Assembly (NCBI GenBank): GCA_963796455.1
Contig: CAWCLO010000010.1
Span: 448,001-512,000 of the forward strand
Source: Candidatus Sulfomarinibacteraceae bacterium
GTDB lineage: Bacteria; Acidobacteriota; Thermoanaerobaculia; Thermoanaerobaculales; Sulfomarinibacteraceae
Direction of reading: 5' to 3'
DNA: 64,000 nucleotides
Shown: piece after piece, positions 1 to 64,000 of the stretch
How positions within the stretch are numbered: the first letter of the stretch is position 1
Layout: each line of letters begins with the position of its first letter
Made by a program: the position numbers and the translations under genes
The notes under the pieces: model-generated
Told to the model about the DNA's origin: nothing
The model's database searches: none
What the model saw: the letters and a program-made list of their open reading frames with translations, nothing else

Positions 1-857
1 GGAAACGAAATGACCACCTGGGGTGATCTCGAGATATCTCTCCTGACCGCAGGTGGCGGTGAAATCGTGCTCGATGTGGAGCGAGATCACGAGCTCCAGA
101 AGATTCCCGTCGTGCTCGATCGGGACGAGATCTATGGTTTCGGAATCTCCGGAATCGAACCGAGGATCGAAGCCGTCATTCAGCCAACCTCCGGACAACC
201 CGCGGCCACCGCCGGCATTCAAACCGGAGATCGCATCCTCAGCATCAACGGTGAAGAGGTCCGACAGTATTACGATCTTCCGCGTTTGGTCGAGCCCCTC
301 GCCGGACAAATGGTCACCATCGAGGTCGATCGGGACGGCCGCAAGATGCTCTTCGAGTTCGAGACCCGTAAAGAAGGGGACAAGGGCAAGATCGGGGTCG
401 GACCCCTGTTGCCGACAATGGTCCAGAAACTCGCTCCAGTGGCAGCTATTCGAGCCGCCGCGGTCGAGTGTCAACGCATGACCTATCAAACCTTTCGCGT
501 CATCGGCCAACTCTTCACCGGCAAAACCTCCATCCGGCAGATGTCCGGTCCGGTCGGTATCGCTCAGATCTCCGGCGACGCGGCACGGAGCGGTTTCCAG
601 GCGCTCATCTTGTTCATGGGTGTGATTTCTCTGCAACTCGGCATCTTCAACCTTTTGCCGATTCCGATCCTCGACGGCGGACACCTCACGATCATTGCCT
701 TTGAGAGCATCATCCGCAAAGACCTCCCGATGAAGGTCAAAGAACGCATCCTCGAGGTCGGTTTCTATCTTTTGATCCTGTTGATGGTGGTGGTGACCTT
801 CAACGACATTGTCGTCCGCTTCCCGAGGGGGTCCGCAACTTCTTTTTCCGGGGTTAA
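1..857 (+). CDS. rseP: RIP metalloprotease RseP, 5'-truncated by the window; one probable 1-nt deletion near 817-823
   Basis: PDZ domain (PAATAGIQTGDRILSING), SGPVGIA and NLLPIPILDGGH motifs. Restoring one base gives a C-terminus ...RLPEGVRNFFFRG ending at TAA 855-857. Confidence 0.9.
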
Positions 858-891
858 TGGCTGGCAGTTCATCATGCTAAGGTTTGGGCCA

Positions 892-1593
892 ATGGCTCGT
901 CGTCTCCTTGTCGTGCTCGTCTTCGGCGTCTGTGCGGGGATCGTCTTCTGGTTCGCGCTGGTCCAGACGGTTCACCGGGGAACGCTCGCCGTACCGGATC
1001 TCGGTGAGGCCAAGCTCGAACAGGCTCGGCGCCAACTCCACGACCTCGGTCTCGAGCTCTTGGTCGAGGATCCAGGCGTGTTCTCGACCTCGGTCAAACC
1101 GGGCGCCATCGTGATTCAGGACCCACCACCCGGTTTCCATGTCAAAGCGGGGTCGACGGTGACGGTTCGCACCAGTCTCGGTGGCGAAACCATCATCGTG
1201 CCCGATGTTCGCGAGTCCTCTCTGCAAACAGCCGAGCGTGAGGTCGAACGGGCGGGTCTGACACCCGGCGTACGCGCCAGGGTCGAAGGGAGGGGAGCCG
1301 GCGACCGCGTCATCGCCACCGGTCCCCCCGCCGGACAAAAGGTGGCGCCAATGCTGCCGGTGGATTTGCTGGTCAACACGGTGCCTCACCGCCAACTGTG
1401 GGTCATGCCCGCCTTGGTCTCGTTGCCCTTCGATCGGGTGGAGAGGTTTTGCCGATCCAATCGCCTCCGCCTCGGGCGTGCACGCGAAGTGGAATATCCC
1501 GGCATTCCTGCCGGGATCGTGCTTCGCCAGTATCCGCCTGCAGGTTCGCCGGTGGCACCCTCTGAAATCATCACGGTCTGGGTGAGCAGATGA
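892..1593 (+). CDS. Membrane-anchored PASTA domain protein (3 repeats)
   Basis: N-terminal TM helix, then repeats VPDL..A...L / VPDV / MPAL with IV.Q.PPAG motifs; lies directly upstream of rpe. Confidence 0.85.
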   Translation: MARRLLVVLVFGVCAGIVFWFALVQTVHRGTLAVPDLGEAKLEQARRQLHDLGLELLVEDPGVFSTSVKPGAIVIQDPPPGFHVKAGSTVTVRTSLGGETIIVPDVRESSLQTAEREVERAGLTPGVRARVEGRGAGDRVIATGPPAGQKVAPMLPVDLLVNTVPHRQLWVMPALVSLPFDRVERFCRSNRLRLGRAREVEYPGIPAGIVLRQYPPAGSPVAPSEIITVWVSR

Positions 1594-2255
1594 GCGTCCG
1601 GATTTCTCCGTCCCTGCTTTCGGCCGATTTTTCAAATCTCGCGAGCGAAATCGCCGACGTCGAACGGGCCGGTGCCGACCTCCTCCATCTCGATATCATG
1701 GACGGCCATTTCGTCCCCAACCTCACCTTCGGACCACCGGTGGTGGCTGCCCTCGCACGAAACAGCACCGTGCCGCTGGACGCACACCTGATGGTCACCG
1801 ATCCGGACGCGCTCATCGACGATCTCGCTGCCGCTTCGGTGGCGCGCATCGCGGTTCACGTCGAGGCCTGTGTCCATCTTCAGCGCACCCTGCAACGAAT
1901 CCGTGATGCTGGTATCGAAGCCGGAGTCGCGATCAACCCGGCAACTGCTTTACCGGCACTCGAGGAAGCCTTGAATTGGGCTGATTTCGTGTTGATCATG
2001 TCGGTCAACCCGGGCTTCGGCGGGCAAGCCTTCATTCCCGAGAGCCTCGACAAGATCCGGCGACTGCGCCTGTTGGCCGGAGAGCGCTCGTTGGACATCG
2101 CGGTGGACGGCGGCGTCTGCGCGGACAACGCAGCTTCGCTCGTCGACGCGGGCGCTACAACATTAATTGCCGGCTCAGCCGTTTTTGGCGCCGATGACCG
2201 CAGGCTCGCGGTCGAAAATCTGCGGCGGGCCGGGTCACAAGGGAGCACACGATGA
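1590..2255 (+). CDS. rpe: Ribulose-phosphate 3-epimerase
   Basis: SPSLLSADF, HLDIMDGHFVPNLTFG, MSVNPGFGGQ and VDGG motifs. Confidence 0.97.
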   Translation: MSVRISPSLLSADFSNLASEIADVERAGADLLHLDIMDGHFVPNLTFGPPVVAALARNSTVPLDAHLMVTDPDALIDDLAAASVARIAVHVEACVHLQRTLQRIRDAGIEAGVAINPATALPALEEALNWADFVLIMSVNPGFGGQAFIPESLDKIRRLRLLAGERSLDIAVDGGVCADNAASLVDAGATTLIAGSAVFGADDRRLAVENLRRAGSQGSTR

Positions 2256-2996
2256 AGGGTTTTCAGCGGCTCACGCCGCTTGTAATCTTGCCGCTCGTCC
2301 TAATGATGATCGGTTGTTCGAGCAAAAGCGGTCAAGAGCGACCAGGTCCTCGATCAATTGGCCAACCTCGACAAAGAGACGATCTTCGAACAGGCTGAAG
2401 AACTGTACGAAGCAAAGGACTACGCCAAGGCCCGCGACCTCTTCGCATTTGTATATGACAGTTTTCCAAACGACCCGCTCGGCCACAAAGCGGCCCTCCG
2501 CGTCGCCGATACGTTTGCGGCCAAGAACGATGTGACGAATCTCACAGAAGCACGGCTTCGTTATCGCGATTTTGCGAACCGTTACCCAAACGATCCAGAC
2601 CGCGATTATGCCCTTCTCATGGTGGGTCACACCTACAGCGCTCGCAAGCTCCGGGCGGACCGAGATCTCAGCGATATTCAGGAATCCCTGGCCGCATATG
2701 AACAGCTGATGAATCTCTATCCGAATTCTCCTCACGCAGCAGAGGCAGCGTCTAGGATCTACGATCTAACGGAGTTACTGGCAGATCATGAGTGGTTAGT
2801 CGCACAGTTTTACACACGAAATAAACGATACGTTGGAGCATTGTGGCGCCTCGAATATATTCGTGAAAACTACGCAAATTACTCCGAAATCGACGCGGTG
2901 AACGCCAAAATTTCTGATCTGGAAACTCTTCTGACACAACGAGAAGAAGACTGGAAAAAGCAACTGGAAGAATTAAAAAAAGAGGGCGAGGATTGA
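2252..2996 (+). CDS. bamD: Outer membrane assembly lipoprotein BamD; probable +1 frameshift in the A-run near 2325
   Basis: ATG 2252 gives a lipoprotein signal MKGFQRL...MIGC. The TPR body (YPNDPDRDYAL, LADHEWLVAQFY) continues in the next frame (ORF 2358-2996). Confidence 0.85.
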
Positions 2997-3055
2997 CGGA
3001 TAGGCGGGCCATAGGTTAACCTCAAGTAGTGGTTTCTTTACCCGGGAGAGGGCTT

Positions 3056-4144
3056 ATGAGCGCCATGATTCGGTTCGCTATCATCGCCGTTTTTCTGCCC
3101 ATAGCGGTCGCGGCGCAGGGTGTTGCACCGCCGCCGCAGCCACTGCATTTTGTCAACGATCACTGGACACCTTATGATCCACCAACCGAGTTTCCAGAAG
3201 GCGCCATGGTGCACACCATCGTCAAGGGAGACACTTTGTGGGATCTCGCGGCTCATTATCTCGGGGATCCATTCCTCTGGCCGCAAATCTGGGAACGTAA
3301 CCCCTACATCAAGGATTCGCACTGGATCTACCCTGGAGATCCGCTGCTGATCGATCTCGCGGTCGAGGACGCCTACATGCCGGAAGAGGAAGTGCCGGCC
3401 GACGAGATGGTGACCTCGGACTATTCGGGCGACCTTGACGACCTCGATATGGAGATGCCGCATCCGCTCGGATCTTCGGCCGATGTCTACTGTTTCGTCG
3501 AGCTCGTTCAGGATGACAGCGGCTACCCCTTCGCCATCCACTCCGCCGAGCGGATATTGACCCAGGACCAGTTCTCAGAAGGAGATATTCTCTATCTCGA
3601 CGGCGGCGCCGCTCAGGGCGTTCAAGCCGGCGATCGCTTCTTTGTTCTGCACGAAGGCCGCAATCTGCACCATCCGGTGTCCAACTCGCACCTCGGCAAG
3701 CTCTACCACCAGGTTGGTCAGTTGAGGGTTCTGTGCGCACAGGAAAACACTTCGATCGCGGAAGTGACCTATGCATGCGATCCGATCGTCATCGGTGACA
3801 GGCTCAAAGCCTTTGCTCCGGTACCCGTGCCGCTGGTCATCGATCCCGATCGAACCGATCGTTGCGATGTGCCGAATGGCAAACCAATCGGCAACATCAC
3901 CTATAACCGCGATGATCAAATCGATATCGGGACCCATTGGTTGGTCCTCATCGATCTCGGCGCTGCCGACGGACTCTATGCCGGAGATTTTGCCACGGTC
4001 TACATCGACAACCCGGTTGCGGGCATGCCGCGCCTGGTGATGGGCGAACTCGGCCTGCTGCGCGTCGAGGAGAACTACTCGACCGCCCTGGTGACCTATT
4101 CCTGGCAGCCCCTGTCGGTTGGCCAGCGGGTCGAAATCAAATAA
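3056..4144 (+). CDS. Secreted LysM peptidoglycan-binding protein
   Basis: Signal peptide; LysM motif HTIVKGDTLWDLA..YLGDPFLWPQIW..NPYIKDSHWIYPGD. Confidence 0.88.
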   Translation: MSAMIRFAIIAVFLPIAVAAQGVAPPPQPLHFVNDHWTPYDPPTEFPEGAMVHTIVKGDTLWDLAAHYLGDPFLWPQIWERNPYIKDSHWIYPGDPLLIDLAVEDAYMPEEEVPADEMVTSDYSGDLDDLDMEMPHPLGSSADVYCFVELVQDDSGYPFAIHSAERILTQDQFSEGDILYLDGGAAQGVQAGDRFFVLHEGRNLHHPVSNSHLGKLYHQVGQLRVLCAQENTSIAEVTYACDPIVIGDRLKAFAPVPVPLVIDPDRTDRCDVPNGKPIGNITYNRDDQIDIGTHWLVLIDLGAADGLYAGDFATVYIDNPVAGMPRLVMGELGLLRVEENYSTALVTYSWQPLSVGQRVEIK

Positions 4145-4168
4145 TTCCCTCCTTTCACGGATCGAAAA

Positions 4169-4197
4169 GGGGACTCCCGCGGGAGTCCCCATTTTTT
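4169..4197 (+). terminator. Intrinsic terminator, probably bidirectional
   Basis: GGGGACTCCC-GC-GGGAGTCCCC stem followed by ATTTTTT, with an A-run on the 5' side. Confidence 0.8.
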
Positions 4198-4214
4198 GCT
4201 GCTATGCTGCCCGA

Positions 4215-4694
4215 ATGCTCCCCGAATGGGTTTTTGACGGCGACGATCTCACATTCATGACCGAGGCGATCGCCGAGGCCGAGGCCGCCGGTGCACGCGG
4301 AGAAGTGCCGGTTGGAGCGGTGGTCGTACGAGACGGTGAAATCATCGCCCGCGCCGGCAATCGCCGCCGCGAACGGGCGGATCCATCCGGCCACGCCGAG
4401 CTCCTCGCGCTCCGCGAAGCCGGAGCGTTGATCGGCGATTGGCGTCTCGAAACCTGCTCCCTCTATGTGACCCTCGAGCCGTGCCCCATGTGTGCTTCCG
4501 CCTGTCGTCAGGCCCGGCTCCAGATGCTCGTCTGGGGAGCCGAAGACCCCACCCTCGGTGCCTGCGGAACCGTCCTCGATCTCGCCGGCGACCCGCGGCT
4601 CGGTCGAGGGCTCACCCAACGAGGGGGCCTCGCGGCAGATGCCTGTGGCGCCCTTCTCAAAAGCTTCTTTGCCAAACAACGCCAATCATCGTAG
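4215..4694 (+). CDS. tadA: tRNA adenosine(34) deaminase
   Basis: [12 protein letters not shown] and [11 protein letters not shown] zinc-deaminase motifs; adjacent to tRNA-Ser and ffs as usual. Confidence 0.93.
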
Positions 4695-4712
4695 AATACG
4701 AAGCCCGATCGC

Positions 4713-4802
4713 GGAGAGGTGCCGGAGTGGTCGATCGGGGCGGTCTCGAAAACCGTTGACCTTTCACGAGGTCCAAGGGTTCGAATCCCTTCCTCTCCGC
4801 CA
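4713..4802 (+). tRNA. tRNA-Ser (anticodon CGA)
   Basis: GGAGAGG/CCTCTCC acceptor stem, GCCA end, anticodon arm GCGGT-CT-CGA-AA-ACCGT, long variable arm, GGTTCGAATCC T-loop. Confidence 0.97.
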
Positions 4803-4826
4803 TATTCTTTGACATCGTTATGTTGT

Positions 4827-4916
<90 letters not shown>

Positions 4917-4933
4917 CTCCAACCGCAGCGACC

Positions 4934-5058
4934 GAGCCCGGCATGGAGCTCGGGCCCTGTGCATCGTCGTCCTTCGAACCGTGTCAGACCCGGAAGGGAG
5001 CAGCACTAAGGGGGAACACGGCGAGTGCCGCAGGTTGCCTGGGCTCCATGGCGGGCTT
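4934..5058 (+). ncRNA. ffs: Signal recognition particle RNA (small bacterial type)
   Basis: Helix-8 signature TCAGACCCGGAAGGGAGCAGC; long closing stem GAGCCCG..CATGGAGCTCGGG / CCTGGGCTCCATG..CGGGCTT; tadA-tRNA-Ser-ffs synteny. Confidence 0.92.
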
Positions 5059-5258
5059 GTTATGCAATTTCGGCCGGTGGATCCGAGCTCTGTGGTGGGT
5101 CTTTCCTCTCGATCGCCACCTGGACTCCAGACCGCTGCCGCTGAAGACTGATCGCCGACCGCTGTTCTCTGTCGCTGGACACCGTCGTCGATCCTCAATA
5201 CCGGGGGCTGCAGCCGCAAGTTGGAAACTGGTACGCGGCAACTGCAAACCGGAGTGCT

Positions 5259-6350
5259 TCAAGAAAAAACCGTCGGGAACCCCTCGAGGATTGCTGCTGC
5301 GGCCATCTCCGCGCCGCTCGGTGACGACCGGGCGGTCAGTCGCTCGGCTGCCAGATCATCTATTTGTGCAAGCCACGATCCATCCAGCAACGCCTGTTCG
5401 CTGATGCACCTGGCCGTCATGTTCTCCTCGACCCAGTTGGCGAGCACCGGCGATTCCGGGAACTGCGGCCGTTCGACATAGGCAATCGCCGAACCGGCAA
5501 TCGAGGTCTCTGCGACCGTGCTGTAGCCGAGTTTGCCCACGACCACGTCTGCGGCCGCCACCAGATCCGGATGATGGAAGGAGGAATGGAATGGGAGCAA
5601 TAACAGACGGCCGCGCCGCTCCGGTTGCTCCCGGGCTCCACCCGGAACCACGACCCACGAATCCGAGAACTCTTCAACGGACCTGAAACCGCTGTAATCC
5701 CAAGGTATCCCGCCCATGCTGACCAGGACCATGCGGCCATCAATCGGGACCCCGAGGCGCTGCCGGACCGTGCTTGCGTCAAGGGTCGGTGTCCGAGCCA
5801 CAGGAGGAACCTGGATGGCTGTGGCGAGCCGATTGCATACGGGCTCGGTCTGTATTCTCAGATCTGCGGAGACAAAGATCTCGGCGAGTCTCTGGCTGTG
5901 AGACCGCAACCCCGCCGGTGGGTCCGGGTAGTTGAGATAGATCCAGTCCCAGGTGAAATTTTCGATCAAGACCGCCGGCAGGCCCGCCGAGGTCGCGGCA
6001 GCCAGCCCGAGCGGCGAGATATCATTGATGACGATGGATGACCCGAGCGAAGCCAGGGTCTCGGCCACCCGAGCAACCCGCGTCGGGTCGGACCAGACTT
6101 CGTCGAGGCGGGAAACCGTTGCCTCGAGATCCTCCTTCAGGGGTGATAGCTGGACCAGGCCGATATCGCTCTCGAGACGGTGATAGGTGAATTCGCCCGC
6201 CAGAGATTCCGCGAAAAACCACTCCGGAACCTCGGTCAATACATCGATCTGAATATCGGGTCGTTGCCGAACGATCTCGGTCATCACCGCGCAGGCCCTC
6301 GCGGCATGCCCGAATCCGTGCGGGGAAACGAAGTAGGCCACTCGTTTCAT
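5259..6350 (-). CDS. GT-B fold glycosyltransferase-like protein (resembles the arabinokinase N-terminal domain)
   Basis: YFVSPHGFGHAAR N-terminal motif; DLVAAADVVVGKLGYSTVAE C-terminal motif. Confidence 0.75.
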   Translation of the reverse strand: MKRVAYFVSPHGFGHAARACAVMTEIVRQRPDIQIDVLTEVPEWFFAESLAGEFTYHRLESDIGLVQLSPLKEDLEATVSRLDEVWSDPTRVARVAETLASLGSSIVINDISPLGLAAATSAGLPAVLIENFTWDWIYLNYPDPPAGLRSHSQRLAEIFVSADLRIQTEPVCNRLATAIQVPPVARTPTLDASTVRQRLGVPIDGRMVLVSMGGIPWDYSGFRSVEEFSDSWVVVPGGAREQPERRGRLLLLPFHSSFHHPDLVAAADVVVGKLGYSTVAETSIAGSAIAYVERPQFPESPVLANWVEENMTARCISEQALLDGSWLAQIDDLAAERLTARSSPSGAEMAAAAILEGFPTVFS

Positions 6351-6502
6351 GGCCGCCGAGTGTACTACGCCGTTCCGGCTCTCCGATTCTCTCCGCCGAG
6401 GTTGGTCAACAGGCTCGAGACCCGCGAAACACAGCGCTGGCAACCATTGACGGCGGATTGAGAAAACCACAGGGCCAAAGCCATACGTGGTACGATGACC
6501 CT

Positions 6503-7357
6503 GTGAAACAGACCAAGATTGTTTTCCTTATCGTGTTGATGTCGGTGTCGCTTGCCTCGGCCCAGAGTGCATCCAGCCGGGCATGGCAACAACGTCTCGA
6601 GGTCGAGATTCCCCTGCCGGTACCGGTGGTTGAGCTGAAATCAATCAACCCCTTCGCGGTCGCCGTCGACGAACCGCCGGTTCTCAACGAGTCGGTACCG
6701 CCGCGAAAGGTCGATATCAGTGGAACGGCGACCGTGGCAGCTTTTGTCGACGCCAAAGGGGAGAGCCTTGGGGCCGTGCCGCTGGCGCTGCCCTTCCCCG
6801 GTCTGACCGGGTCCCTGGTTTCCTCCTTGACCGGCAGCCGTTTTGATCCGGCCATGTCCGGGAACGCGCCGCAACCCTCATGGGTCGTTTTGGATATCGT
6901 CCTTGCCGGCAGAGTCAAGGTGGCCGAGGTCGTTGAATTCAACTTCGAACTTCCAAACCCTGAAGCACCGCCGACCCCCCGGCAACCGGTGGAGATGTCG
7001 CCGCCGGGTTCCCTCCGTAATCTGAAGGCGACTCCACACTCACAACTCAGTTCGCTGGCGACTCCCCGAAGGGTCAAGGTGAACGCCGGCGGACGAGACG
7101 ACGAGATCCAGGTCAGGGCGCTGGTCCATGTCACCGAGACCGGAAAATGTGACCGTTATGTCCCGCTCGAGCTCGATGAGGGCCTCAATCGTTGGGTCTC
7201 CGCGTTCCTCGCGACCTGGAAATTGAAGCCGGCCACCCTCGGTGGCGAAGCGGTAGCCTCGTGGGTCGTCTATACAGCGAGAATCAACATGGAGCTTTCG
7301 GGTCTCGATTCCCAGTCGTCCAGGGTTGTTTCCGACCGCGAATACGTCCCACGATAA
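6503..7357 (+). CDS. Exported protein with two TonB C-terminal-like domains
   Basis: Cleavable signal (ASA-QS). Two segments resemble TonB_C (VD.KG...RFDPA..G....SWV and VTETG...WKLKPA..GGEAVASWV), joined by a Pro-rich linker. Confidence 0.6.
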   Translation: MKQTKIVFLIVLMSVSLASAQSASSRAWQQRLEVEIPLPVPVVELKSINPFAVAVDEPPVLNESVPPRKVDISGTATVAAFVDAKGESLGAVPLALPFPGLTGSLVSSLTGSRFDPAMSGNAPQPSWVVLDIVLAGRVKVAEVVEFNFELPNPEAPPTPRQPVEMSPPGSLRNLKATPHSQLSSLATPRRVKVNAGGRDDEIQVRALVHVTETGKCDRYVPLELDEGLNRWVSAFLATWKLKPATLGGEAVASWVVYTARINMELSGLDSQSSRVVSDREYVPR

Positions 7358-7406
7358 GCTGCGACTCGGCGACCAACCCGTTTTCCCAAACTCCAGGGCC
7401 GTGTCT

Positions 7407-9317
7407 TCAGCTCTTCTTACGCAGGATTCGGCGGCGATTGCCCTGTCGTACGGTCACGCGCTCGGAATCCAGCCATTCAAGGGCCGGAATCGCCAGTTTT
7501 CGGGTGAGACCGAAACGTTCCTTGAAATCACCCACGGCAAAGTCCTCGGCCTCCCAGGCTCGAACTCCGTTTGCAACCTCGTCGAGCACCGCGCGGTGAA
7601 TCAAAAACTTGCCATCCAGACGCACCAGACGGTGGCGCTGGGTCAGAAAGCGACAGATTCCTTCGACGGTTGCTGGTTTGGCCTGCAATGTGTCCGCAGC
7701 TTCGGGGGGCGACGGCGCCGCGAATCCAGCCTGGCGGTATAGCGCTTCGACCCGTCGACTCAACTCTTCGCCGGCTGCCGTCATGTGGCTTTCTTTGCCC
7801 GGTGGAACCACCCGCCCTTCGGTGAGTTCAATCACTCCACGGCCGCGCAACTCTTCGAGATAGATATCGGAAAGATCCGTCGCCTGTCGCGGCAACAGAC
7901 TCCCGGCAAAATCGCGCGCCGGAATGCCTGCCGACACCTCTTCACCGGCAAGCCGTCGATCAAGCTCCGCGGCTGCGGTCTCGGCGAGACGATCGAGGGC
8001 CTCGGTTGAAACAAAAACGGGTGGTTGGACGGGCAATGTGCGGATTGAGCCCGCCTCGAGAAGACGCCCGAGAGGTGCCTGTACCAGCTCCTCGAGGACC
8101 CCCAACCGTCCGCTGATCGCCGGCAAAGAAAGACCGCTCAGACCCTTCCCTTCGATCCAACTTCCGATCAACTGCGGCCAGTCCGTTTGTCGCGTGTCCG
8201 GCACCTTCTCCAGCTCGGCGCTGTCGCGGCGCCGACACCGGTTCAGATGGGCGTCGAGCACCTTGCCGCCGGCAAACGTATTGACCGGCGACGGTCTCCG
8301 GAGAATGACGCGGTCACCCGGAAACAACAACATCGGCTCGTGCAGCTTGATCTGCGCGTTGGCCCGATCGCCGGGAACCAAGGGCCTGGAGGACAACCGT
8401 TCGATCCGCGCCGGCACCCTTGCGGCGAGGGCGTGGACCTCCACGTCGTCACCCTCGTCGAGAGCACCCGGCGCCGCGGCGAGGAGCTCGAGATTGACGG
8501 TGACGATCCGGGTCGGTTTCCAGGGCCCCGGTGACATGACCTGGTCCCCCCGCTTGAGGTCGGCCCGTGAAAGACCGGCGATATTGATCGCCACCCGCTC
8601 TCCAGCCTCGACCGATTGCCGCTCCTGAGAGTGCACGTGGAGGCGCCGGACACGCGCGGTCACCTGTTGGGGGAAAATACTGACTCCCGATCCGACCTCG
8701 AGCGTGCCCCACAACGAAGTCCCGGTCACGACGGTTCCGGCACCGGTCAACGAGAAGACCCGGTCGACCGGCTCCCTGAAGGGACGACCATCGAGCTGTC
8801 GCGGCGGCACATCCCGCGCCTGGTCGATCAGTATCTGACGGAGTTCGTCGAGACCGGCCCCGGTCTGGGCCGAAACAGGCACCACCGGCACGCCTGCAAA
8901 TGCGGTTGGTGCCAGCAATTCTTTCACCTCTTCCGCAACCAGCTCCGCCAACTCCTCATCCACAAGATCCGATTTGGTCAGAGCGACCGCGCCACCGGGG
9001 ACGCCCATCAGTCGAATCACCTCGAGATGCTCCCGGGTCTGCGGCATGACCCCTTCGTCGGCAGCGATCACGAGCAGGGCGAGGTCGATTCCCGCGGCAC
9101 CGGCGATCATCGTGTGGACCAGCCGTTCGTGTCCCGGAACATCCACAAAATGCAGCTGAAGATCATCGTCGGTCAGCTGGGCAAAACCGAGATCGATGGT
9201 GATGCCCCGCGCCTTCTCTTCCGGAAGACGGTCGCAGTCGACCCCGGTCAGCCCTTTGACCAGGGTCGTCTTTCCGTGATCGATATGACCGGCAGTGCCC
9301 CACACGACATGTCGCAT
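7407..9317 (-). CDS. selB: Selenocysteine-specific elongation factor SelB
   Basis: [23 protein letters not shown] and DVPGHE motifs; C-terminal winged-helix [14 protein letters not shown]. Confidence 0.96.
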
Positions 9318-9415
9318 CGGCTCATGGTACATGGTCGCCGCCGCCTTCGATTGAAAGCGGAAACCTTTCGCAGAGATTCGTGGCACCGCGGACCACGAAT
9401 CGTTATGCTCTCCTG

Positions 9416-9982
9416 GTGAATGGTCGACCACTGGAAACCGAACTCAAGATCCCCGTCGAGGATCTCGCATCGGTCCGAGACGGGCTCTCGTCTTTGGGTG
9501 CGCGGCAGCAGCATCCGGCAGAGAGAGAGATCAACACACTCTTTGACACCGACGATCGACAGCTTCTCGAGTCTGCCAGCGTCTTGCGTCTGCGTCGGCA
9601 TGGGTCGCGCAAGCTCCTGACATTCAAGGGACCACCCGCCTATCGCGGCGCCATCAAGGAGCGGGTCGAGCTCGAGCTCGAAATCACTGATGGAGAAACC
9701 ATGCGGCTCATCCTTGAACAACTCGGGTTGCAGCTCGTGGCGCGCTACGAAAAAGACCGGGAGTCCTGGACCGTTGGCGATGTGCAAATCGAACTCGATC
9801 ACACTCCGATGGGTGATTTCGTCGAAATCGAAGGCCCACCGGAAAAACTCGAGACCGTCGCCCGAGGGATCGGTCTCGATCCGGATCAGGCGGTACGAGG
9901 CTCCTATCTCGGTCTGTGGCACGACCATCGCTGCAAGAATCCCGATGACGATCTACCGATCGATATGGTGTTCGAGGGATGA
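9416..9982 (+). CDS. CYTH domain (class IV adenylate cyclase family) protein
   Basis: ETELK N-terminal motif, LRLR, LTFKGP, YEKDRE, GDFVEIEG. Confidence 0.88.
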   Translation: MNGRPLETELKIPVEDLASVRDGLSSLGARQQHPAEREINTLFDTDDRQLLESASVLRLRRHGSRKLLTFKGPPAYRGAIKERVELELEITDGETMRLILEQLGLQLVARYEKDRESWTVGDVQIELDHTPMGDFVEIEGPPEKLETVARGIGLDPDQAVRGSYLGLWHDHRCKNPDDDLPIDMVFEG

Positions 9983-10962
9983 AAGCTCCGGTCGCCATGG
10001 TTCTCGCCGCCGGGCGCGGTGAACGCATTCGGCCGCTTTCCGATGTGCTTCCAAAACCAGCCCTGCCACTTCCCAACGGACCCTTGATTGCCTCCGCGCT
10101 GAAGCTGGCCGCCGCTTCGGCCGAGCGCGTCGTCGTCAATACCTGGCACCTTGGCGACCGCATGAAAGAGACCATTGATCACGTTGCTTCCGAAGATCAC
10201 GAACTCCAACTCCGGATATCGCCAGAGTCATGTTTGATGGGCACCGCGGGAGGTCTGGCGCTGGCTTCACGCCGCGGTCTCCTGGGCAGCACCGGTCCGG
10301 TTCTGGTCATCAACAGCGACGGAGTGTTCGATCTCGATCTCGGGCCCCTGTTCGACCGCCACCTGGCGGCACATGACGAAATCACTCTCGCGCTCATCCC
10401 TCATCGCGACCCCTTTCGGTGGTCACGGGTCCTTCTCGGCGGCGACGGTTTGATCCATGCCATCAGGGCGCCGGGTGAACCCGATCCGTCGGAGGTCTGC
10501 TTTCTCTACCCGGGGGTGATGCTCGTGGCGCGCGAAGCCATCGATCGGCTCCCTCCAGTACCTGCAGAGACCCCCGCCAGTCTGTGGTGGCCCGCCCAGG
10601 CCCGGGATCGACTCGGCGGCGTCGTCACACCCGGTACCTGGCGCGAGGCGGGAACTCCGAGCGATTACCTGTCGGTGGTGCAGGCCGGTCTCGACGGCCG
10701 GTCGACGATCCATGCCACCGCAACGATCAGTGACACAGCCGTCATCACATCGAGCCTTGTCGGGCGCGGGTCTTCAATCCGCGCGGATTCGGTGGTCGAA
10801 GAATCGGTGGTTGCAGAAGGCGCAATCATCGGGAAGGACGCAGTCATCCGACGCTCCGTTGTCCTCGGAAAAGTAGAGATCGCCCAGGGCGAAGAAGTCA
10901 CCGACGAGTTCCGTGCCCGCCGCCACGGAGAAACCGCAGATCACGCAGATGACCGCACATAA
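9979..10962 (+). CDS. Sugar-phosphate nucleotidyltransferase (MurU/GMPP-like) with C-terminal hexapeptide repeats
   Basis: AMVLAAGRGERIRPLS..PKP and MGTAGGL motifs; left-handed beta-helix-like tail. Confidence 0.85.
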   Translation: MKAPVAMVLAAGRGERIRPLSDVLPKPALPLPNGPLIASALKLAAASAERVVVNTWHLGDRMKETIDHVASEDHELQLRISPESCLMGTAGGLALASRRGLLGSTGPVLVINSDGVFDLDLGPLFDRHLAAHDEITLALIPHRDPFRWSRVLLGGDGLIHAIRAPGEPDPSEVCFLYPGVMLVAREAIDRLPPVPAETPASLWWPAQARDRLGGVVTPGTWREAGTPSDYLSVVQAGLDGRSTIHATATISDTAVITSSLVGRGSSIRADSVVEESVVAEGAIIGKDAVIRRSVVLGKVEIAQGEEVTDEFRARRHGETADHADDRT

Positions 10963-11022
10963 GGAATGGGCATCGGAGGCCGACTGAAAGACCTGTCGTC
11001 CGGATCCCTCTGGTCGAGGCCG

Positions 11023-11100
11023 TCTCCCTTTCTCCCTTTCCCCCCTGCTCCCTTTCTCCCTTCCCCCCTGCTCCCTTTCTCCCTTTCCCGGTTCCTCCCT
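11023..11100. repeat. Degenerate 8-nt pyrimidine-rich tandem repeat (TCTCCCTT)n
   Basis: Directly visible; a second copy of the family lies at 15087-15138. Confidence 0.85.
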
Positions 11101-11716
11101 ACATCCCAGCCCTTCGCCACTCGCTCCAGCCCGAGCGCCACACCAGCGCCATCACGCGACCGGTTCCACCATAGACCCTGAGCACTCTCATCCGCGAGTG
11201 GTGGTCGGTGAAATAGACCGAACAGGGGGTGGCCGTGCCTCTCGGAGTAAAAGTGATGATGTCGCCGCGACCGGCGCGGACAGGGTCGTCGATGTTGCCC
11301 CGCAATCGGCCGCGACCGGACGGGTCCGGCACGTACTCACCACGGAGGATGCCGAGTCCCGCCCCCGAGGCTTCGAAACGAAGCACCTCACCGACGATCG
11401 GATCGGTCATCGAACGGATATCCGCTCGGAGGATTCCGTCGCCATCCCCATCCGTAGCAATAAAACTCCGCCAGGAACCGTCATCTCTTCGTTCAAAAAC
11501 CACCGCATGGGCGTGGCCGTTCATCACGGCGTAGGCGCGGCAGCGAAAAAAGAGGCCGTGCATTCGTGCCGCTGCGCCGCTCAGGGCCGCCGCGCGGCTC
11601 GCCTCCGAAAGCGCCGGAAGCGTGATGGTCAGGATGAGCGCAATCACACCGAGGACCACGACCACCTCCACCAGAGACATTCCATAGTTCAACCCGCTAT
11701 TGAAACTCTTGTGCAC
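11099..11716 (-). CDS. GspH/FimT-like prepilin-type protein
   Basis: Class III signal G|MSLVEVVVVLGVIALIL; ARMHGLFFRCRAYAV helix; ITFTPRG..TPCSVY C-terminus. Confidence 0.82.
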   Translation of the reverse strand: MHKSFNSGLNYGMSLVEVVVVLGVIALILTITLPALSEASRAAALSGAAARMHGLFFRCRAYAVMNGHAHAVVFERRDDGSWRSFIATDGDGDGILRADIRSMTDPIVGEVLRFEASGAGLGILRGEYVPDPSGRGRLRGNIDDPVRAGRGDIITFTPRGTATPCSVYFTDHHSRMRVLRVYGGTGRVMALVWRSGWSEWRRAGM

Positions 11717-11809
11717 TCCGAAACCCCCGTTTCTACCTTCCTTCGTCTCTTAGGAGAGACACATCCATACTCGAGACCATGTTCTTTTCCTTTTCTGGTC
11801 ACGAAGGCC

Positions 11810-11835
11810 AAAAAAACGCGGCCCCGAAGGGCCGC
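11810..11835 (-). terminator. Intrinsic terminator downstream of comEA
   Basis: Minus strand reads GCGGCCC-TTCG-GGGCCGC-G-TTTTTTT. Confidence 0.85.
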
Positions 11836-11911
11836 ATCCCGTCCACGCTTTGTTTCAAGCCACCCGCGGTTGTTGGGGCCGACAGACCCCTTCCTGGGTG
11901 GCGGTTGATCA

Positions 11912-12253
11912 TCAGTCGGCAGCGTTCGCGCCGCCGGGCGAACGAGGCGATTCCACCTTTTCGGAAAGGGTGGTCGCGCCGCTGGTCACGATGTATGGTT
12001 CGAGCCTCTTGAACGAGCTGTCACCGATGCCCTTGACGGCGATGATCTCGTCGACCGAGCGAAACGGTCCGCTGGTCTCTCTGAACTCGATGATCCTCGT
12101 CGCCAGCGCCGGCCCGACTCGCGGCAGCAGCTGAAGCTGGTCCGCAGTTGCAGTGTTGATATTGACAACACCGGCGGTCGAAGCCGCGGTAGCTGCGGCA
12201 ACCATCGTCGCCAGCAGCAGAACCGCCAGAATTCTCAGATCCGATCTTTTCAT
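11912..12253 (-). CDS. comEA: ComEA family helix-hairpin-helix DNA-binding protein
   Basis: Signal peptide, then VNINTATADQLQLLPRVGPALA..IIEFRE..GPFRSVDEI..VKGIG. Confidence 0.9.
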   Translation of the reverse strand: MKRSDLRILAVLLLATMVAAATAASTAGVVNINTATADQLQLLPRVGPALATRIIEFRETSGPFRSVDEIIAVKGIGDSSFKRLEPYIVTSGATTLSEKVESPRSPGGANAAD

Positions 12254-12343
12254 TGTGGCTCCTTTCATTCGTGGTTGATATTCAAACCTGGGCCCGGTCA
12301 GTCGCCGTTCATGGGTGCCCCCTTTCGTACGACACCGCTAACG

Positions 12344-12358
12344 GCAAGCTCCGTGCCA
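12344..12358 (-). promoter_or_regulatory. Sigma54 (-24/-12) promoter for comEA
   Basis: Minus strand TGGCACG-GAGC-TTGC matches the consensus TGGCACG-N4-TTGC, ~90 nt upstream of the comEA start. Confidence 0.8.
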
Positions 12359-12522
12359 CCTTGGGGAATTCTTAGAAACTCTTTGTTTTCAGTATTTTGT
12401 GGTTCTTGGTTCGAATTGATCCCGAGATGGATCTGGAAAAACATTTTGTCAGTCCAGGCCGAAAGCCAGGCGCTATATGGTGTGAAGATTTTTTGTCAGT
12501 GTCCGGCTGTTATACTCCCCCG

Positions 12523-13182
12523 ATGGACGAGCTCATGAGGAAAACAGCAAGGCCCGAGGGCGACGAAACAGGCACCGAGCTGGTATTGGTGGTTTCTGGA
12601 GCATCCGGCAGTGTTCTCGCCACCACCTTCGCGGCTACCGCTCTGAAAAACCCCCTGGTTCGTTCCCTTCACCTCGTCATCACCGGCGCGGCCGCAAAGG
12701 TCCTGAAGCACGAACTCGGGCCGGAATGGGCGAGCGCCAAGGGCTTTCGCGAATCGCTCCCGGTCAGCGACGCGGAACGAAGTCGGCTACATACCTACCC
12801 CGACACCGAACTCACGGCGGCCATCGCTTCCGGATCGAAGGTCATCGGCGGCGTGGTTGTACTGCCTTGTTCGGCTGGCATGGTGGGAGCTCTGGCCAAC
12901 GGCATATCGCGCGGCCTCGCACAAAGAGTTGCCGACGTCGCTGTCAAACAACGATGGCCGCTGATCATCGGTATTCGCGAAACACCGATGTCGCCGATCC
13001 TTCTCGAAAACCTGCTCCGGCTGGCCCGCATTGGCGCCCACATCGTGCCGCCACTGCCCGCCTTTTACCTCAGTCCCGACGAGACCACTGCGCAGCGGGT
13101 GTTTCTCAATCACTACTGTATGCGGCTCCTCGATCTCCTCGGTCTGCCGTCGGACGACCAGGGTCTGCGATGGAAGGGGTGA
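12523..13182 (+). CDS. ubiX: UbiX family flavin prenyltransferase
   Basis: SGASG, IASGS, LPCSAG, RVADV..K, RETP and PPLPAFY motifs. Confidence 0.92.
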   Translation: MDELMRKTARPEGDETGTELVLVVSGASGSVLATTFAATALKNPLVRSLHLVITGAAAKVLKHELGPEWASAKGFRESLPVSDAERSRLHTYPDTELTAAIASGSKVIGGVVVLPCSAGMVGALANGISRGLAQRVADVAVKQRWPLIIGIRETPMSPILLENLLRLARIGAHIVPPLPAFYLSPDETTAQRVFLNHYCMRLLDLLGLPSDDQGLRWKG

Positions 13183-14060
13183 GGGAGACCGCGGCAACGA
13201 TTGCCGCAAATATTAGCGAAACAGCCGAGATGGTCGCGTTCAAACACACCGTTTTTGCTCTCCCTTTCGCAATCATCGCGCTCATTACAGCCACCGCGCC
13301 GGGTTGGCCCTCTCTATCGACCTGGCTCTGGGTGGGTGTGGCGATGGTGGCGGCCCGAACTGCAGCCATGTCCTTCAATCGACTGGTCGACCAGGGCATC
13401 GATGCGAAAAACCCCCGCACCAAAAATCGATCGCTTCCCGCTGGTCGCCTCAGCCGCAGGTTCGCGTGGACCACCACCGTGGTTTCGGCGCTCGTTTTTG
13501 TCATCGCCGCGGCGGAACTCAACCGGCTCTGCCTGGTGCTCAGCCTGCCGACTTTGGCCGTCCTCCTGGGTTACTCCTACAGCAAACGGTTCACCGCGGC
13601 GTCCCATCTCTGGCTCGGGATCGCCCTCGGCTTGGCGCCGGTTGGAGCATGGATTGCGGCCACCGGCCACCTCGGCTGGCCGGCCGTGGTGTTGGCGCTT
13701 GCGGTATGTTTCTGGGTCGCCGGCTTTGATGTCATCTACTCCCTCCAGGATGAGGTCTTTGATTCGAGGGCGGGTCTCCGGTCGATACCGGCGCGCCTCG
13801 GTGGACGACGCGCGCTCGTGCTCGCACGGTGCTTTCACGCTCTGGCATTGGCCGGCTTTTTCGCCTTCGCAATGGCCGCCGGCGGAGGGCCCATACGCCT
13901 GGCCGCGGTCGCCGCGGCAGCGGCCCTCCTGGCCTGGCAACACCGGCAGATCTCGGCCGAAGACCTCAGCGCGGTGGATGCGGCGTTCTTCACCGCCAAC
14001 GGCACACTGGCGGTCGTGATGTGTGCGGCCTTTGTGATCGCCCGAATTTTCGGCGGATGA
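13179..14060 (+). CDS. ubiA: UbiA-family prenyltransferase (MqnP-like)
   Basis: FKHTVFALPF, ARTAAMSFNRLVD..IDAKNPRT..R, YSYSKRFT, GFDVIYSLQD; GTGA overlap with ubiX. Confidence 0.88.
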   Translation: MRETAATIAANISETAEMVAFKHTVFALPFAIIALITATAPGWPSLSTWLWVGVAMVAARTAAMSFNRLVDQGIDAKNPRTKNRSLPAGRLSRRFAWTTTVVSALVFVIAAAELNRLCLVLSLPTLAVLLGYSYSKRFTAASHLWLGIALGLAPVGAWIAATGHLGWPAVVLALAVCFWVAGFDVIYSLQDEVFDSRAGLRSIPARLGGRRALVLARCFHALALAGFFAFAMAAGGGPIRLAAVAAAAALLAWQHRQISAEDLSAVDAAFFTANGTLAVVMCAAFVIARIFGG

Positions 14061-14104
14061 CGAGAGCCATGCTCCGCTGGGCCTGCTAAGATCGGCGAAG
14101 CCTG

Positions 14105-14761
14105 ATGAGCGGACGCAAGATTCCATTCCGACACATCGCCGTCGAGGGCCCGATCGGGGTCGGCAAGACCTCGCTCGTCCAGCTTCTCGCCGATCGATTC
14201 GAGGGGGTGATGGTACTCGAGGACATCACCAATCCCTTTTTGCCGTCGTTCTACGAGGGTCGCGAGGGCGCCGCCTTTCAGGTTCAGATCTACTTCCTGC
14301 TGTCGCGTTTTCAACAACAACGCGAGATCGCTCAGATGAATCTCTTCCAACGCCTTGTCCTGGCCGACTACAGCTTTCCAAAGGACCGCATCTTTGCCTA
14401 TCTGAACCTCGACGACACCGATCTCAGAGTCTACGAAAAGCTCTACCCGGTGCTCGATGTCGAGGTCCCGAAACCGGACCTCGTGATCTATATGCAGGCT
14501 TCGGTGCCGGTCCTCCTCGAGCGGATCAACAAACGGGCCCGCGATTTCGAGAGCACCATCGACCCGGAGTATCTGGAGCGTCTGAGCGAAGCCTATTCTT
14601 ATTACTTTTTTCACTACCGGGAGACGCCGCTGCTGGTGGTCAACACGGACGAGATCGATTTCGTCAACAACAGCGCCGATTTTGAGGCCTTCGTCGAACA
14701 GATCACCCGCAGCCACCGCGGCACGCAGGTGTACGTCCCGGTAGGGTCACAGCGCCCATAG
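14105..14761 (+). CDS. Deoxynucleoside kinase
   Basis: IAVEGPIGVGKT P-loop, NPFLPSFY, FQVQIYFLLSR, PDLVIY. Confidence 0.92.
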   Translation: MSGRKIPFRHIAVEGPIGVGKTSLVQLLADRFEGVMVLEDITNPFLPSFYEGREGAAFQVQIYFLLSRFQQQREIAQMNLFQRLVLADYSFPKDRIFAYLNLDDTDLRVYEKLYPVLDVEVPKPDLVIYMQASVPVLLERINKRARDFESTIDPEYLERLSEAYSYYFFHYRETPLLVVNTDEIDFVNNSADFEAFVEQITRSHRGTQVYVPVGSQRP

Positions 14762-14831
14762 ACTCTGCCGCGGACGCGGACACGGACAGGGGTTGAGACC
14801 GAGGCTGCCGGGGAGATCCAGCCATGCGGCA

Positions 14832-15016
14832 ACGTCGGAGTGACGTGGTGGCGGTTGGAAACGCAAAGACGCGAAGACGCGAAGAATACGCTAAGTTTTC
14901 CACAAACCCATCAGACAATACCTTCGCGTCCTTCGCGTCCTTCGCGTCTTCGCGTTTTCAACGAGTATCAAGCGAGGTCGAATTGGTAAGAGAAGGTTTC
15001 ACGGCTCAAATCGCCC
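14832..15016. repeat. Intergenic palindromic repeat element, copy 1
   Basis: ACGCAAAGACGCGAAGACGCGAAG...CTTCGCGTCCTTCGCGTCTTCGCGT internal inverted repeat; termini shared with 16510-16686. Confidence 0.8.
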
Positions 15017-15086
15017 AGACACGTTGACGGGTCCTGTTCCTGCCCGATGGCGCGCGACCTGCCCCTATGACCGATCGGCAGGTTGC

Positions 15087-15138
15087 TCTCCCTTTCCCCC
15101 GTTCCCCGTTTCTCCCTTTCTCCCTTTCTCCCTTTCTC
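15087..15138. repeat. Degenerate (TCTCCCTT)n tandem repeat, copy 2
   Basis: Directly visible. Confidence 0.8.
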
Positions 15139-15174
15139 ATCCAGACTGCTATAGTGCCCCGCTGAGGAGAAAAC

Positions 15175-16458
15175 ATGCTCGCCCGAGACCTTTTTCGCAG
15201 CCACCCCGACCGTGTTCGCTTGATGCTCGACCAACGGCACACCGAAGCGCCCCTCGATCATCTGCTCGAAATCGATGGCGAGTGGAGAACGGTGCTAGTC
15301 GATGTCGAAGAAAAGAAAGCCCGCCGTAACGTCGGTTCGAAGGAGATCGGCGGTCTCTATCGCGACGGCCGGCAGGATGAGGCGGAAGCAAAGAAACTCG
15401 AGATGTCCGCCCTGGGTGAGGAAATCAAGGCGCTCGAGGACCGTGCCCGAGAACTCGAAGGGACCCTCGGCGGGCTCGAGCTCACGATTCCAAACATCTT
15501 CGATCCAAGCGTGCCTCTCGGCAAGGATGAAGAATCAAATCGTGTCGAACGCGCGTGGGGCGACCGGCCGGTCTTCGATTTTGAACCCCAGGCCCATTGG
15601 GATCTCGGCCCCGATCTCGGTATCGTCGATTTCGAGCGCGCAGCCAAGATCGCTTCGAGCCGATTCGCTGTGCTCCGCGGAGCAGGGGCCGCTCTCGAAA
15701 GGGCTCTGATCGCCTACATGCTCGATCTCCACATCCACGAACACGGCTATGCCGAAGTGATTCCGCCATACCTGGTGAATTCCACATCCCTTTACGGCAC
15801 CGGACAATTGCCGAAATTTGCGGACGATCTCTTCCACGTCGAGGGCGCCGATCTCTATATGGTGCCAACCGCCGAGGTGCCCCTCACCAACCTGCACCGC
15901 GACGAGACCATCTCCGAGGCAGATCTGCCGATCAGATACTGCGCCGCGACGCCTTGCTTCCGAGCCGAGGCGGGCTCCCATGGCCGCGATGTCCGCGGCC
16001 TCATCCGCCAGCATCAGTTTCACAAGGTCGAGTTGGTCGATTTCGCCCACCCGGAGACTTCGTGGGATCTGCTCGAAGAAATCACATCCCATGCCGAAAA
16101 GACCCTGCAGGGCCTCGGTCTCCCCTATCGGGTGGTGAGTCTGTCCAGCGGTGATCTCGGGTTTTCGGCGGCCAAAACCTATGATCTCGAGGTTTGGCTG
16201 CCGGCGATGGACTGTTACCGCGAGATCTCCTCCTGTTCCAACTTCACCGATTTCCAGGCACGCCGCGCCCACCTCCGCTACCGTCCGGCGGATGGCGGCA
16301 AGACCCGCCTCCTCCACACCTTGAATGGCTCGGCCCTGGCCGCCGGAAGAACCATGGTTGCGGTGCTCGAGAACTACCAGCGGGCCGATGGTTCGGTGGT
16401 CGTGCCCGAGGTACTCCGCCCCTACATGCACGGTCTCGAACTCATCGAACCACAGTAG
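15175..16458 (+). CDS. serS: Serine--tRNA ligase
   Basis: [36 protein letters not shown] and HTLNGS motifs; SD GAGGAG. Confidence 0.98.
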
Positions 16459-16509
16459 AGCCTTTCGTTAGATCGAAGACCGACAACCGGGAAATCATTA
16501 CAAGCAGCT

Positions 16510-16686
16510 ACGTCGGTGTGACGTGGTGGTGGTTGGAAACGCCAAGCCGCAAAGAGCGCCAAGAAAGCGCGAAGCTCTGAACAAAACCATCAAAAAATTT
16601 CTTTGCGGTCTTTGCGTCTTCGCGTTTTTTACGCAGATCAAGCTGTTGTTAACCTGTACTGGACGTGAAGGCGGCTCAAATCGCCC
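16510..16686. repeat. Intergenic palindromic repeat element, copy 2
   Basis: Starts ACGTCGGTGTGACGTGGTGGTGGTTGGAAACGC and ends CGGCTCAAATCGCCC like copy 1; internal CGCAAAGA/TCTTTGCG inverted repeats. Confidence 0.8.
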
Positions 16687-16770
16687 GCACTCGTTTCCGA
16701 ATCCGTCTCCCTACCCGATGGTTCACGACCAAGCCCTCATCCCACGCAGGAAACGGGCGGCTGACGAAAC

Positions 16771-17346
16771 CTAGGACACCGGCGGCAATTCCAATTGGTC
16801 GGCGATGGTGGCCATGGCATTGCGCACGAACTCGATGTGCTCACCAAGCTCGACACCAAGATCCTCGGCTCCGTTGCGGACATCATCCCGGTTGACACCG
16901 CGGGCAAAGGCCTTGTCCTTGAGCTTTTTTTTGACCGACTTGGTCTTGACCTCGGCGATCGCCTTGTCCGGCCGCACCAGGGCGCAGGCGGTCAAAAACC
17001 CGGAAAGTTCATCCACCGCAAAAAGCGTCTTGGCGACCAGGGTGTCTCGCGAAAGACCCATATAGTCAGCATGGGAGGCGATCGTCTGAACCCATTCCTC
17101 GGGCCAGCCGCGTTCGCGAAGGATGGCGCAACCGACGTGGAGGTGGGTTTCTTCGGTCGGGTTCTGTTGATAGTCAAAATCGTGCACCAGACCGATGATG
17201 CCCCACACCTCTTCGTCTTCGCCCGAGGACTTCGCATAGGCGCGCATGGCGGCCTCAACACCGAGGGCGTGCTTGATCAGGCTCGGGTTGTCGGTGTACT
17301 CGTTCAACAACGCCCAGGCATCTTCACGGGTCGGTGTGTCGCTCAT
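16771..17346 (-). CDS. HD/HDIG domain metal-dependent phosphohydrolase
   Basis: KH...VEAAM, GLVHDFDY, LFAVDELSGF, KKLKDKAFARGVNR. Confidence 0.85.
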   Translation of the reverse strand: MSDTPTREDAWALLNEYTDNPSLIKHALGVEAAMRAYAKSSGEDEEVWGIIGLVHDFDYQQNPTEETHLHVGCAILRERGWPEEWVQTIASHADYMGLSRDTLVAKTLFAVDELSGFLTACALVRPDKAIAEVKTKSVKKKLKDKAFARGVNRDDVRNGAEDLGVELGEHIEFVRNAMATIADQLELPPVS

Positions 17347-17503
17347 TGCCCCTCCGTCGGGAGAGTATAGCCTCCTCCCGAGTCCGCGTCCGCGCCCGTG
17401 TCCCTGTCCGTACCCCCGAATTCAGGTGTTCGCCGCTTCCCCTCGGGTCCGTTTGCCTTTCCAGGAACGAATCCTGGTGAAAATCAAGACTGGGCTCAGA
17501 AAT

Positions 17504-17555
17504 TTACTCATTTTGCGTAATTTGTCTTGACTTTGTTAGAATTTAGCCGCAAAAT
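17504..17555 (+). promoter_or_regulatory. Sigma70-type promoter of glnA with an upstream imperfect palindrome
   Basis: TTGACT (17527-32), 17 nt, CAAAAT (17550-55); TTACTCA-TTT-TGCGTAA at 17504-17520. Confidence 0.6.
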
Positions 17556-17585
17556 TTACCAAACGATACTCCAGGAGGCTTCAAA

Positions 17586-18917
17586 TTGCCAAATTCGCCC
17601 AATGACATCCTCGGTCTGGCCAAAGAACAAAAAGTTCATTTCATGCGCCTCCAGTTCACCGACATCGACGGCATCATCAAAAACGTCGAGGTCCCGGAAA
17701 GCCAGTTTCAAAAGGCCCTCGACGGCCAGATCATGTTTGACGGTTCGTCCATCGAGGGTTTTACCCGCATCGAAGAGTCGGACATGTTATTGGTGCCGGA
17801 TCTCGACACCTTTCAGGTCTTTCCGTGGGAGACCGGTCAGGGCAAGGTCTGCCGTCTGATCTGTGATATCGCCACCCCGGATGGTGAGCCCTTTGCCGGT
17901 TGTCCCCGTGGTGCTCTCAAGCGTGTTGTCGCCAAGGCGAAATCCATGGGCTACGAGTTGATGGCCGGACCGGAAGCCGAGTTCTTCCTGTTCCAACGCG
18001 ATGCCAACGGTTCCGCGATCCCATCCACCCACGACACCGGGGGATATTTCGATCTCAGCCCGCGAGACCTCGGTGAAGAAGCCCGACGGGACATCACCCT
18101 CGTGCTCGAGGCGATGGGCCTCGAGGTCGAGGCGGCCCACCACGAGGTCGCCCCCGGGCAACACGAGATCGACTTCAAGTACGGAGAAGCCGTTGCCACC
18201 GCCGACGCGGTCGTGACCTTTCGTTTCGTGGTCAAGAAGGTCGCGCTCATGCACGGTCTGCACGCGACCTTCATGCCGAAGCCCCTGGCCGGTGTCAACG
18301 GTTCAGGCATGCACGTCCACCAGTCGCTCTTCACCTCCGATGGGGAGAACGCCTTTTATGATGCCGACGGCCCGTGGGAGATCTCTCAGGTCGGCCAATC
18401 CTATATCGGCGGACTGCTTGAACACGCCCGCGCATTTGTCGCCCTGACCAACCCGTTGGTGAACTCCTACAAACGTCTGGTGCCCGGATACGAAGCGCCG
18501 GTCAACGTGGCCTGGTCGGAGAAGAACCGGTCACCGATGATTCGCGTTCCCGCCCGCCGCGGTGTCGGCACGCGTTGCGAAGTCCGGATCCCCGACCCCG
18601 CATGCAACCCCTATCTGGCCTTTGCCGCCATGCTCGCTTCGGGTCTCGACGGTGTCGAGCGCGGGCTCGAGTGCGGCGAGCCGGTCAACCGCAATATCTG
18701 GGACATGAGTCAGCGTGAAAAGAAACGCCTCAAGATCCACGAACTTCCCGCCAGCCTCGACGAGGCCCTCGATTTCCTCGAGAAGGACAAACTCTTGCGC
18801 GAAGCGCTCGGCGATCACATCTTCGACCATTTCATCTTCAACAAACGGACCGAATGGTCGGATTACATCAAGGAAATCCACCAGTGGGAGCTCGACCGAT
18901 ATCTCGATCGTTACTGA
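17586..18917 (+). CDS. glnA: Glutamine synthetase type I
   Basis: FDGSSIEGF, HHEVAPGQHEI, TFMPKP, NGSGMH and NSYKRLVPGYEAP motifs; TTG start after GGAGG. Confidence 0.97.
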   Translation: MPNSPNDILGLAKEQKVHFMRLQFTDIDGIIKNVEVPESQFQKALDGQIMFDGSSIEGFTRIEESDMLLVPDLDTFQVFPWETGQGKVCRLICDIATPDGEPFAGCPRGALKRVVAKAKSMGYELMAGPEAEFFLFQRDANGSAIPSTHDTGGYFDLSPRDLGEEARRDITLVLEAMGLEVEAAHHEVAPGQHEIDFKYGEAVATADAVVTFRFVVKKVALMHGLHATFMPKPLAGVNGSGMHVHQSLFTSDGENAFYDADGPWEISQVGQSYIGGLLEHARAFVALTNPLVNSYKRLVPGYEAPVNVAWSEKNRSPMIRVPARRGVGTRCEVRIPDPACNPYLAFAAMLASGLDGVERGLECGEPVNRNIWDMSQREKKRLKIHELPASLDEALDFLEKDKLLREALGDHIFDHFIFNKRTEWSDYIKEIHQWELDRYLDRY

Positions 18918-18940
18918 TTACAGCGCTCATCGAGAGCAGG

Positions 18941-18965
18941 CCCCGCCAACCCGGCGGGGTTTTTT
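18941..18965 (+). terminator. Intrinsic terminator after glnA
   Basis: CCCCGCC-AACCC-GGCGGGG-TTTTTT. Confidence 0.85.
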
Positions 18966-19087
18966 CGGTCTGGTGTTACATCCCTGTAACGCAACACGGC
19001 CACCACCGGTTCTCTGAAGAGATCCTTCCCTGATATTCAAACGGTTTGCTTACAATATTTTAGGGCTCGAGATCCACGGCGAAGCCG

Positions 19088-19102
19088 TGGCACATATATT
19101 GC
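19088..19102 (+). promoter_or_regulatory. Sigma54 (-24/-12) promoter for the CMK-like/DASS/carbonic anhydrase operon
   Basis: TGGCAC-ATATA-TTGC; AT-rich IHF-like tract at ~19032-19062; palindrome GTTACA-TCCC-TGTAAC at 18975-18990. Confidence 0.75.
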
Positions 19103-19369
19103 GAGCTTTTCAGTCGGCCCCGGTGCCGCGGACGACCCGCTCCCGAAACAGGGTGGGGTCATCCCTCCGACACGAGGCGTGATTGGTGCTATCAAATAAA
19201 CTCCGCGCCCCATCTGCGAGGCTGCATCGCGTTCCCGGCGCGACACGGGTATCGAGCGCCAACAACCCTGTTCTCGAGCCGAGCGCGAATCCTTCCTTCA
19301 CGGCCAGGGCGTACACTGGTCCGACAACCGGTCTCGGACCGGAGAGTTTGCAGCGGGGGTGACGAGTAC

Positions 19370-20797
19370 ATGTCCATCATTACCATCTCACGAGGATCCT
19401 TTTCTGGAGGCGCCCAACTCGCGGAGGAGCTGCACGAACGGCTTGGCTGGAAAAACCTGAGCCAGGAGGATGTCTCCGCAGCCGGCGCCCAGGCCTACCG
19501 GATCACCGAGCAGGAGCTCTTTCGCGGCCTCTATCTCCCGGCCAACTTCTTCGAACGCTTTACCCACCGAAAGACCCGCTATCTCCTGGCCACACAGGCC
19601 ATCGTCACCGAACTGCTGCCGGACGGTGACGGCATCTACCACGGTCTCGCGGGTCAGTTTCTTTTTGCCGATCTCTGCAACGCCTTCAAAGTCAGGATCG
19701 TCGCACCGATGGATTTCAGAATCCAGACTGCGATGCGTCGCCTCAGCCTCACTCGGGACGAGGCGGTGCGCCACATCCGAGACGCCGACGAACACCGTCT
19801 GCGGTGGAGTCGACAGATCTTTGACGCCGACATCAAAGACCCCGCCCTGTACGACCTGGTCGTCAGTCTCGAGTCGGTCAATATCGAGACAGCCGCCGAC
19901 ATGATCGCCGAGATCATGGAGAGCGACGACCACCGCCCGACACCGCAGTGTGTGCAGGACTACCGGGACTTCGCCCTCGAACGAAGGGTCCGGGCTGAGT
20001 TGTTTTTCAATTCACCATTCACACCGGACATCACCGAGATCACGGTCAAGGACGGCGAGGTCTCTCTGACCGGTGACAAAGCCTTCCGGACAGCCCGGGA
20101 GCCCCTCGTGGAGTTCGTCGGCAAGATCCGTGGCGTCGAGACCATCCGGACCGATCTGGGAACGACTGACGCGATTGAGTTCTCGGTCGACGATGATTTC
20201 GCCCTGTCCTCCAAAGACGCGACGGCGCGCGATGTCATGCTACCGCCTGAACAGTATCCTCACTGCCATACAAACTGCACCATGCGTGAGTCGATCGTGG
20301 CACTCAGCGCATCGGCCGTCAAACTCGAGGACGGCCACATCATGCTGCCCCGATATGTTTTGGTTCTCGACGACGACGATCAACTGGTCGGCGTGGTCAG
20401 CCGCCGCGAGCTGCTCAAGGGTTTGATTCCACATCTCATCGAGGACCGCGAGACCGCGGCCCACATCAAGGAGTTGGTGCCCTTTGGCGGCCAGATGCCG
20501 AGTGAGGTCTTCATCCGCTGGACCTCTCTCTTTTCGCGGGCCGCCATCGAGGCCTCGAAGGAATCCATCAAATCGGTCATGGTGCCGATCAAGGGAACCG
20601 TTCAGGTTGATGATTCACTGTCAACCGTCATTACCACGATGCTCCACTACGGCATCGATCTGGTGGCCGTCCTGGATGGAAAAAAGGTCGCGGGTGTGGT
20701 TCTGATGACCAATATCTTCGATATCGTCGCGCAGTTTGTCATGGAGCACGGCTCGAAGCCGACACTGTCCTCATCGGAGGTCCCGACCGATGGCTGA
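19370..20797 (+). CDS. Cytidylate kinase-like / BON-like / CBS-pair fusion protein
   Basis: IITISRGSFSGG and DPALYDLVV (Cytidylate_kin2-like); ITVKDGEVSLTG (BON-like); TARDVM..VLVLDDDDQLVGVVSRRELL and IKSVM..VAGVV (CBS pair). Confidence 0.8.
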   Translation: MSIITISRGSFSGGAQLAEELHERLGWKNLSQEDVSAAGAQAYRITEQELFRGLYLPANFFERFTHRKTRYLLATQAIVTELLPDGDGIYHGLAGQFLFADLCNAFKVRIVAPMDFRIQTAMRRLSLTRDEAVRHIRDADEHRLRWSRQIFDADIKDPALYDLVVSLESVNIETAADMIAEIMESDDHRPTPQCVQDYRDFALERRVRAELFFNSPFTPDITEITVKDGEVSLTGDKAFRTAREPLVEFVGKIRGVETIRTDLGTTDAIEFSVDDDFALSSKDATARDVMLPPEQYPHCHTNCTMRESIVALSASAVKLEDGHIMLPRYVLVLDDDDQLVGVVSRRELLKGLIPHLIEDRETAAHIKELVPFGGQMPSEVFIRWTSLFSRAAIEASKESIKSVMVPIKGTVQVDDSLSTVITTMLHYGIDLVAVLDGKKVAGVVLMTNIFDIVAQFVMEHGSKPTLSSSEVPTDG

Positions 20798-22355
20798 TAC
20801 CTCGACTTTGCCAGCAGGCTCGAAAACCCGCGCTCGTTGGGCCTACAAGTTTTTCAAAAAGCCCAAGGCACCGGTTGACTGGAAGCGTCTGTTCTTCATC
20901 TGCCTCGGGCTGACACTGTTTTTCGGAGTCTACCTGTCCCCGCCATGGCCGGCGGCCATCGATCCCATGGGGGAGGCCTTCGAACTCAACAGCCAGGGCA
21001 AGGCGGCGCTCGGACTGTTCCTGCTGGCCGCCGTCTGGTGGGTCTTCGAAGTCATCCCCATCGGCGTCACCAGCGTCACCATCGCCGTCATCCAGGCCCT
21101 TTTTCTGATTCGGCCTGACGTCATGCTGGTCGGTGGCAAGGACTCGGTCGGTGGCGCCGAGTTGGCCTTCAAGGAGTTCATGCACCCCTCGGTCTGGTTC
21201 ATCTTCGGTTCGATCATCATCGGCATGGTCTTCACCAAGACCGGACTCACCAAGCGGCTCGCATACAAGATGCTCGTGTTGGTCGGTGAGAAGACCAGCC
21301 GCATCTATCTCGGTTGCTTTGTCATGACCGCCACACTGACCCTCGTCATGGCACACACCGCGGTGGCCGCCACCATTTTCCCGCTGCTGGTGGCGATCTA
21401 CCGGCTCTACGACGAGGGTGACGAACCCACCAACTTCGGTAAGGGCCTCTTCATGGGTATGGCGTATGTGGCGGGTGCCGGCAGCATCATCACCCTCCTC
21501 GGCGCCGCCCGCGGTGCGGTGGCGCTTGGCTTCTACAAAGAGATCACCGGTAAGGACGTCAGTTTCTTCGGGTTGACGTGGTACATGTTCCCCATCGGGT
21601 GGGTCATGGTCTTCGTTCTGTGGGCCTTCTTCATGGTGTACTACAAACCGGAGCGAGCCTCGATCCCCGGTCTCAGGGAACGCGCCCGGGATCTTTACGC
21701 CAATCTCGGACCGATCACCGCCAAGGAAATCCAGGCCGCAACCATCGTGCTCGCGGCGGTCTCGGTCATGAGCCTGCGCTCCTTCATTCCAGCCTTGAAG
21801 AGCGTCGACAAGAGTGGCGTCATCCTCACCGCAACCGTGCTCTTCTTCGTCCTCAAGATCCTCGATATCGGAGATCTCGAGAACGTGCCCTGGAACATCA
21901 TCCTGCTCTTTGGCGGCGCCATGAGCCTGGGTTATTGCCTGGTCCTGACCGGTGCCGCCGATTGGCTGGCCATCAACACCGTGTCGATGCTCAAAACGGC
22001 ACCGCCCCTGGTCTTCATCGTCGGAATGGCGACCTTTGTCATGATCATGACCAACCTGATCATGAACGTCGCGGCCATCGCCATCTGTCTCCCGGTGGCC
22101 CTCAAGGTCGCGCCGTACCTCGGTGTGGGCGGTGAAGTGATTCTCTTCAGCGCCCTGGTTGTCGCCGGCATGCCCTTCCTACTCCTGGTCGGTGCCGCCC
22201 CCAACGCCATCGCCTATGAGAGCAAACAGTTCACTTCAGGTGAGTTTTTCAAGGCCGGCATCCCGGCGAGCATTCTGCTGATCATCGTCACCGCGATCTT
22301 TGTCATCTTTATCTGGCCGATCATGGGGATGGAGGTGACCATACCCACACCCTGA
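20790..22355 (+). CDS. SLC13/DASS family anion transporter
   Basis: Many TM helices; WWVFEVIPIGVT, TGLTKRLA, VPWNIILLFGGAMSLG, GAAPNAIAY, EFFKAG. Confidence 0.9.
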   Translation: MADTSTLPAGSKTRARWAYKFFKKPKAPVDWKRLFFICLGLTLFFGVYLSPPWPAAIDPMGEAFELNSQGKAALGLFLLAAVWWVFEVIPIGVTSVTIAVIQALFLIRPDVMLVGGKDSVGGAELAFKEFMHPSVWFIFGSIIIGMVFTKTGLTKRLAYKMLVLVGEKTSRIYLGCFVMTATLTLVMAHTAVAATIFPLLVAIYRLYDEGDEPTNFGKGLFMGMAYVAGAGSIITLLGAARGAVALGFYKEITGKDVSFFGLTWYMFPIGWVMVFVLWAFFMVYYKPERASIPGLRERARDLYANLGPITAKEIQAATIVLAAVSVMSLRSFIPALKSVDKSGVILTATVLFFVLKILDIGDLENVPWNIILLFGGAMSLGYCLVLTGAADWLAINTVSMLKTAPPLVFIVGMATFVMIMTNLIMNVAAIAICLPVALKVAPYLGVGGEVILFSALVVAGMPFLLLVGAAPNAIAYESKQFTSGEFFKAGIPASILLIIVTAIFVIFIWPIMGMEVTIPTP

Positions 22356-22391
22356 TCGATCGCAGCGGACACAGCCTCGAGGAGGACCGAG

Positions 22392-23006
22392 TTGCCTACC
22401 GAAAAAATGATCGACGGTTACCGCCAATTCAGAGAGAAATTCGAATCCGAGCACGAGGTCTTCGAGCGTCTCGCCGAGGAAGGGCAGAATCCCAAGGTGT
22501 TGTGGATCGGCTGCTGTGATTCAAGGGTCGTACCCGAATTGATCACCGGGTCCGACCCCGGCGAACTCTTCGATCTCCGCAACATCGCCAACATCGTGCC
22601 GCCGCCGGCCTCCGCTGCGTGCGCCGCGGGCGCAGCCATCGAATACGCGGTCATACACCTCGAGGTGACGCACATCGTGGTCTGCGGACATACCGATTGC
22701 GGTGGGATCGCAGCTCTGGAGGCACCACCCTCGGCAGAGGACGAACCTCACATCGCCTCCTGGCTCGAGCTCGCGATGCCGGCCAGGACAGACGTGCTGT
22801 CGCGGGGAATCGAATCGCAGGACATCTATCTCGAGACCATCAAAACCAACGTCCTGATGCAGTGTGAAAACCTGAGAACCTACCCTTGCGTTGCCGAAAG
22901 AATCGGCGCCGGGAAGCTCTCGGTCCACCCCTGGCTCTACGATCTCCACACCGGTGAGATTCTCGAGTGGAACGAATCCTGGGGGGCCGTCGCCCAATTC
23001 TCCTGA
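22392..23006 (+). CDS. Beta-class carbonic anhydrase
   Basis: GQNPKVLWIGCCDSRV, RNIAN and VCGHTDCGG zinc ligands; TTG start after GGAGG. Confidence 0.94.
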   Translation: MPTEKMIDGYRQFREKFESEHEVFERLAEEGQNPKVLWIGCCDSRVVPELITGSDPGELFDLRNIANIVPPPASAACAAGAAIEYAVIHLEVTHIVVCGHTDCGGIAALEAPPSAEDEPHIASWLELAMPARTDVLSRGIESQDIYLETIKTNVLMQCENLRTYPCVAERIGAGKLSVHPWLYDLHTGEILEWNESWGAVAQFS

Positions 23007-23138
23007 CCGCGGGCGCCTATCGGGACGCCATTGCTACGATATCCTCGTCGGCGTGAGCAAGCACAATCCGGCATCGACGTTCCACGCCCGACCGAGCCGA
23101 CGAAAGGTCATCGTGTCTTTCGCGTCAGTCGGTGCTTG

Positions 23139-24209
23139 ATGCACCGATCTCAATCGGTCTCCAATGGAGCCTTCGCCGAGGCCTTGTTCACCCTGGCCGA
23201 TTCCGAAGCACCGGGTGATCGGCGACTCGCTTTTCTGCGCGCTGGATATCAAGCATTCGACGCTATCGGCGAGGCGCCACGTGCGATCTTCCAGGAGCTT
23301 CCCCACTGGCTTCAGCCGCTGGTCAAACAGCTCGCCGAGTGCCAAAGCGAAGACGCCCTTGCCGCGGCTGTCCAGCGGCTGCAGGGCAGCCAGGCGCCGC
23401 AGCGACGGAACTCCCGCAGCGGGTACTTGAGCCGGGCCGAGGTCACCGAGACCCTCCGCACCGGCGATCCCGATCTCCACCCGGACCGTATGCGAGGCGC
23501 CTTTCATTGGCACACCCGCGATTCCGACGGCAAGGCCACTCTCGACGCGATGGCTCGGGCATGTTTCCGCGGCGGTTCGGCCTGGGCGATGGTGACCGAT
23601 CATTCGCGGGGACTCGAAGTGGCCTCGGGTCTCGACTGCGAGGGTCTCCGGCTGCAGCGCAAACGAATCAACCGGTGGAACTCCGCCAACGGCGATGATC
23701 TTTTCGTTTTTCAGGGTCTCGAAGTCGAGGTCCTCGGTGACGGAACCCTCGATGTGCCGCGCGGCGAACGGCTCGAGGTCGAATGCGTGGTGGCGGCGGT
23801 CCACAGCCAGTTCGACCCCGATCGGGATCAGACCGATCGTCTCCTGCGGGCCGTATCCACCCCAGGGGTCCACGTTCTGGCCCACCCCCGAGGCCGCCAT
23901 TTCCATCATCGGCCCGGCCTCAAGGCACGCTGGGAAAAAGTATTTTCGGCCTGCGCCGACGAAGGTGTGGCGGTGGAGATCAACGGTTTTCCGCGGCGCC
24001 AGGACCTCGATCCCGATCTCGTTCGGCTGGCGGTTGCCGCCGGTTGCGAGATCATTCTCGCCTCGGACGCCCACGCCGTGCCCCACCTCGAATTCGACAC
24101 CTATGCTTCAGCCATCGCCATGCGCGCTGAAGTGCCGCGGGCACGTGTCATCAACATCCTGCACGCCGATGAGATTCAGGCGTGGTTGAAGGAACGTGCC
24201 ACAGATTAA
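23139..24209 (+). CDS. PHP domain protein related to the PolX C-terminal PHP domain
   Basis: HWHT..SDG, TDHS, GLEVEV..DG.LD, LAHP.GR, EING..R.D and SDAH motifs. Confidence 0.85.
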   Translation: MHRSQSVSNGAFAEALFTLADSEAPGDRRLAFLRAGYQAFDAIGEAPRAIFQELPHWLQPLVKQLAECQSEDALAAAVQRLQGSQAPQRRNSRSGYLSRAEVTETLRTGDPDLHPDRMRGAFHWHTRDSDGKATLDAMARACFRGGSAWAMVTDHSRGLEVASGLDCEGLRLQRKRINRWNSANGDDLFVFQGLEVEVLGDGTLDVPRGERLEVECVVAAVHSQFDPDRDQTDRLLRAVSTPGVHVLAHPRGRHFHHRPGLKARWEKVFSACADEGVAVEINGFPRRQDLDPDLVRLAVAAGCEIILASDAHAVPHLEFDTYASAIAMRAEVPRARVINILHADEIQAWLKERATD

Positions 24210-24312
24210 GCGTTCAGAGCGAGAGCCGGCTCAATGACCACCCTTTATGAGAATGGTCTGTACCCAGAACTCGTCACTCTTTACCCCTTGAGGCCGGCCG
24301 GTCGCTCGGCAA

Positions 24313-24753
24313 TCACGGAACGACAGCTGAGAGCTCACCGCTGATTACGACGCCGACGTCGTTGAGGGTTGTCTCTTCGAGGCGGGCACGCAGCAGGGTG
24401 TTGGCCTCGACGACGATTCTTCCGATGATGCAGGTTTCGCCATCACAAATCGCCGCACTGAGAAGACATCGGCTTGGGCTCGAAGGGCCCCTCGATGGCC
24501 TCGAACACTTCGAGGAGAGTGACGGTCTCAGGGTCGCGAGTGAGAAGAAACCCGCCCTTCGGCCCTCGGATCGACCGCACAAGGTCGACCCGGATCAAGC
24601 GCTGCAGGACCTTGGACGAGGTGCGCCTCCGAGATTTCAAATCTGGCTGCAATCTGCCTCGCGGTCACTGGAGCATCATTACGAACGGCGAGATAACCCA
24701 AGCGCATGAATGGCCAGAGAGGCCGCTTCAGAGATCTTCAACGCACACGGCAT
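24313..24753 (-). CDS. Rrf2 family Fe-S transcriptional regulator; ~3 frameshifts, reconstructed
   Basis: Joined frames give MPCALKISEAASLAIHAL..IAARFEISEAHL.KVLQRL..VRSIRGPKGGF.L..TLLEVFEAIEG...CLLSAAICDGETC (three Cys). Confidence 0.88.
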
Positions 24754-24807
24754 CTATTTTTCCTCGTTTCAACGAAAGCACTGGAAGGGACGCTCCGAGA
24801 GGACCGT

Positions 24808-24825
24808 CCTTGACCTCGGTCAAGG
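24808..24825. promoter_or_regulatory. FNR/DNR (CRP-FNR family)-like box in the divergent rrf2/nos promoter
   Basis: Palindrome CC-TTGAC-CTCG-GTCAA-GG, a TTGAT-N4-ATCAA-type site. Confidence 0.65.
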
Positions 24826-24915
24826 ATACACATACCGTATTCAGGCTATTAAGTAATCAAATACCGACTATTCCGGTAACAAATCGACCCAGACCGGAAG
24901 GAATGGTCGGAGGGA

Positions 24916-26931
24916 ATGGCTCGATCGACACCTGCTGATCGCGGCGACGGTTGCGGAGCTCTCGTTGGTGAGCGACAACGCCATCGGTCAGCCCGCGTTT
25001 TGCGGCACGATTCAATGATCTGCCTTGGTACCGCTCAAACGTTCCCTGCATGGAAGCCTGTCCGGTCCACACCGATTCGGGCCGCTATGTCCAGCTGATC
25101 GCCGAGCAACGCTTCGCCGAAGCTTTCATGGTCGCCCGTTCACCCAATCCGCTGGCCTCGGTCTGCGGCCGGGTCTGTTCCGCACCCTGCGAGGACGCAT
25201 GCCGGCGGGCCTGGGTCGACGAAGCGATCACCATTCGCCCCCTCAAGCGATTCGTGACTGAAAAGTACGGTGCCGAGTCCTCGCAGCCGGATTTCTTCAA
25301 ACTCCTGATGTCCGGTCCGGACGGAGACATCGAAGCCAATCCCGGAGCGCAACGACTCGTGGCACATCGAACGTCTCAGCAGATGAGGCCTCCGCTGCGG
25401 CCCACCGCGGTCACCGGGTGGCGGTTGTCGGCAGCGGTCCGGCCGGTCTGGGGTGCGCCCACGATCTGGCGCTCATGGGCTATGACGTGACTGTCTTCGA
25501 GGCTCTGCCCGAACTCGGAGGGATGCTCCGCTACGGGATACCCGAATACCGCCTGCCACGAGGTGTCATCGACCGCGAAATTTCGGCGATCGAAAAGCTC
25601 GGGGTCACATTTCACAGAAACCGTCCGATTACCAACGACTTCGGTCTCAAACAGCTCCGTGAAGATGGATTCGAAGCCATCTTCCTGTCCGTCGGCGCCA
25701 TGCGCGGACGGGACCTCTCGATCGACGGCTCCGACAAGGACGGCGTCATCAAGGCGGTCGACTATCTGCTCAACCTCAATCGCGGTTACCGCGTCGAGCT
25801 CGGTGAAAAGGTCGTGGTCATCGGCGGCGGATCGGTGGCCCTGGATGCCGCCCGGACAGCGGTCCGGGAGTTCTACAAACCCATGGAAGAGATCGAGCTC
25901 ACCGCCGAGGCGGTGGCCAACCAACCGGCCATGGATGCTGCGCGCGGCGCGCTTCGCGGGGGCGCCAGCCAGGTCCACGTCATTTCGCTCGAGTCACTCG
26001 ATGAGATGCCGGCTTCGAAAACCATCCAGGGCAAGGATGAACTCGACGAAGCCTTGGAAGAGGGCATCACCCTCCATCCCGGGTGGGGACCGCGAAGGAT
26101 CCTGGGCAGCAATGGGGTCGAGTCGATCGAGTTCGTCGGGGTCGAAAGCGTCTTTGACGACCAGGGGCGCTTCAACCCCACGTTTGACGAGGACCGCACC
26201 CTGGTCCTCGACGCAGACTCGGTGATCCTCGCCATCGGACAACAACCCGATTTCAGTTTTCTCTGCGCTGAGGACGGGGTCGAACTGGACACCGACCGGG
26301 ACCGTCAAGATCGACCCCGAGACCCTGGCGACCAGCGCCGCCGGCATCTATGCCGGCGGCGACGCGGCCTTTGGTCCGAGGATCGCCATCGAGGCGGTGG
26401 CCAACGGCAAACGTGCGGCGCGCTCGATCTCCGAATACCTGATCGGGTCAGAAAACCGAACTCCGGCTCCGGGTCGATATCGAAAAGGTGGCGATCGAGG
26501 AGTACTCGATGCCACGCCGGCGTACGAAAAGCGTGGTGCGACGCTCCGCGCCGACCGTCGATGCGGGCCGGCGGACAGGGATCACCGAAGTCGAAGAGGT
26601 GATGACGCCGCGAACAGGCAGGATCAGGCCGAACGATGTCTCGCCTGCCACATCGACACCATCTACGACCCGCTCCTTTGTGTATCTGTGCAACCGCTGC
26701 GCCGACATCTGCCCGGAAAAATGCCTAACCTTTGTTCCTCTCGAACAGGTCGAGATGCCGCCGGAGCAACTCGAAACCGCGGTCGCGGCCTATGGACACG
26801 CCACCGATCAACCGATGACCGTGCTGCTGAAAGACGACACCGTGTGCATCCGCTGTGGTCTTTGTGCCGAACGTTGTCCGACCGAGGCGATGACCATGGA
26901 ACGGTTCAACTTCACCGAATCGACGGAGTAA
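24916..26931 (+). CDS. GltD/NfnB-like FAD/NAD(P)H oxidoreductase with N-terminal Fe-S clusters and C-terminal 2x[4Fe-4S] ferredoxin domain; multiple frameshifts
   Basis: PCMEACPVH, CGRVCSAPCEDACRR, VVGSGPAGL, GGMLRYGIPEYRLP, VIGGGSVALDAAR, IYAGGD, RCLACH, CNRCADICP and CIRCGLCAERCP, read across shifting frames. Confidence 0.88.
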
Positions 26932-26936
26932 GTTTA

Positions 26937-27497
26937 GTGGCATCATCAGATTCAATCAACGCCGTATCGCAAACCAGCCCCGAACCGGGCGGAGCAGACG
27001 CGCCGCGGATTCCTGGACAAAACTGACAGCCGCGGTCGCTGGGCTCGGGGCGGCCTGATCATGAGTTGGCCGCTACTGCGATCACTGGTTCCAAACGTGC
27101 TCTACGAGCCACCCGAAGAAAGTTTCGAGTCGGCAGTCCCGAGAGTTTCCAAGAGGGCGTCACCTTTCTCGAGGAACACCGGATCTTTCTTTTCCGGGAG
27201 AGTTCGAACTTTCCACGCTGTGTCCGGAATCTGCACCCATCTCGGATGTACGGTGAAATTCTCACCCTATCCGCTGCCGCAGGAAGAAACCGTTCGCGAG
27301 ACTTCACCTTCCGGTCCGTCGGAGAATTCCATTGTCCCTGCCACGGATCCCGATTCCGGGGAGAAGGGACCAACTTCGCCGGCCCGCGCCCCCCGGCCCC
27401 CTCAAGTGCTTCCGCCTCGAAGTTTCACGGGCTACCGGTGAGTTGGTGGTGGATGTCGCGACCGAGGTTCCGCGCGAATTCAGACTGGTGGTCATAG
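26937..27497 (+). CDS. Rieske [2Fe-2S] subunit of a Rieske/cytochrome b complex; frameshifted
   Basis: Tat motif TRRGFL, TM helix, box 1 CTHLGC (~27231), box 2 CPCHGS (~27333), GPAPRPL. Confidence 0.9.
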
Positions 27498-29004
<1,507 letters not shown>

Positions 29005-29012
29005 GGTAACCG

Positions 29013-30275
29013 ATGATCAAAAAGATTTCTCAGCGCGAAATCCTGTTGGTGCTCATCGCCGCGGTTGGCAATCCTCGTCGTCGGCGTGGCGGCCATCGTC
29101 TTCGACACCGCACCGGAGTGGAAGTACTACCAGTCGGAGTTTGGCGCGATCATCACCGAGACCTTCGCTGACGTCGACCCGGCGACCCTGCCGTCAGGTG
29201 TCCAACAGATCTGGATCGAAAAGCTCGACCGCGTCGACCGCTGCACCACCTGTCATCTGGGGGTCGGGTGGCAAGGGTCTCGAGGAAGTCGAACAGCCCT
29301 GGACGACCCACCCGATGCCCGAGATCTTCGACAACCACCCGATCGAGGACTTCGGCTGCACCGTGTGTCACGGCGGCCAGGGCTTCGCGCTCTCAGAATA
29401 CGACGCCCATGGTTTTGTCGAAGCACTGGGAGGAGCCGCTCCTTTCGGACATCGCCGGCTCCGAATACGACCCGCAGGAACCCGCCGCCGCTGTACGAGA
29501 TCCAGTGCAATTTCTGCCACCGTTACGAGCGGTCGACCGAGGGCATGCCCTACATCAACAAGGCCAAGGGTTTCGTGCGAACCAAAGGCTGCAAGATCTG
29601 CCATGTGATCAACGGCTGACGGCGGCATAGCTGGGACCCGGATCTGACACGCGTGGGCGATAAGCACGCCGAGGGCTTCGATTTCTCGAATCTGGTCTCC
29701 GAACAGATGACGGTCTTCAACTGGCACATCAAACACTTCCAGTCGCCACCGACCATCGTGCCCGGACTCGATCATGCCCGAGATGAATTTCCAGTCGCAG
29801 CGAAGCACAGGCCCTCGCCATGTTGGTCATGAGCTGGCGCGACGACGAGGACCTGCCCCGGGCCTATCTTGCCGGGGTGGACCTCAAGGACGAGATGACG
29901 CCGGAGGAGGTCGAAAGGGATCTTCGAATGCGCGAAGGTGACGGAGCCTTTTTTGTCGAGCACAACTGCTTTGTGTGCCACAGCGTCAAGGCCTACGACA
30001 TCAAATCGCCGACCGACAAGGGACCCGATCTGTCGCTGGCGCCGGACGACGTCCGGGCGCGATTGAACAAGACGGTCGAGGAGTTCCTCTTCGAACCGAC
30101 CGGCACCATGAAGATCATTCTCGAAAGCCAGATCGTTCTATCCGACGAAGAAAAGTGGCAGGCCGTCGAAAAGATCATGAAGGCTTACGACATCGTCAAA
30201 AACCGAGCTGCGGAGGCCGAAGCCGCAGCGAGCGACGGTCGTAGATCCGTACAACAAGGAGGAGGCAGCAGATGA
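29013..30275 (+). CDS. Membrane-anchored penta-heme cytochrome c; frameshifted
   Basis: N-terminal TM helix; CxxCH at ~29242 (CTTCH), 29357 (CTVCH), 29506 (CNFCH), 29590 (CKICH) and 29967 (CFVCH); GPDL motifs. Confidence 0.85.
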
Positions 30276-32181
30276 ACAGGAAGACTATCTTTCGATTGAC
30301 GCTCGCGTTGCTCGTCATCGGGCTCTTCGTCGGGCTTGCAGCATGCGGTAAAAAGCCGCCCAGCGGCGTGGCGCACGCGCCGGTGGTGGTGGAACATCAG
30401 ATCTGGCGAGCGCGGCATTGGCAACCTATGTGGCACCCGGGCGATCTCGACGAGTACTACCTCTTTTACTCGGGCGGGCACAGTGGGCAGATCTTTGTCG
30501 TCCGGCATCCCTTCGATGCGCCACATCGCGACCATCCCGGTCTTCACACCCTACCCGGGCACAGGGTTATGGATTTGACGATGAGTCCAAGGAAATGCTC
30601 GGTGACTACACGTGGGGCGATTCCCACCATCCGGGCTTCTCGGAGACCGACGGCGAATATGACGGACGCTGGCTCTTTATCAACGACAACGCCAAGGGCC
30701 GTATCGCCCGGATCGATCTGAAAGGACTTCAAAACCAAACAGATCATGAGCATTCCGAACATCTCGGCCAACCACGGCAGTTCCTTTGTCACCCAGAACT
30801 CGGAGTACGTGACGATGGCGACCCGGATGTCGGTGCCGTTCCCGGAGGGGACCTATGCCGATATCACCGAGTACGCGACCAAGTACAAGGGGATCGTCGC
30901 CGGGCATCAAGATCGATCCCGAACGACGGCAACCTGACCCTGGGTTGGGAGGTCCTGGTCCCGCCCTTCAACTACGACCTCGGGGATGCCGGAAAGGGCC
31001 CCTCGGACGGATTCCTCTTCTGGACCTGCTACAACTCCGAACGTGAGTTCATCGAGGGCGGAAAACTGAGGTGACCGCGTCCCAGAAGGACAAGGACTAC
31101 ATCCTGATGGTGGACTACCGCGAGGCCGACAAAGCCATCGCCGCCGGCAGTTTCAAAACCGTCAAGGGCGCACCGGTGATCTTCCCGAGAAGAGACCTCG
31201 GGCGTGGCCTACTTCATCCCCCTCGCCAAATCGCCCCACGGCGTCGACGTCTCTCCGAGCGGTCGCTGGATCATCGGTTCGGGCAAACTGTCACCCACGA
31301 CCACGGTCTACGACATGGAAAAGATCAAGACCGCAATCGCCAACAAGGACTTCGAGGAGACCATCGACGGGATCCCGGTGCTCAACTACAACTCGGTGCG
31401 CGAGGCAGAGATCCCGGTCGGGCTCGGACCACTCCACACTCAGTTCGACGACAAGGGCTTTGCCTACACCTCCTCTTTGTCGAAAGCGCAGTCGCCAAAT
31501 GGAAGCTGCCGCCCTATGAGGCCGGAGCCGACATGAACCAGTACGTGGTCGACAAGCTGCCGGTGGCCTACAACATCGGCCATCTGGTTTCCGCCGAGGG
31601 CGACTCGATGAACCCCGATGGTAACTACTCGTGGCTCTCAACAAGCTCTCCAAAGGACGCCACCTTTCGGTCGGTCCGTCGATTCCGGAGTCCGCCCAGT
31701 TGATCGACATCTCGGGTGACAAGATGAAGTTGCTCTATGACGCCTTCACCGAACCCGAACCGCACTACGCGGTGATCATCAAGGCCGACAAGCTCGATCC
31801 CGATCGAGGTCTATAAAAAGGACGACCCCGAGTGGCCGTCCATACCCGATCGCGATCTGGGCCGCCGACGACGCCAGGATCGAACGCCGCGGCAACACGG
31901 TCGAAGTGTGGATGCTGGCGGTGCGGTCCTTCTTCGCGCCTGATGTCATTCGGGTCAACCGCGGTGACAATGTGATCATCCACGTGACCAATATCGAGCA
32001 GACCCGGGACGAGCTCCACGGTTTTGCCATCAATGACTACAACATCAACCTGGTGATCGACCCCGGCGAGACCAAGACAGTGAGCTTCACCGCCGACGAG
32101 TCCGGAGTCTTCGCCTTCTATTGCACCAATTTCTGTAGCGCACTGCACCAGGAGATGCAGGGCTACTTCCTCGTGAAATAG
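30272..32181 (+). CDS. nosZ: Clade II (Sec-dependent) nitrous oxide reductase; multiple frameshifts
   Basis: YVAPGDLDEYYLFYSGGHSGQ, GIPSMR, WGDSHHP, NHG, KSPHGVDVSP, GLGPLHTQFD, GH and EPH (CuZ His ligands); CuA HGF...CTNFCSALHQEM; no twin-arginine motif. Confidence 0.95.
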
Positions 32182-32191
32182 AACGATGCCA

Positions 32192-32232
32192 GGGCCCCGG
32201 CGCACCGATCGCGGTCGCCGGGGCCCAGTTTT
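32192..32232 (+). terminator. Strong stem-loop after nosZ (partial terminator or mRNA stabiliser)
   Basis: GGGCCCCGGCG...CGCCGGGGCCC stem followed by AGTTTT. Confidence 0.65.
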
Positions 32233-32242
32233 CGAGGTCCAC

Positions 32243-32854
32243 ATGTCAGGATTTCTTCAAACGGCTTTCCGCTGCGCTCGATCGACCTCTGGTCGGCTCG
32301 CAGCAGGTTGGCGGTTCTGGCCGCCGCTCTGGTCCTGATTCCGACCTTCTTCGTTCCTTTGTGGCACATGACATTTGTCGCGCAGCAATACCCGGAGGGT
32401 CTGAATCTCTACGTCTATTCCCACAACCTGGTGGGCGGAGATGATGGCAATGATCTGACCGAGATCAACGTGCTCAACCACTACATCGGGATGGCAGAGC
32501 TCAAACCCGCAGATTTCAACGAACTCAAGTGGATTCCTCTGGTCATCGGTCTGATCTGCATCCTGACCCTCAGAGCCGCCGCCATCGGAAATCTCGCGGT
32601 CCCTGGTCGACGTCATCATGATCGCCGCCTATTTCGGCGCATTCTCGATATGGAGCTTCTGGTACAAGCTCAACTATTACGGCGCGAATCTCGACCCAAA
32701 GGCCTCCGTTCAAGTGGAGCCATTCATGCCGCCGATGTTCGGATACAAACTCGTCGGCCAGTTCGATGTGTGGTCGTACCCGTCCCTGGGTACCTACTTT
32801 TTCCTGATCTTTGGTCTTCTTCTGCTCGATGGGTTTCTGGTGGACCTGGCGTGA
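32243..32854 (+). CDS. nosB: NosB-like membrane protein of clade II nos clusters; frameshifted
   Basis: PLWHMTFVAQQYPEGL, EINVLNHYIGM, YGANLDPKA and FMPPMFGYKLVGQF motifs; directly after nosZ. Confidence 0.85.
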
Positions 32855-32899
32855 CGTCGAGCCCTCGCAGTGAGCCCCTTTTGTGAAAATTTGGAGGAA

Positions 32900-33414
32900 A
32901 TGATGAAAAAGCTCATGTTGTTTGCCCTGGCTTCGGGACTCCTACTCGGTTGCGGCGGTGGCACGAGATGAGACGATGTACGAGGCAGAAGAAAGCCGAA
33001 GCGCCGAGGTCGTCTTGCTCGAGGTCGAAGCGCCGCCGGCGCTCGAGGTTCCCGAACCCCGCGAGGTGATGGCTGAGGACGACTGGGAAGCCCGGGCCCA
33101 CAACAAGAACATCGAGGTTCTGGGGGTCATCAACATCATCAATCCGGTTGCTGCCTATATCGTCGAAGGCTTCAAACAATATGGCGACAGTTTCAGCCCC
33201 ACCCTGCACGAAGAGTGGGAGGACACCCAGGTTCAGCTGACCACAGCCACCACATTGTATGAGAGTTGCAACGAACGGATGGCTGCCGGAAAGTACGACA
33301 AACAGCTCTTCCTCGACCTCGAACAGGTGTGGCAGACACTGGTCAAGAACGGGCGTTGCCGGTGTTCGGACAAAAAGTATGGTTGACAGCGAGCTGGCAC
33401 GACTCAAAGGCTGA
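32900..33414 (+). CDS. Hypothetical lipoprotein inside the nos cluster; frameshifted
   Basis: SD GGAGG, MMKKLMLFALASGLLLGC lipobox, acidic helical body (ORF 32922-33386), reconstructed end ...SELARLKG at TGA 33412-33414. Confidence 0.65.
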
Positions 33415-33514
33415 TTCTCGGCTGAAGCGGCAGTCTGATCTGCGGCCGGCCCGAAGCTGGGCGGTGGGCGATGGGTGTGTGCTATATCTGACTCCTTTTT
33501 GTGAATTGGAAGGT

Positions 33515-34914
33515 ATGCGAGCGGTGAAACCATTTTGCTGGTTGCTGGCCGTCATGTCGACCGCGACGGCTGTTGCGACGGTTCGCGAGGTCCCGAGCGG
33601 GGGATCCATTGCGGCAGTTCTCATTCAGGCCGAGCCCGGTGACACGGTTCACCTGGCCGACGGGATCTACCGCGAGAACATCCTCATCGAGGTTCCAGTG
33701 CTCCTCACCGGGGGGCCGGGACGCCGAGATTCGGGGTGGCTACGCAGAGCAACGTGGTCCACATCACCGCCCCCGGAACCGTTGATGGAGGGGCTGCACA
33801 TCGCCGAGGCCGGCCCCCATCTGACAAAGGACATGGCCTGTATCTTGATCGAGGCCGATGACGTGACGATCCGCAACACGAAAGTCTCGGAATCGCTGCA
33901 CGGAATCTATGTCAAGGCCGGCCACCGGAGTACGGATCATCGGCAATACCATCGAGGGGCGGCTCGACCTCATCGAATCCGATCGTGGCAACGGGATTCA
34001 TCTCTGGAACTCGACCGACAACCAGGATCCTGGACAACGAGATCTTCAACGTGCGCGATGGGATCTATTTCTCCTTCGCCCACCAAACGGAGATCCATCG
34101 CAACCACATCCACCACGTTCGATACGGCCTCCACTACATGTACTCGAACCAGAACAGCTTCTACGACAACCTCTTCGAAGAGAATGTCGCCGGGGCAGCC
34201 CTGATGTACTCGGAAGACATCATCTTCGCGCGCAACACCTTTGCCCGATGTCGCGGCTTCCGCGCCTATGGAATCCTCTTTCAGTCCATGAGCCGGGTCC
34301 GCGCGACCTCCAACCTCGTGATCGACAACAGCCGCGGTCTCTTCATGAACAACGCCGACTCGTGTGCCATCGAAAACAACGACATCATCGACAACGACCT
34401 GGCGATCCAACTCAACGGCGGCTGCGAGGGGAAACTCCTTTGTCCGCAACAACTTCATCAACAATCTCTCGGGAGCTTCTCCTCGATGTCAGCGACCGGG
34501 AGACCCATTGGTCGGATGAGGAGGGTGGAAACCACTGGAGCGCATACCATGGTTACGATCTGGACCGCGATGGTCTCGGCGACGTTCCCTTCTCGATTCA
34601 GAATGTTTTTCAGGTTCTGGAAACCAAGGTCCCGGAGGTTCGCTTCTACCTTCTGAGCCCTGCGGCCGAGGTCCTCAAAGCGGCCGAGAACGCGTTGCCG
34701 ATTCTCCGCCTCGGGGACGCAGAGGATCCTCTCCCCCGGCTGTATCCGGTGACCAATGACGCGGTGCCGTGGGATGAGGTCAGTGGCTCCCGCGAGGATG
34801 GATAACTTCGTCGCGGCCGGGTTCTTTCTCCTCGGAACGACCATTCCCATGGCCGGTCTGTGGCTGTTTCGGCGGCCGCGAAGAAGACCAAAACCGGATG
34901 GTTCGGTTTCATGA
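33515..34914 (+). CDS. nosD: NosD maturation protein with C-terminal membrane helix; frameshifted
   Basis: AEPGDTVHL..GIYRENI, DRGNGIHLWNS, VRDGIY, RYGLHYMYS, GNHWSAY.GYDLDRDGLGDVPF. Confidence 0.92.
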
Positions 34915-35850
34915 GCGCTCCAACAAAAGCCATGGTCCGTCTCGAGTCCTTTTCGAAGTCCTATGGGTGTGGTAACCGCGGTCGATGACCTGAGCCTCGA
35001 GATCGCACCCGGAGAGTCCTTCGCTTTTCTCGGTCCGAACGGAGGCGGAAAGACTTCCGTCCTGAGGGCTCTCGCGGGTCTCCACTCCCCGAAGCAGGGG
35101 CCGGGTTCTGATTCGCGGAATCGACATCCAGAAAGACCTCAACCGCATCCGGCCGTGGCTCGCCTATGTTCCACAGCGGGTCACCGTGCCCGATGTCCTG
35201 ACCGCGAGAGAGGTCCTCGACCTCTTCGCGGGTCTGCGGGATGTGGCGCCGACCCGCGTGGCGGAGGTTCTCGAGCTCTTCGAACTCTCCGACCGACGCC
35301 GACCGAAGGGTCGGCGAGTTCTCGGGAGGAATGCTCCAAAGGCTCGGTCTCGCCTCGGCGCTGCTCGAGGAGGTGCCGCTCCTGATCCTGGACGAACCGA
35401 CCCTCAATCTCGACCCCCAGGGCATCGACAGCCTGCACCGGGCACTCGCCGATCTCAAAGAGAGAGGATCGACGATCGTTTTCTCCTCGCACAGTATCCA
35501 TACCGCCGTCCGGCTTGCCGACCGGGTGGGCGTTCTGGTCGCCGGGGATCTCGTCACCGTCGATACCGGTGGCTGCCTTTCAGGCCGAGGTCACCCGCCA
35601 GACCACCGTCAAGGTCGTGCTCGATCAACTCGACGACGGCATGCTCCGGGCGGCCCGAACGGCGGGTGCTGAAATCCGCGACCACACCGCAACCCATATC
35701 TTCTTTCGCGCATTGCCCGAGGACCGTCTCGCGGTCATCCGCGCGATCGAGGGCGCCGGTGGGACCGTCATGGAATTCCACACCGAGGCGCCGGGGTGGG
35801 AGGCGTTGATCCACTCCCGTTTCAACGGCCAAGGAGATCCCCCGTGCTGA
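34911..35850 (+). CDS. nosF: NosF ABC transporter ATPase; frameshifted
   Basis: GPNGGGKT Walker A, FSGGMLQRLGLA signature, LILDEPT Walker B, SSH; ATGA overlap with nosD. Confidence 0.88.
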
Positions 35851-36617
35851 CGCTCGACAAAGCCCCGAAGAAAAGCCTCGCACTGAGCCTGATGGTATCG
35901 CTGTGTGCAGGGATCATGGGATGTTCTGGTGAGGTCACACCGGAGATCATCGCCCGTGTTGATGGATGCCGGGAGTGCGGAATGGTGATCGATCGCGTCG
36001 ACGAGGCCTGCGGATGGGTTCACGACGGGGAGTTCGTGACCTTCTGCTCGCCCGGCTGCCTCCTCGAGCAACATGATGGGCTCCGGGCCACCGGCAAAGA
36101 ACTCCCTGTATCGATCTCCTTTGCCGACTATAACGGGAGTGGATTCTCCGTCGCCGAAAACACCGCCTTTCTTCTCACCGACCACGTGCCGACGGTGATG
36201 AACGCCCGCGTGATCACTTTTGCATCGACCGAAGCCGCCTCGGCCATGCGTCAGCACGAAGACGAAATCATCACCGATTGGATCGGATACCGCGTATACC
36301 GGGGCCGGCCGGATGTCGTCGTCGAGACGGTATTCACGAATGAAGGGATGGAGCCGGAATCGGTGGGCGTTGCCAAGGGTGAGATCGTTTTGTGGCGGGC
36401 CACCGGGCGTGGGCTCGAGGAGGACTTGAACTTCAGCATCGGAGGTTATCCTGAGGTCGGACCTGCAACACTCGCAGCGGGCGACGGGATGACGGAGATT
36501 CGTTTTCTCGCAACCCGTCCCGGGGCCGGATTCCCGATCGAGAGGACGGACGATGGCAGGGCCATCGGAATGCTCAAGGTCAGTGGCGCCCACACCGCCG
36601 ACGAGGCCGCGCAGTGA
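35844..36617 (+). CDS. nosL: NosL family copper-chaperone lipoprotein with a C-terminal cupredoxin-like extension
   Basis: Lipobox IMGC; CRECGMVI, FCSPGC and VPTVM..VITF motifs; extra ~105-aa beta-rich C-terminal domain. Confidence 0.8.
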   Translation: MLTLDKAPKKSLALSLMVSLCAGIMGCSGEVTPEIIARVDGCRECGMVIDRVDEACGWVHDGEFVTFCSPGCLLEQHDGLRATGKELPVSISFADYNGSGFSVAENTAFLLTDHVPTVMNARVITFASTEAASAMRQHEDEIITDWIGYRVYRGRPDVVVETVFTNEGMEPESVGVAKGEIVLWRATGRGLEEDLNFSIGGYPEVGPATLAAGDGMTEIRFLATRPGAGFPIERTDDGRAIGMLKVSGAHTADEAAQ

Positions 36618-37435
36618 AGATCCTCCAGATCGCCAATCAAGAGTTCACCCTCCACACCCGTAACCGGTGGGTGATCTCCTTTTCGGCTCTTTTCGCCGGC
36701 CTCGGTTTGGCGGTCGCCTATTTCGGCATGATCACCTCGGGCTACAGCGGTTTCCAGGACTTTGTCCGGACCTCCGCCAGTCTGATCAACCTCGGTGGCT
36801 TTTTGTTGCCGCTCTTTGCCCTGCTGCTCGGTGTCTTCAGTTTTCTCACCCATCGCGAGTATCTCGAACTCCTCGCAACCCAACCCGTTTCACGCCGCCA
36901 GATTCTGCTCGGCAAATACCTCGGTCTCCTGCTGTCGGTGCTGGCCGCCGCGGCCCTCGGTTTTGGCCTGCCCGGCGCCGTCATCGCGGTATCGATCGGT
37001 AGCGAGGGCGCCGGCACCTACGTCCTGGTCATTCTTTTTCTCGGTTTGTTGGCTGCCGTCTTCACCGGTCTGTCGATGCTGATCGCCCTTGTCTCCGGGC
37101 GCCGCCCGGTCGCCCTCGGCATCGCCATCGGAGTCTGGGTTTTCTTCGAATTGGTTTATGGCCTGCTGATGCTGGCGACCACTCTCTATCTTCCCGCAAA
37201 GATCGTCAGTAACGTGCTCCTGGCCGGTCTTGCCGGAAACCCCATCGATATCGTGAGGGTGTTGTGCCTGCTTCAAGTCGGTGGCCCGGCCCTCTTCGGT
37301 CCGGCCGGCGCAACCCTGATCAAGATCACCGGATCGGCCACCGTTGCGACTGCCATCGGTCTCGCGATTGTCGCCCTCTGGATCGTCGTGCCCCTCGTCA
37401 TCGCGATGTGGGTGTTCAAACGACAGGATCTGTAG
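36614..37435 (+). CDS. nosY: NosY ABC transporter permease
   Basis: RNRW, RTSASLINL..LLPL, LELLATQPVSR..ILLGKYLG, NPIDIVR; six TM helices. Confidence 0.9.
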   Translation: MKILQIANQEFTLHTRNRWVISFSALFAGLGLAVAYFGMITSGYSGFQDFVRTSASLINLGGFLLPLFALLLGVFSFLTHREYLELLATQPVSRRQILLGKYLGLLLSVLAAAALGFGLPGAVIAVSIGSEGAGTYVLVILFLGLLAAVFTGLSMLIALVSGRRPVALGIAIGVWVFFELVYGLLMLATTLYLPAKIVSNVLLAGLAGNPIDIVRVLCLLQVGGPALFGPAGATLIKITGSATVATAIGLAIVALWIVVPLVIAMWVFKRQDL

Positions 37436-37450
37436 CACCGTTATCCGTCC

Positions 37451-37553
37451 GATACTGGATGCTAGATGCTAGATGCTAGATGCTAGATGCTAGATGCTAG
37501 ATGCTAGATGCTAGATGCTAGATGCTAGATGCTAGATGCTAGATGCTAGATGC
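37451..37553. repeat. Heptamer tandem repeat (GATGCTA)x13
   Basis: 13 perfect copies at 37458-37548, plus a variant GATACTG and a partial copy; reverse-complement variants (GAGTATC/CAGTATC) at ~37652-37672. Confidence 0.95.
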
Positions 37554-37753
37554 GGCAAGATCGTCGATTGGCCCCCGGACCTTTTCAAGGGCTACACCGA
37601 AACTGACGGCAATCTGCGATTGAGGGGACTTTTCAGGAGAAAGGCTGAATCGAGTATCCAGTATCGAGTATCACTGTTGTCCAAGAGAGAGTCTCGGACA
37701 GCGATCGGGGACAACGGCAGGGAACAGCACTCACTTCTTCGGGGCTCCGGCCT

Positions 37754-37808
37754 TTGTGGTGCGGCCGTCTCGGCCGCAGGGTATGCAGGCGAGACGCCTA
37801 CACCACAA
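37754..37808. repeat. REP-like palindromic element
   Basis: TTGTGGTGCGGCCGTCTCGGCCGCA-GGGTA-TGCAGGCGAGACGCCTACACCACAA: two inverted hairpin units. Confidence 0.7.
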
Positions 37809-37969
37809 CGGCTGTTCCTTCTGTTGAACGACCCGGAGGTGGCCACTTCACCGACTGGACTCCTGACCGCTGTTCCCTGTCGCTGATAACTGTCCCGGAT
37901 AACTGTCGCTGCCATCTGTCGCTGTCGCTGCCGCTGTCGCTGCCGCTACATTTCGGGCACGGGCAAGGA

Positions 37970-39271
37970 TCAGTACAGCGGAAACTTTGCAGTGAGGGCG
38001 TGGACCTCAGCCTTGACCGCTTCCGTTTCGGCGTGGAAGGCGGCGAGCTTGGCCTCGTCCTCCTTGTCCTCATCCGCCCGCAGCACCCGATCGATGAGTC
38101 CGGCGATGATCTTCATCTCCTCGGGTCCCATCCCGCGGGTGGTCACAGCAGGTGTGCCGATCCTCAGACCGGAGGCGATGTAGGGCTTGCGGGTGTCGAA
38201 GGGCACGGTGTTCTTGTTGAGCGTGATATCGGCCAGACCGAGCCACCGCTCGGCCTTTTTGCCGGAAATGAAGTCGCTCCCGAGATCAACCAGGAAGAGG
38301 TGGTTGTCGGTTCCGCCCGAGACGATCTTCCAACCGAGGTCCTTGACCGCCTGGCACAGGACCGCTGAGTTTTCGACAACCCGCTTCTGGTATTCGTTCC
38401 ACTCGGGTCGCATGGCCTCGAAAAAGGCCACCGCCTTGGCGGCGATCGTGTGCATGAGCGGTCCGCCCTGAACCCCGGGAAAGACCGCCTTGTCGATGGC
38501 CTCGGCCCACTCGGAGGTACAGAGGATGATGCCGCCGCGAGGACCACGGAGGGTCTTGTGGGTCGTCGAGGTCACGAACTGGCAATGGGGCACCGGCGAG
38601 GGGTGGAGACCGGCAACGACCAACCCGGCGATGTGGGCAATGTCCGCCATCAGAAGTGAATCGGCTTCGTCGGCGATCGCCCGCAAGCGTTCGAAATCGA
38701 TGATCCGCGGATAGGCCGAGGCACCACAGACGATGAGCTTCGGGCGGTGTTCGAGGGCCAGCTCGCGCAGACGCTCGTAGTCGATGGTTTCGGTTTCTTT
38801 GTCGACGCCATAGGCCACGACATCGAATTCCTTGCCCGAATAATTCAGCGGGTGGCCGTGGGTGAGGTGTCCGCCGTGGGTCAGGTCCATCCCGAGGAGG
38901 GTGTCGCCCGGTTGCATCACCGCCAGATAGACCCCCATGTTGGCCTGGGCCCCTGAATGGGGTTGCACGTTCGCGTGGTCGGCACCAAAGAGCTCTTTGG
39001 CACGCTCGCGCGCGAGATCCTCGGCCACGTCGACAAACTGGCAACCGCCGTAATAACGTTTTTTGGGGTAGCCCTCGGCGTACTTGTTGGTCATCACCGA
39101 ACCCATCGCCGCCATCACCGCCGGCGAGACGAAGTTCTCCGAGGCGATCAACTCGAGGCCTTCGTTCTGACGCTCGCGTTCGTCTTCAAGGGCCTTTGCG
39201 ACCTCGGGGTCGGCGGCGGATACCAGCTGGTTGTGAACCGAAAAGAATTCGCTTTTGAGGTCGCTCATCAC
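37970..39271 (-). CDS. glyA: Serine hydroxymethyltransferase
   Basis: [51 protein letters not shown]. Confidence 0.98.
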
Positions 39272-39292
39272 TCCTCCTGCTTGGCCGGTTTT

Positions 39293-39727
39293 TTACCGGC
39301 TCTTGATTTCGATCAGATCCACCCGTCGTTGGTGGCGGTCGCCCTCGAAGGCGGTGGCGAGAAAAATCCCGACCATCTGCAAGGCGACGCCCGCACCGAT
39401 GACCCGCGCCCCCAAACAGAGAACATTTGCATCGTTGTGTAGCCGGGCCATTTCGGCAGTGAAGGCGTCGTGACACAAGGCCGCCCGCACACCCGGGTGG
39501 CGGTTGGCTGCCAGGCTCATGCCGATTCCGGTCCCACAGATCAGGACGCCCATCCGCGCTTCCCCCGCCTCGATGATTCGGGCAAGGGCGTGGGCGAAAT
39601 CGGGGTAGTCGACCGAGGTCGTGTCCTGCGGGCCGAGGTCACGGAGCTCGTGCCCCTGGGAGCGTATGAACTCTGAAACTTCGGCCTTGAGCTCCACACC
39701 GGCGTGGTCGGAGGCGATGACAATCAT
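39293..39727 (-). CDS. rpiB: Ribose 5-phosphate isomerase B
   Basis: SDHAG, DYPD, ICGTGIGMS..AN, HNDANVL, RHQRRV. Confidence 0.96.
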   Translation of the reverse strand: MIVIASDHAGVELKAEVSEFIRSQGHELRDLGPQDTTSVDYPDFAHALARIIEAGEARMGVLICGTGIGMSLAANRHPGVRAALCHDAFTAEMARLHNDANVLCLGARVIGAGVALQMVGIFLATAFEGDRHQRRVDLIEIKSR

Positions 39728-39738
39728 GGAGATCCTCC

Positions 39739-41070
39739 TCAGATATCCCGATCCGGACTCGGCAGTTCGAGCGCCTGGAACTCCTCGAGGGCAAAACGAT
39801 CGCTCATCCCTGCAAGGTGATCGACGATCAATCGGGCGAAGCCCGGACAGGCATGGTACCGATCGGCCACCGCTGCCGCAACACGCTTGAGCGGAAGTTC
39901 CCGAAGATAGGGTAAATCATGTTCTTCTGCGGCCCGCATCAGGATGTAGTCCGGCAGCACCGAGGGCTCGTCCCAATAGGCCCGGAAAAGGGCGTTCAGC
40001 ACCCTTCGAGCGCGCCAGTCCTGGCGGCTCACAGGTCCACGGTTGATGACCCGGGCGTAGATAAAGGTCTTGAGTTCGGCGAAGAGTTTCTCGACTTCGG
40101 CGGAGAACCAGATCGTGGTCTGCGAGACCTCACGGGCCCGTTCCCTCCAGCCGTCGTGGTCGCTCACTCCATGACGGGTACAAAAGTGGTCGATCCTTGC
40201 TGCTGATGTGTGGACAACGTCGAGCACAAAGAGCCGAATGAGGTGGCGGATAAGCGTGTTCTGCCGGTCCCACGGACGCTCATCGATGTACCCGGTACCA
40301 ACATCTTGAATCACCCTCGTTGCGATCTCGAGCTGCTCGACCTCTTCAAGGGCGACGGCGCCGGCCCGCAACCCGTCTTCGAGATCGTGAGTCTGTTGCG
40401 CGATCTCGTCCGCAACCGCCACGGCCTGACCCTCGAGGTGGCAGGGTTGATCGAGGGCGAGGCCCCCCTTGTCGGGGAGCGGAAAATGGTAATCCACCTT
40501 CCACGAGGTGTGTTTGAGGATGGCCTCCCGGACCTGGTCCGTCAGATTGATCCCCGGGTCGACGTAACGGCGCTCGAAGAGATCGACCACCCGCAGGCTT
40601 TGGTAGTTGTGTTTGAATCGTCCCGCTCCCTTGACGACGTCCGGCGGCAGCACGAGTTCGGGATTCTGACCACAAAGGGTTGCATCGAGGACACTTTCCC
40701 CGGTGTGACCGAAGGCCGTGTGCCCGAGATCATGGCCGAGGGCAGCGGCCTCCGCGAGATCTTCGTTCAGCCCCAGGGCCCGAGCTAGTGTTCTCGCCAA
40801 CTGACTGACCTCGAGGGTGTGGGTGAGTCGGGTTCGGGGGTGGTCGCCGACGTGGGGAACAAAGACCTGCGTTTTGTGTTTCAGCCGCCGGAAGGCCCTC
40901 GCATGCAAAATGCGATCGCGATCCCGTTGAAAGGCGAGCCGGATATCCCGCGGATCTTCGATCTCGTGCCGACGCCGGGTCGCTTCCGACGAAAGGGTCG
41001 CGACCGGTGACAGGCGTTTCTCTTCTTCAAGAGTCAGCAGCAATCGGTCACGCACCCGATCGATGGTCAT
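39739..41070 (-). CDS. dgt: dGTP/dNTP triphosphohydrolase
   Basis: FQRDRDRILH..AFRRLKHKTQV, RTRLTHTLEV, HDLGHTAFGH.GE, DHLAGMSDRFA. Confidence 0.92.
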   Translation of the reverse strand: MTIDRVRDRLLLTLEEEKRLSPVATLSSEATRRRHEIEDPRDIRLAFQRDRDRILHARAFRRLKHKTQVFVPHVGDHPRTRLTHTLEVSQLARTLARALGLNEDLAEAAALGHDLGHTAFGHTGESVLDATLCGQNPELVLPPDVVKGAGRFKHNYQSLRVVDLFERRYVDPGINLTDQVREAILKHTSWKVDYHFPLPDKGGLALDQPCHLEGQAVAVADEIAQQTHDLEDGLRAGAVALEEVEQLEIATRVIQDVGTGYIDERPWDRQNTLIRHLIRLFVLDVVHTSAARIDHFCTRHGVSDHDGWRERAREVSQTTIWFSAEVEKLFAELKTFIYARVINRGPVSRQDWRARRVLNALFRAYWDEPSVLPDYILMRAAEEHDLPYLRELPLKRVAAAVADRYHACPGFARLIVDHLAGMSDRFALEEFQALELPSPDRDI

Positions 41071-42275
41071 GAATCACCGCCTTCATGTGCCAGCAGCCCG
41101 CCAACCAGTCGAATACTGCCCACCGCCAACACCGGGTCGGCGAGAAGATGCACGCAGGCCAGGGGATCGCCGGCGATCACCGCAGCGGGGAAGGCGGCCA
41201 GCAGCCGGTCGATCGGCATCGCCCGTTCGTCCTCGAGTTGACAGATCGCGACCTGATCGACCCGCGGTCGCAACAGGGCCGCCATCTCCTCCACCGGTTT
41301 GTCATCAAGGCAGGAGAAAACCAGGTTGTATCGTTTTCCGGTTTCGTCGAGGTGGCGCACCAAGGCTTCGGCAGCCTCGAGATTGTGCGCGCAATCCATC
41401 AGAATCTGACGACCCGCGATATCGTGGGTGCTGAGTCTCCCCGGCCACCGCAGGTATTGCATCGCCTGTGCCACCAAGGTTGGATCGAGATCCGGCATCC
41501 AGCCCTCAGCAACCACCTCGATCGAAAGGGCCACGGCGAGTTGTAGATTGTCTCGTTGAAAATCCCCCGCCAGGGGAATCTCCAGCTCGAGGGTCGCGCG
41601 ATCGAAGGCCAAACCGACAAGCCCGCCACCGAGATCCTCACAACTGATCAGAGAATCTGCGGCGACCGCGGCCGGGACATCGATGGCCTGCAGATCTCCG
41701 GCATCGACGCCGCGGCCCAGAACGGCCCGCCGGGCCGCCTGGAGAGCGCGGCCTTTGTCGTGGGCCCGATCCGCCCGATTGGCGCCCAGCCACTTCGAGT
41801 GATCGCTACCGATGTTGGTGAGGCCGGCTATCGCACTGTCGGCGAGCCGGGTCGCATCAAAGGACCCACCCATCCCGGCCTCCAGGACCGCGATCTCGAC
41901 ACCGGCATCGGCGAAGACTGAAAAAGCGGCCGCCGTCAGCATCTCGAAAAAGGTCAGATCCTCATGGCGGTCGAGCATCGAAAGCACTCGACCGAGCTCG
42001 GTTTCCGAAACCGCCACGCCGTCGACCCGGATCCGTTCTTCGACGCGCAGGAGGTGCGGCGATGTATAGAGCCCAGACAACACCCCGTGCGCCCGCAAAA
42101 TGGCATCCAACATGGCGGAGGTCGACCCCTTGCCGTTGCTGCCGACGATCAGGACCGAAGGGAATCGATGCTGCGGATTTCCGATTTCCTCCAAGACACA
42201 ACGGAGGCGATCGAGCTGGGGCCGAATCCGGCCGGCGGGCCGGCTGCGGAGCATCAGGTCAGGAGCGACAGGCAT
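41067..42275 (-). CDS. folC: Folylpolyglutamate synthase/dihydrofolate synthase
   Basis: VGSNGKGST, YTSPHL...ERI, TFFE, EAGMGG..DAT, WPGR, DCAHN. Confidence 0.93.
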   Translation of the reverse strand: MPVAPDLMLRSRPAGRIRPQLDRLRCVLEEIGNPQHRFPSVLIVGSNGKGSTSAMLDAILRAHGVLSGLYTSPHLLRVEERIRVDGVAVSETELGRVLSMLDRHEDLTFFEMLTAAAFSVFADAGVEIAVLEAGMGGSFDATRLADSAIAGLTNIGSDHSKWLGANRADRAHDKGRALQAARRAVLGRGVDAGDLQAIDVPAAVAADSLISCEDLGGGLVGLAFDRATLELEIPLAGDFQRDNLQLAVALSIEVVAEGWMPDLDPTLVAQAMQYLRWPGRLSTHDIAGRQILMDCAHNLEAAEALVRHLDETGKRYNLVFSCLDDKPVEEMAALLRPRVDQVAICQLEDERAMPIDRLLAAFPAAVIAGDPLACVHLLADPVLAVGSIRLVGGLLAHEGGDS

Positions 42276-43054
42276 CTTCCGATGGTGGGCTTGAGCTCGG
42301 ATCGCGAAACCACCATGTCGAGCATCCCGTGCTCGAGAAGGAACTCGGAGCGCTGGAAACCCTCCGGGAGCGTTTGACGAATCGTCTGTTCAATGACCCG
42401 TGGGCCGGCAAATCCGATCAGGGCACCGGGTTCGGCGATGTTGAGATCACCGAGCATTGCGTAGCTCGCCGTCACTCCGCCCGTGGTCGGGTCGGTCAGG
42501 ACCGAAATGAAGGGAAGCCCCTTGGCGCGCATGCGAGCCAAACCCGCGGCGACCTTTCCGAGCTGCATCAGCGAGAGAATGCCTTCCTGCATTCGCGCAC
42601 CGCCCGAACACGAAATGATGATCAGCGGCAGTTTGCGAACCAGGCAGCGCTCGATCGCGCGAATCAGTTTTTCTCCCACCGCCGACCCCATCGATCCGCC
42701 CATGAAGCCATACTCCATTGCGGCAACCACTGTCGGGGTTTTCAAGATCTCGCCCTGCGCCACGACGACCGCATCGCTGCCGCCGAATTTTTTGTTATAG
42801 ACCTTCAGGCGGTCGGCATAGGGTTTGGAATCGACAAATGCCAGGGCGTCAGCCGACCGGATCCTGGTAAAAAATTTCTTGTACCGCCCGTTGTCGAAGA
42901 GCATTTTCAACCGCAGCTCAGCGGCTATCCTGAAGTGGTATCCGCAGCGCGGACACACGTGGTAGTTTCCTGAGACCTCTCGGTGATAGAGGATCTCCGA
43001 ACAACCGCTGCATTTGATCCACAGGCCCTTCGATGATTTTTTCTCACTGGCCAT
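42254..43054 (-). CDS. accD: Acetyl-CoA carboxylase carboxyltransferase beta subunit
   Basis: GLWIKC..C and VCPRCGYHFRI zinc ribbon, GGSMG, SGGARMQEG, DPTTGGVTAS, IGFAGPRVIEQT. Confidence 0.97.
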   Translation of the reverse strand: MASEKKSSKGLWIKCSGCSEILYHREVSGNYHVCPRCGYHFRIAAELRLKMLFDNGRYKKFFTRIRSADALAFVDSKPYADRLKVYNKKFGGSDAVVVAQGEILKTPTVVAAMEYGFMGGSMGSAVGEKLIRAIERCLVRKLPLIIISCSGGARMQEGILSLMQLGKVAAGLARMRAKGLPFISVLTDPTTGGVTASYAMLGDLNIAEPGALIGFAGPRVIEQTIRQTLPEGFQRSEFLLEHGMLDMVVSRSELKPTIGRCLSLLT

Positions 43055-43196
43055 CGACCACTCCAACTCGTCCGGTCACAAACTACCCTCCGTGTGCGAT
43101 GTCCGGAAGAGGAGATTCATACGTCCGAATTGTTCCACCCTCCAGGGACTCAGAACCCCGGTCAAACCGGGGACTCGACTCGTGATTGTACCCGGA

Positions 43197-43424
43197 TCAG
43201 CTTCCAGAGTCTTCTCCCTCGAGGTCATTTGGAATACCAAGGCGCTGGCACGCGGCGTCGTACATCTGTCGCGCCGCCTTCTGGGCACTCTGGAGATCAG
43301 CGATTTTTTCCTTCACCTTGCCAAGCTCGACCTGGATCAAACCCTCGAGATCCTGAACTTCCTTTTTGGTCTGCTGAAGCGCGTCTTCGTAAAACTTCTT
43401 CTGAGCATCCGTCAGCCCGGCCAT
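43197..43424 (-). CDS. Small coiled-coil hypothetical protein (75 aa)
   Basis: SD GGAGG before ATG; heptad pattern ALQQTKKEVQDLEGLIQVELGKVKEKIADLQSAQ; 11 nt downstream of the kinase gene. Confidence 0.75.
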   Translation of the reverse strand: MAGLTDAQKKFYEDALQQTKKEVQDLEGLIQVELGKVKEKIADLQSAQKAARQMYDAACQRLGIPNDLEGEDSGS

Positions 43425-43435
43425 ATGTGCCCTCC

Positions 43436-46400
43436 CTACCTTGTGCCTTGGAACGGTACTCGGATCGCAACCCACACCCGTACTTTGACACCGTTCTTGG
43501 TCGCCGGCTTGTAGCGCCACTTCATGATCGCAGTCTCAGTCGCGTCTTCAAATCCGACGCCCTTGCGCGAAACACTGATTATACGCACCTCTTCGACCGC
43601 GCCGTCGATTCCGACCAGTGCCTTGGCCTCGACCACGCCCCCGACCTTCATTCTCGATGCAACGGCGGGGTATTCCGGTGCCTCCCGTTGCACGATGACC
43701 GGCGGGCTCACACCAGGACCGGCCGCGACGATGTCTCCCTCGCGTACCGAGGGTGTTGCGGTCGGTCGGATCGGCGTCATCGTTGGCGGCATCGGGGTCC
43801 GGGTCGGCGGCACCGGGGTGGAGGTGGGGGTCGGCTCGGGAGTCGCGGTCTCGGTGGGCGTCGGGGTCGGAGGTATGGGGGTCGGGGTCGGGAACTCCGC
43901 TTCGAGCCGTTGCCGAAGATCCTCTTCCTGGCGATCGATCTCCGCCGCCGCGACCTGTCGCGCCCGCTCCAACATTTCATCCTCTGACATCAGTCCGACT
44001 GTTGGCACCGGAGTCGGCGTTTCGGTCGCCGCAACCGCGGCCGGTTCAAGCAGTACGTTTTCCGGGGGCGCTGCCTTGCGCCCAGTCATGTACCACCATC
44101 CCGCGACCGCAAGCGCGGCGATCAGGACGACGGCCAGAACCAGCCACAATATCCTCTTTGGCCCGGAGCCGCCGCTGCCGGAGCTCAAGTGCCCAGGATC
44201 GGTGCTGTCGAAATCGATGGCGGCGACCCCCGCAGGAGTTTCGCCGCTGTCGGTCAGCGCGCGTTCGAGATCGGGATCGGCCGCCTCTTCCGGACTGAAA
44301 TCAGGCACCGGAGTTTCTTCTTTTGGCGGCGCTCCCGAAATCCGATCGGAGGGACCAGCGGTTGCGGCCCTGGCGGGCGGCAGCGGTGCTGCCGGTTTCG
44401 GGACAGGGCGCGACTCGACTTCCTCTTCGCCGGCAAGCAGCCGCAAGAATCGGGCAACCGTTTCGCGATCCGGCGACCAGCCCTTGCTGCGCAATACCCG
44501 CTCGAGATCTCTCTGCAGATCCTGAGCGGATTGATACCGCTGCTCGCGGTCTGCGTTCAAGGCAAGGAAAACGATCCGATCGATATCCGCGTCCACTTCC
44601 GGGTTCTTCATTGACGGTGCGGAGATGATCGGGTCGCGAACCTGCTCGAGGACGGAGAGCTCCGAGGTGCCCTCAAATACCTTTTCACAGACCAGCATTT
44701 CATAGAGGACCAGACCAAGGGAAAAGATGTCTGAGCGATGGTCGATGTCTTTGCCCCACGCCTGCTCGGGCGACATGTACTGGAGCTTGCCTTTGAGGGC
44801 TCCGGCCCGGGTCTGGGAAGCTTTGGATGCCGCTTTCGCGATTCCGAAGTCACAGAGTTTGACATTGCCATCGAATGAAATCAGAACATTTTGCGGCGAG
44901 ACGTCCCGATGAACCAGACCGAGGTCGCGATTCTCGAAATCCTGTTTTTTATGGGCGTAGTCAAGGGCCGATGCCAGAAGCGTCGTGACATAGAGCGCGA
45001 GCTCGATCGGCATGTTCAATTTTTTTTCGCTACTATCCCGCAGAATCGTCCGGAGATCTCGGCCCTCGATGAACTCCATCGCAATGTAGTGCGATCGGTC
45101 GACCTTGCCGAGATCGTAGATGTGAATGATGTTGTCGTGATTCAGCTGGGCGGCGAGCTTCGCCTCGTCGATGAACATGCGAACGAACTCTTCACTATCG
45201 GTGAGGTTGGAGAGAATTCGTTTGATGGCTACGGTCTTCTGGAATCCTTCCATCCCCATCATCCGCGCCTTGTAAACGTCCGCCATGCCTCCAGTGGCGA
45301 TGTGATCCTCGATCACGTATTGCCCGAACTGGCTTCCCATGGGCGCTGGGATCTCGGTCTCCGGAGTGAAGCTCTTGACCTGGGGCGGTGGCGATTCCGC
45401 TGCGATCTTCTTTTCTTCAGGAGGTGTCACCTCAGGGGCGACCCTCTTCGGTTTTGGCGGCGCAACTTCGGCCGGGCGGCCGACCTTTTTCGCGACCGGC
45501 GGCACCACCTCACGCACCGGTTTGACGGGTTCGACCGGCGGCGGATCGGGAGGCGGGGGGAGTTCGGCCGGCGGCGGTTGCTGAGCCGGAGGAGCGGCGA
45601 CCTTCTTGGCCGCGGGTGGGGCGGCCGGCTTCTCGGCTTTCGGCGACGGATGAATATCGAGACCGGCGAGGGTGTCCTCGAGCAGCTTGTCGACGTCCCG
45701 TTCGGGAGCTCTTTTCTTCGGTGCCGATGCCGCTTTCGAACTCTCCAGGATATTGGCAAGCACATCGTCCACCGCGGACTGTTTTGTTGCTCCATCGGTC
45801 TTTTTCGGTTTCGGCGGATGCACCGGCGTGGGTGTCCGGAGCGGCTTGTCCTCGGGCGACGCCGTTGCCGGAGCCGCCGGTTTCTCTTTTTCTTTTGCGG
45901 GAGCTGATGGCGCCTTCGAGAACCGTGGCGGGGTCTCGTGCTCGAAAGGTTCGTCTACAGGCTTCGAAACAGGTGCTTCCTCACCACCTTCGACATCGGA
46001 GAGAATATCGCCGAACAGGTCATCCGAGGTGACCGAGCCGCCCTCGCCATCGAGACCCGCACTACGCCGCAATGCTTCGAGCATTTCCTGCGGGATGGCC
46101 TGGGTGGCGGCCGGACTCGGTGCGTTCAGAACCAGCTTCTCGACCGTTTCGCGCAGGGCGTCGGCGCCAAAGGGACGCGGCAGGATGTCCTGTGCGCCAT
46201 AACGCTCGGCATCGCCCGCCGGATCGTCGCCGGTGTAACCGGACATGAGGATCAAAAACGGTGTCTGGCGCAAACCGGCGCGGGCGCGCAGTTGGGTGAT
46301 GGCATCTTCGATCTTGAGGTTCGGCAGAACTGAGGTGATGATCGTGATCGTCGGTTCGAAGGTGGCACAACGATTGACTGCATCGTCGAGGTTCCCAGCG

Positions 46401-46492
46401 ATTTCGAGCCGGAAACCGGCGTCAGCCAGCGCCGTACGCACGTGTTCCACGTATCGCGGCTCGTATTCGACCACCAGGATATTCGCGCTCAT
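43436..46492 (-). CDS. Hybrid pseudo-receiver / Pro-rich linker / Hanks-type Ser-Thr kinase / TM / TonB C-terminal domain protein
   Basis: REC-like N-terminus (ILVVEYE..); GGMADVY, VAIKRI, HRDVSPQN, DFGIAKA and YMSPEQ kinase motifs; one TM helix; PEYPAVA..GVV..VGIDG.V...WRYKPA..NG..V TonB_C. Confidence 0.9.
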   Translation of the reverse strand: MSANILVVEYEPRYVEHVRTALADAGFRLEIAGNLDDAVNRCATFEPTITIITSVLPNLKIEDAITQLRARAGLRQTPFLILMSGYTGDDPAGDAERYGAQDILPRPFGADALRETVEKLVLNAPSPAATQAIPQEMLEALRRSAGLDGEGGSVTSDDLFGDILSDVEGGEEAPVSKPVDEPFEHETPPRFSKAPSAPAKEKEKPAAPATASPEDKPLRTPTPVHPPKPKKTDGATKQSAVDDVLANILESSKAASAPKKRAPERDVDKLLEDTLAGLDIHPSPKAEKPAAPPAAKKVAAPPAQQPPPAELPPPPDPPPVEPVKPVREVVPPVAKKVGRPAEVAPPKPKRVAPEVTPPEEKKIAAESPPPQVKSFTPETEIPAPMGSQFGQYVIEDHIATGGMADVYKARMMGMEGFQKTVAIKRILSNLTDSEEFVRMFIDEAKLAAQLNHDNIIHIYDLGKVDRSHYIAMEFIEGRDLRTILRDSSEKKLNMPIELALYVTTLLASALDYAHKKQDFENRDLGLVHRDVSPQNVLISFDGNVKLCDFGIAKAASKASQTRAGALKGKLQYMSPEQAWGKDIDHRSDIFSLGLVLYEMLVCEKVFEGTSELSVLEQVRDPIISAPSMKNPEVDADIDRIVFLALNADREQRYQSAQDLQRDLERVLRSKGWSPDRETVARFLRLLAGEEEVESRPVPKPAAPLPPARAATAGPSDRISGAPPKEETPVPDFSPEEAADPDLERALTDSGETPAGVAAIDFDSTDPGHLSSGSGGSGPKRILWLVLAVVLIAALAVAGWWYMTGRKAAPPENVLLEPAAVAATETPTPVPTVGLMSEDEMLERARQVAAAEIDRQEEDLRQRLEAEFPTPTPIPPTPTPTETATPEPTPTSTPVPPTRTPMPPTMTPIRPTATPSVREGDIVAAGPGVSPPVIVQREAPEYPAVASRMKVGGVVEAKALVGIDGAVEEVRIISVSRKGVGFEDATETAIMKWRYKPATKNGVKVRVWVAIRVPFQGTR

Positions 46493-46841
46493 GAAACCGC
46501 CCTCGGTTGCTTTATTGGCTCAATGGCTCGACCTCAGTCAATTATGTGCGACGGGTGTTCAAAGTCAACCAAAGCGCCTTTGATTTCACCACCCAGGTTA
46601 TCCCTTCCGCCTCGGAGATCGGTATACTGCCGCCGCGTCCCCGTTGGCGGTCCGTCGTGATCTGGGAGGAATGCGAGAATTCCGCCGGAATTCGTGGCGA
46701 AGGTCGTGGGGCGTCGGCAAGCTCGGAGACGACGCACCTCATCGCCCGACGGCGACCGGAGGTCGGCCGTTTCGCGGCGGCGGAGAACCGCGGTGACGGC
46801 CTGCGCGGGCAGAACCGGGGCATCGGGCAAGGGGAGACATC

Positions 46842-47591
46842 ATGTCGGGCCACAATAAATGGAGCACGATCAAACACAAGAAGGGGCGCGCGGACGCCAA
46901 ACGCGGCAAGATCTTCACCAAGCTCATTCGCGAGATCACAGTCGGCGCGCGCGAGGGCGGCGGAGATCCGGAAGGAAACCCGCGGCTTCGGGCGGCGGTG
47001 GCCGCTGCCAAGGCCGCCAACATGCCGGCTGACAATATCAAAAGAGCCATTCAGCGCGGCACCGGCGAACTCCCCGGAGTGACCTATGAGGAGGTCAGTT
47101 TCGAAGGTTATGGGCCGGGCGGCGTGGCGGTCATGCTGGAGCTGTTGACCGACAACCGGAATCGAACCACTCCCGAGATTCGGCATCTTTTTTCGCGTTT
47201 TGGCGGCAACCTCGGTGAGAACGGGTGCGTGGCGTGGCTCTTTACCAAAAAGGGGCTGATTCTGGTCCCCCGTTCGTCCGACGCCGACGAGGACGTGGTG
47301 CTCGAACTCGCTCTCGAGGCCGGCGCCGAGGATTTGAACACCGAGGATGAAGACTATTTCCGAATCACGACCTCGCCCGATGAGCTCCACCAGGTCAAGG
47401 AAGGGCTCGAGTCGGGTGGGCTGACCGTGGAGGCGGCGCAAATGGAAATGGAACCATCGAGCACGACCCGGCTCGAAGGCAAGAAGGCGCAACAAATGAT
47501 CCGTCTGATGGATGCATTCGATGATCACGATGATGTCCAGAATGTATGGGCGAATTTCGACATCGATGACGATCTGCTCAACGCGGACTGA
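46842..47591 (+). CDS. yebC: YebC/PmpR family protein
   Basis: [41 protein letters not shown]. Confidence 0.96.
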
Positions 47592-47606
47592 AAAAGTCTT
47601 CCGGTC

Positions 47607-48095
47607 ATGACGACCCGTATCCTCGGCATCGACCCGGGGTCTCGCGCGACCGGTTGGGCCCTGGTGATTCGCGACGGCAATCGTTACCGACTCGAATCTT
47701 CTGGAGTGATCCGACCGAGCGCCAAAAAGGGTCGCAGTTTTCTGCTCGCCGACCTCCATCACAAGCTGTCCGTGCTATTGGAAGAGCTCGCTCCGGACTG
47801 TGCCGCGGTGGAATCATCCTTTTCGGGGCGCAACCCGAAAACCGGGATCGCCCTGGCCGAGAGCCGGGGAGCGATTCTGGCCGGCCTGGGCCATCGGGAC
47901 ATCGAGGTCCACTCCTACTCTCCCGCCCAGGTCAAATCCGCCGTTGTCGGTCATGGAAGGGCCGAAAAACAACAGATCATCTATATGGTGGTCAGGCTTT
48001 TGAGCCTGTCGGAATCGCCGCCATCGGATGCCGCCGACGCGATGGCTGTGGCGATCACTCACCTCCACCTCTGCGGGCCGCAAAAACCTCGTTGA
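47607..48095 (+). CDS. ruvC: Holliday junction resolvase RuvC
   Basis: ILGIDPG, AVE, YSPAQVK..V.G.G.A.K.Q, DAADAMAVAITH. Confidence 0.95.
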   Translation: MTTRILGIDPGSRATGWALVIRDGNRYRLESSGVIRPSAKKGRSFLLADLHHKLSVLLEELAPDCAAVESSFSGRNPKTGIALAESRGAILAGLGHRDIEVHSYSPAQVKSAVVGHGRAEKQQIIYMVVRLLSLSESPPSDAADAMAVAITHLHLCGPQKPR

Positions 48096-48120
48096 CGACC
48101 CAAATGCCACATGCTACGAT
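48092..48120 (+). promoter_or_regulatory. Sigma70-type promoter of the exbB-exbD-exbD-tonB operon
   Basis: TTGACG (48092-97), 17 nt, TACGAT (48115-20), with an extended TGn. Confidence 0.7.
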
Positions 48121-48274
48121 GCCCTGCCTTCATTCCCGACTGAGGTAATGTAAGGGTCGATTGGTCGGCGGGGGTCGAATTCCTCAGCCAGCCATGCGAT
48201 AAACGACAAAGGAAAACCGGATGGGTGTGGAACTCACCCCCGCCAGAGGACTCTAAATACGAGGAGGCAATGCC

Positions 48275-48934
48275 GTGACTGGACAAGTAGCAGATTATTT
48301 TCGCCAGGGTGGGATGTTCATGTGGCCGCTACTCTTTTTCTCGGTGCTGGCTGCCACCGTGGCCATCGAAAGATTTATCGTTTTTTCAAAAGCGAAGATC
48401 AACGTCGGTGATTTTCTGACCAAGATCCGCAAGGCGTTGCTTGTCAATCGCAACGTCAAGGAAGCGATCAAGGTCTGCGAGCAGAACAAGAGCCCCGTCG
48501 CCTCGGTGATGAAGGCCGGACTTCTGCGCTACGGTCACTCCCGCGAGGACATCGAGAAGACCATCGAAAACGCCGCTCTTTATGAGTTGGATCGCCTCGA
48601 GAAACGCCTCGGCGTTCTCGCGACGACCGCCAACGTCGCACCGATGCTCGGGTTCCTCGGTACGGTTGCCGGAATGATCAAATCATTCGCAACCCTCGCC
48701 GAGCAGGGTCTCACCAATCCCGCCGCGGTTGCGGTTGGTATTTCCGAGGCGCTGATTACAACCGCTGCCGGTCTTATCATCGCGATTCCCGCACAGCTGA
48801 TCTACAACTGGTATTCCACCAAGATCACCCGCTTCGTGCGCGACATCGAGACTGCCTCCAACATGCTGGTCGAAACCTTCACTGAGATGGACAGCCAGCG
48901 TTACGGTCAGGGAGGCGAAGGCCAACAGGCTTAG
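48275..48934 (+). CDS. exbB: MotA/TolQ/ExbB proton channel protein
   Basis: GGMFMWPL, APMLGFLGTV.GMI..F, GISEALITTAAGL.IAIP. Confidence 0.9.
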   Translation: MTGQVADYFRQGGMFMWPLLFFSVLAATVAIERFIVFSKAKINVGDFLTKIRKALLVNRNVKEAIKVCEQNKSPVASVMKAGLLRYGHSREDIEKTIENAALYELDRLEKRLGVLATTANVAPMLGFLGTVAGMIKSFATLAEQGLTNPAAVAVGISEALITTAAGLIIAIPAQLIYNWYSTKITRFVRDIETASNMLVETFTEMDSQRYGQGGEGQQA

Positions 48935-48948
48935 AAGGGAGTCCGCAA

Positions 48949-49395
48949 ATGGCGATCTTCCGCGATAGAGACCGCAAAGGCGGGGCGGCGATCTTCACGG
49001 CCTCAATGGCGGACATCGTGTTCCTGCTCATTGTGTTCTTCGTGCTGACCTACAAGGTCGAGGTCGACAAGACCAAGATGGATCTCCCGGACACCTGGAT
49101 TCGGGTCAAGGTGCCCGAAAAGGCGGCCGTGATCTCGATCTCGCCGCCCGACGCCAACCCACCGTTGACCATTCGTGTGTCAACCGGTGAGGAGATGTCC
49201 CTGCCGGTCAGCACCGACGAGGAGATTGTGACCTTCGCTTCCACCGAGGTGGCGCGGAACCCGAACAAGGAATTCATCGTCAAGGCGGACGATCAGGTTC
49301 CTTATGAACGGGTTGACGCCGTGCTCGACGCTCTGAAGCAATCGAAGGTCAAGTACATCTTTCTATTGTCCGAACAGATGACCCGAGACGAGTAA
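48949..49395 (+). CDS. exbD: ExbD/TolR family protein (copy 1)
   Basis: SMADIVFLLIVFF TM helix with the conserved Asp; IVKAD..VPYE.V..V.D. Confidence 0.88.
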   Translation: MAIFRDRDRKGGAAIFTASMADIVFLLIVFFVLTYKVEVDKTKMDLPDTWIRVKVPEKAAVISISPPDANPPLTIRVSTGEEMSLPVSTDEEIVTFASTEVARNPNKEFIVKADDQVPYERVDAVLDALKQSKVKYIFLLSEQMTRDE

Positions 49396-49406
49396 CGGGA
49401 GCCACT

Positions 49407-49856
49407 ATGAAGATCAAAAAGAAAGACATCCAGAGCGAGATCTTCACCGGCTCGATGGCGGATATCTCATTTCTGCTCATTATCTACTTCATGATCACCT
49501 CGGCGTTCTCGGCCACGCGAGGGCTCGATTTCTCTCTTCCCGAGGACACCCAGACGCCGGAGATCAAACAAGAGGACTCGATCGACGTCCACGTTCTCGC
49601 CGGAGGTGCGATCGAAGTTGATGGCAACGGGGTGGCTCTTGAGGGGCTGCTGCCGTATGTCGCTGCCAAACTCAAACAGAACGACGAGAAACCGGTCATC
49701 CTGCGCACCGATCCAGAGGCAACCTATGGCGATATGATTCGGGTCTTTGACGAGCTTCGTCAGGCGCCCGACAAGATTGATATGGAAATCAAGACGATTT
49801 CGATACCGACCCGACGAGAGATTGAAAATCTGTGGTCAATGCTCGGAATACAGTGA
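49407..49856 (+). CDS. exbD: ExbD/TolR family protein (copy 2)
   Basis: SMADISFLLIIYFMIT TM helix with the conserved Asp; VILRTD..ATYG.MI.V.D. Confidence 0.88.
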   Translation: MKIKKKDIQSEIFTGSMADISFLLIIYFMITSAFSATRGLDFSLPEDTQTPEIKQEDSIDVHVLAGGAIEVDGNGVALEGLLPYVAAKLKQNDEKPVILRTDPEATYGDMIRVFDELRQAPDKIDMEIKTISIPTRREIENLWSMLGIQ

Positions 49857-49867
49857 AGGGGGGAGCT

Positions 49868-50599
49868 ATGAGCGATTCTCCGAAAACCCCAGACAAGAAA
49901 ACGGATCCGAAGAAGGATCAGATTCCGATGACCACCGCCGAGATGCTGGCTGCGGAGGCCGGCCAGGACACCAAGGTGACCCGGTGGGCGATGGGAATCG
50001 CGGTCATCTTCCACATCGTGATCTTTGCCATGCAATGGCCGTCCTTTGCCGGTGGCCTGTCTGACGCCAAAGAAAAGAAAACCAAGATCTATGTCGTCAA
50101 GCAGGTGAAGTTCAAACAGCCGCCGCCACCGCAGCAGCAGCAGATCGTCAAACCGAAGACGCAGAAGGTCCCGATCCCCGATCCGACGCCCGATGAGCCC
50201 GAGCCGATCCGTGACGAGGAACCGGATGAGGACATCGACTTCGTGCCGGATGAGAATCTGGTCCTGGGCGTTCCTGATGCTCCGCCGCCGCCCGAACCTG
50301 AAGGGCCGGTGCGTTTCGTCATCGGCGGTAACATCACCGAACCCGTCAAGGTCAGCGGCCCGAATCCGGTCTATCCCGAAGCCGCACGTCGAGCCCGTAT
50401 CCAGGGTGTCGTCGTGCTCGAGTGCACGATCGGCAAGGATGGGCGGGTCCAGAACGTCAAGGTCCTGCGCGGTCTACCTCTCGGTCTGACTGAAACGGCA
50501 GTCGACGCGGTCAACAAGTGGCAGTTCCAACCGTCAACTCTGAACGGGAAACCGGTGGAGGTCCTTTATATTCTGACCGTGCGGTTCAACCTGCAGTAG
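49868..50599 (+). CDS. tonB: Energy transducer TonB
   Basis: TM helix with His (AVIFH), Pro-rich linker, PVYPEAARRARIQGVV...WQFQP..NGKPV. Confidence 0.9.
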   Translation: MSDSPKTPDKKTDPKKDQIPMTTAEMLAAEAGQDTKVTRWAMGIAVIFHIVIFAMQWPSFAGGLSDAKEKKTKIYVVKQVKFKQPPPPQQQQIVKPKTQKVPIPDPTPDEPEPIRDEEPDEDIDFVPDENLVLGVPDAPPPPEPEGPVRFVIGGNITEPVKVSGPNPVYPEAARRARIQGVVVLECTIGKDGRVQNVKVLRGLPLGLTETAVDAVNKWQFQPSTLNGKPVEVLYILTVRFNLQ

Positions 50600-50609
50600 T
50601 TACGCCGCT

Positions 50610-51449
50610 ATGGCCCTGCAAGGATCCTTGAGCGAGCTACCTCTGCCGGACGTGATCCAGCTGGTCAGCGTATCGGGCAAGACTGGTGCCTTCGATATTC
50701 AGGGAGAAATCCAAAAGGGTAAGATCTTCCTCCGTGACGGCCAGATCGTCGACGCGTCGGTTGGTCGTTTGCGAGGCGACAGCGCAGTGTACGAAATGGC
50801 CATCTGGTCGGAAGGCACCTTCAGCTTCAACGCCGGCGAAGAGACCGACAAAGTCACGGTTCACCTATCGAATGCCTCGTTGATGATGGAGGCCGCACGG
50901 CGACTCGATGAGTGGCGGGTGCTCAGCCGCAAGATCCCCTCGCTCGACCTCGTGCCCTACTTCACGCCTCACGATCATGGAGCAGACCAGGTCACGCTCA
51001 GTCCCCAGGAGTGGATCCTCGTGACTCGCGTCGACGGACGGCTGTCGATCGAGGACATTGCACGCGAACTCAAGTGGGCACCATTCGATGTCTCCAAGCT
51101 GCTCTTCGGAATGATCACCACCGGATTGGTGGCCCTCGGCAAACCGGGTGAGAAGGAGCGAGAGGCAACTCGGTGGCAAGCCGGCCCGAGCCCGGTGACC
51201 CTGCTCGCGCTCGCTGAGAAAATTCGCTCGGTCGCCCTCAATGTTGTCGGCTCGGGGGGTGAACGAACGATCGAAAAACAGTACACTTCAGCGCGGACCC
51301 TCATCGAGAAGGGTGAGGGCTTCCACGTTTTGAGAGATATGGTGCAACAACACACCAAGGCCATTTCGCTGCTCAAGGGCTCTGATACTGCCGCCATGTT
51401 TGACGAACAGGTCCGCCCGCTACTCGGCGAAGTGCAACAAAGTGAATGA
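50610..51449 (+). CDS. DUF4388 (PATAN-like) domain protein
   Basis: MALQGSLSELPLPDVIQLV...KTG...GKIF.RDG.IVDA, W.EGTF.F, LMMEAARRLDEW. Confidence 0.85.
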   Translation: MALQGSLSELPLPDVIQLVSVSGKTGAFDIQGEIQKGKIFLRDGQIVDASVGRLRGDSAVYEMAIWSEGTFSFNAGEETDKVTVHLSNASLMMEAARRLDEWRVLSRKIPSLDLVPYFTPHDHGADQVTLSPQEWILVTRVDGRLSIEDIARELKWAPFDVSKLLFGMITTGLVALGKPGEKEREATRWQAGPSPVTLLALAEKIRSVALNVVGSGGERTIEKQYTSARTLIEKGEGFHVLRDMVQQHTKAISLLKGSDTAAMFDEQVRPLLGEVQQSE

Positions 51450-51480
51450 GAATTGCGTTATCACTAATGGAGGCAAGAAA

Positions 51481-52710
51481 ATGAAACCGAGGGTCAACCG
51501 AGGGACAATCGCCGTTGCGGCCATCATGCTGATCTTGGCGGCGGCGACACTACACGCTGAGTGGAACAAGGGTCTCGAGGCCTACAAGGCTAAAGACTGG
51601 ACAACCGCGGTCACCGAGTTTGAGGAGGTCACCAAGACCAATCCGGACTACGCCGGCGGTTATTACATGCTCGGTGTGTCGCAGCGAGCCCTCGGTCAGC
51701 TGAGTCCGGCCATTTCCAGCCTGCGCAAGGCCGTCGAACTCGATGGCGCCCAGGCTTCGTACAAAATCGCTCTTGCCCAGGCGTTGTTACAGGCAAAACA
51801 GTACCAAAATGCGTACCAGGTGTTGAAGCCGCTCGATCTGGCCTCGGTGGAAGCGTCGCACCGCACGAATTACGCTCTGCTTTTCGCACAATCCGCCACC
51901 AAGACCAACCGCGCTGGCGAAGCAGTCACCGTCCTGACGGCACAGGTACGTGCCGACGGCCAGAACGCTCGCCTGCAACAGGCACTCGGTGGCGCCTACA
52001 ACGAACTGAACGACGAGCCAAAGGCATTTGCCGCCTATAAAAAGGCCTTCGAACTCAACCCCAAAGACGCGACCAGCGGCCGCAACGCCGTCCGCGCGGG
52101 GATCTCGGTTGCCCGTCGCGCGTCGTCGGATCAACAAAAGGGGAGCTTCTACTCCCAGTCAGCTGCGGTTGCCGAAAAACTCGCCGCAAACTCTCCTACC
52201 TTTGATCATTATCTCCTCGCCGGTGAAGCTTGGCTCGGCGCGAAACAGTATGACAAGGCGCTCCAGTGGTTTGACAAAGCCCGCGGCAAGCAACCCAATA
52301 ACGCTCTCGTCTACTACTACAGCGCCCAGAGCAAGACCTCATTGAACCAACTCAATCCGGCAATCGCCGACCTGCAACAGGCGCTCAAGATCGGTGCTTC
52401 GGGCAAGCTCCGGCAGCAGATTTACAATCAGGGCGGCTATATCTACGACAAGAAGAAGGACTACGCCAACGCCATCCAGTGGTACCAGGAGGCCGGCAAC
52501 TCGGGCAAGGTCGCCGAAATGGGCCGCAAGGGGGACGCTGCCGAGCAAAACGCCCAGGTCGGCAAAGAGTGTGCCGAATTCAAACGCAAGATCGACGCGT
52601 TGCAAATGCAGGTTTCAGAGCTCGAGAAGCTCGGCGACCTCGACAACGCCAAGCTCCTGCAAGAGCAACTGCCCGGTCTCGAGAAGTTTTATAACGAAAA
52701 CTGTCGCTGA
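51481..52710 (+). CDS. Exported tetratricopeptide repeat protein
   Basis: Signal peptide (LHA-EW); multiple TPR units (YYMLG..LG..A...LRKAVELD). Confidence 0.85.
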   Translation: MKPRVNRGTIAVAAIMLILAAATLHAEWNKGLEAYKAKDWTTAVTEFEEVTKTNPDYAGGYYMLGVSQRALGQLSPAISSLRKAVELDGAQASYKIALAQALLQAKQYQNAYQVLKPLDLASVEASHRTNYALLFAQSATKTNRAGEAVTVLTAQVRADGQNARLQQALGGAYNELNDEPKAFAAYKKAFELNPKDATSGRNAVRAGISVARRASSDQQKGSFYSQSAAVAEKLAANSPTFDHYLLAGEAWLGAKQYDKALQWFDKARGKQPNNALVYYYSAQSKTSLNQLNPAIADLQQALKIGASGKLRQQIYNQGGYIYDKKKDYANAIQWYQEAGNSGKVAEMGRKGDAAEQNAQVGKECAEFKRKIDALQMQVSELEKLGDLDNAKLLQEQLPGLEKFYNENCR

Positions 52711-52731
52711 AGATCTCCTGCTCACATATTC

Positions 52732-52760
52732 AGCGCGGCCTTCGGGCCGCGCTTTTCTTT
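52732..52760 (+). terminator. Intrinsic terminator
   Basis: AGCGCGGCC-TTCG-GGCCGCGCT-TTTCTTT. Confidence 0.85.
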
Positions 52761-52821
52761 GTCCGAAATCTCAAAATTTCGGCGCGCTCCAATTGTGGTC
52801 GGCTCCGTCGATGAGAACGCG

Positions 52822-53676
52822 TCAGCCGTCGAGGGCATCCGAGGCGTGGCGGGCAAGAGTCAGCAAGGCGGACCCGACCGGCAGCACCAGCGCCGCCACC
52901 ACCTGCAGCACGAGCATCGACGGACTCATGTCGATGGCGGCCAGACCGAGGGCCTCGGTCATCCGCGACAAGGACACCACGGTGGCAAGGGACGCGACGA
53001 CCGAAAGCACCCCGGCAACCAGACCCGGAATCGCCACTGCGAAAAGGAAGGGCCCGCGAATCGTCCGTTCCGTCGCCCCGACGAGGCGCATGATCGTGAT
53101 CTCAGCTGAGTGCCGATAGAGTTCGAGGTGAACCCATACTGCTGCCAACAAAACAGCCCCTGCCAGCAACATGCCGCTGAGGATTGCGGCCACCAATGCC
53201 AGGCGACGTGCCACACGACCGAGGATCTGATCGATTGAGGTCAAGGGCCCGACGGCCAGGACCTCGCGACGGCCATTCAGTACCGCCACGCCTTCGGGTT
53301 CGGCGGTCACGATCTCGATCAACGGCGGCACCGAGGTGTCGCCCGAAATTACCAACTCTTCGAGGTAAGGAAACCATTGGGTGAGGCGTTGGGCGAGATC
53401 GTTCGGCGACACTTCGACAATATCCCATTCGGGATGTGCCGCAGCCTGGTCGCGAATCCAACCGGCTCGTTGGCCCGGATCGAGCTGTGGGTGGAGAAGG
53501 ACCGCCACGGTGCTTGTCCGGTTCGAGAGTCCAGCCATCGGGGTCAACCACCTATAGACGCTCAGTCCCAAACCGGCCAGAGAAATCGGCACCGCCAGCG
53601 CGAGGGCGAGAATCAGGCTCACCCCGGCGCGCTGCCGCAACAACAACGAGCCCTCGGCAAGGGCGTGTGGGATCAT
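52822..53676 (-). CDS. ftsX: Cell division permease FtsX
   Basis: Four TM helices; EITIMRLVGAT..IRGPF; ATGA overlap with ftsE. Confidence 0.85.
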   Translation of the reverse strand: MIPHALAEGSLLLRQRAGVSLILALALAVPISLAGLGLSVYRWLTPMAGLSNRTSTVAVLLHPQLDPGQRAGWIRDQAAAHPEWDIVEVSPNDLAQRLTQWFPYLEELVISGDTSVPPLIEIVTAEPEGVAVLNGRREVLAVGPLTSIDQILGRVARRLALVAAILSGMLLAGAVLLAAVWVHLELYRHSAEITIMRLVGATERTIRGPFLFAVAIPGLVAGVLSVVASLATVVSLSRMTEALGLAAIDMSPSMLVLQVVAALVLPVGSALLTLARHASDALDG

Positions 53677-54341
53677 GGCGGCCACATCCCGTCAAAGTGG
53701 ATCTGGCCCTGATGAAGAACCAGGGTGCGAGCCGGAATGGACTCGAGGATCGCGTGATCGTGGGTCGCGACCATGACTGTCGCTCCTTGATAGTTGATGT
53801 CACATAACAGGCTCAGGAGCTCTGACGCGAGATCAGCATCGAGATTCCCCGTCGGTTCATCGGCCAGGATCAGGCGGGGTTGATATGCCAGGGCTCGCGC
53901 GATCGCGACCCGCTGTTGTTCACCGCCCGAAAGAGCATCCGGCAGTGCCGCCTTGCGGTGTTGCAGACCGAGTCGTTTCAGGACCTGGAGGGCCCGGTGT
54001 TGGGCCTCACGCGCCGCGATGCCGTGGATACGAAGGACAAAGGTGATGTTTTCCAACACCGATTTTCTTTTCAGGAGCTTAAAATCCTGAAAGATGACCC
54101 CGATCTTCCGGCGCAGGAGCGGCAACCGTGCCCGCGACAGTTCGTCGACCCGTCGTCCGGCAACCCAGACCTCACCATCGGTCGGCATTTCCGCGGCATA
54201 GAGGAGGCGGAGCAGGGTCGTCTTGCCGGCGCCCGACGGTCCGGTGAGAAAAACGAACTCACCCGCTTCGACCTGGAGATCGAGACCGCGCAGAATCTTG
54301 CGGCCATCGTAGTTCTTGGAGACGGAGCGTAGGCGAATCAC
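53673..54341 (-). CDS. ftsE: Cell division ATP-binding protein FtsE
   Basis: FLTGPSGAGKTT, LRRKIGVIFQDFKLL, LSGGEQQRVAIARA, ADEPTGNLD. Confidence 0.93.
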   Translation of the reverse strand: MIRLRSVSKNYDGRKILRGLDLQVEAGEFVFLTGPSGAGKTTLLRLLYAAEMPTDGEVWVAGRRVDELSRARLPLLRRKIGVIFQDFKLLKRKSVLENITFVLRIHGIAAREAQHRALQVLKRLGLQHRKAALPDALSGGEQQRVAIARALAYQPRLILADEPTGNLDADLASELLSLLCDINYQGATVMVATHDHAILESIPARTLVLHQGQIHFDGMWPP

Positions 54342-54440
54342 GGGCTCAAGCGGCCGGAGACACAATCTTTTCGATAACCGGTTTGTCTCTCACAGCACCC
54401 CCGAGGCTCGAATTGTATCATTGGGTAGAATGCCATTTCG

Positions 54441-55193
54441 ATGATGCAAGAAAAGAAGACCTCGTGGCGCAAGGACATGATCGGCCGGCAAACCGTGCTG
54501 ATGACGGACGCCCCGAGGAGCAGGATGGTTTTCGGAATCGGCCCGCCATCGAAGCAAGATACTCCGGAGCATCGTATGCAGGGCGTTCTTGCAGCTCTCC
54601 TTCCGGCGATCACAGCCCTCAGATGGGGCCAGCAGATCCACGGTCGATTGGTGGCCTCGATCGCGGCCGAGCCCGGATCTCCTCTTGAAGGGGTCGCGTG
54701 TGTCGGTCGCTGCGACGCGCTGATCACCGCCGATGAGGGCATTGGCCTGGCCGTATGGACCGCCGACTGCGTTCCCCTTTTGATGGCGGGCGACGGCGTC
54801 GTGGCGGCCGTACACTCGGGCTGGCGGGGCACCGCATCCGACATCGCCGGCGCGGTCGTCCAGCGCTTTCGAAACGAATACGGAGTACCGCCATCCGATC
54901 TTCGGGTGGCGATCGGGCCGTCCATCTCGGGGCCGCGCTATGAGGTCGGGACGGAGGTCATCGAGGCCCTGCAACAGCACGGCATCGACGAGTCCTTGTG
55001 GCGCGATCAGCAAACGGTTGATCTCCGCTCCTTCTTGGTGGAACGGTTGCGGGCCCTCGGCATCGAAGCCTCCGCGATCGACCTGGTCGGGGGCTGTACC
55101 GCGGAGACGCCGGAGTTGGCGTCGTTTCGTCGCGATGGTGAGGCCGCCGGACGCCAATGGTCGCTGATCTACAACCCGGCTTCGGAAGTCTGA
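54441..55193 (+). CDS. pgeF: PgeF/YfiH (laccase-domain) protein
   Basis: QIHG, DALIT, TADCVP, HSGWRG, IGPSI...YEVG, SFRR. Confidence 0.9.
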   Translation: MMQEKKTSWRKDMIGRQTVLMTDAPRSRMVFGIGPPSKQDTPEHRMQGVLAALLPAITALRWGQQIHGRLVASIAAEPGSPLEGVACVGRCDALITADEGIGLAVWTADCVPLLMAGDGVVAAVHSGWRGTASDIAGAVVQRFRNEYGVPPSDLRVAIGPSISGPRYEVGTEVIEALQQHGIDESLWRDQQTVDLRSFLVERLRALGIEASAIDLVGGCTAETPELASFRRDGEAAGRQWSLIYNPASEV

Positions 55194-56227
55194 CGGGCCC
55201 GGAGCTGCCCACACGCCGCGGCGACATCACTGCCGCGGGACCAGCGAACCGTTACCGTGATGCCTTCGTCCCGAAGGGCCTCGCCAAAACGGTTGATGGT
55301 TTCATCGTCCGGGCGACGAAGCTCTGGAAAGTGCTCGGGGTCTTCGTTGAGCGGGATGACATTGATCTTTGAGGGGATGCGCCGCATCAGCTTGGCGACG
55401 GTTCGGGCGTCGTCTATGCTGTCGTTGAATCCAGCGATCACGACGTACTCGAAGGTAATGCGACGTCCGCGCTCGAGCGGGAACGACCGCAACAGAGCAA
55501 AGAGCTCATCGAGAGGGTACTTGCGGCTGATCGGCATGATTTGTTGCCGTCGTTCCTGGTCGGGTGCATTGAGAGAGAGCGCGAGCTTTGGTCTTTTGTC
55601 GAGCCCCGCGAGCCACCGAATCCCGGGGGAGATGCCAGCCGTCGACACCGTGATCCGCTTCAAGCTCACCCTCTCGGACAAAACATCGAGAGCGTGACCG
55701 AGGTGCGTGGTGTTGAGCAGAGGCTCGCCCATGCCCATGAACACGAGGTTGACCCGTTCCACATCGGAGTCGAGATCGCGCAGCATGATCCGGTACTGGC
55801 CGACGATTTCGTGTGGTCTCAGGTTCCGACCGGCACCAAAGGCCCCGGTCACGCAGAAGGTGCAGCCGACGGCGCAGCCCGCCTGGGACGAAAGGCAGAA
55901 GGTGGCCTTCAATCCTTCACGCATGGCGACCCCCTCTACCGTTGCCTTTCCGTCGAGGCCGAAGAGGTATTTTCGCGAACCGTCGGAGCTCTTGTCGACG
56001 TGCAAAACGGCCGGCTCGGTGAGGCGGAAGCCTTTCTCCAAACTCGATCGCAACTCGAGTGAGAGATCGGTCATCTCCGAAAAGGTCGATGCGTTGCGGT
56101 CGATCACCCAGCGCGCGATCTGTCGTCCACGGTATGCCCTGTCCACATGTCCGGCGACCATTTCGACAATTTCGGTCGTTGTCCTACCGACGAGATTGGT
56201 GGCTTCGCCGGGCGTCACGGCGGTCAC
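55169..56227 (-). CDS. rlmN: Dual-specificity RNA methyltransferase RlmN
   Basis: CLSSQAGCAVGCTFC radical SAM motif, MGMGEP, AACGQL. Confidence 0.96.
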   Translation of the reverse strand: MTAVTPGEATNLVGRTTTEIVEMVAGHVDRAYRGRQIARWVIDRNASTFSEMTDLSLELRSSLEKGFRLTEPAVLHVDKSSDGSRKYLFGLDGKATVEGVAMREGLKATFCLSSQAGCAVGCTFCVTGAFGAGRNLRPHEIVGQYRIMLRDLDSDVERVNLVFMGMGEPLLNTTHLGHALDVLSERVSLKRITVSTAGISPGIRWLAGLDKRPKLALSLNAPDQERRQQIMPISRKYPLDELFALLRSFPLERGRRITFEYVVIAGFNDSIDDARTVAKLMRRIPSKINVIPLNEDPEHFPELRRPDDETINRFGEALRDEGITVTVRWSRGSDVAAACGQLRARQTSEAGL

Positions 56228-56592
56228 AGGCGTTCATTTTCGCCGTCTCTCTCGAGCTGGCGTCGGGGCGTTTTATGACCATTTGAACGGTGGCGCCCCG
56301 GCGAGATCCCGAGCGACGCGAGGTATTGTGCGTCGGCCACATCCATACGATATTCCGGATCCATCACATCGCTGCTGACATGCAGCCGCAGGGTTCCGCG
56401 GTCGACCTCCATCGAGCCATCTTCGCCGCAGGCGAGAGAGGCTTCGAGCATCATGACCGCCTGCCAGCCGTCCTCGTGCAGCTCTTCGAGGCACGAACGC
56501 ACATCATCCGACCGGATGACCGACGCGTGGACGGCCTTGCCCAGCTTGCGGAGGAGCTCTTGAAGTCTCTCGGTGCGTTCTTCGTCCATCAT
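56224..56592 (-). CDS. Hypothetical protein
   Basis: SD GGAG before ATG; ATGA overlap with rlmN; plausible composition. Confidence 0.65.
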   Translation of the reverse strand: MMDEERTERLQELLRKLGKAVHASVIRSDDVRSCLEELHEDGWQAVMMLEASLACGEDGSMEVDRGTLRLHVSSDVMDPEYRMDVADAQYLASLGISPGRHRSNGHKTPRRQLERDGENERL

Positions 56593-56704
56593 TCTCCACT
56601 CAATAACCACAAAAAAGCGGTCGCTCTTCCCATCCTACCGGAGTTTGAGGTCACGATGTCTTCGATTGATCCGCCGGTGCACCTTTGTTACCGTGAATGC
56701 GCAG

Positions 56705-57622
56705 ATGGAACAGATACCCAAACCATGGATTCGGCGCCGCCAACTGGCCGGCGATGCCTCCTCCAGGTCGTATTTCAGGCTCTGGGACGGGGAGGGCCAC
56801 ACGGCGGTTCTCGTGTGTTACCCGGAAGCGGACCGTTGGCAACTCGAGCGGGACCTCTTGGTCAGGGCATGGTGCATGGCTCACGGTCTGCGCGTTCCGG
56901 CCCTCGTGACCAGCGAAACTGATCACGGTTGGGCGGTGTACGAAGACCTCGGGCCGATCGATGCCGAGCAATGCCTCCATCAGTCCGATCCGGCCACCAG
57001 ACTCGATCTCGCGCGGCGGGCCGTTCAACCACTGGTGACCCTGGCCGAACTCACGACAAATGACCTGCCGGCGTGGAATCGCCCGCTCGATGAAACCCGG
57101 CTTCGCTGGGAACTCGCCGGTTTCGAACTGTGGTACATCCATCATGATCGCGCCGCCACCGTGACCTCGGAGGTGGGACAGTGGCTCGATGACTTGGCCC
57201 GGGCAGTCGGTACCCACCCTCAGCGAATCTGCCATCGAGACTATCACCTCAACAATTTGTTCTTCGACCAGAACAACGAGGTCGTCGTGATCGACTACCA
57301 GGACATCCTGGTCGGGCCGGACACCTACGACGCCGTTTCGTTGATCTGCGAACGCGGACTTCCTCGCGAACTGTCGGAAAGTGAATGCGCTGAGTTGCGC
57401 CACGACTGGGCCCGGATCACTGCTGCGGCCCCGGGGTGGAGCGATCGTTTTCGGCAGGTGCGGATCCAACGTGGTCTCAAGGTCCTCGGGACATTCGCCC
57501 GTTTGTCGATCTCCGGCGCAGATGGTTATCGGAAATGGATGGTGGATCTTCGTCGAGCCCTCGTTGTCGAGTTGGAAGAAGTTGCGGCACCTGTTGGTGT
57601 GATCGACCTTCTGTTAGACTAG
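56705..57622 (+). CDS. AmgK-like phosphotransferase (APH family)
   Basis: LAGDASSRSYFR, EDLG, CHRDYH..N, IDYQD..GP..YD.VSL, QRGLK.LG.F. Start codon uncertain. Confidence 0.82.
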   Translation: MEQIPKPWIRRRQLAGDASSRSYFRLWDGEGHTAVLVCYPEADRWQLERDLLVRAWCMAHGLRVPALVTSETDHGWAVYEDLGPIDAEQCLHQSDPATRLDLARRAVQPLVTLAELTTNDLPAWNRPLDETRLRWELAGFELWYIHHDRAATVTSEVGQWLDDLARAVGTHPQRICHRDYHLNNLFFDQNNEVVVIDYQDILVGPDTYDAVSLICERGLPRELSESECAELRHDWARITAAAPGWSDRFRQVRIQRGLKVLGTFARLSISGADGYRKWMVDLRRALVVELEEVAAPVGVIDLLLD

Positions 57623-57703
57623 GGCCGCGTAGCGCGAGCGGCTGAAAAACTTCGCTCCGCTTTTCGTGGGGGCCCGGTTCCAAAACCGGGTCAGGAGGTC
57701 CCG

Positions 57704-57889
57704 ATGTTCGGAAGTCTCGGTCTTCCCGAATTGTTGATTTTGCTCGCGATCGTCGTGCTCATCTTTGGTGTCAACAAGCTCCCTCGGCTTGGCAAGGGCC
57801 TCGGTGAGGGCATTCGTAATTTCAAAGACTCGGTGCGATCAGACAAGGGTACCGAGGGAGATGATGGCGAAGAACCCAAAGCCGAGTAG
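57704..57889 (+). CDS. tatA: Twin-arginine translocase TatA
   Basis: [37 protein letters not shown]. Confidence 0.95.
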
Positions 57890-57959
57890 GCCACAACTCT
57901 CGGTAGATTTGTCCGGCGCCCGGTGAATATGGTCCGTCAAGACCTTTTTCCCCCTTGGT

Positions 57960-59186
57960 GTGGAATATGCGGACCCGCTGCACCCTGATATCCTGAAATA
58001 TATGACCGCTGCCGACCCACCCTCGGTAGATACCGTTCGCTGCATCGCCAGCAACAAGCTGGCGCATTTTCTGCAGCGCGACGCCCGATCGTCGGCCGCC
58101 GAGGGGCTCGATCTCAGGCTCATCTTCCGAAGGCTCCTCGAAAGAGCCAACGACTTTCTGCCCTCGGAAGCCGGCACCATCTACCTCGATGACCCGCTCG
58201 ACCGCGGTGATCAACCCGGCAGCGAGTCGTTGGTGGTGATTGCGAGCTTCGGCCCTAAAACCGAGGATCTCGTGGAGGAGCGCTTCAGCAGCCGTTCCGG
58301 CATCATCGGGGAGGTCTATCGATCCGGTTCGTCCTACGCCGTCAGCAATCCCCTCGAGGACCCGGTCTTTCTCAGCGCCCCCGGTCTGCGGATCGGATTC
58401 AACGTCGATTCCGTGATCTGTGCGCCGCTCGAAGTCGATGGTCAACCGATCGGAGTCATCGAACTTCTCAACCATCGTGGCGGCAGCGGTTACTCACCGA
58501 CCGATATTTCGCTGCTGGGTATTTTTGCCCAGACCATCTCTCTCTCCATCGTCAATGCCATCGACGCACACCAATCCAAAGAAATCGCCAAACGGGATGA
58601 TCTTACTGATCTCTACAACGACCGCTATCTCCACAGCCGACTTTCGGAGATCATCGATACCGCCATCAAAAACGGATTCGACTGCGGGGTCATTTTTCTC
58701 GACCTCGATCACTTCAAGGAGGTCAACGACGCTCACGGCCACATGGTCGGGAGCCGCTTGTTGCGCGAAGTCGGAGCGACTCTCAAACAGATCATCCCGG
58801 GCAATGGGTTGACGGCGCGGTATGGCGGCGACGAGTTTGTCATCGCCCTCCCGGGTGCCGGCCGCCAGGAGACATACTGGGTTGCCGAAACAATCCGCCA
58901 GAACATCGCCGACGCCGTGTTCAGAATCGAATCCGACCCGGAGACCTCAAGTATGGTGGAGACCTTGAGCATCTCGGGCGTCGTGACCTGCTCCATCGGT
59001 CTCGCGACCCTCCAGGCGGATGTTCTGGCAGAGATCGGCGACTCATCCGCCAATACCGACGGAGCCAAGGATATCCTGCTCAGAAAAGCCGACACCTGCA
59101 TGTACGCCGCCAAGGAACTCGGCCGCAACCGCACCATCCCCTATTGGGAACTCAAACGCCGGATGTCGCCCGAAGGTGGGGAGTAG
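57960..59186 (+). CDS. GAF-GGDEF diguanylate cyclase
   Basis: GAF domain (SVICAPL..IGVIEL.N), D.LT.LYN, DLDHFK.VND.HGH..G, RYGGDEF, AD..MY.AK..GRN. Confidence 0.92.
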   Translation: MEYADPLHPDILKYMTAADPPSVDTVRCIASNKLAHFLQRDARSSAAEGLDLRLIFRRLLERANDFLPSEAGTIYLDDPLDRGDQPGSESLVVIASFGPKTEDLVEERFSSRSGIIGEVYRSGSSYAVSNPLEDPVFLSAPGLRIGFNVDSVICAPLEVDGQPIGVIELLNHRGGSGYSPTDISLLGIFAQTISLSIVNAIDAHQSKEIAKRDDLTDLYNDRYLHSRLSEIIDTAIKNGFDCGVIFLDLDHFKEVNDAHGHMVGSRLLREVGATLKQIIPGNGLTARYGGDEFVIALPGAGRQETYWVAETIRQNIADAVFRIESDPETSSMVETLSISGVVTCSIGLATLQADVLAEIGDSSANTDGAKDILLRKADTCMYAAKELGRNRTIPYWELKRRMSPEGGE

Positions 59187-59238
59187 GAACAAGTCGGGAC
59201 CTTCGACGGTTCTCCCGATCGAGAAGAGCGGAGGACCC

Positions 59239-59529
59239 ATGGACCCATCACTTCGAAGCCTTTCGATCGAGCGTGCCCTCGTGGATCAACTCGATGCGAC
59301 CCATGTCGAGATTCAAGACGACAGTGCCCACCACGCCGGCCATCCCGGGGCCGAGGCCGGAGGCGGTCACTTTCGAGTCGTCGTCGTATCTGAACGATTT
59401 CAAGATCTCTCCATGGTGGCTGCGCAACGGCTCGTCTACGAGGCTCTTGGAGAACTCATGACCACGGACATCCACGCCCTTCAGATGCGCACCCTGACCC
59501 CCAAACAGTGGGAGGCGGCTCGAAAGTAA
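59239..59529 (+). CDS. bolA: BolA family protein
   Basis: DDS.HHAGH, HFRVVVVS..F, QRLVY..L, IHAL; SD GGAGG. Confidence 0.92.
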   Translation: MDPSLRSLSIERALVDQLDATHVEIQDDSAHHAGHPGAEAGGGHFRVVVVSERFQDLSMVAAQRLVYEALGELMTTDIHALQMRTLTPKQWEAARK

Positions 59530-59532
59530 CCC

Positions 59533-60729
59533 TCAGGTGGAGACGGCGACCGCGGTTTTGTCGGTTCGAGTGCGGCCGTACTCGGCCACATCGGCAACCG
59601 CATCGATGGCCCTTTCCACATCTTCATCGGTGGTGAAGACGCCTGGTGAGAAGCGAACGGTGCCGTGGTCGTCGAAGGTCCCGATGCCCTCGTGGACCTG
59701 CGGCGCACAGTGAAGGCCGGTTCGGGTGATCACATTGTGTTCGACATCGAGGAAGGTCCCCGCCTGGTCGGCCGGCAAACCATCGATATTGAAGACGAAG
59801 ACCGGCAGATGGTCGTGCTTCATGTCGGCGCAGTAGAGCCTGACTCCGTCGATCTCGGCCAGGCCATCACGGAGTCGGGTCGCGTGACGCATCTCGTGCT
59901 GGTAGACCGCCTCCACACCGCCGCGTTCGGCGATCCAGTGCTGCGCGGCCAGCAGACCGGACACTCCCATGAGGTTGAGCGTGCCGAACTCCATCCTCCA
60001 TGGGTACTCTTTGGGCTGCAACTTGAGCGCACTCATCACACCCGTCCCTCCGGCCCGGCAGGGATGGATCTCGACGTGTTCGGAAATGTACATCCCACCG
60101 GTTCCAGACGGCCCGAAGAGCGACTTGTGTCCGGTAAAGCACACCACATCGATGGACATCGACTGGACGTCGATCGGGATCAGGCCTGCTGTCTGGGCCG
60201 CGTCGATGGCAAAGAGAACACCGCGTTCGCGGCAGATTTTGCCGACCTCGGCTACCGGCTGAATCGTGCCGATGACGTTGGATCCGTGATTCATCACCAC
60301 CAGTTTGGTGTTTGGCCGAATCCGATCCGCGATGGCCTGGGGATCCACATAGCCGCGCTCGTCAAAAGGCACGAAGTCGACTTCGACGCCGTTTTCCCGA
60401 TGCATATACATCGGACGCAGAACCGAATTGTGTTCGAGACAGGTCGTGATGGCGTGGTCGCCGGGTGCGAGCACACTCGAAATCAGCAGGTTGAGCGCAT
60501 CGGTGACGTTGTATGAAAAAACGAGACGGTTACGATCCGTTCCGCCAAAGAAATCGGTCAACGCCTGGCGGGACTCGGTCAAGGTCTCCTCCGCCTCGAG
60601 GGCAAGATCAAAACCGGTCCGCCCCGGGTTGACTCCACGGGTGCTGTAAAAATCGCACATGGACTGGATGACCTCGGGCGGTTTGGGGAAGGTTGTGGCG
60701 GCATTGTCGAGGTAGACATATTCGGACAT
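59533..60729 (-). CDS. Class V PLP enzyme, cysteine desulfurase/selenocysteine lyase family
   Basis: YLDNAATT, EHNSV, HGSNV.G, DAAQ, TGHK and the RTGLHCAP catalytic Cys. Confidence 0.9.
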   Translation of the reverse strand: MSEYVYLDNAATTFPKPPEVIQSMCDFYSTRGVNPGRTGFDLALEAEETLTESRQALTDFFGGTDRNRLVFSYNVTDALNLLISSVLAPGDHAITTCLEHNSVLRPMYMHRENGVEVDFVPFDERGYVDPQAIADRIRPNTKLVVMNHGSNVIGTIQPVAEVGKICRERGVLFAIDAAQTAGLIPIDVQSMSIDVVCFTGHKSLFGPSGTGGMYISEHVEIHPCRAGGTGVMSALKLQPKEYPWRMEFGTLNLMGVSGLLAAQHWIAERGGVEAVYQHEMRHATRLRDGLAEIDGVRLYCADMKHDHLPVFVFNIDGLPADQAGTFLDVEHNVITRTGLHCAPQVHEGIGTFDDHGTVRFSPGVFTTDEDVERAIDAVADVAEYGRTRTDKTAVAVST

Positions 60730-60737
60730 TTCTCACC

Positions 60738-61430
60738 TCACTCCAGTGGTAAATCGATACGGTCGTTGATGAGAGCCCGCAGAATCCGGTCGCGGGACGT
60801 TTGAATCTGTTGACGTACACAGACAATGGCGTTGTCGGGGTTCTCCTGCTCGAGAATCCGGATGAGTTCCTCGTGCTCGGACCGCATCTCGCCGGCAAAA
60901 TCTCCGAGATCGAGCCCGAGAAAGAAGAACCGTTGCATCCCGCCGAGGAGATCCCGCAACGTCGATACGAGGCGTTCGTTGCGCGACAACGATGCCAACT
61001 GAATGTGAAATTCGAAGTTGCGGTCGAGGAAATCGGCGTAAGACTCCCAATCGTCATAGGTGTATTCGGTTCGCGCAAGATCACGGAGCCTCTGCAAGTC
61101 GTCGGCAGTGGCCCGTCTGACCGCAAGCCCCATGGCGTAGGTCTCCAGCACCAGACGGAGGTCGAAGCAATCGCCGATGTCCTTGAGAGAGATCTGGTTG
61201 ACCGAGTAACCCTTGTAGGGCTGGCTGGAGAGCAGACCTTCCTGCTGCAGTCGGCTACACGCTTCACGTACTGGAACCCGGCTCGAGCCATAGAGCGTTG
61301 CCAGTTCGTGCTCGGTCAGCGATGCGCCGGGCATGTGTTTGAGGGTGATGATGTCGCGTTTGAGCGAACGGTAGACATCCTCGGCAACCGTTCGACGTTC
61401 GTTGGGTGAGATCGTGGCGACATTCTTCAC
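60738..61430 (-). CDS. GntR (FCD subfamily) transcriptional regulator
   Basis: VY..LK..I...PG..L.E..LA..YG.SR.PVREA..RL..EG wHTH; FH and EH in the FCD domain. Confidence 0.93.
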   Translation of the reverse strand: MKNVATISPNERRTVAEDVYRSLKRDIITLKHMPGASLTEHELATLYGSSRVPVREACSRLQQEGLLSSQPYKGYSVNQISLKDIGDCFDLRLVLETYAMGLAVRRATADDLQRLRDLARTEYTYDDWESYADFLDRNFEFHIQLASLSRNERLVSTLRDLLGGMQRFFFLGLDLGDFAGEMRSEHEELIRILEQENPDNAIVCVRQQIQTSRDRILRALINDRIDLPLE

Positions 61431-61437
61431 GACCCAA

Positions 61438-61466
61438 ATTGTATACAAAGGGTATACGATCGTCAA
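61438..61466 (-). promoter_or_regulatory. Sigma70 promoter of gntR overlapped by two GTATAC operator-like palindromes
   Basis: Minus strand TTGACG, 17 nt, TACAAT; TTGTATACAA (61439-48) and GTATAC (61452-57) lie within it. Confidence 0.78.
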
Positions 61467-61507
61467 GAAGCGAGGTTTTTTCCCGAATCGAACTCATTGG
61501 GCCGGCT

Positions 61508-62626
61508 TCAAGCCGCTTCGGGCCCGCTCGCAGGTTCCTTCAGAACTCGCCGCACCATGTACCAGACCGTCGCCAATCCGGCCACCAGGAGCACTGCAAA
61601 GAGCACGAAGTTGCCCCACTGCGGCAGCACCACAAAGTCGACCCCGGTCATGGTTGGGGCGAGATACAAGGCCCTGATCTGGTGGCGGGTGATGCTCATG
61701 ATGGCGACCACCAGGGTCATGGTGGCCAGGGTGCCCGTGACGAGCGATGGGTTCTCGAGCGGGTTGCTGACCCGCGACATCATCATGAGAAGACCGATGC
61801 CGAGGAGAATCGCCAGGGTCAAGGGAGCCAGCATGACAACACCACCCGTCATCAAGGACTTGAGCACGGGATTCGGCAGCACCATGAGCAGCACAAACCC
61901 ATCGACGACCTGAAGGATCGTCGTCCACAGGGCCCAGCGCCATGACCAACGCGCGATGGCGGTGTTGGTTTCCACATCGATTCCTTCTCCGGCGCGCCGC
62001 ACCGCCCACCAGGCCGTCATCAGAGCTGAGAAACCGATGCCGGCAAATACAAAATGGAGCAAGCGGGGCCAATAGCTCGGGTCCGCTAACACCGTCCACG
62101 TCCCATCGGCGAGACCGCCCCACATCTCAGGTTGCACGTGGACCAGATGGACCGCTACATGAATCATGGCGATGAGGAGGAACATCACCGCAGAGACGGT
62201 CAGCCAGAGTCCGCCGCCTGAGCCACGAGCCGGAGCGCCACGGAACTTGTAGAGATAGGCCGCGTAATAGCCGGCCGTCAGGAGCACCAGCATGCCGAGC
62301 CAAACGGGCGCCAGCAAGATCGTCGCCGTGTAGAAGGATTGGTGATAGATGACCTGAATGAACAACAGAGGCGCGACCCCGGTGGTGATCGTGAGCGAGA
62401 TCCCATAATTGTTGATCGCCATCAGTCGACCGGAAAGCACGCCGCGAAAGTCGTCGCGCCGACCACCGCTTTTGTGATGCGCAAATAAAGCGAGGAGCGT
62501 GCCGCCCAGGGTGAGATTCATGAAAAGAAGATGGAGAAAAAAGGTGAAGACCAGCAGCACATGAAACAACCACGGAGGACCAGGAATGCCCGCGGCATCA
62601 AGGGCGGGTAGCAGATTCGGGTTCAT
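61508..62626 (-). CDS. Polytopic membrane protein, CydA'-like partner of the bd-like oxidase
   Basis: ~9 TM helices; FFLHLLFMN, TITTGVAPLLFIQ and PRLLH His motifs; ATGA overlap with the upstream cydA-like gene. Confidence 0.65.
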   Translation of the reverse strand: MNPNLLPALDAAGIPGPPWLFHVLLVFTFFLHLLFMNLTLGGTLLALFAHHKSGGRRDDFRGVLSGRLMAINNYGISLTITTGVAPLLFIQVIYHQSFYTATILLAPVWLGMLVLLTAGYYAAYLYKFRGAPARGSGGGLWLTVSAVMFLLIAMIHVAVHLVHVQPEMWGGLADGTWTVLADPSYWPRLLHFVFAGIGFSALMTAWWAVRRAGEGIDVETNTAIARWSWRWALWTTILQVVDGFVLLMVLPNPVLKSLMTGGVVMLAPLTLAILLGIGLLMMMSRVSNPLENPSLVTGTLATMTLVVAIMSITRHQIRALYLAPTMTGVDFVVLPQWGNFVLFAVLLVAGLATVWYMVRRVLKEPASGPEAA

Positions 62627-64000
62627 TGAACACCTCCATGACTGGCCATAGCCGTTGGTGTTTCCTGGCCCCGGGCGAGAGTGGAGAGGTACCCCACCAG
62701 CAGGTCGAGCTCTTCGTCGGTTCCGACGAAGGGCGGCATGTAGGGAAAGTACATTTCCTGGGTGTCGATCATTTCTCCCCTTGGGGCTTCGCTATAGGCC
62801 ACCCCCATCTCCTGGAGGAGGGCGACTGCGGCATAGATCATGCCGTCGTTCAAATCATGCATCATGTCCGGATCGGCAGCGATCTCGTCGATCGATGGGA
62901 GCATCTCCAGCATTTCGGCGGAGCTCAGATCACGATGGCAGGCCGCGCACTCGGATCGGTAGACAAGCTCGCGCGCATCCGGCGAGGCTGCTTTTTGCAG
63001 CGCGAGGTGATCTTCGAGCGTCGGCAGGGCTCTGCGAATGCTCTGATAACCGTCAACAGTGTGGCAACTCCCGCATTGGGTTCGGAAAATGCGTTGCCCG
63101 ATCGCTCGGGGATCGTCATCGCCTCGCAGAGCCCAACCCGAACGGGCGAGCACGCCGCTTTCGTTGATCGCCTCGATGTCATCCACCAAAAGACCGTTGG
63201 AAAACATGTGGCTGTGAATCAGGAAGGGCTTGCGGACGCCTTCCCGCAGACGTTCGTAACCACCAAAAAAGCTGAATGCAAGCAGCGCCAGAAGCGCCGC
63301 CGTGAACCCGCGCGCGAGTCCTGGAGCGGCGAGCAGGATGACCACTGCGAAGACAATCCCGAGCGCCAGGGCCCATAGAGTGAAGCTGCGGGTCGAAGCG
63401 AGGCTTTCAAGCGAAGGCGAAGCGCCCCGGAAGAGGCTGCGCGCGGACTCCGGCAGGGCAGCCTCCCACCAGCGATAGCCGGCATAACTCAGAAGTCCAC
63501 CGCCGACAAACCACCATCCGAGATAGCGCAGCAGATCCGCGCGCCGGCTCTCTTTTGCCCGCAACGCCATAAAAACGATAAAGACCGTCGCCATCAGGAT
63601 CACGATGCCGGTGCGCAGAACGATCGCCGGCCAATAGGTCGGGTTGAAGAAACCGTCCCAAAACGCGTGGGTCTCGAGCCACCGGCCGGGGGTCAACATG
63701 AAGGTGATGATGCCGTTGATGATGACCAGCGACATATATGCACCGATAAAATAGAGCCACCCGACCATCAGGTGGGCGCCCTTTGAAATCTTGTCCCAGG
63801 TCGTGTAGTAGATCAAGGCGGCCACGATCTCCAGGATGAAGAACACCCACTCCATGGCCCAACCCCACACATAGGTGTGAATCAACGATGAGATGGCAGC
63901 CGGCGAGATGAGGCCCGCCACGACCCAGATGCCGACACCGGATATTGCGCCAAAGACCGTTGACACAAGAATCAGCATGAGTGATGAGCGGCGCGCGAGT
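62623..64000 (-). CDS. Cytochrome bd-type oxidase subunit I-like protein fused to c-type cytochrome domains (5' end outside the window)
   Basis: FGAISGVGIW, WAMEWVFF..E, IINGIITFMLTPG, FFNP, REGVRKPF; CGSCH and CAACH heme c motifs; MPPF distal Met. Confidence 0.82.
   Translation of the reverse strand, partial: LARRSSLMLILVSTVFGAISGVGIWVVAGLISPAAISSLIHTYVWGWAMEWVFFILEIVAALIYYTTWDKISKGAHLMVGWLYFIGAYMSLVIINGIITFMLTPGRWLETHAFWDGFFNPTYWPAIVLRTGIVILMATVFIVFMALRAKESRRADLLRYLGWWFVGGGLLSYAGYRWWEAALPESARSLFRGASPSLESLASTRSFTLWALALGIVFAVVILLAAPGLARGFTAALLALLAFSFFGGYERLREGVRKPFLIHSHMFSNGLLVDDIEAINESGVLARSGWALRGDDDPRAIGQRIFRTQCGSCHTVDGYQSIRRALPTLEDHLALQKAASPDARELVYRSECAACHRDLSSAEMLEMLPSIDEIAADPDMMHDLNDGMIYAAVALLQEMGVAYSEAPRGEMIDTQEMYFPYMPPFVGTDEELDLLVGYLSTLARGQETPTAMASHGGVQ

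Follow-up and report, generated by a model that had tools for sequence, protein, structure and literature searches.

How electrons reach NosZ is the question raised by a locus of a sediment-type Acidobacterium in which a nosZ gene cluster, Rieske/cytochrome b genes, and a flavoprotein gene form one run. It lies in Candidatus Sulfomarinibacteraceae bacterium (GCA_963796455.1, contig CAWCLO010000010.1, positions 448,001 to 512,000, forward strand), and this whole 64,000-nt stretch is referred to here as the window. The anammox-type complex and clade II nos clusters with Rieske and cytochrome b genes are known; a version headed by an NAD-type flavoprotein and placed before nosZ may be new. Bifurcation from quinol to NAD(P)H by a Rieske/cytochrome b complex is still only a proposal in anammox bacteria, which are not genetically tractable.

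Gene run and its neighborhood

Gene content and order were as given in the original prediction, judged by intact same-genus copies. All genes lie on the + strand at about 24965-37435: flavoprotein, Rieske protein, fused cytochrome b, five-haem cytochrome c, nosZ, nosB, an unknown gene, nosD, nosF, nosL, and nosY. The copy in G018 (locus L004), of the same genus, served as the intact reference for gene calls. The whole 12.4 kb aligned in G013, G014, and G018 at 77-78% nucleotide identity and in same-genus G007 as far as its contig end. Since same-genus relatives align across the run, the chimeric junction raised as a danger in the original prediction is ruled out. Two details were revised: the flavoprotein gene starts near 24965 (approximate) rather than at 24916, and the gene of an Rrf2 regulator in divergent orientation (24281-24772, - strand) had been overlooked. 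The features are as follows.

24281..24772, - strand: Rrf2-family regulator, divergent from the run, frameshifted in the assembly (TIGR00738, 99 bits versus cut-off 73, G018 copy)
24965..26931 (start approximate), + strand: cytoplasmic FAD/4-cluster Fe-S flavoprotein of DsrL/NfnB-like architecture (domain matches)
26937..27497, + strand: Rieske [2Fe-2S] protein, Tat-exported, CTHLGC/CPCHGS, Ser/Phe second sphere (TIGR01409, PDB matches)
27498..29004, + strand: fused cytochrome b6 and subunit IV, 498 aa (motifs, fold matches)
29013..30244, + strand: five-haem cytochrome c with a membrane anchor, its true stop being the TAG at 30242-30244 (five CxxCH)
30272..32181, + strand: clade II (Sec) NosZ (TIGR04246, CuA/His motifs)
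32190..32874, + strand: NosB-like membrane protein (position and similarity)
32900..33414, + strand: unknown putative lipoprotein, ~172 aa, lineage-restricted (without Pfam match)
33524..34914, + strand: NosD (TIGR04247 above cut-off)
34911..35850, + strand: NosF, ABC ATPase (profile match)
35844..36617 (start approximate), + strand: NosL with a C-terminal extension of ~110 aa (Atlas clusters, Pfam NosL)
36614..37435, + strand: NosY, ABC-2 permease, intact in the window (profile match)

An Rrf2 gene also lies upstream of the module in L018, L019, L026, L033, L035, and L215-218. A promoter/terminator scan of the intact G018 copy stayed close to shuffles (2 versus 2.1 and 14 versus 9.5 +/- 3.4).

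Frame breaks in the assembly

The ATGA overlap first read between the cytochrome c gene and nosZ is an indel artefact here. The cytochrome c stop lies 27-29 nt upstream of the nosZ ATG in 4/4 same-genus relatives, and the matching TAG is present in the window at 30242-30244. Given this stop-to-ATG gap in relatives, the overlap was rejected as a sign of translational coupling. Of the 37 nos loci listed, 5 have a genuine ATGA overlap, and all of these belong to Anaeromyxobacteraceae.

Indels do not extend beyond the island and have the appearance of assembly errors. Counted per 10 kb, frame switches numbered 28, 16, and 7 at the island versus 1-8 elsewhere (37 of the 40 bins of the contig stretch). 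That the island is instead a very recent pseudogene, which would concern this genome's copy only, whatever the mechanism, is improbable. Such decay would fit frame breaks that lie only within the island, with adjoining genes intact, and a module that is patchy within the genus (7 of 25 genomes). However, single-base insertions outnumbered deletions 65 to 30 in the window, whereas G013, the intact control, had 13 and 12, and the ratio of synonymous to non-synonymous changes (1294/707) matched that between intact relatives (1324/701), with just 2 in-frame stops per 3907 aligned codons; G014 was left out of the island indel and substitution counts. Long-read assembly of a thinly covered, strain-variable island would probably explain the breaks.

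NosZ and accessory proteins

The predicted clade II assignment of NosZ was supported by the Sec-type profile TIGR04246, which scored 853 bits versus a cut-off of 625 in the G018 copy, with TIGR04244 below its cut-off. The protein has a lipobox-like LAAC and is without a fused haem domain. We tested the CuA and CuZ ligands with patterns that we take to represent them; these motifs, including the His motifs, were found in 35-36 of 36 proteins per motif. The CuA motif CTNFCSALHQEM was present in 36/36 full-length linked NosZ and is readable in the window too.

As expected, nosB follows nosZ and nosDFLY are present, with NosB recognized by position and similarity. The NosB-like protein matched no Pfam or NCBIfam model but was 44-62% identical to the product of the post-nosZ gene in other clade II loci; its name follows from the position directly 3' of nosZ and from the relevant passages of PMC11096178. 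NosL matched Atlas NosL clusters (0.95-0.96) and Pfam NosL (E 0.018). The unknown 172-aa gene occurred only in G013, G014, G018, and G144 among the fetched nos loci, and the best Atlas match of its product (0.79) is a lead at most. None of nosR, nosX, nosG, and nosH is in the run, in agreement with the first reading. A profile search yielded NapH-family matches above the cut-off in 0/5 genomes. FMN_bind matches lay outside the run; their open frames span 186-284 aa, and NosR is longer than this.

Rieske protein and cytochromes

Among the nos-linked loci we counted L182 despite its partial nosZ match, and L084 and L110, in which NosZ-like matches end at contig ends, were classed as short. The Rieske protein carries the predicted Tat signal (TIGR01409, 24.3 bits versus cut-off 16.7, G018 copy), both ligand boxes, and the disulfide Cys residues. 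Its best PDB matches were Kuste4569 (5e-22) and Kustd1480 (3e-16), and the second-sphere Ser was found in 37/37 nos-linked proteins. Kustd1480, with the same Ser/Phe pair, was measured at +335 mV according to Hauser 2025 (PMC12954380). By its likeness to Kuste4569 and Kustd1480, the Rieske protein is probably of the high-potential type, near +300 mV. The cytochrome c, predicted to hold five haems, has 407 aa and 5 CxxCH in G018, and all five are readable in window frames.

The cytochrome b retains the haem-b ligands His105/119/212/227 and the outer quinol site APWY, and its fold matches bc1 cytochrome b. The residues predicted to hold a bridging haem are present in nos-linked cytochromes b (His36 in 36/36, Arg232 in 37/37, also Lys233). 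His36 and Arg232 were found as well in 35 and 36 of 37 cytochromes b without an adjoining flavoprotein and were therefore rejected as markers of flavoprotein docking. Arg at position 232 is as in b6; bc1 complexes have His at the equivalent position.

At the inner side, the haem c(n) Cys is replaced by Trp/Tyr in 37/37 nos-linked cytochromes b (Tyr54 in the window type), the subunit-IV Glu is present in 0/38 loci (Ile296), and the second inner His in 0/37. We infer this His, near haem c(n), from the anammox models; it is not named in the passages of Hauser 2025 on these models. The Glu was present in 28/29 loci with other terminal enzymes and in 21/23 without flavoprotein. Because the Cys, the Glu, and the second His are all replaced, the sequences point to the loss of the inner quinone-reduction site of the Q cycle in nos-linked cytochrome b. 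These motif losses, found in one clade, are a single evolutionary event.

This bears on an NADH-assisted Q cycle, in which the flavoprotein would give the second electron for inner-site quinone reduction, a role suggested for FNR in b6f. Passages of PMC5600118 describe the copurification of FNR with b6f and quinone reduction by bc1 complexes without haem c(n), and other subtypes of the present cytochrome b retain the inner-site Glu and His. However, in the nos-linked clade the c(n) position is filled by bulky Trp/Tyr, Glu and His are absent, and position 232 carries the Arg of b6 instead of the bc1-type His. We regard this mechanism as very unlikely.

Flavoprotein

The G018 flavoprotein (652 aa) consists of Fer4_20, Pyr_redox_2, and a C-terminal Fer4 dicluster in the four-domain order of DsrL, and its fold matches the large subunits of NfnABC/StnABC. 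Its PRK12771 score was 421, below the cut-off of 516. The cofactor motif was SLE, of NAD type, in 35/35 nos-linked proteins, and S-L-E is consistent with the DsrL-1 pattern for NAD(H) (PMC7596348); the anammox-like loci L086 and L189 have the NADP-type YRR (2/2). Lys94, which replaces the fourth ligand of the FAD-proximal cluster, is invariant (35/35 nos-linked), and two of the distal-cluster ligands are supplied by the C-terminal RCxxC motif. Arg575, equivalent to Arg511 of Kuste4570, is present in 34/35 nos-linked flavoproteins and in 0/28 of those linked to NXR, Nap, Nar, and cbb3. The DsrL-type proximal Glu ligand (NfnB Glu117) and a Ser/Thr at the third distal ligand were absent from the protein, and dsr genes from the run. 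An outgroup search found only two shorter paralogues, and the flavoprotein tree is unrooted and comprises cytochrome b-linked proteins only.

Modeling of the flavoprotein with cytochrome b, proposed as a check along with the original prediction, gave a score of 0.43 versus 0.00 for the best of 3 controls. At least 84% of contacts agreed between runs, and partner pLDDT was at least 69. In the calibration, the mark was reached by 116/157 solved pairs and 2/215 mismatched pairs, and at <=0.60 by only 18/157 solved pairs and both mismatched pairs. The model lends weak support to a possible contact between flavoprotein and cytochrome b.

Distribution and linkage

The expected synteny of flavoprotein, Rieske, cytochrome b, and nosZ is fixed across several phyla. 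Among 251 genomes of the class, 26/26 with close-type nosZ had the flavoprotein subtype; the genes are contiguous in 24 of them and separated by contig ends in 2. Conversely, nosZ was present in 24/24 other genomes scoring >650 bits for this subtype. G061 was rejected as an exception to the linkage, as the flavoprotein adjoins nosZ there. Within the Anaeromyxobacteraceae (81 genomes), 15 of the 16 nosZ-bearing genomes contain the full run, and the remaining one is broken by a contig end. The nos-linked cytochromes b form one clade (FastTree support 0.911). Truncated loci inside it (L023 and L025) belong to genomes with nosZ, and nosZ was not found in the genomes of those outside it (L027, L037, and L040).

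Whether the flavoprotein is a working subunit can be weighed from this linkage. It may only be co-regulated, with Rieske protein, cytochrome b, and cytochrome c making a simple menaquinol:NosZ link as in other clade II modules. Consistent with such an arrangement, no flavoprotein adjoins 38/201 related cytochrome b loci, some nested among flavoprotein-bearing clades; the flavoprotein gene is downstream of the oxidase genes in four cbb3 loci; and the complex score is weak. However, the flavoprotein is present in 38/38 nos-linked loci with enough upstream DNA, the distances of flavoprotein, cytochrome b, cytochrome c, and NosZ correlate (Spearman 0.77-0.87 over 30 loci, kin not being independent), and the anammox orthologues migrate together as a single complex (Hauser 2025, PMC12954380, citing de Almeida 2016). 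A flavoprotein that is not a subunit is distinctly unlikely.

The front end also precedes NXR-, Nar-like, Nap-like, or cbb3 enzymes or stands alone. It is therefore a plug-in module that is not unique to nos, and the chain is not dedicated to N2O as originally predicted, given these four other kinds of terminal enzyme. All identified downstream partners use high-potential acceptors (N2O, nitrate-type, O2). NuoF (complex I) and MqnC scored above the cut-off in 5/5 genomes and RnfC in 0/5.

Proposed electron path

There is, in our estimate, an even chance that the Rieske/cytochrome b/five-haem complex bifurcates electrons from menaquinol to NosZ/N2O and to NAD+. Menaquinol would be oxidized at the outer site, since the four haem His, APWY, and the Rieske ligands are kept and the host makes menaquinone. 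The first electron would reach NosZ, and from there N2O, by way of the Rieske protein and cytochrome c. The second would travel along the b haems to a further haem, coordinated by two His36 residues at the dimer interface, with no quinone reduction at the inner site, and continue through four Fe-S clusters and the FAD of the docked flavoprotein to NAD+. The NADH might then be re-oxidized by complex I or used in biosynthesis, and more of the N2O energy gap would be conserved than in a plain Q cycle. Of the quinol:N2O chain first predicted, with a low-potential branch to NAD(P)(H) or ferredoxin, the NAD branch agrees with the motif; the motif is not of NADP type, and nothing suggests ferredoxin. 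With a menaquinone potential of -74 mV, the driving margin was +131 to +163 mV at standard potentials, approximately the size of the membrane potential that the electron must climb.

A direct wire from NADH to N2O, in which the flavoprotein oxidizes NADH and feeds the b haems, with an outer-site exit to quinone/Rieske and NosZ and complex I bypassed, is unlikely. Such a wire could act as a redox valve or clear N2O rapidly, and it would cost energy. The NAD-type motif in 35/35 proteins agrees with it by the pattern of PMC7596348, in which DsrL-type enzymes work in both directions; a lost inner quinone site is equally compatible with it, and the hosts are heterotrophic and have surplus NADH (abstract of PMC8528874). 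However, complex I is present in 5/5 genomes, outward electron movement would discharge the membrane, and the outer quinol site and high-potential-type Rieske protein are fully kept, although a plain wire would have no use for them. We favor bifurcation over NADH input because complex I is already the better NADH sink, an argument that Hauser also makes (PMC12954380).

Several observations speak against bifurcation. The margin is thin, and a heterotroph has a small need for NADH production. The SLE motif equally fits NADH oxidation, Arg575 is missing from flavoproteins linked to other enzymes, His36 and Arg232 occur with or without a flavoprotein, the inner-site losses count as a single event, 38/201 loci are without a flavoprotein, and frame breaks interrupt the assembled copy in the window.

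A broader reading is possible but somewhat doubtful: a widespread plug-in complex may have abandoned the Q cycle, with the pull of N2O (or nitrate/O2) lifting the second quinol electron to NAD+. The resulting loop with complex I would move more charge per N2O than the chains described so far. The nos-linked clade would be its purest form, because every inner-site marker is lost there, and the complex would work in Anaeromyxobacter dehalogenans, the model organism of clade II N2O respiration. A genome with the same architecture upstream of nosZ also encodes a protein that is identical to one named for A. dehalogenans 2CP-1; because the module is present in Anaeromyxobacter, it is testable in a cultured soil bacterium. 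High yields on N2O have been reported for clade II organisms, and the module is a candidate cause of them. It may also be the path by which electrons reach NosZ in many of the clade II organisms that act as N2O sinks in soils and sediments. The nos version is also the cleaner test case, as it is without the inner quinone-site features that are the larger problem for the proposal in Hauser's account (PMC12954380).

Comparison with known systems

The kinship with anammox Rieske/cytochrome b complexes noted in the original prediction holds for all four front genes, which are homologous to the Kuste4569-4574 locus. Compared to the L189 locus of that type, identity was 34% over 634 columns for the flavoprotein and 49% each for cytochrome b and subunit IV, and the N-terminal part of the cytochrome c matched at E 1e-11. 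His43, Arg247, and Arg511 of L189, at the numbers given for the bridging haem in Hauser 2025, align to His36, Arg232, and Arg575; this haem is itself a model prediction there, and NAD(P)+ reduction a proposal only (PMC12954380). Common to the nos-linked set and the complexes of Kuenenia stuttgartiensis (Kuste4569-4574 and Kustd1480-1485) are four subunits encoded together, a four-cluster flavoprotein, Lys at the FAD-proximal cluster, the bridging-haem His/Arg/Arg, a Ser-containing Rieske protein, and a terminal N-oxide enzyme directly downstream. In contrast, the anammox complexes have YRR rather than SLE, a cytochrome b that is split rather than fused to subunit IV, a Glu-ligated haem c(n) where the nos-linked set has no c(n) Cys, Glu, or second His, a six/eight-haem rather than five-haem cytochrome, and an HAO-like partner rather than NosZ. 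The nos-linked set also differs in its gene order, flavoprotein-Rieske, and in its heterotrophic, partly cultured hosts.

Outside anammox too, subfamily G cytochromes b adjoin genes of large oxidoreductases "in many other cases," and cytochrome b fusion goes with haem c(n) loss (Dibrova et al. 2017, PMC5600118). The accessible text of PMC5600118 holds 0 occurrences of "nitrous," "Anaeromyxobacter," or "Acidobacteri" and no mechanism for those cases. Our incomplete literature search found no publication on a NosZ-linked module. The DsrL/NfnB-GltD proteins (Loffler et al. 2020, PMC7596348) share with the flavoprotein the N-terminal cluster domain, FAD and NAD(P) Rossmann folds, linker, and C-terminal two-cluster ferredoxin; unlike them, it has Lys at the NfnB Glu117 position and is linked to cytochrome b and nosZ, not to dsrAB.

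The legend of Fig. 5 in He et al. 2024 (PMC11096178) describes clade II nos clusters with Rieske, cytochrome b, and cytochrome c genes in Desulfosporosinus/Desulfitobacterium and Anaeromyxobacter, and the passages concerned name no flavoprotein. A pathway of Wolinella with NosGH/C1C2 and Rieske/cytochrome bc is the subject of Hein 2017. With these clusters the present run has in common Sec-type NosZ, nosB, nosDFLY, a quinol-linked supply, and Rieske protein with b and c cytochromes. Unlike them, it is without NosGH, its NosZ has no fused haem, and an NAD-type flavoprotein stands at its head.

Gene Run in the Window and Its Relatives

The window belongs to a genome of 5.0 Mb in 10 contigs. Its host is probably a Candidatus Sulfomarinibacter (Acidobacteriota, Thermoanaerobaculia), the name borne by a cytochrome b from a same-genus genome. 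The features of this region are as follows.

19370-23006: one run of a cytidylate-kinase-like/BON/CBS protein, an SLC13-type anion symporter, and carbonic anhydrase
Upstream of the nos run, divergent: Rrf2 gene
~24965-37435, + strand: flavoprotein, Rieske protein, cytochrome b, five-haem cytochrome c, NosZ, NosB, unknown protein, and NosDFLY, coded in pieces
32900-33414: putative lipoprotein between nosB and nosD, lineage-restricted and of no known family
35844-36617: NosL with a C-terminal extension of ~110 aa that, judged by eye, looks beta-rich and is possibly cupredoxin-like
37458-37553: 13.7 perfect tandem copies of a 7-bp unit shortly after nosY; repeats of this kind are also seen on several contigs and in relatives

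The gene run is real and conserved. When 31 genomes were searched at the DNA level, all of it was collinear in G013, G014, and G018, collinear until the contig end in G007, and present in pieces in G022, a genome of another family. G018 carries an intact copy, with products that match the families expected. The gene content and order originally predicted were thus upheld, and because the run is collinear in relatives and intact in G018, its junctions are not chimeric. The predicted ATGA overlap between the cytochrome c and nosZ genes proved unreal here: the cytochrome stop lies 27 to 29 nt before the nosZ start in four same-genus relatives, and the window has a TAG at 30242-30244 that matches this stop.

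The burst of frame breaks is confined to the island (24281-36420), and few occur elsewhere in the contig stretch. Frame switches per 10 kb numbered 28, 16, and 7 at the island; of the 40 bins, the remaining 37 had 1 to 8. The breaks are mostly single-base insertions (65, versus 30 deletions; 13 and 12, respectively, in the intact control). The balance of synonymous and nonsynonymous changes in the island matches that between intact relatives, and there are 2 in-frame stops in 3907 codons. Of 25 genomes in the genus, 7 have the module. The breaks are best explained by a thinly covered accessory island; very recent decay of this copy, instead of assembly error, seems quite unlikely.

Distribution of the nos-Linked Module

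Within the class, nosZ was present in 33 of 251 genomes, 26 with a close type and 7 with a divergent type. All 26 close-type genomes carried the flavoprotein subtype. By position, it lay 5.0 to 6.1 kb upstream of nosZ on the same strand in 22 of them, with the intervening genes read in 11 of the close-type relatives; the other four were G061, the window's own genome, and two genomes split at contig ends. Conversely, all 24 other genomes with a flavoprotein scoring >650 bits also have nosZ. No Rieske, cytochrome b, or flavoprotein gene was found at the six fetched loci of the seven divergent nosZ genes.

In the Anaeromyxobacteraceae, 16 of 81 genomes had nosZ, with the full run in 15 and one cut by a contig end. 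The flavoprotein of genome G269, 5.1 kb before nosZ, has the same sequence as ACL64896.1, a protein named for A. dehalogenans 2CP-1. Two scans with the cytochrome b alignment, each covering the best 80 of about 600 stretches, added the Ignavibacteriaceae, Kryptoniota, and other Acidobacteriota. None of the nos-linked loci with enough upstream DNA was without the flavoprotein (38/38; two were cut off).

That clade II nos clusters contain Rieske and cytochrome genes has already been published (PMC11096178), and oxidoreductase genes adjoin subfamily G cytochrome b "in many other cases" (PMC5600118). NosZ has been noted in Sulfomarinibacter, with no mention of Rieske or cytochrome b in the main text (PMC8528874). 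The accessible text of PMC5317091, PMC11409646, and PMC11102522 holds nothing further on the flavoprotein with Rieske/cytochrome b and nosZ. Our literature search did not find this combination described, although figures or supplements of Sanford 2012, Yoon 2016, Dibrova 2013, Onley 2018, Hein 2017, ten Brink 2013, Kartal 2013, and de Almeida 2016 may show the gene.

Association with Other Terminal Enzymes

The front end is a plug-in module with various terminal enzymes behind it. Among 201 cytochrome b loci, a flavoprotein was nearby in 133 and absent in 38, and 30 were too short to judge. The next enzyme in the 133 was NosZ in 38 (27 fetched for nosZ or DNA likeness, 11 from scans), an NXR/Nar-like molybdoenzyme of the periplasm in 12, a cbb3 oxidase in 10, a NapA-like enzyme in 4, and in 3 either NarG or another type II member of the DMSO reductase family, most of these labels being best matches under the curated cutoff. 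It was of unknown kind in 44, and there was none within 6 kb in 22.

The flavoprotein and cytochrome b trees group largely by partner enzyme. The nos-linked cytochromes b form one clade, whose sister group lacks an adjoining nosZ. Loci of this sister clade (L027, L105, L106, L108, L112, and L127) have a four-haem cytochrome and no adjoining terminal enzyme, and a genome search did not find nosZ in the genome of L027.

Other arrangements were also seen. At L018 (5262-14445) and L019 (3974-14261), the front end and a 6- to 9-haem cytochrome directly precede a Tat-exported NXR/Nar-like molybdoenzyme, as they do at L035, L041-043, L050, L059, L066, L134, L146, and L155. The module and a large multihaem cytochrome precede a cbb3-type oxidase at L044, L045, L062, L079, and L115 (Chlamydiae-labelled or unnamed) and at L049, L053, L054, L057, and L149; this group includes environmental chlamydiae. 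Chloroflexota loci (L072, L074, L076, L078, L080, L085, L087, L093, L097, and L101) have an anammox-like subtype with YRR and haem c(n), followed by a protein of 480 to 500 aa with no NCBIfam match at 1e-30. A second cytochrome b-Rieske-seven-haem cluster without flavoprotein (G000:C10:748631-750300; L020, L021, and L022) is common in the genus.

Proposed Electron Transfer

In the nos clade, the position of the haem c(n) Cys holds Trp or Tyr (37/37), the subunit-IV Glu is missing (0/38), and Phe replaces the second His (37/37); other subtypes mostly retain Glu and His. The inner quinone site thus appears to have been removed in this clade. Hauser et al. considered unwanted inner-side quinone reduction the larger problem for their mechanism (PMC12954380). 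A Q cycle assisted by NADH is very improbable here. The outer site of cytochrome b and the Ser-type Rieske protein are intact; a direct wire from NADH to N2O, raised in the original prediction, is unlikely.

Without an inner site, the second electron would need another exit, and the flavoprotein is the candidate because it is the sole cytoplasmic partner in the run. We therefore favor menaquinol bifurcation, at about even confidence: menaquinol would be oxidized at the outer site, with one electron passing to NosZ and the other to NAD+. Profile searches of five genomes indicated menaquinone synthesis and complex I in the host, with no match to Rnf. The electron pair would have +131 to +163 mV to spare under standard conditions (Rieske protein taken at +303 to +335 mV, menaquinone at -74 mV). 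This is similar to the membrane potential, so a well-oxidized high-potential chain would be required, and N2O would keep it so. The bifurcation reaction may be reversible.

A complex model of the cytochrome b dimer (1-385) with the C-terminal part of the flavoprotein scored 0.43 versus 0.00 for the best of three controls, giving weak support; scores in this range came from 18 of the 157 solved complexes and from the two mismatches that passed. Contact agreement was at least 84%, and partner pLDDT was at least 69. That the flavoprotein is just loosely associated is distinctly improbable. Through the nos module, an old, unproven bioenergetic proposal becomes testable in a cultured N2O respirer.

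Comparison with the Anammox Complex

The original prediction likened the front end to the anammox Rieske/cytochrome b complex, and this likeness was borne out by the Rieske protein, which among solved structures is closest to Kuste4569 and Kustd1480 of Kuenenia stuttgartiensis, and by the conserved residues of the predicted bridging haem. Hauser et al. 2025 gave residue numbers for a predicted haem at the cytochrome b dimer interface (PMC12954380). His43, Arg247, and Arg511 of L189, a locus with the Kuste4569-4574 layout, agree with these numbers and align to His36, Arg232, and Arg575 of the nos-linked proteins, which were kept in 36/36, 37/37, and 34/35, respectively. The Lys replacing a cluster ligand was kept in 35/35 nos-linked flavoproteins. 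His36 and Arg232 are conserved also in loci without flavoprotein, and Arg575 is missing from flavoproteins of other partner types.

In contrast to the YRR cofactor motif of both anammox-like loci, all 35 nos-linked flavoproteins have SLE, which in DsrL-1 is the pattern for NAD(H) (PMC7596348). Among 112 paired loci, the Cys of haem c(n) accompanied YRR in 12/12 and did not occur in the 99 others having a residue there; because the loci fall in two clades, this pairing counts as one event. Since it departs from the anammox type in haem c(n), split subunits, and YRR, the nos module is not a strict member but a variant of the anammox-type complex.
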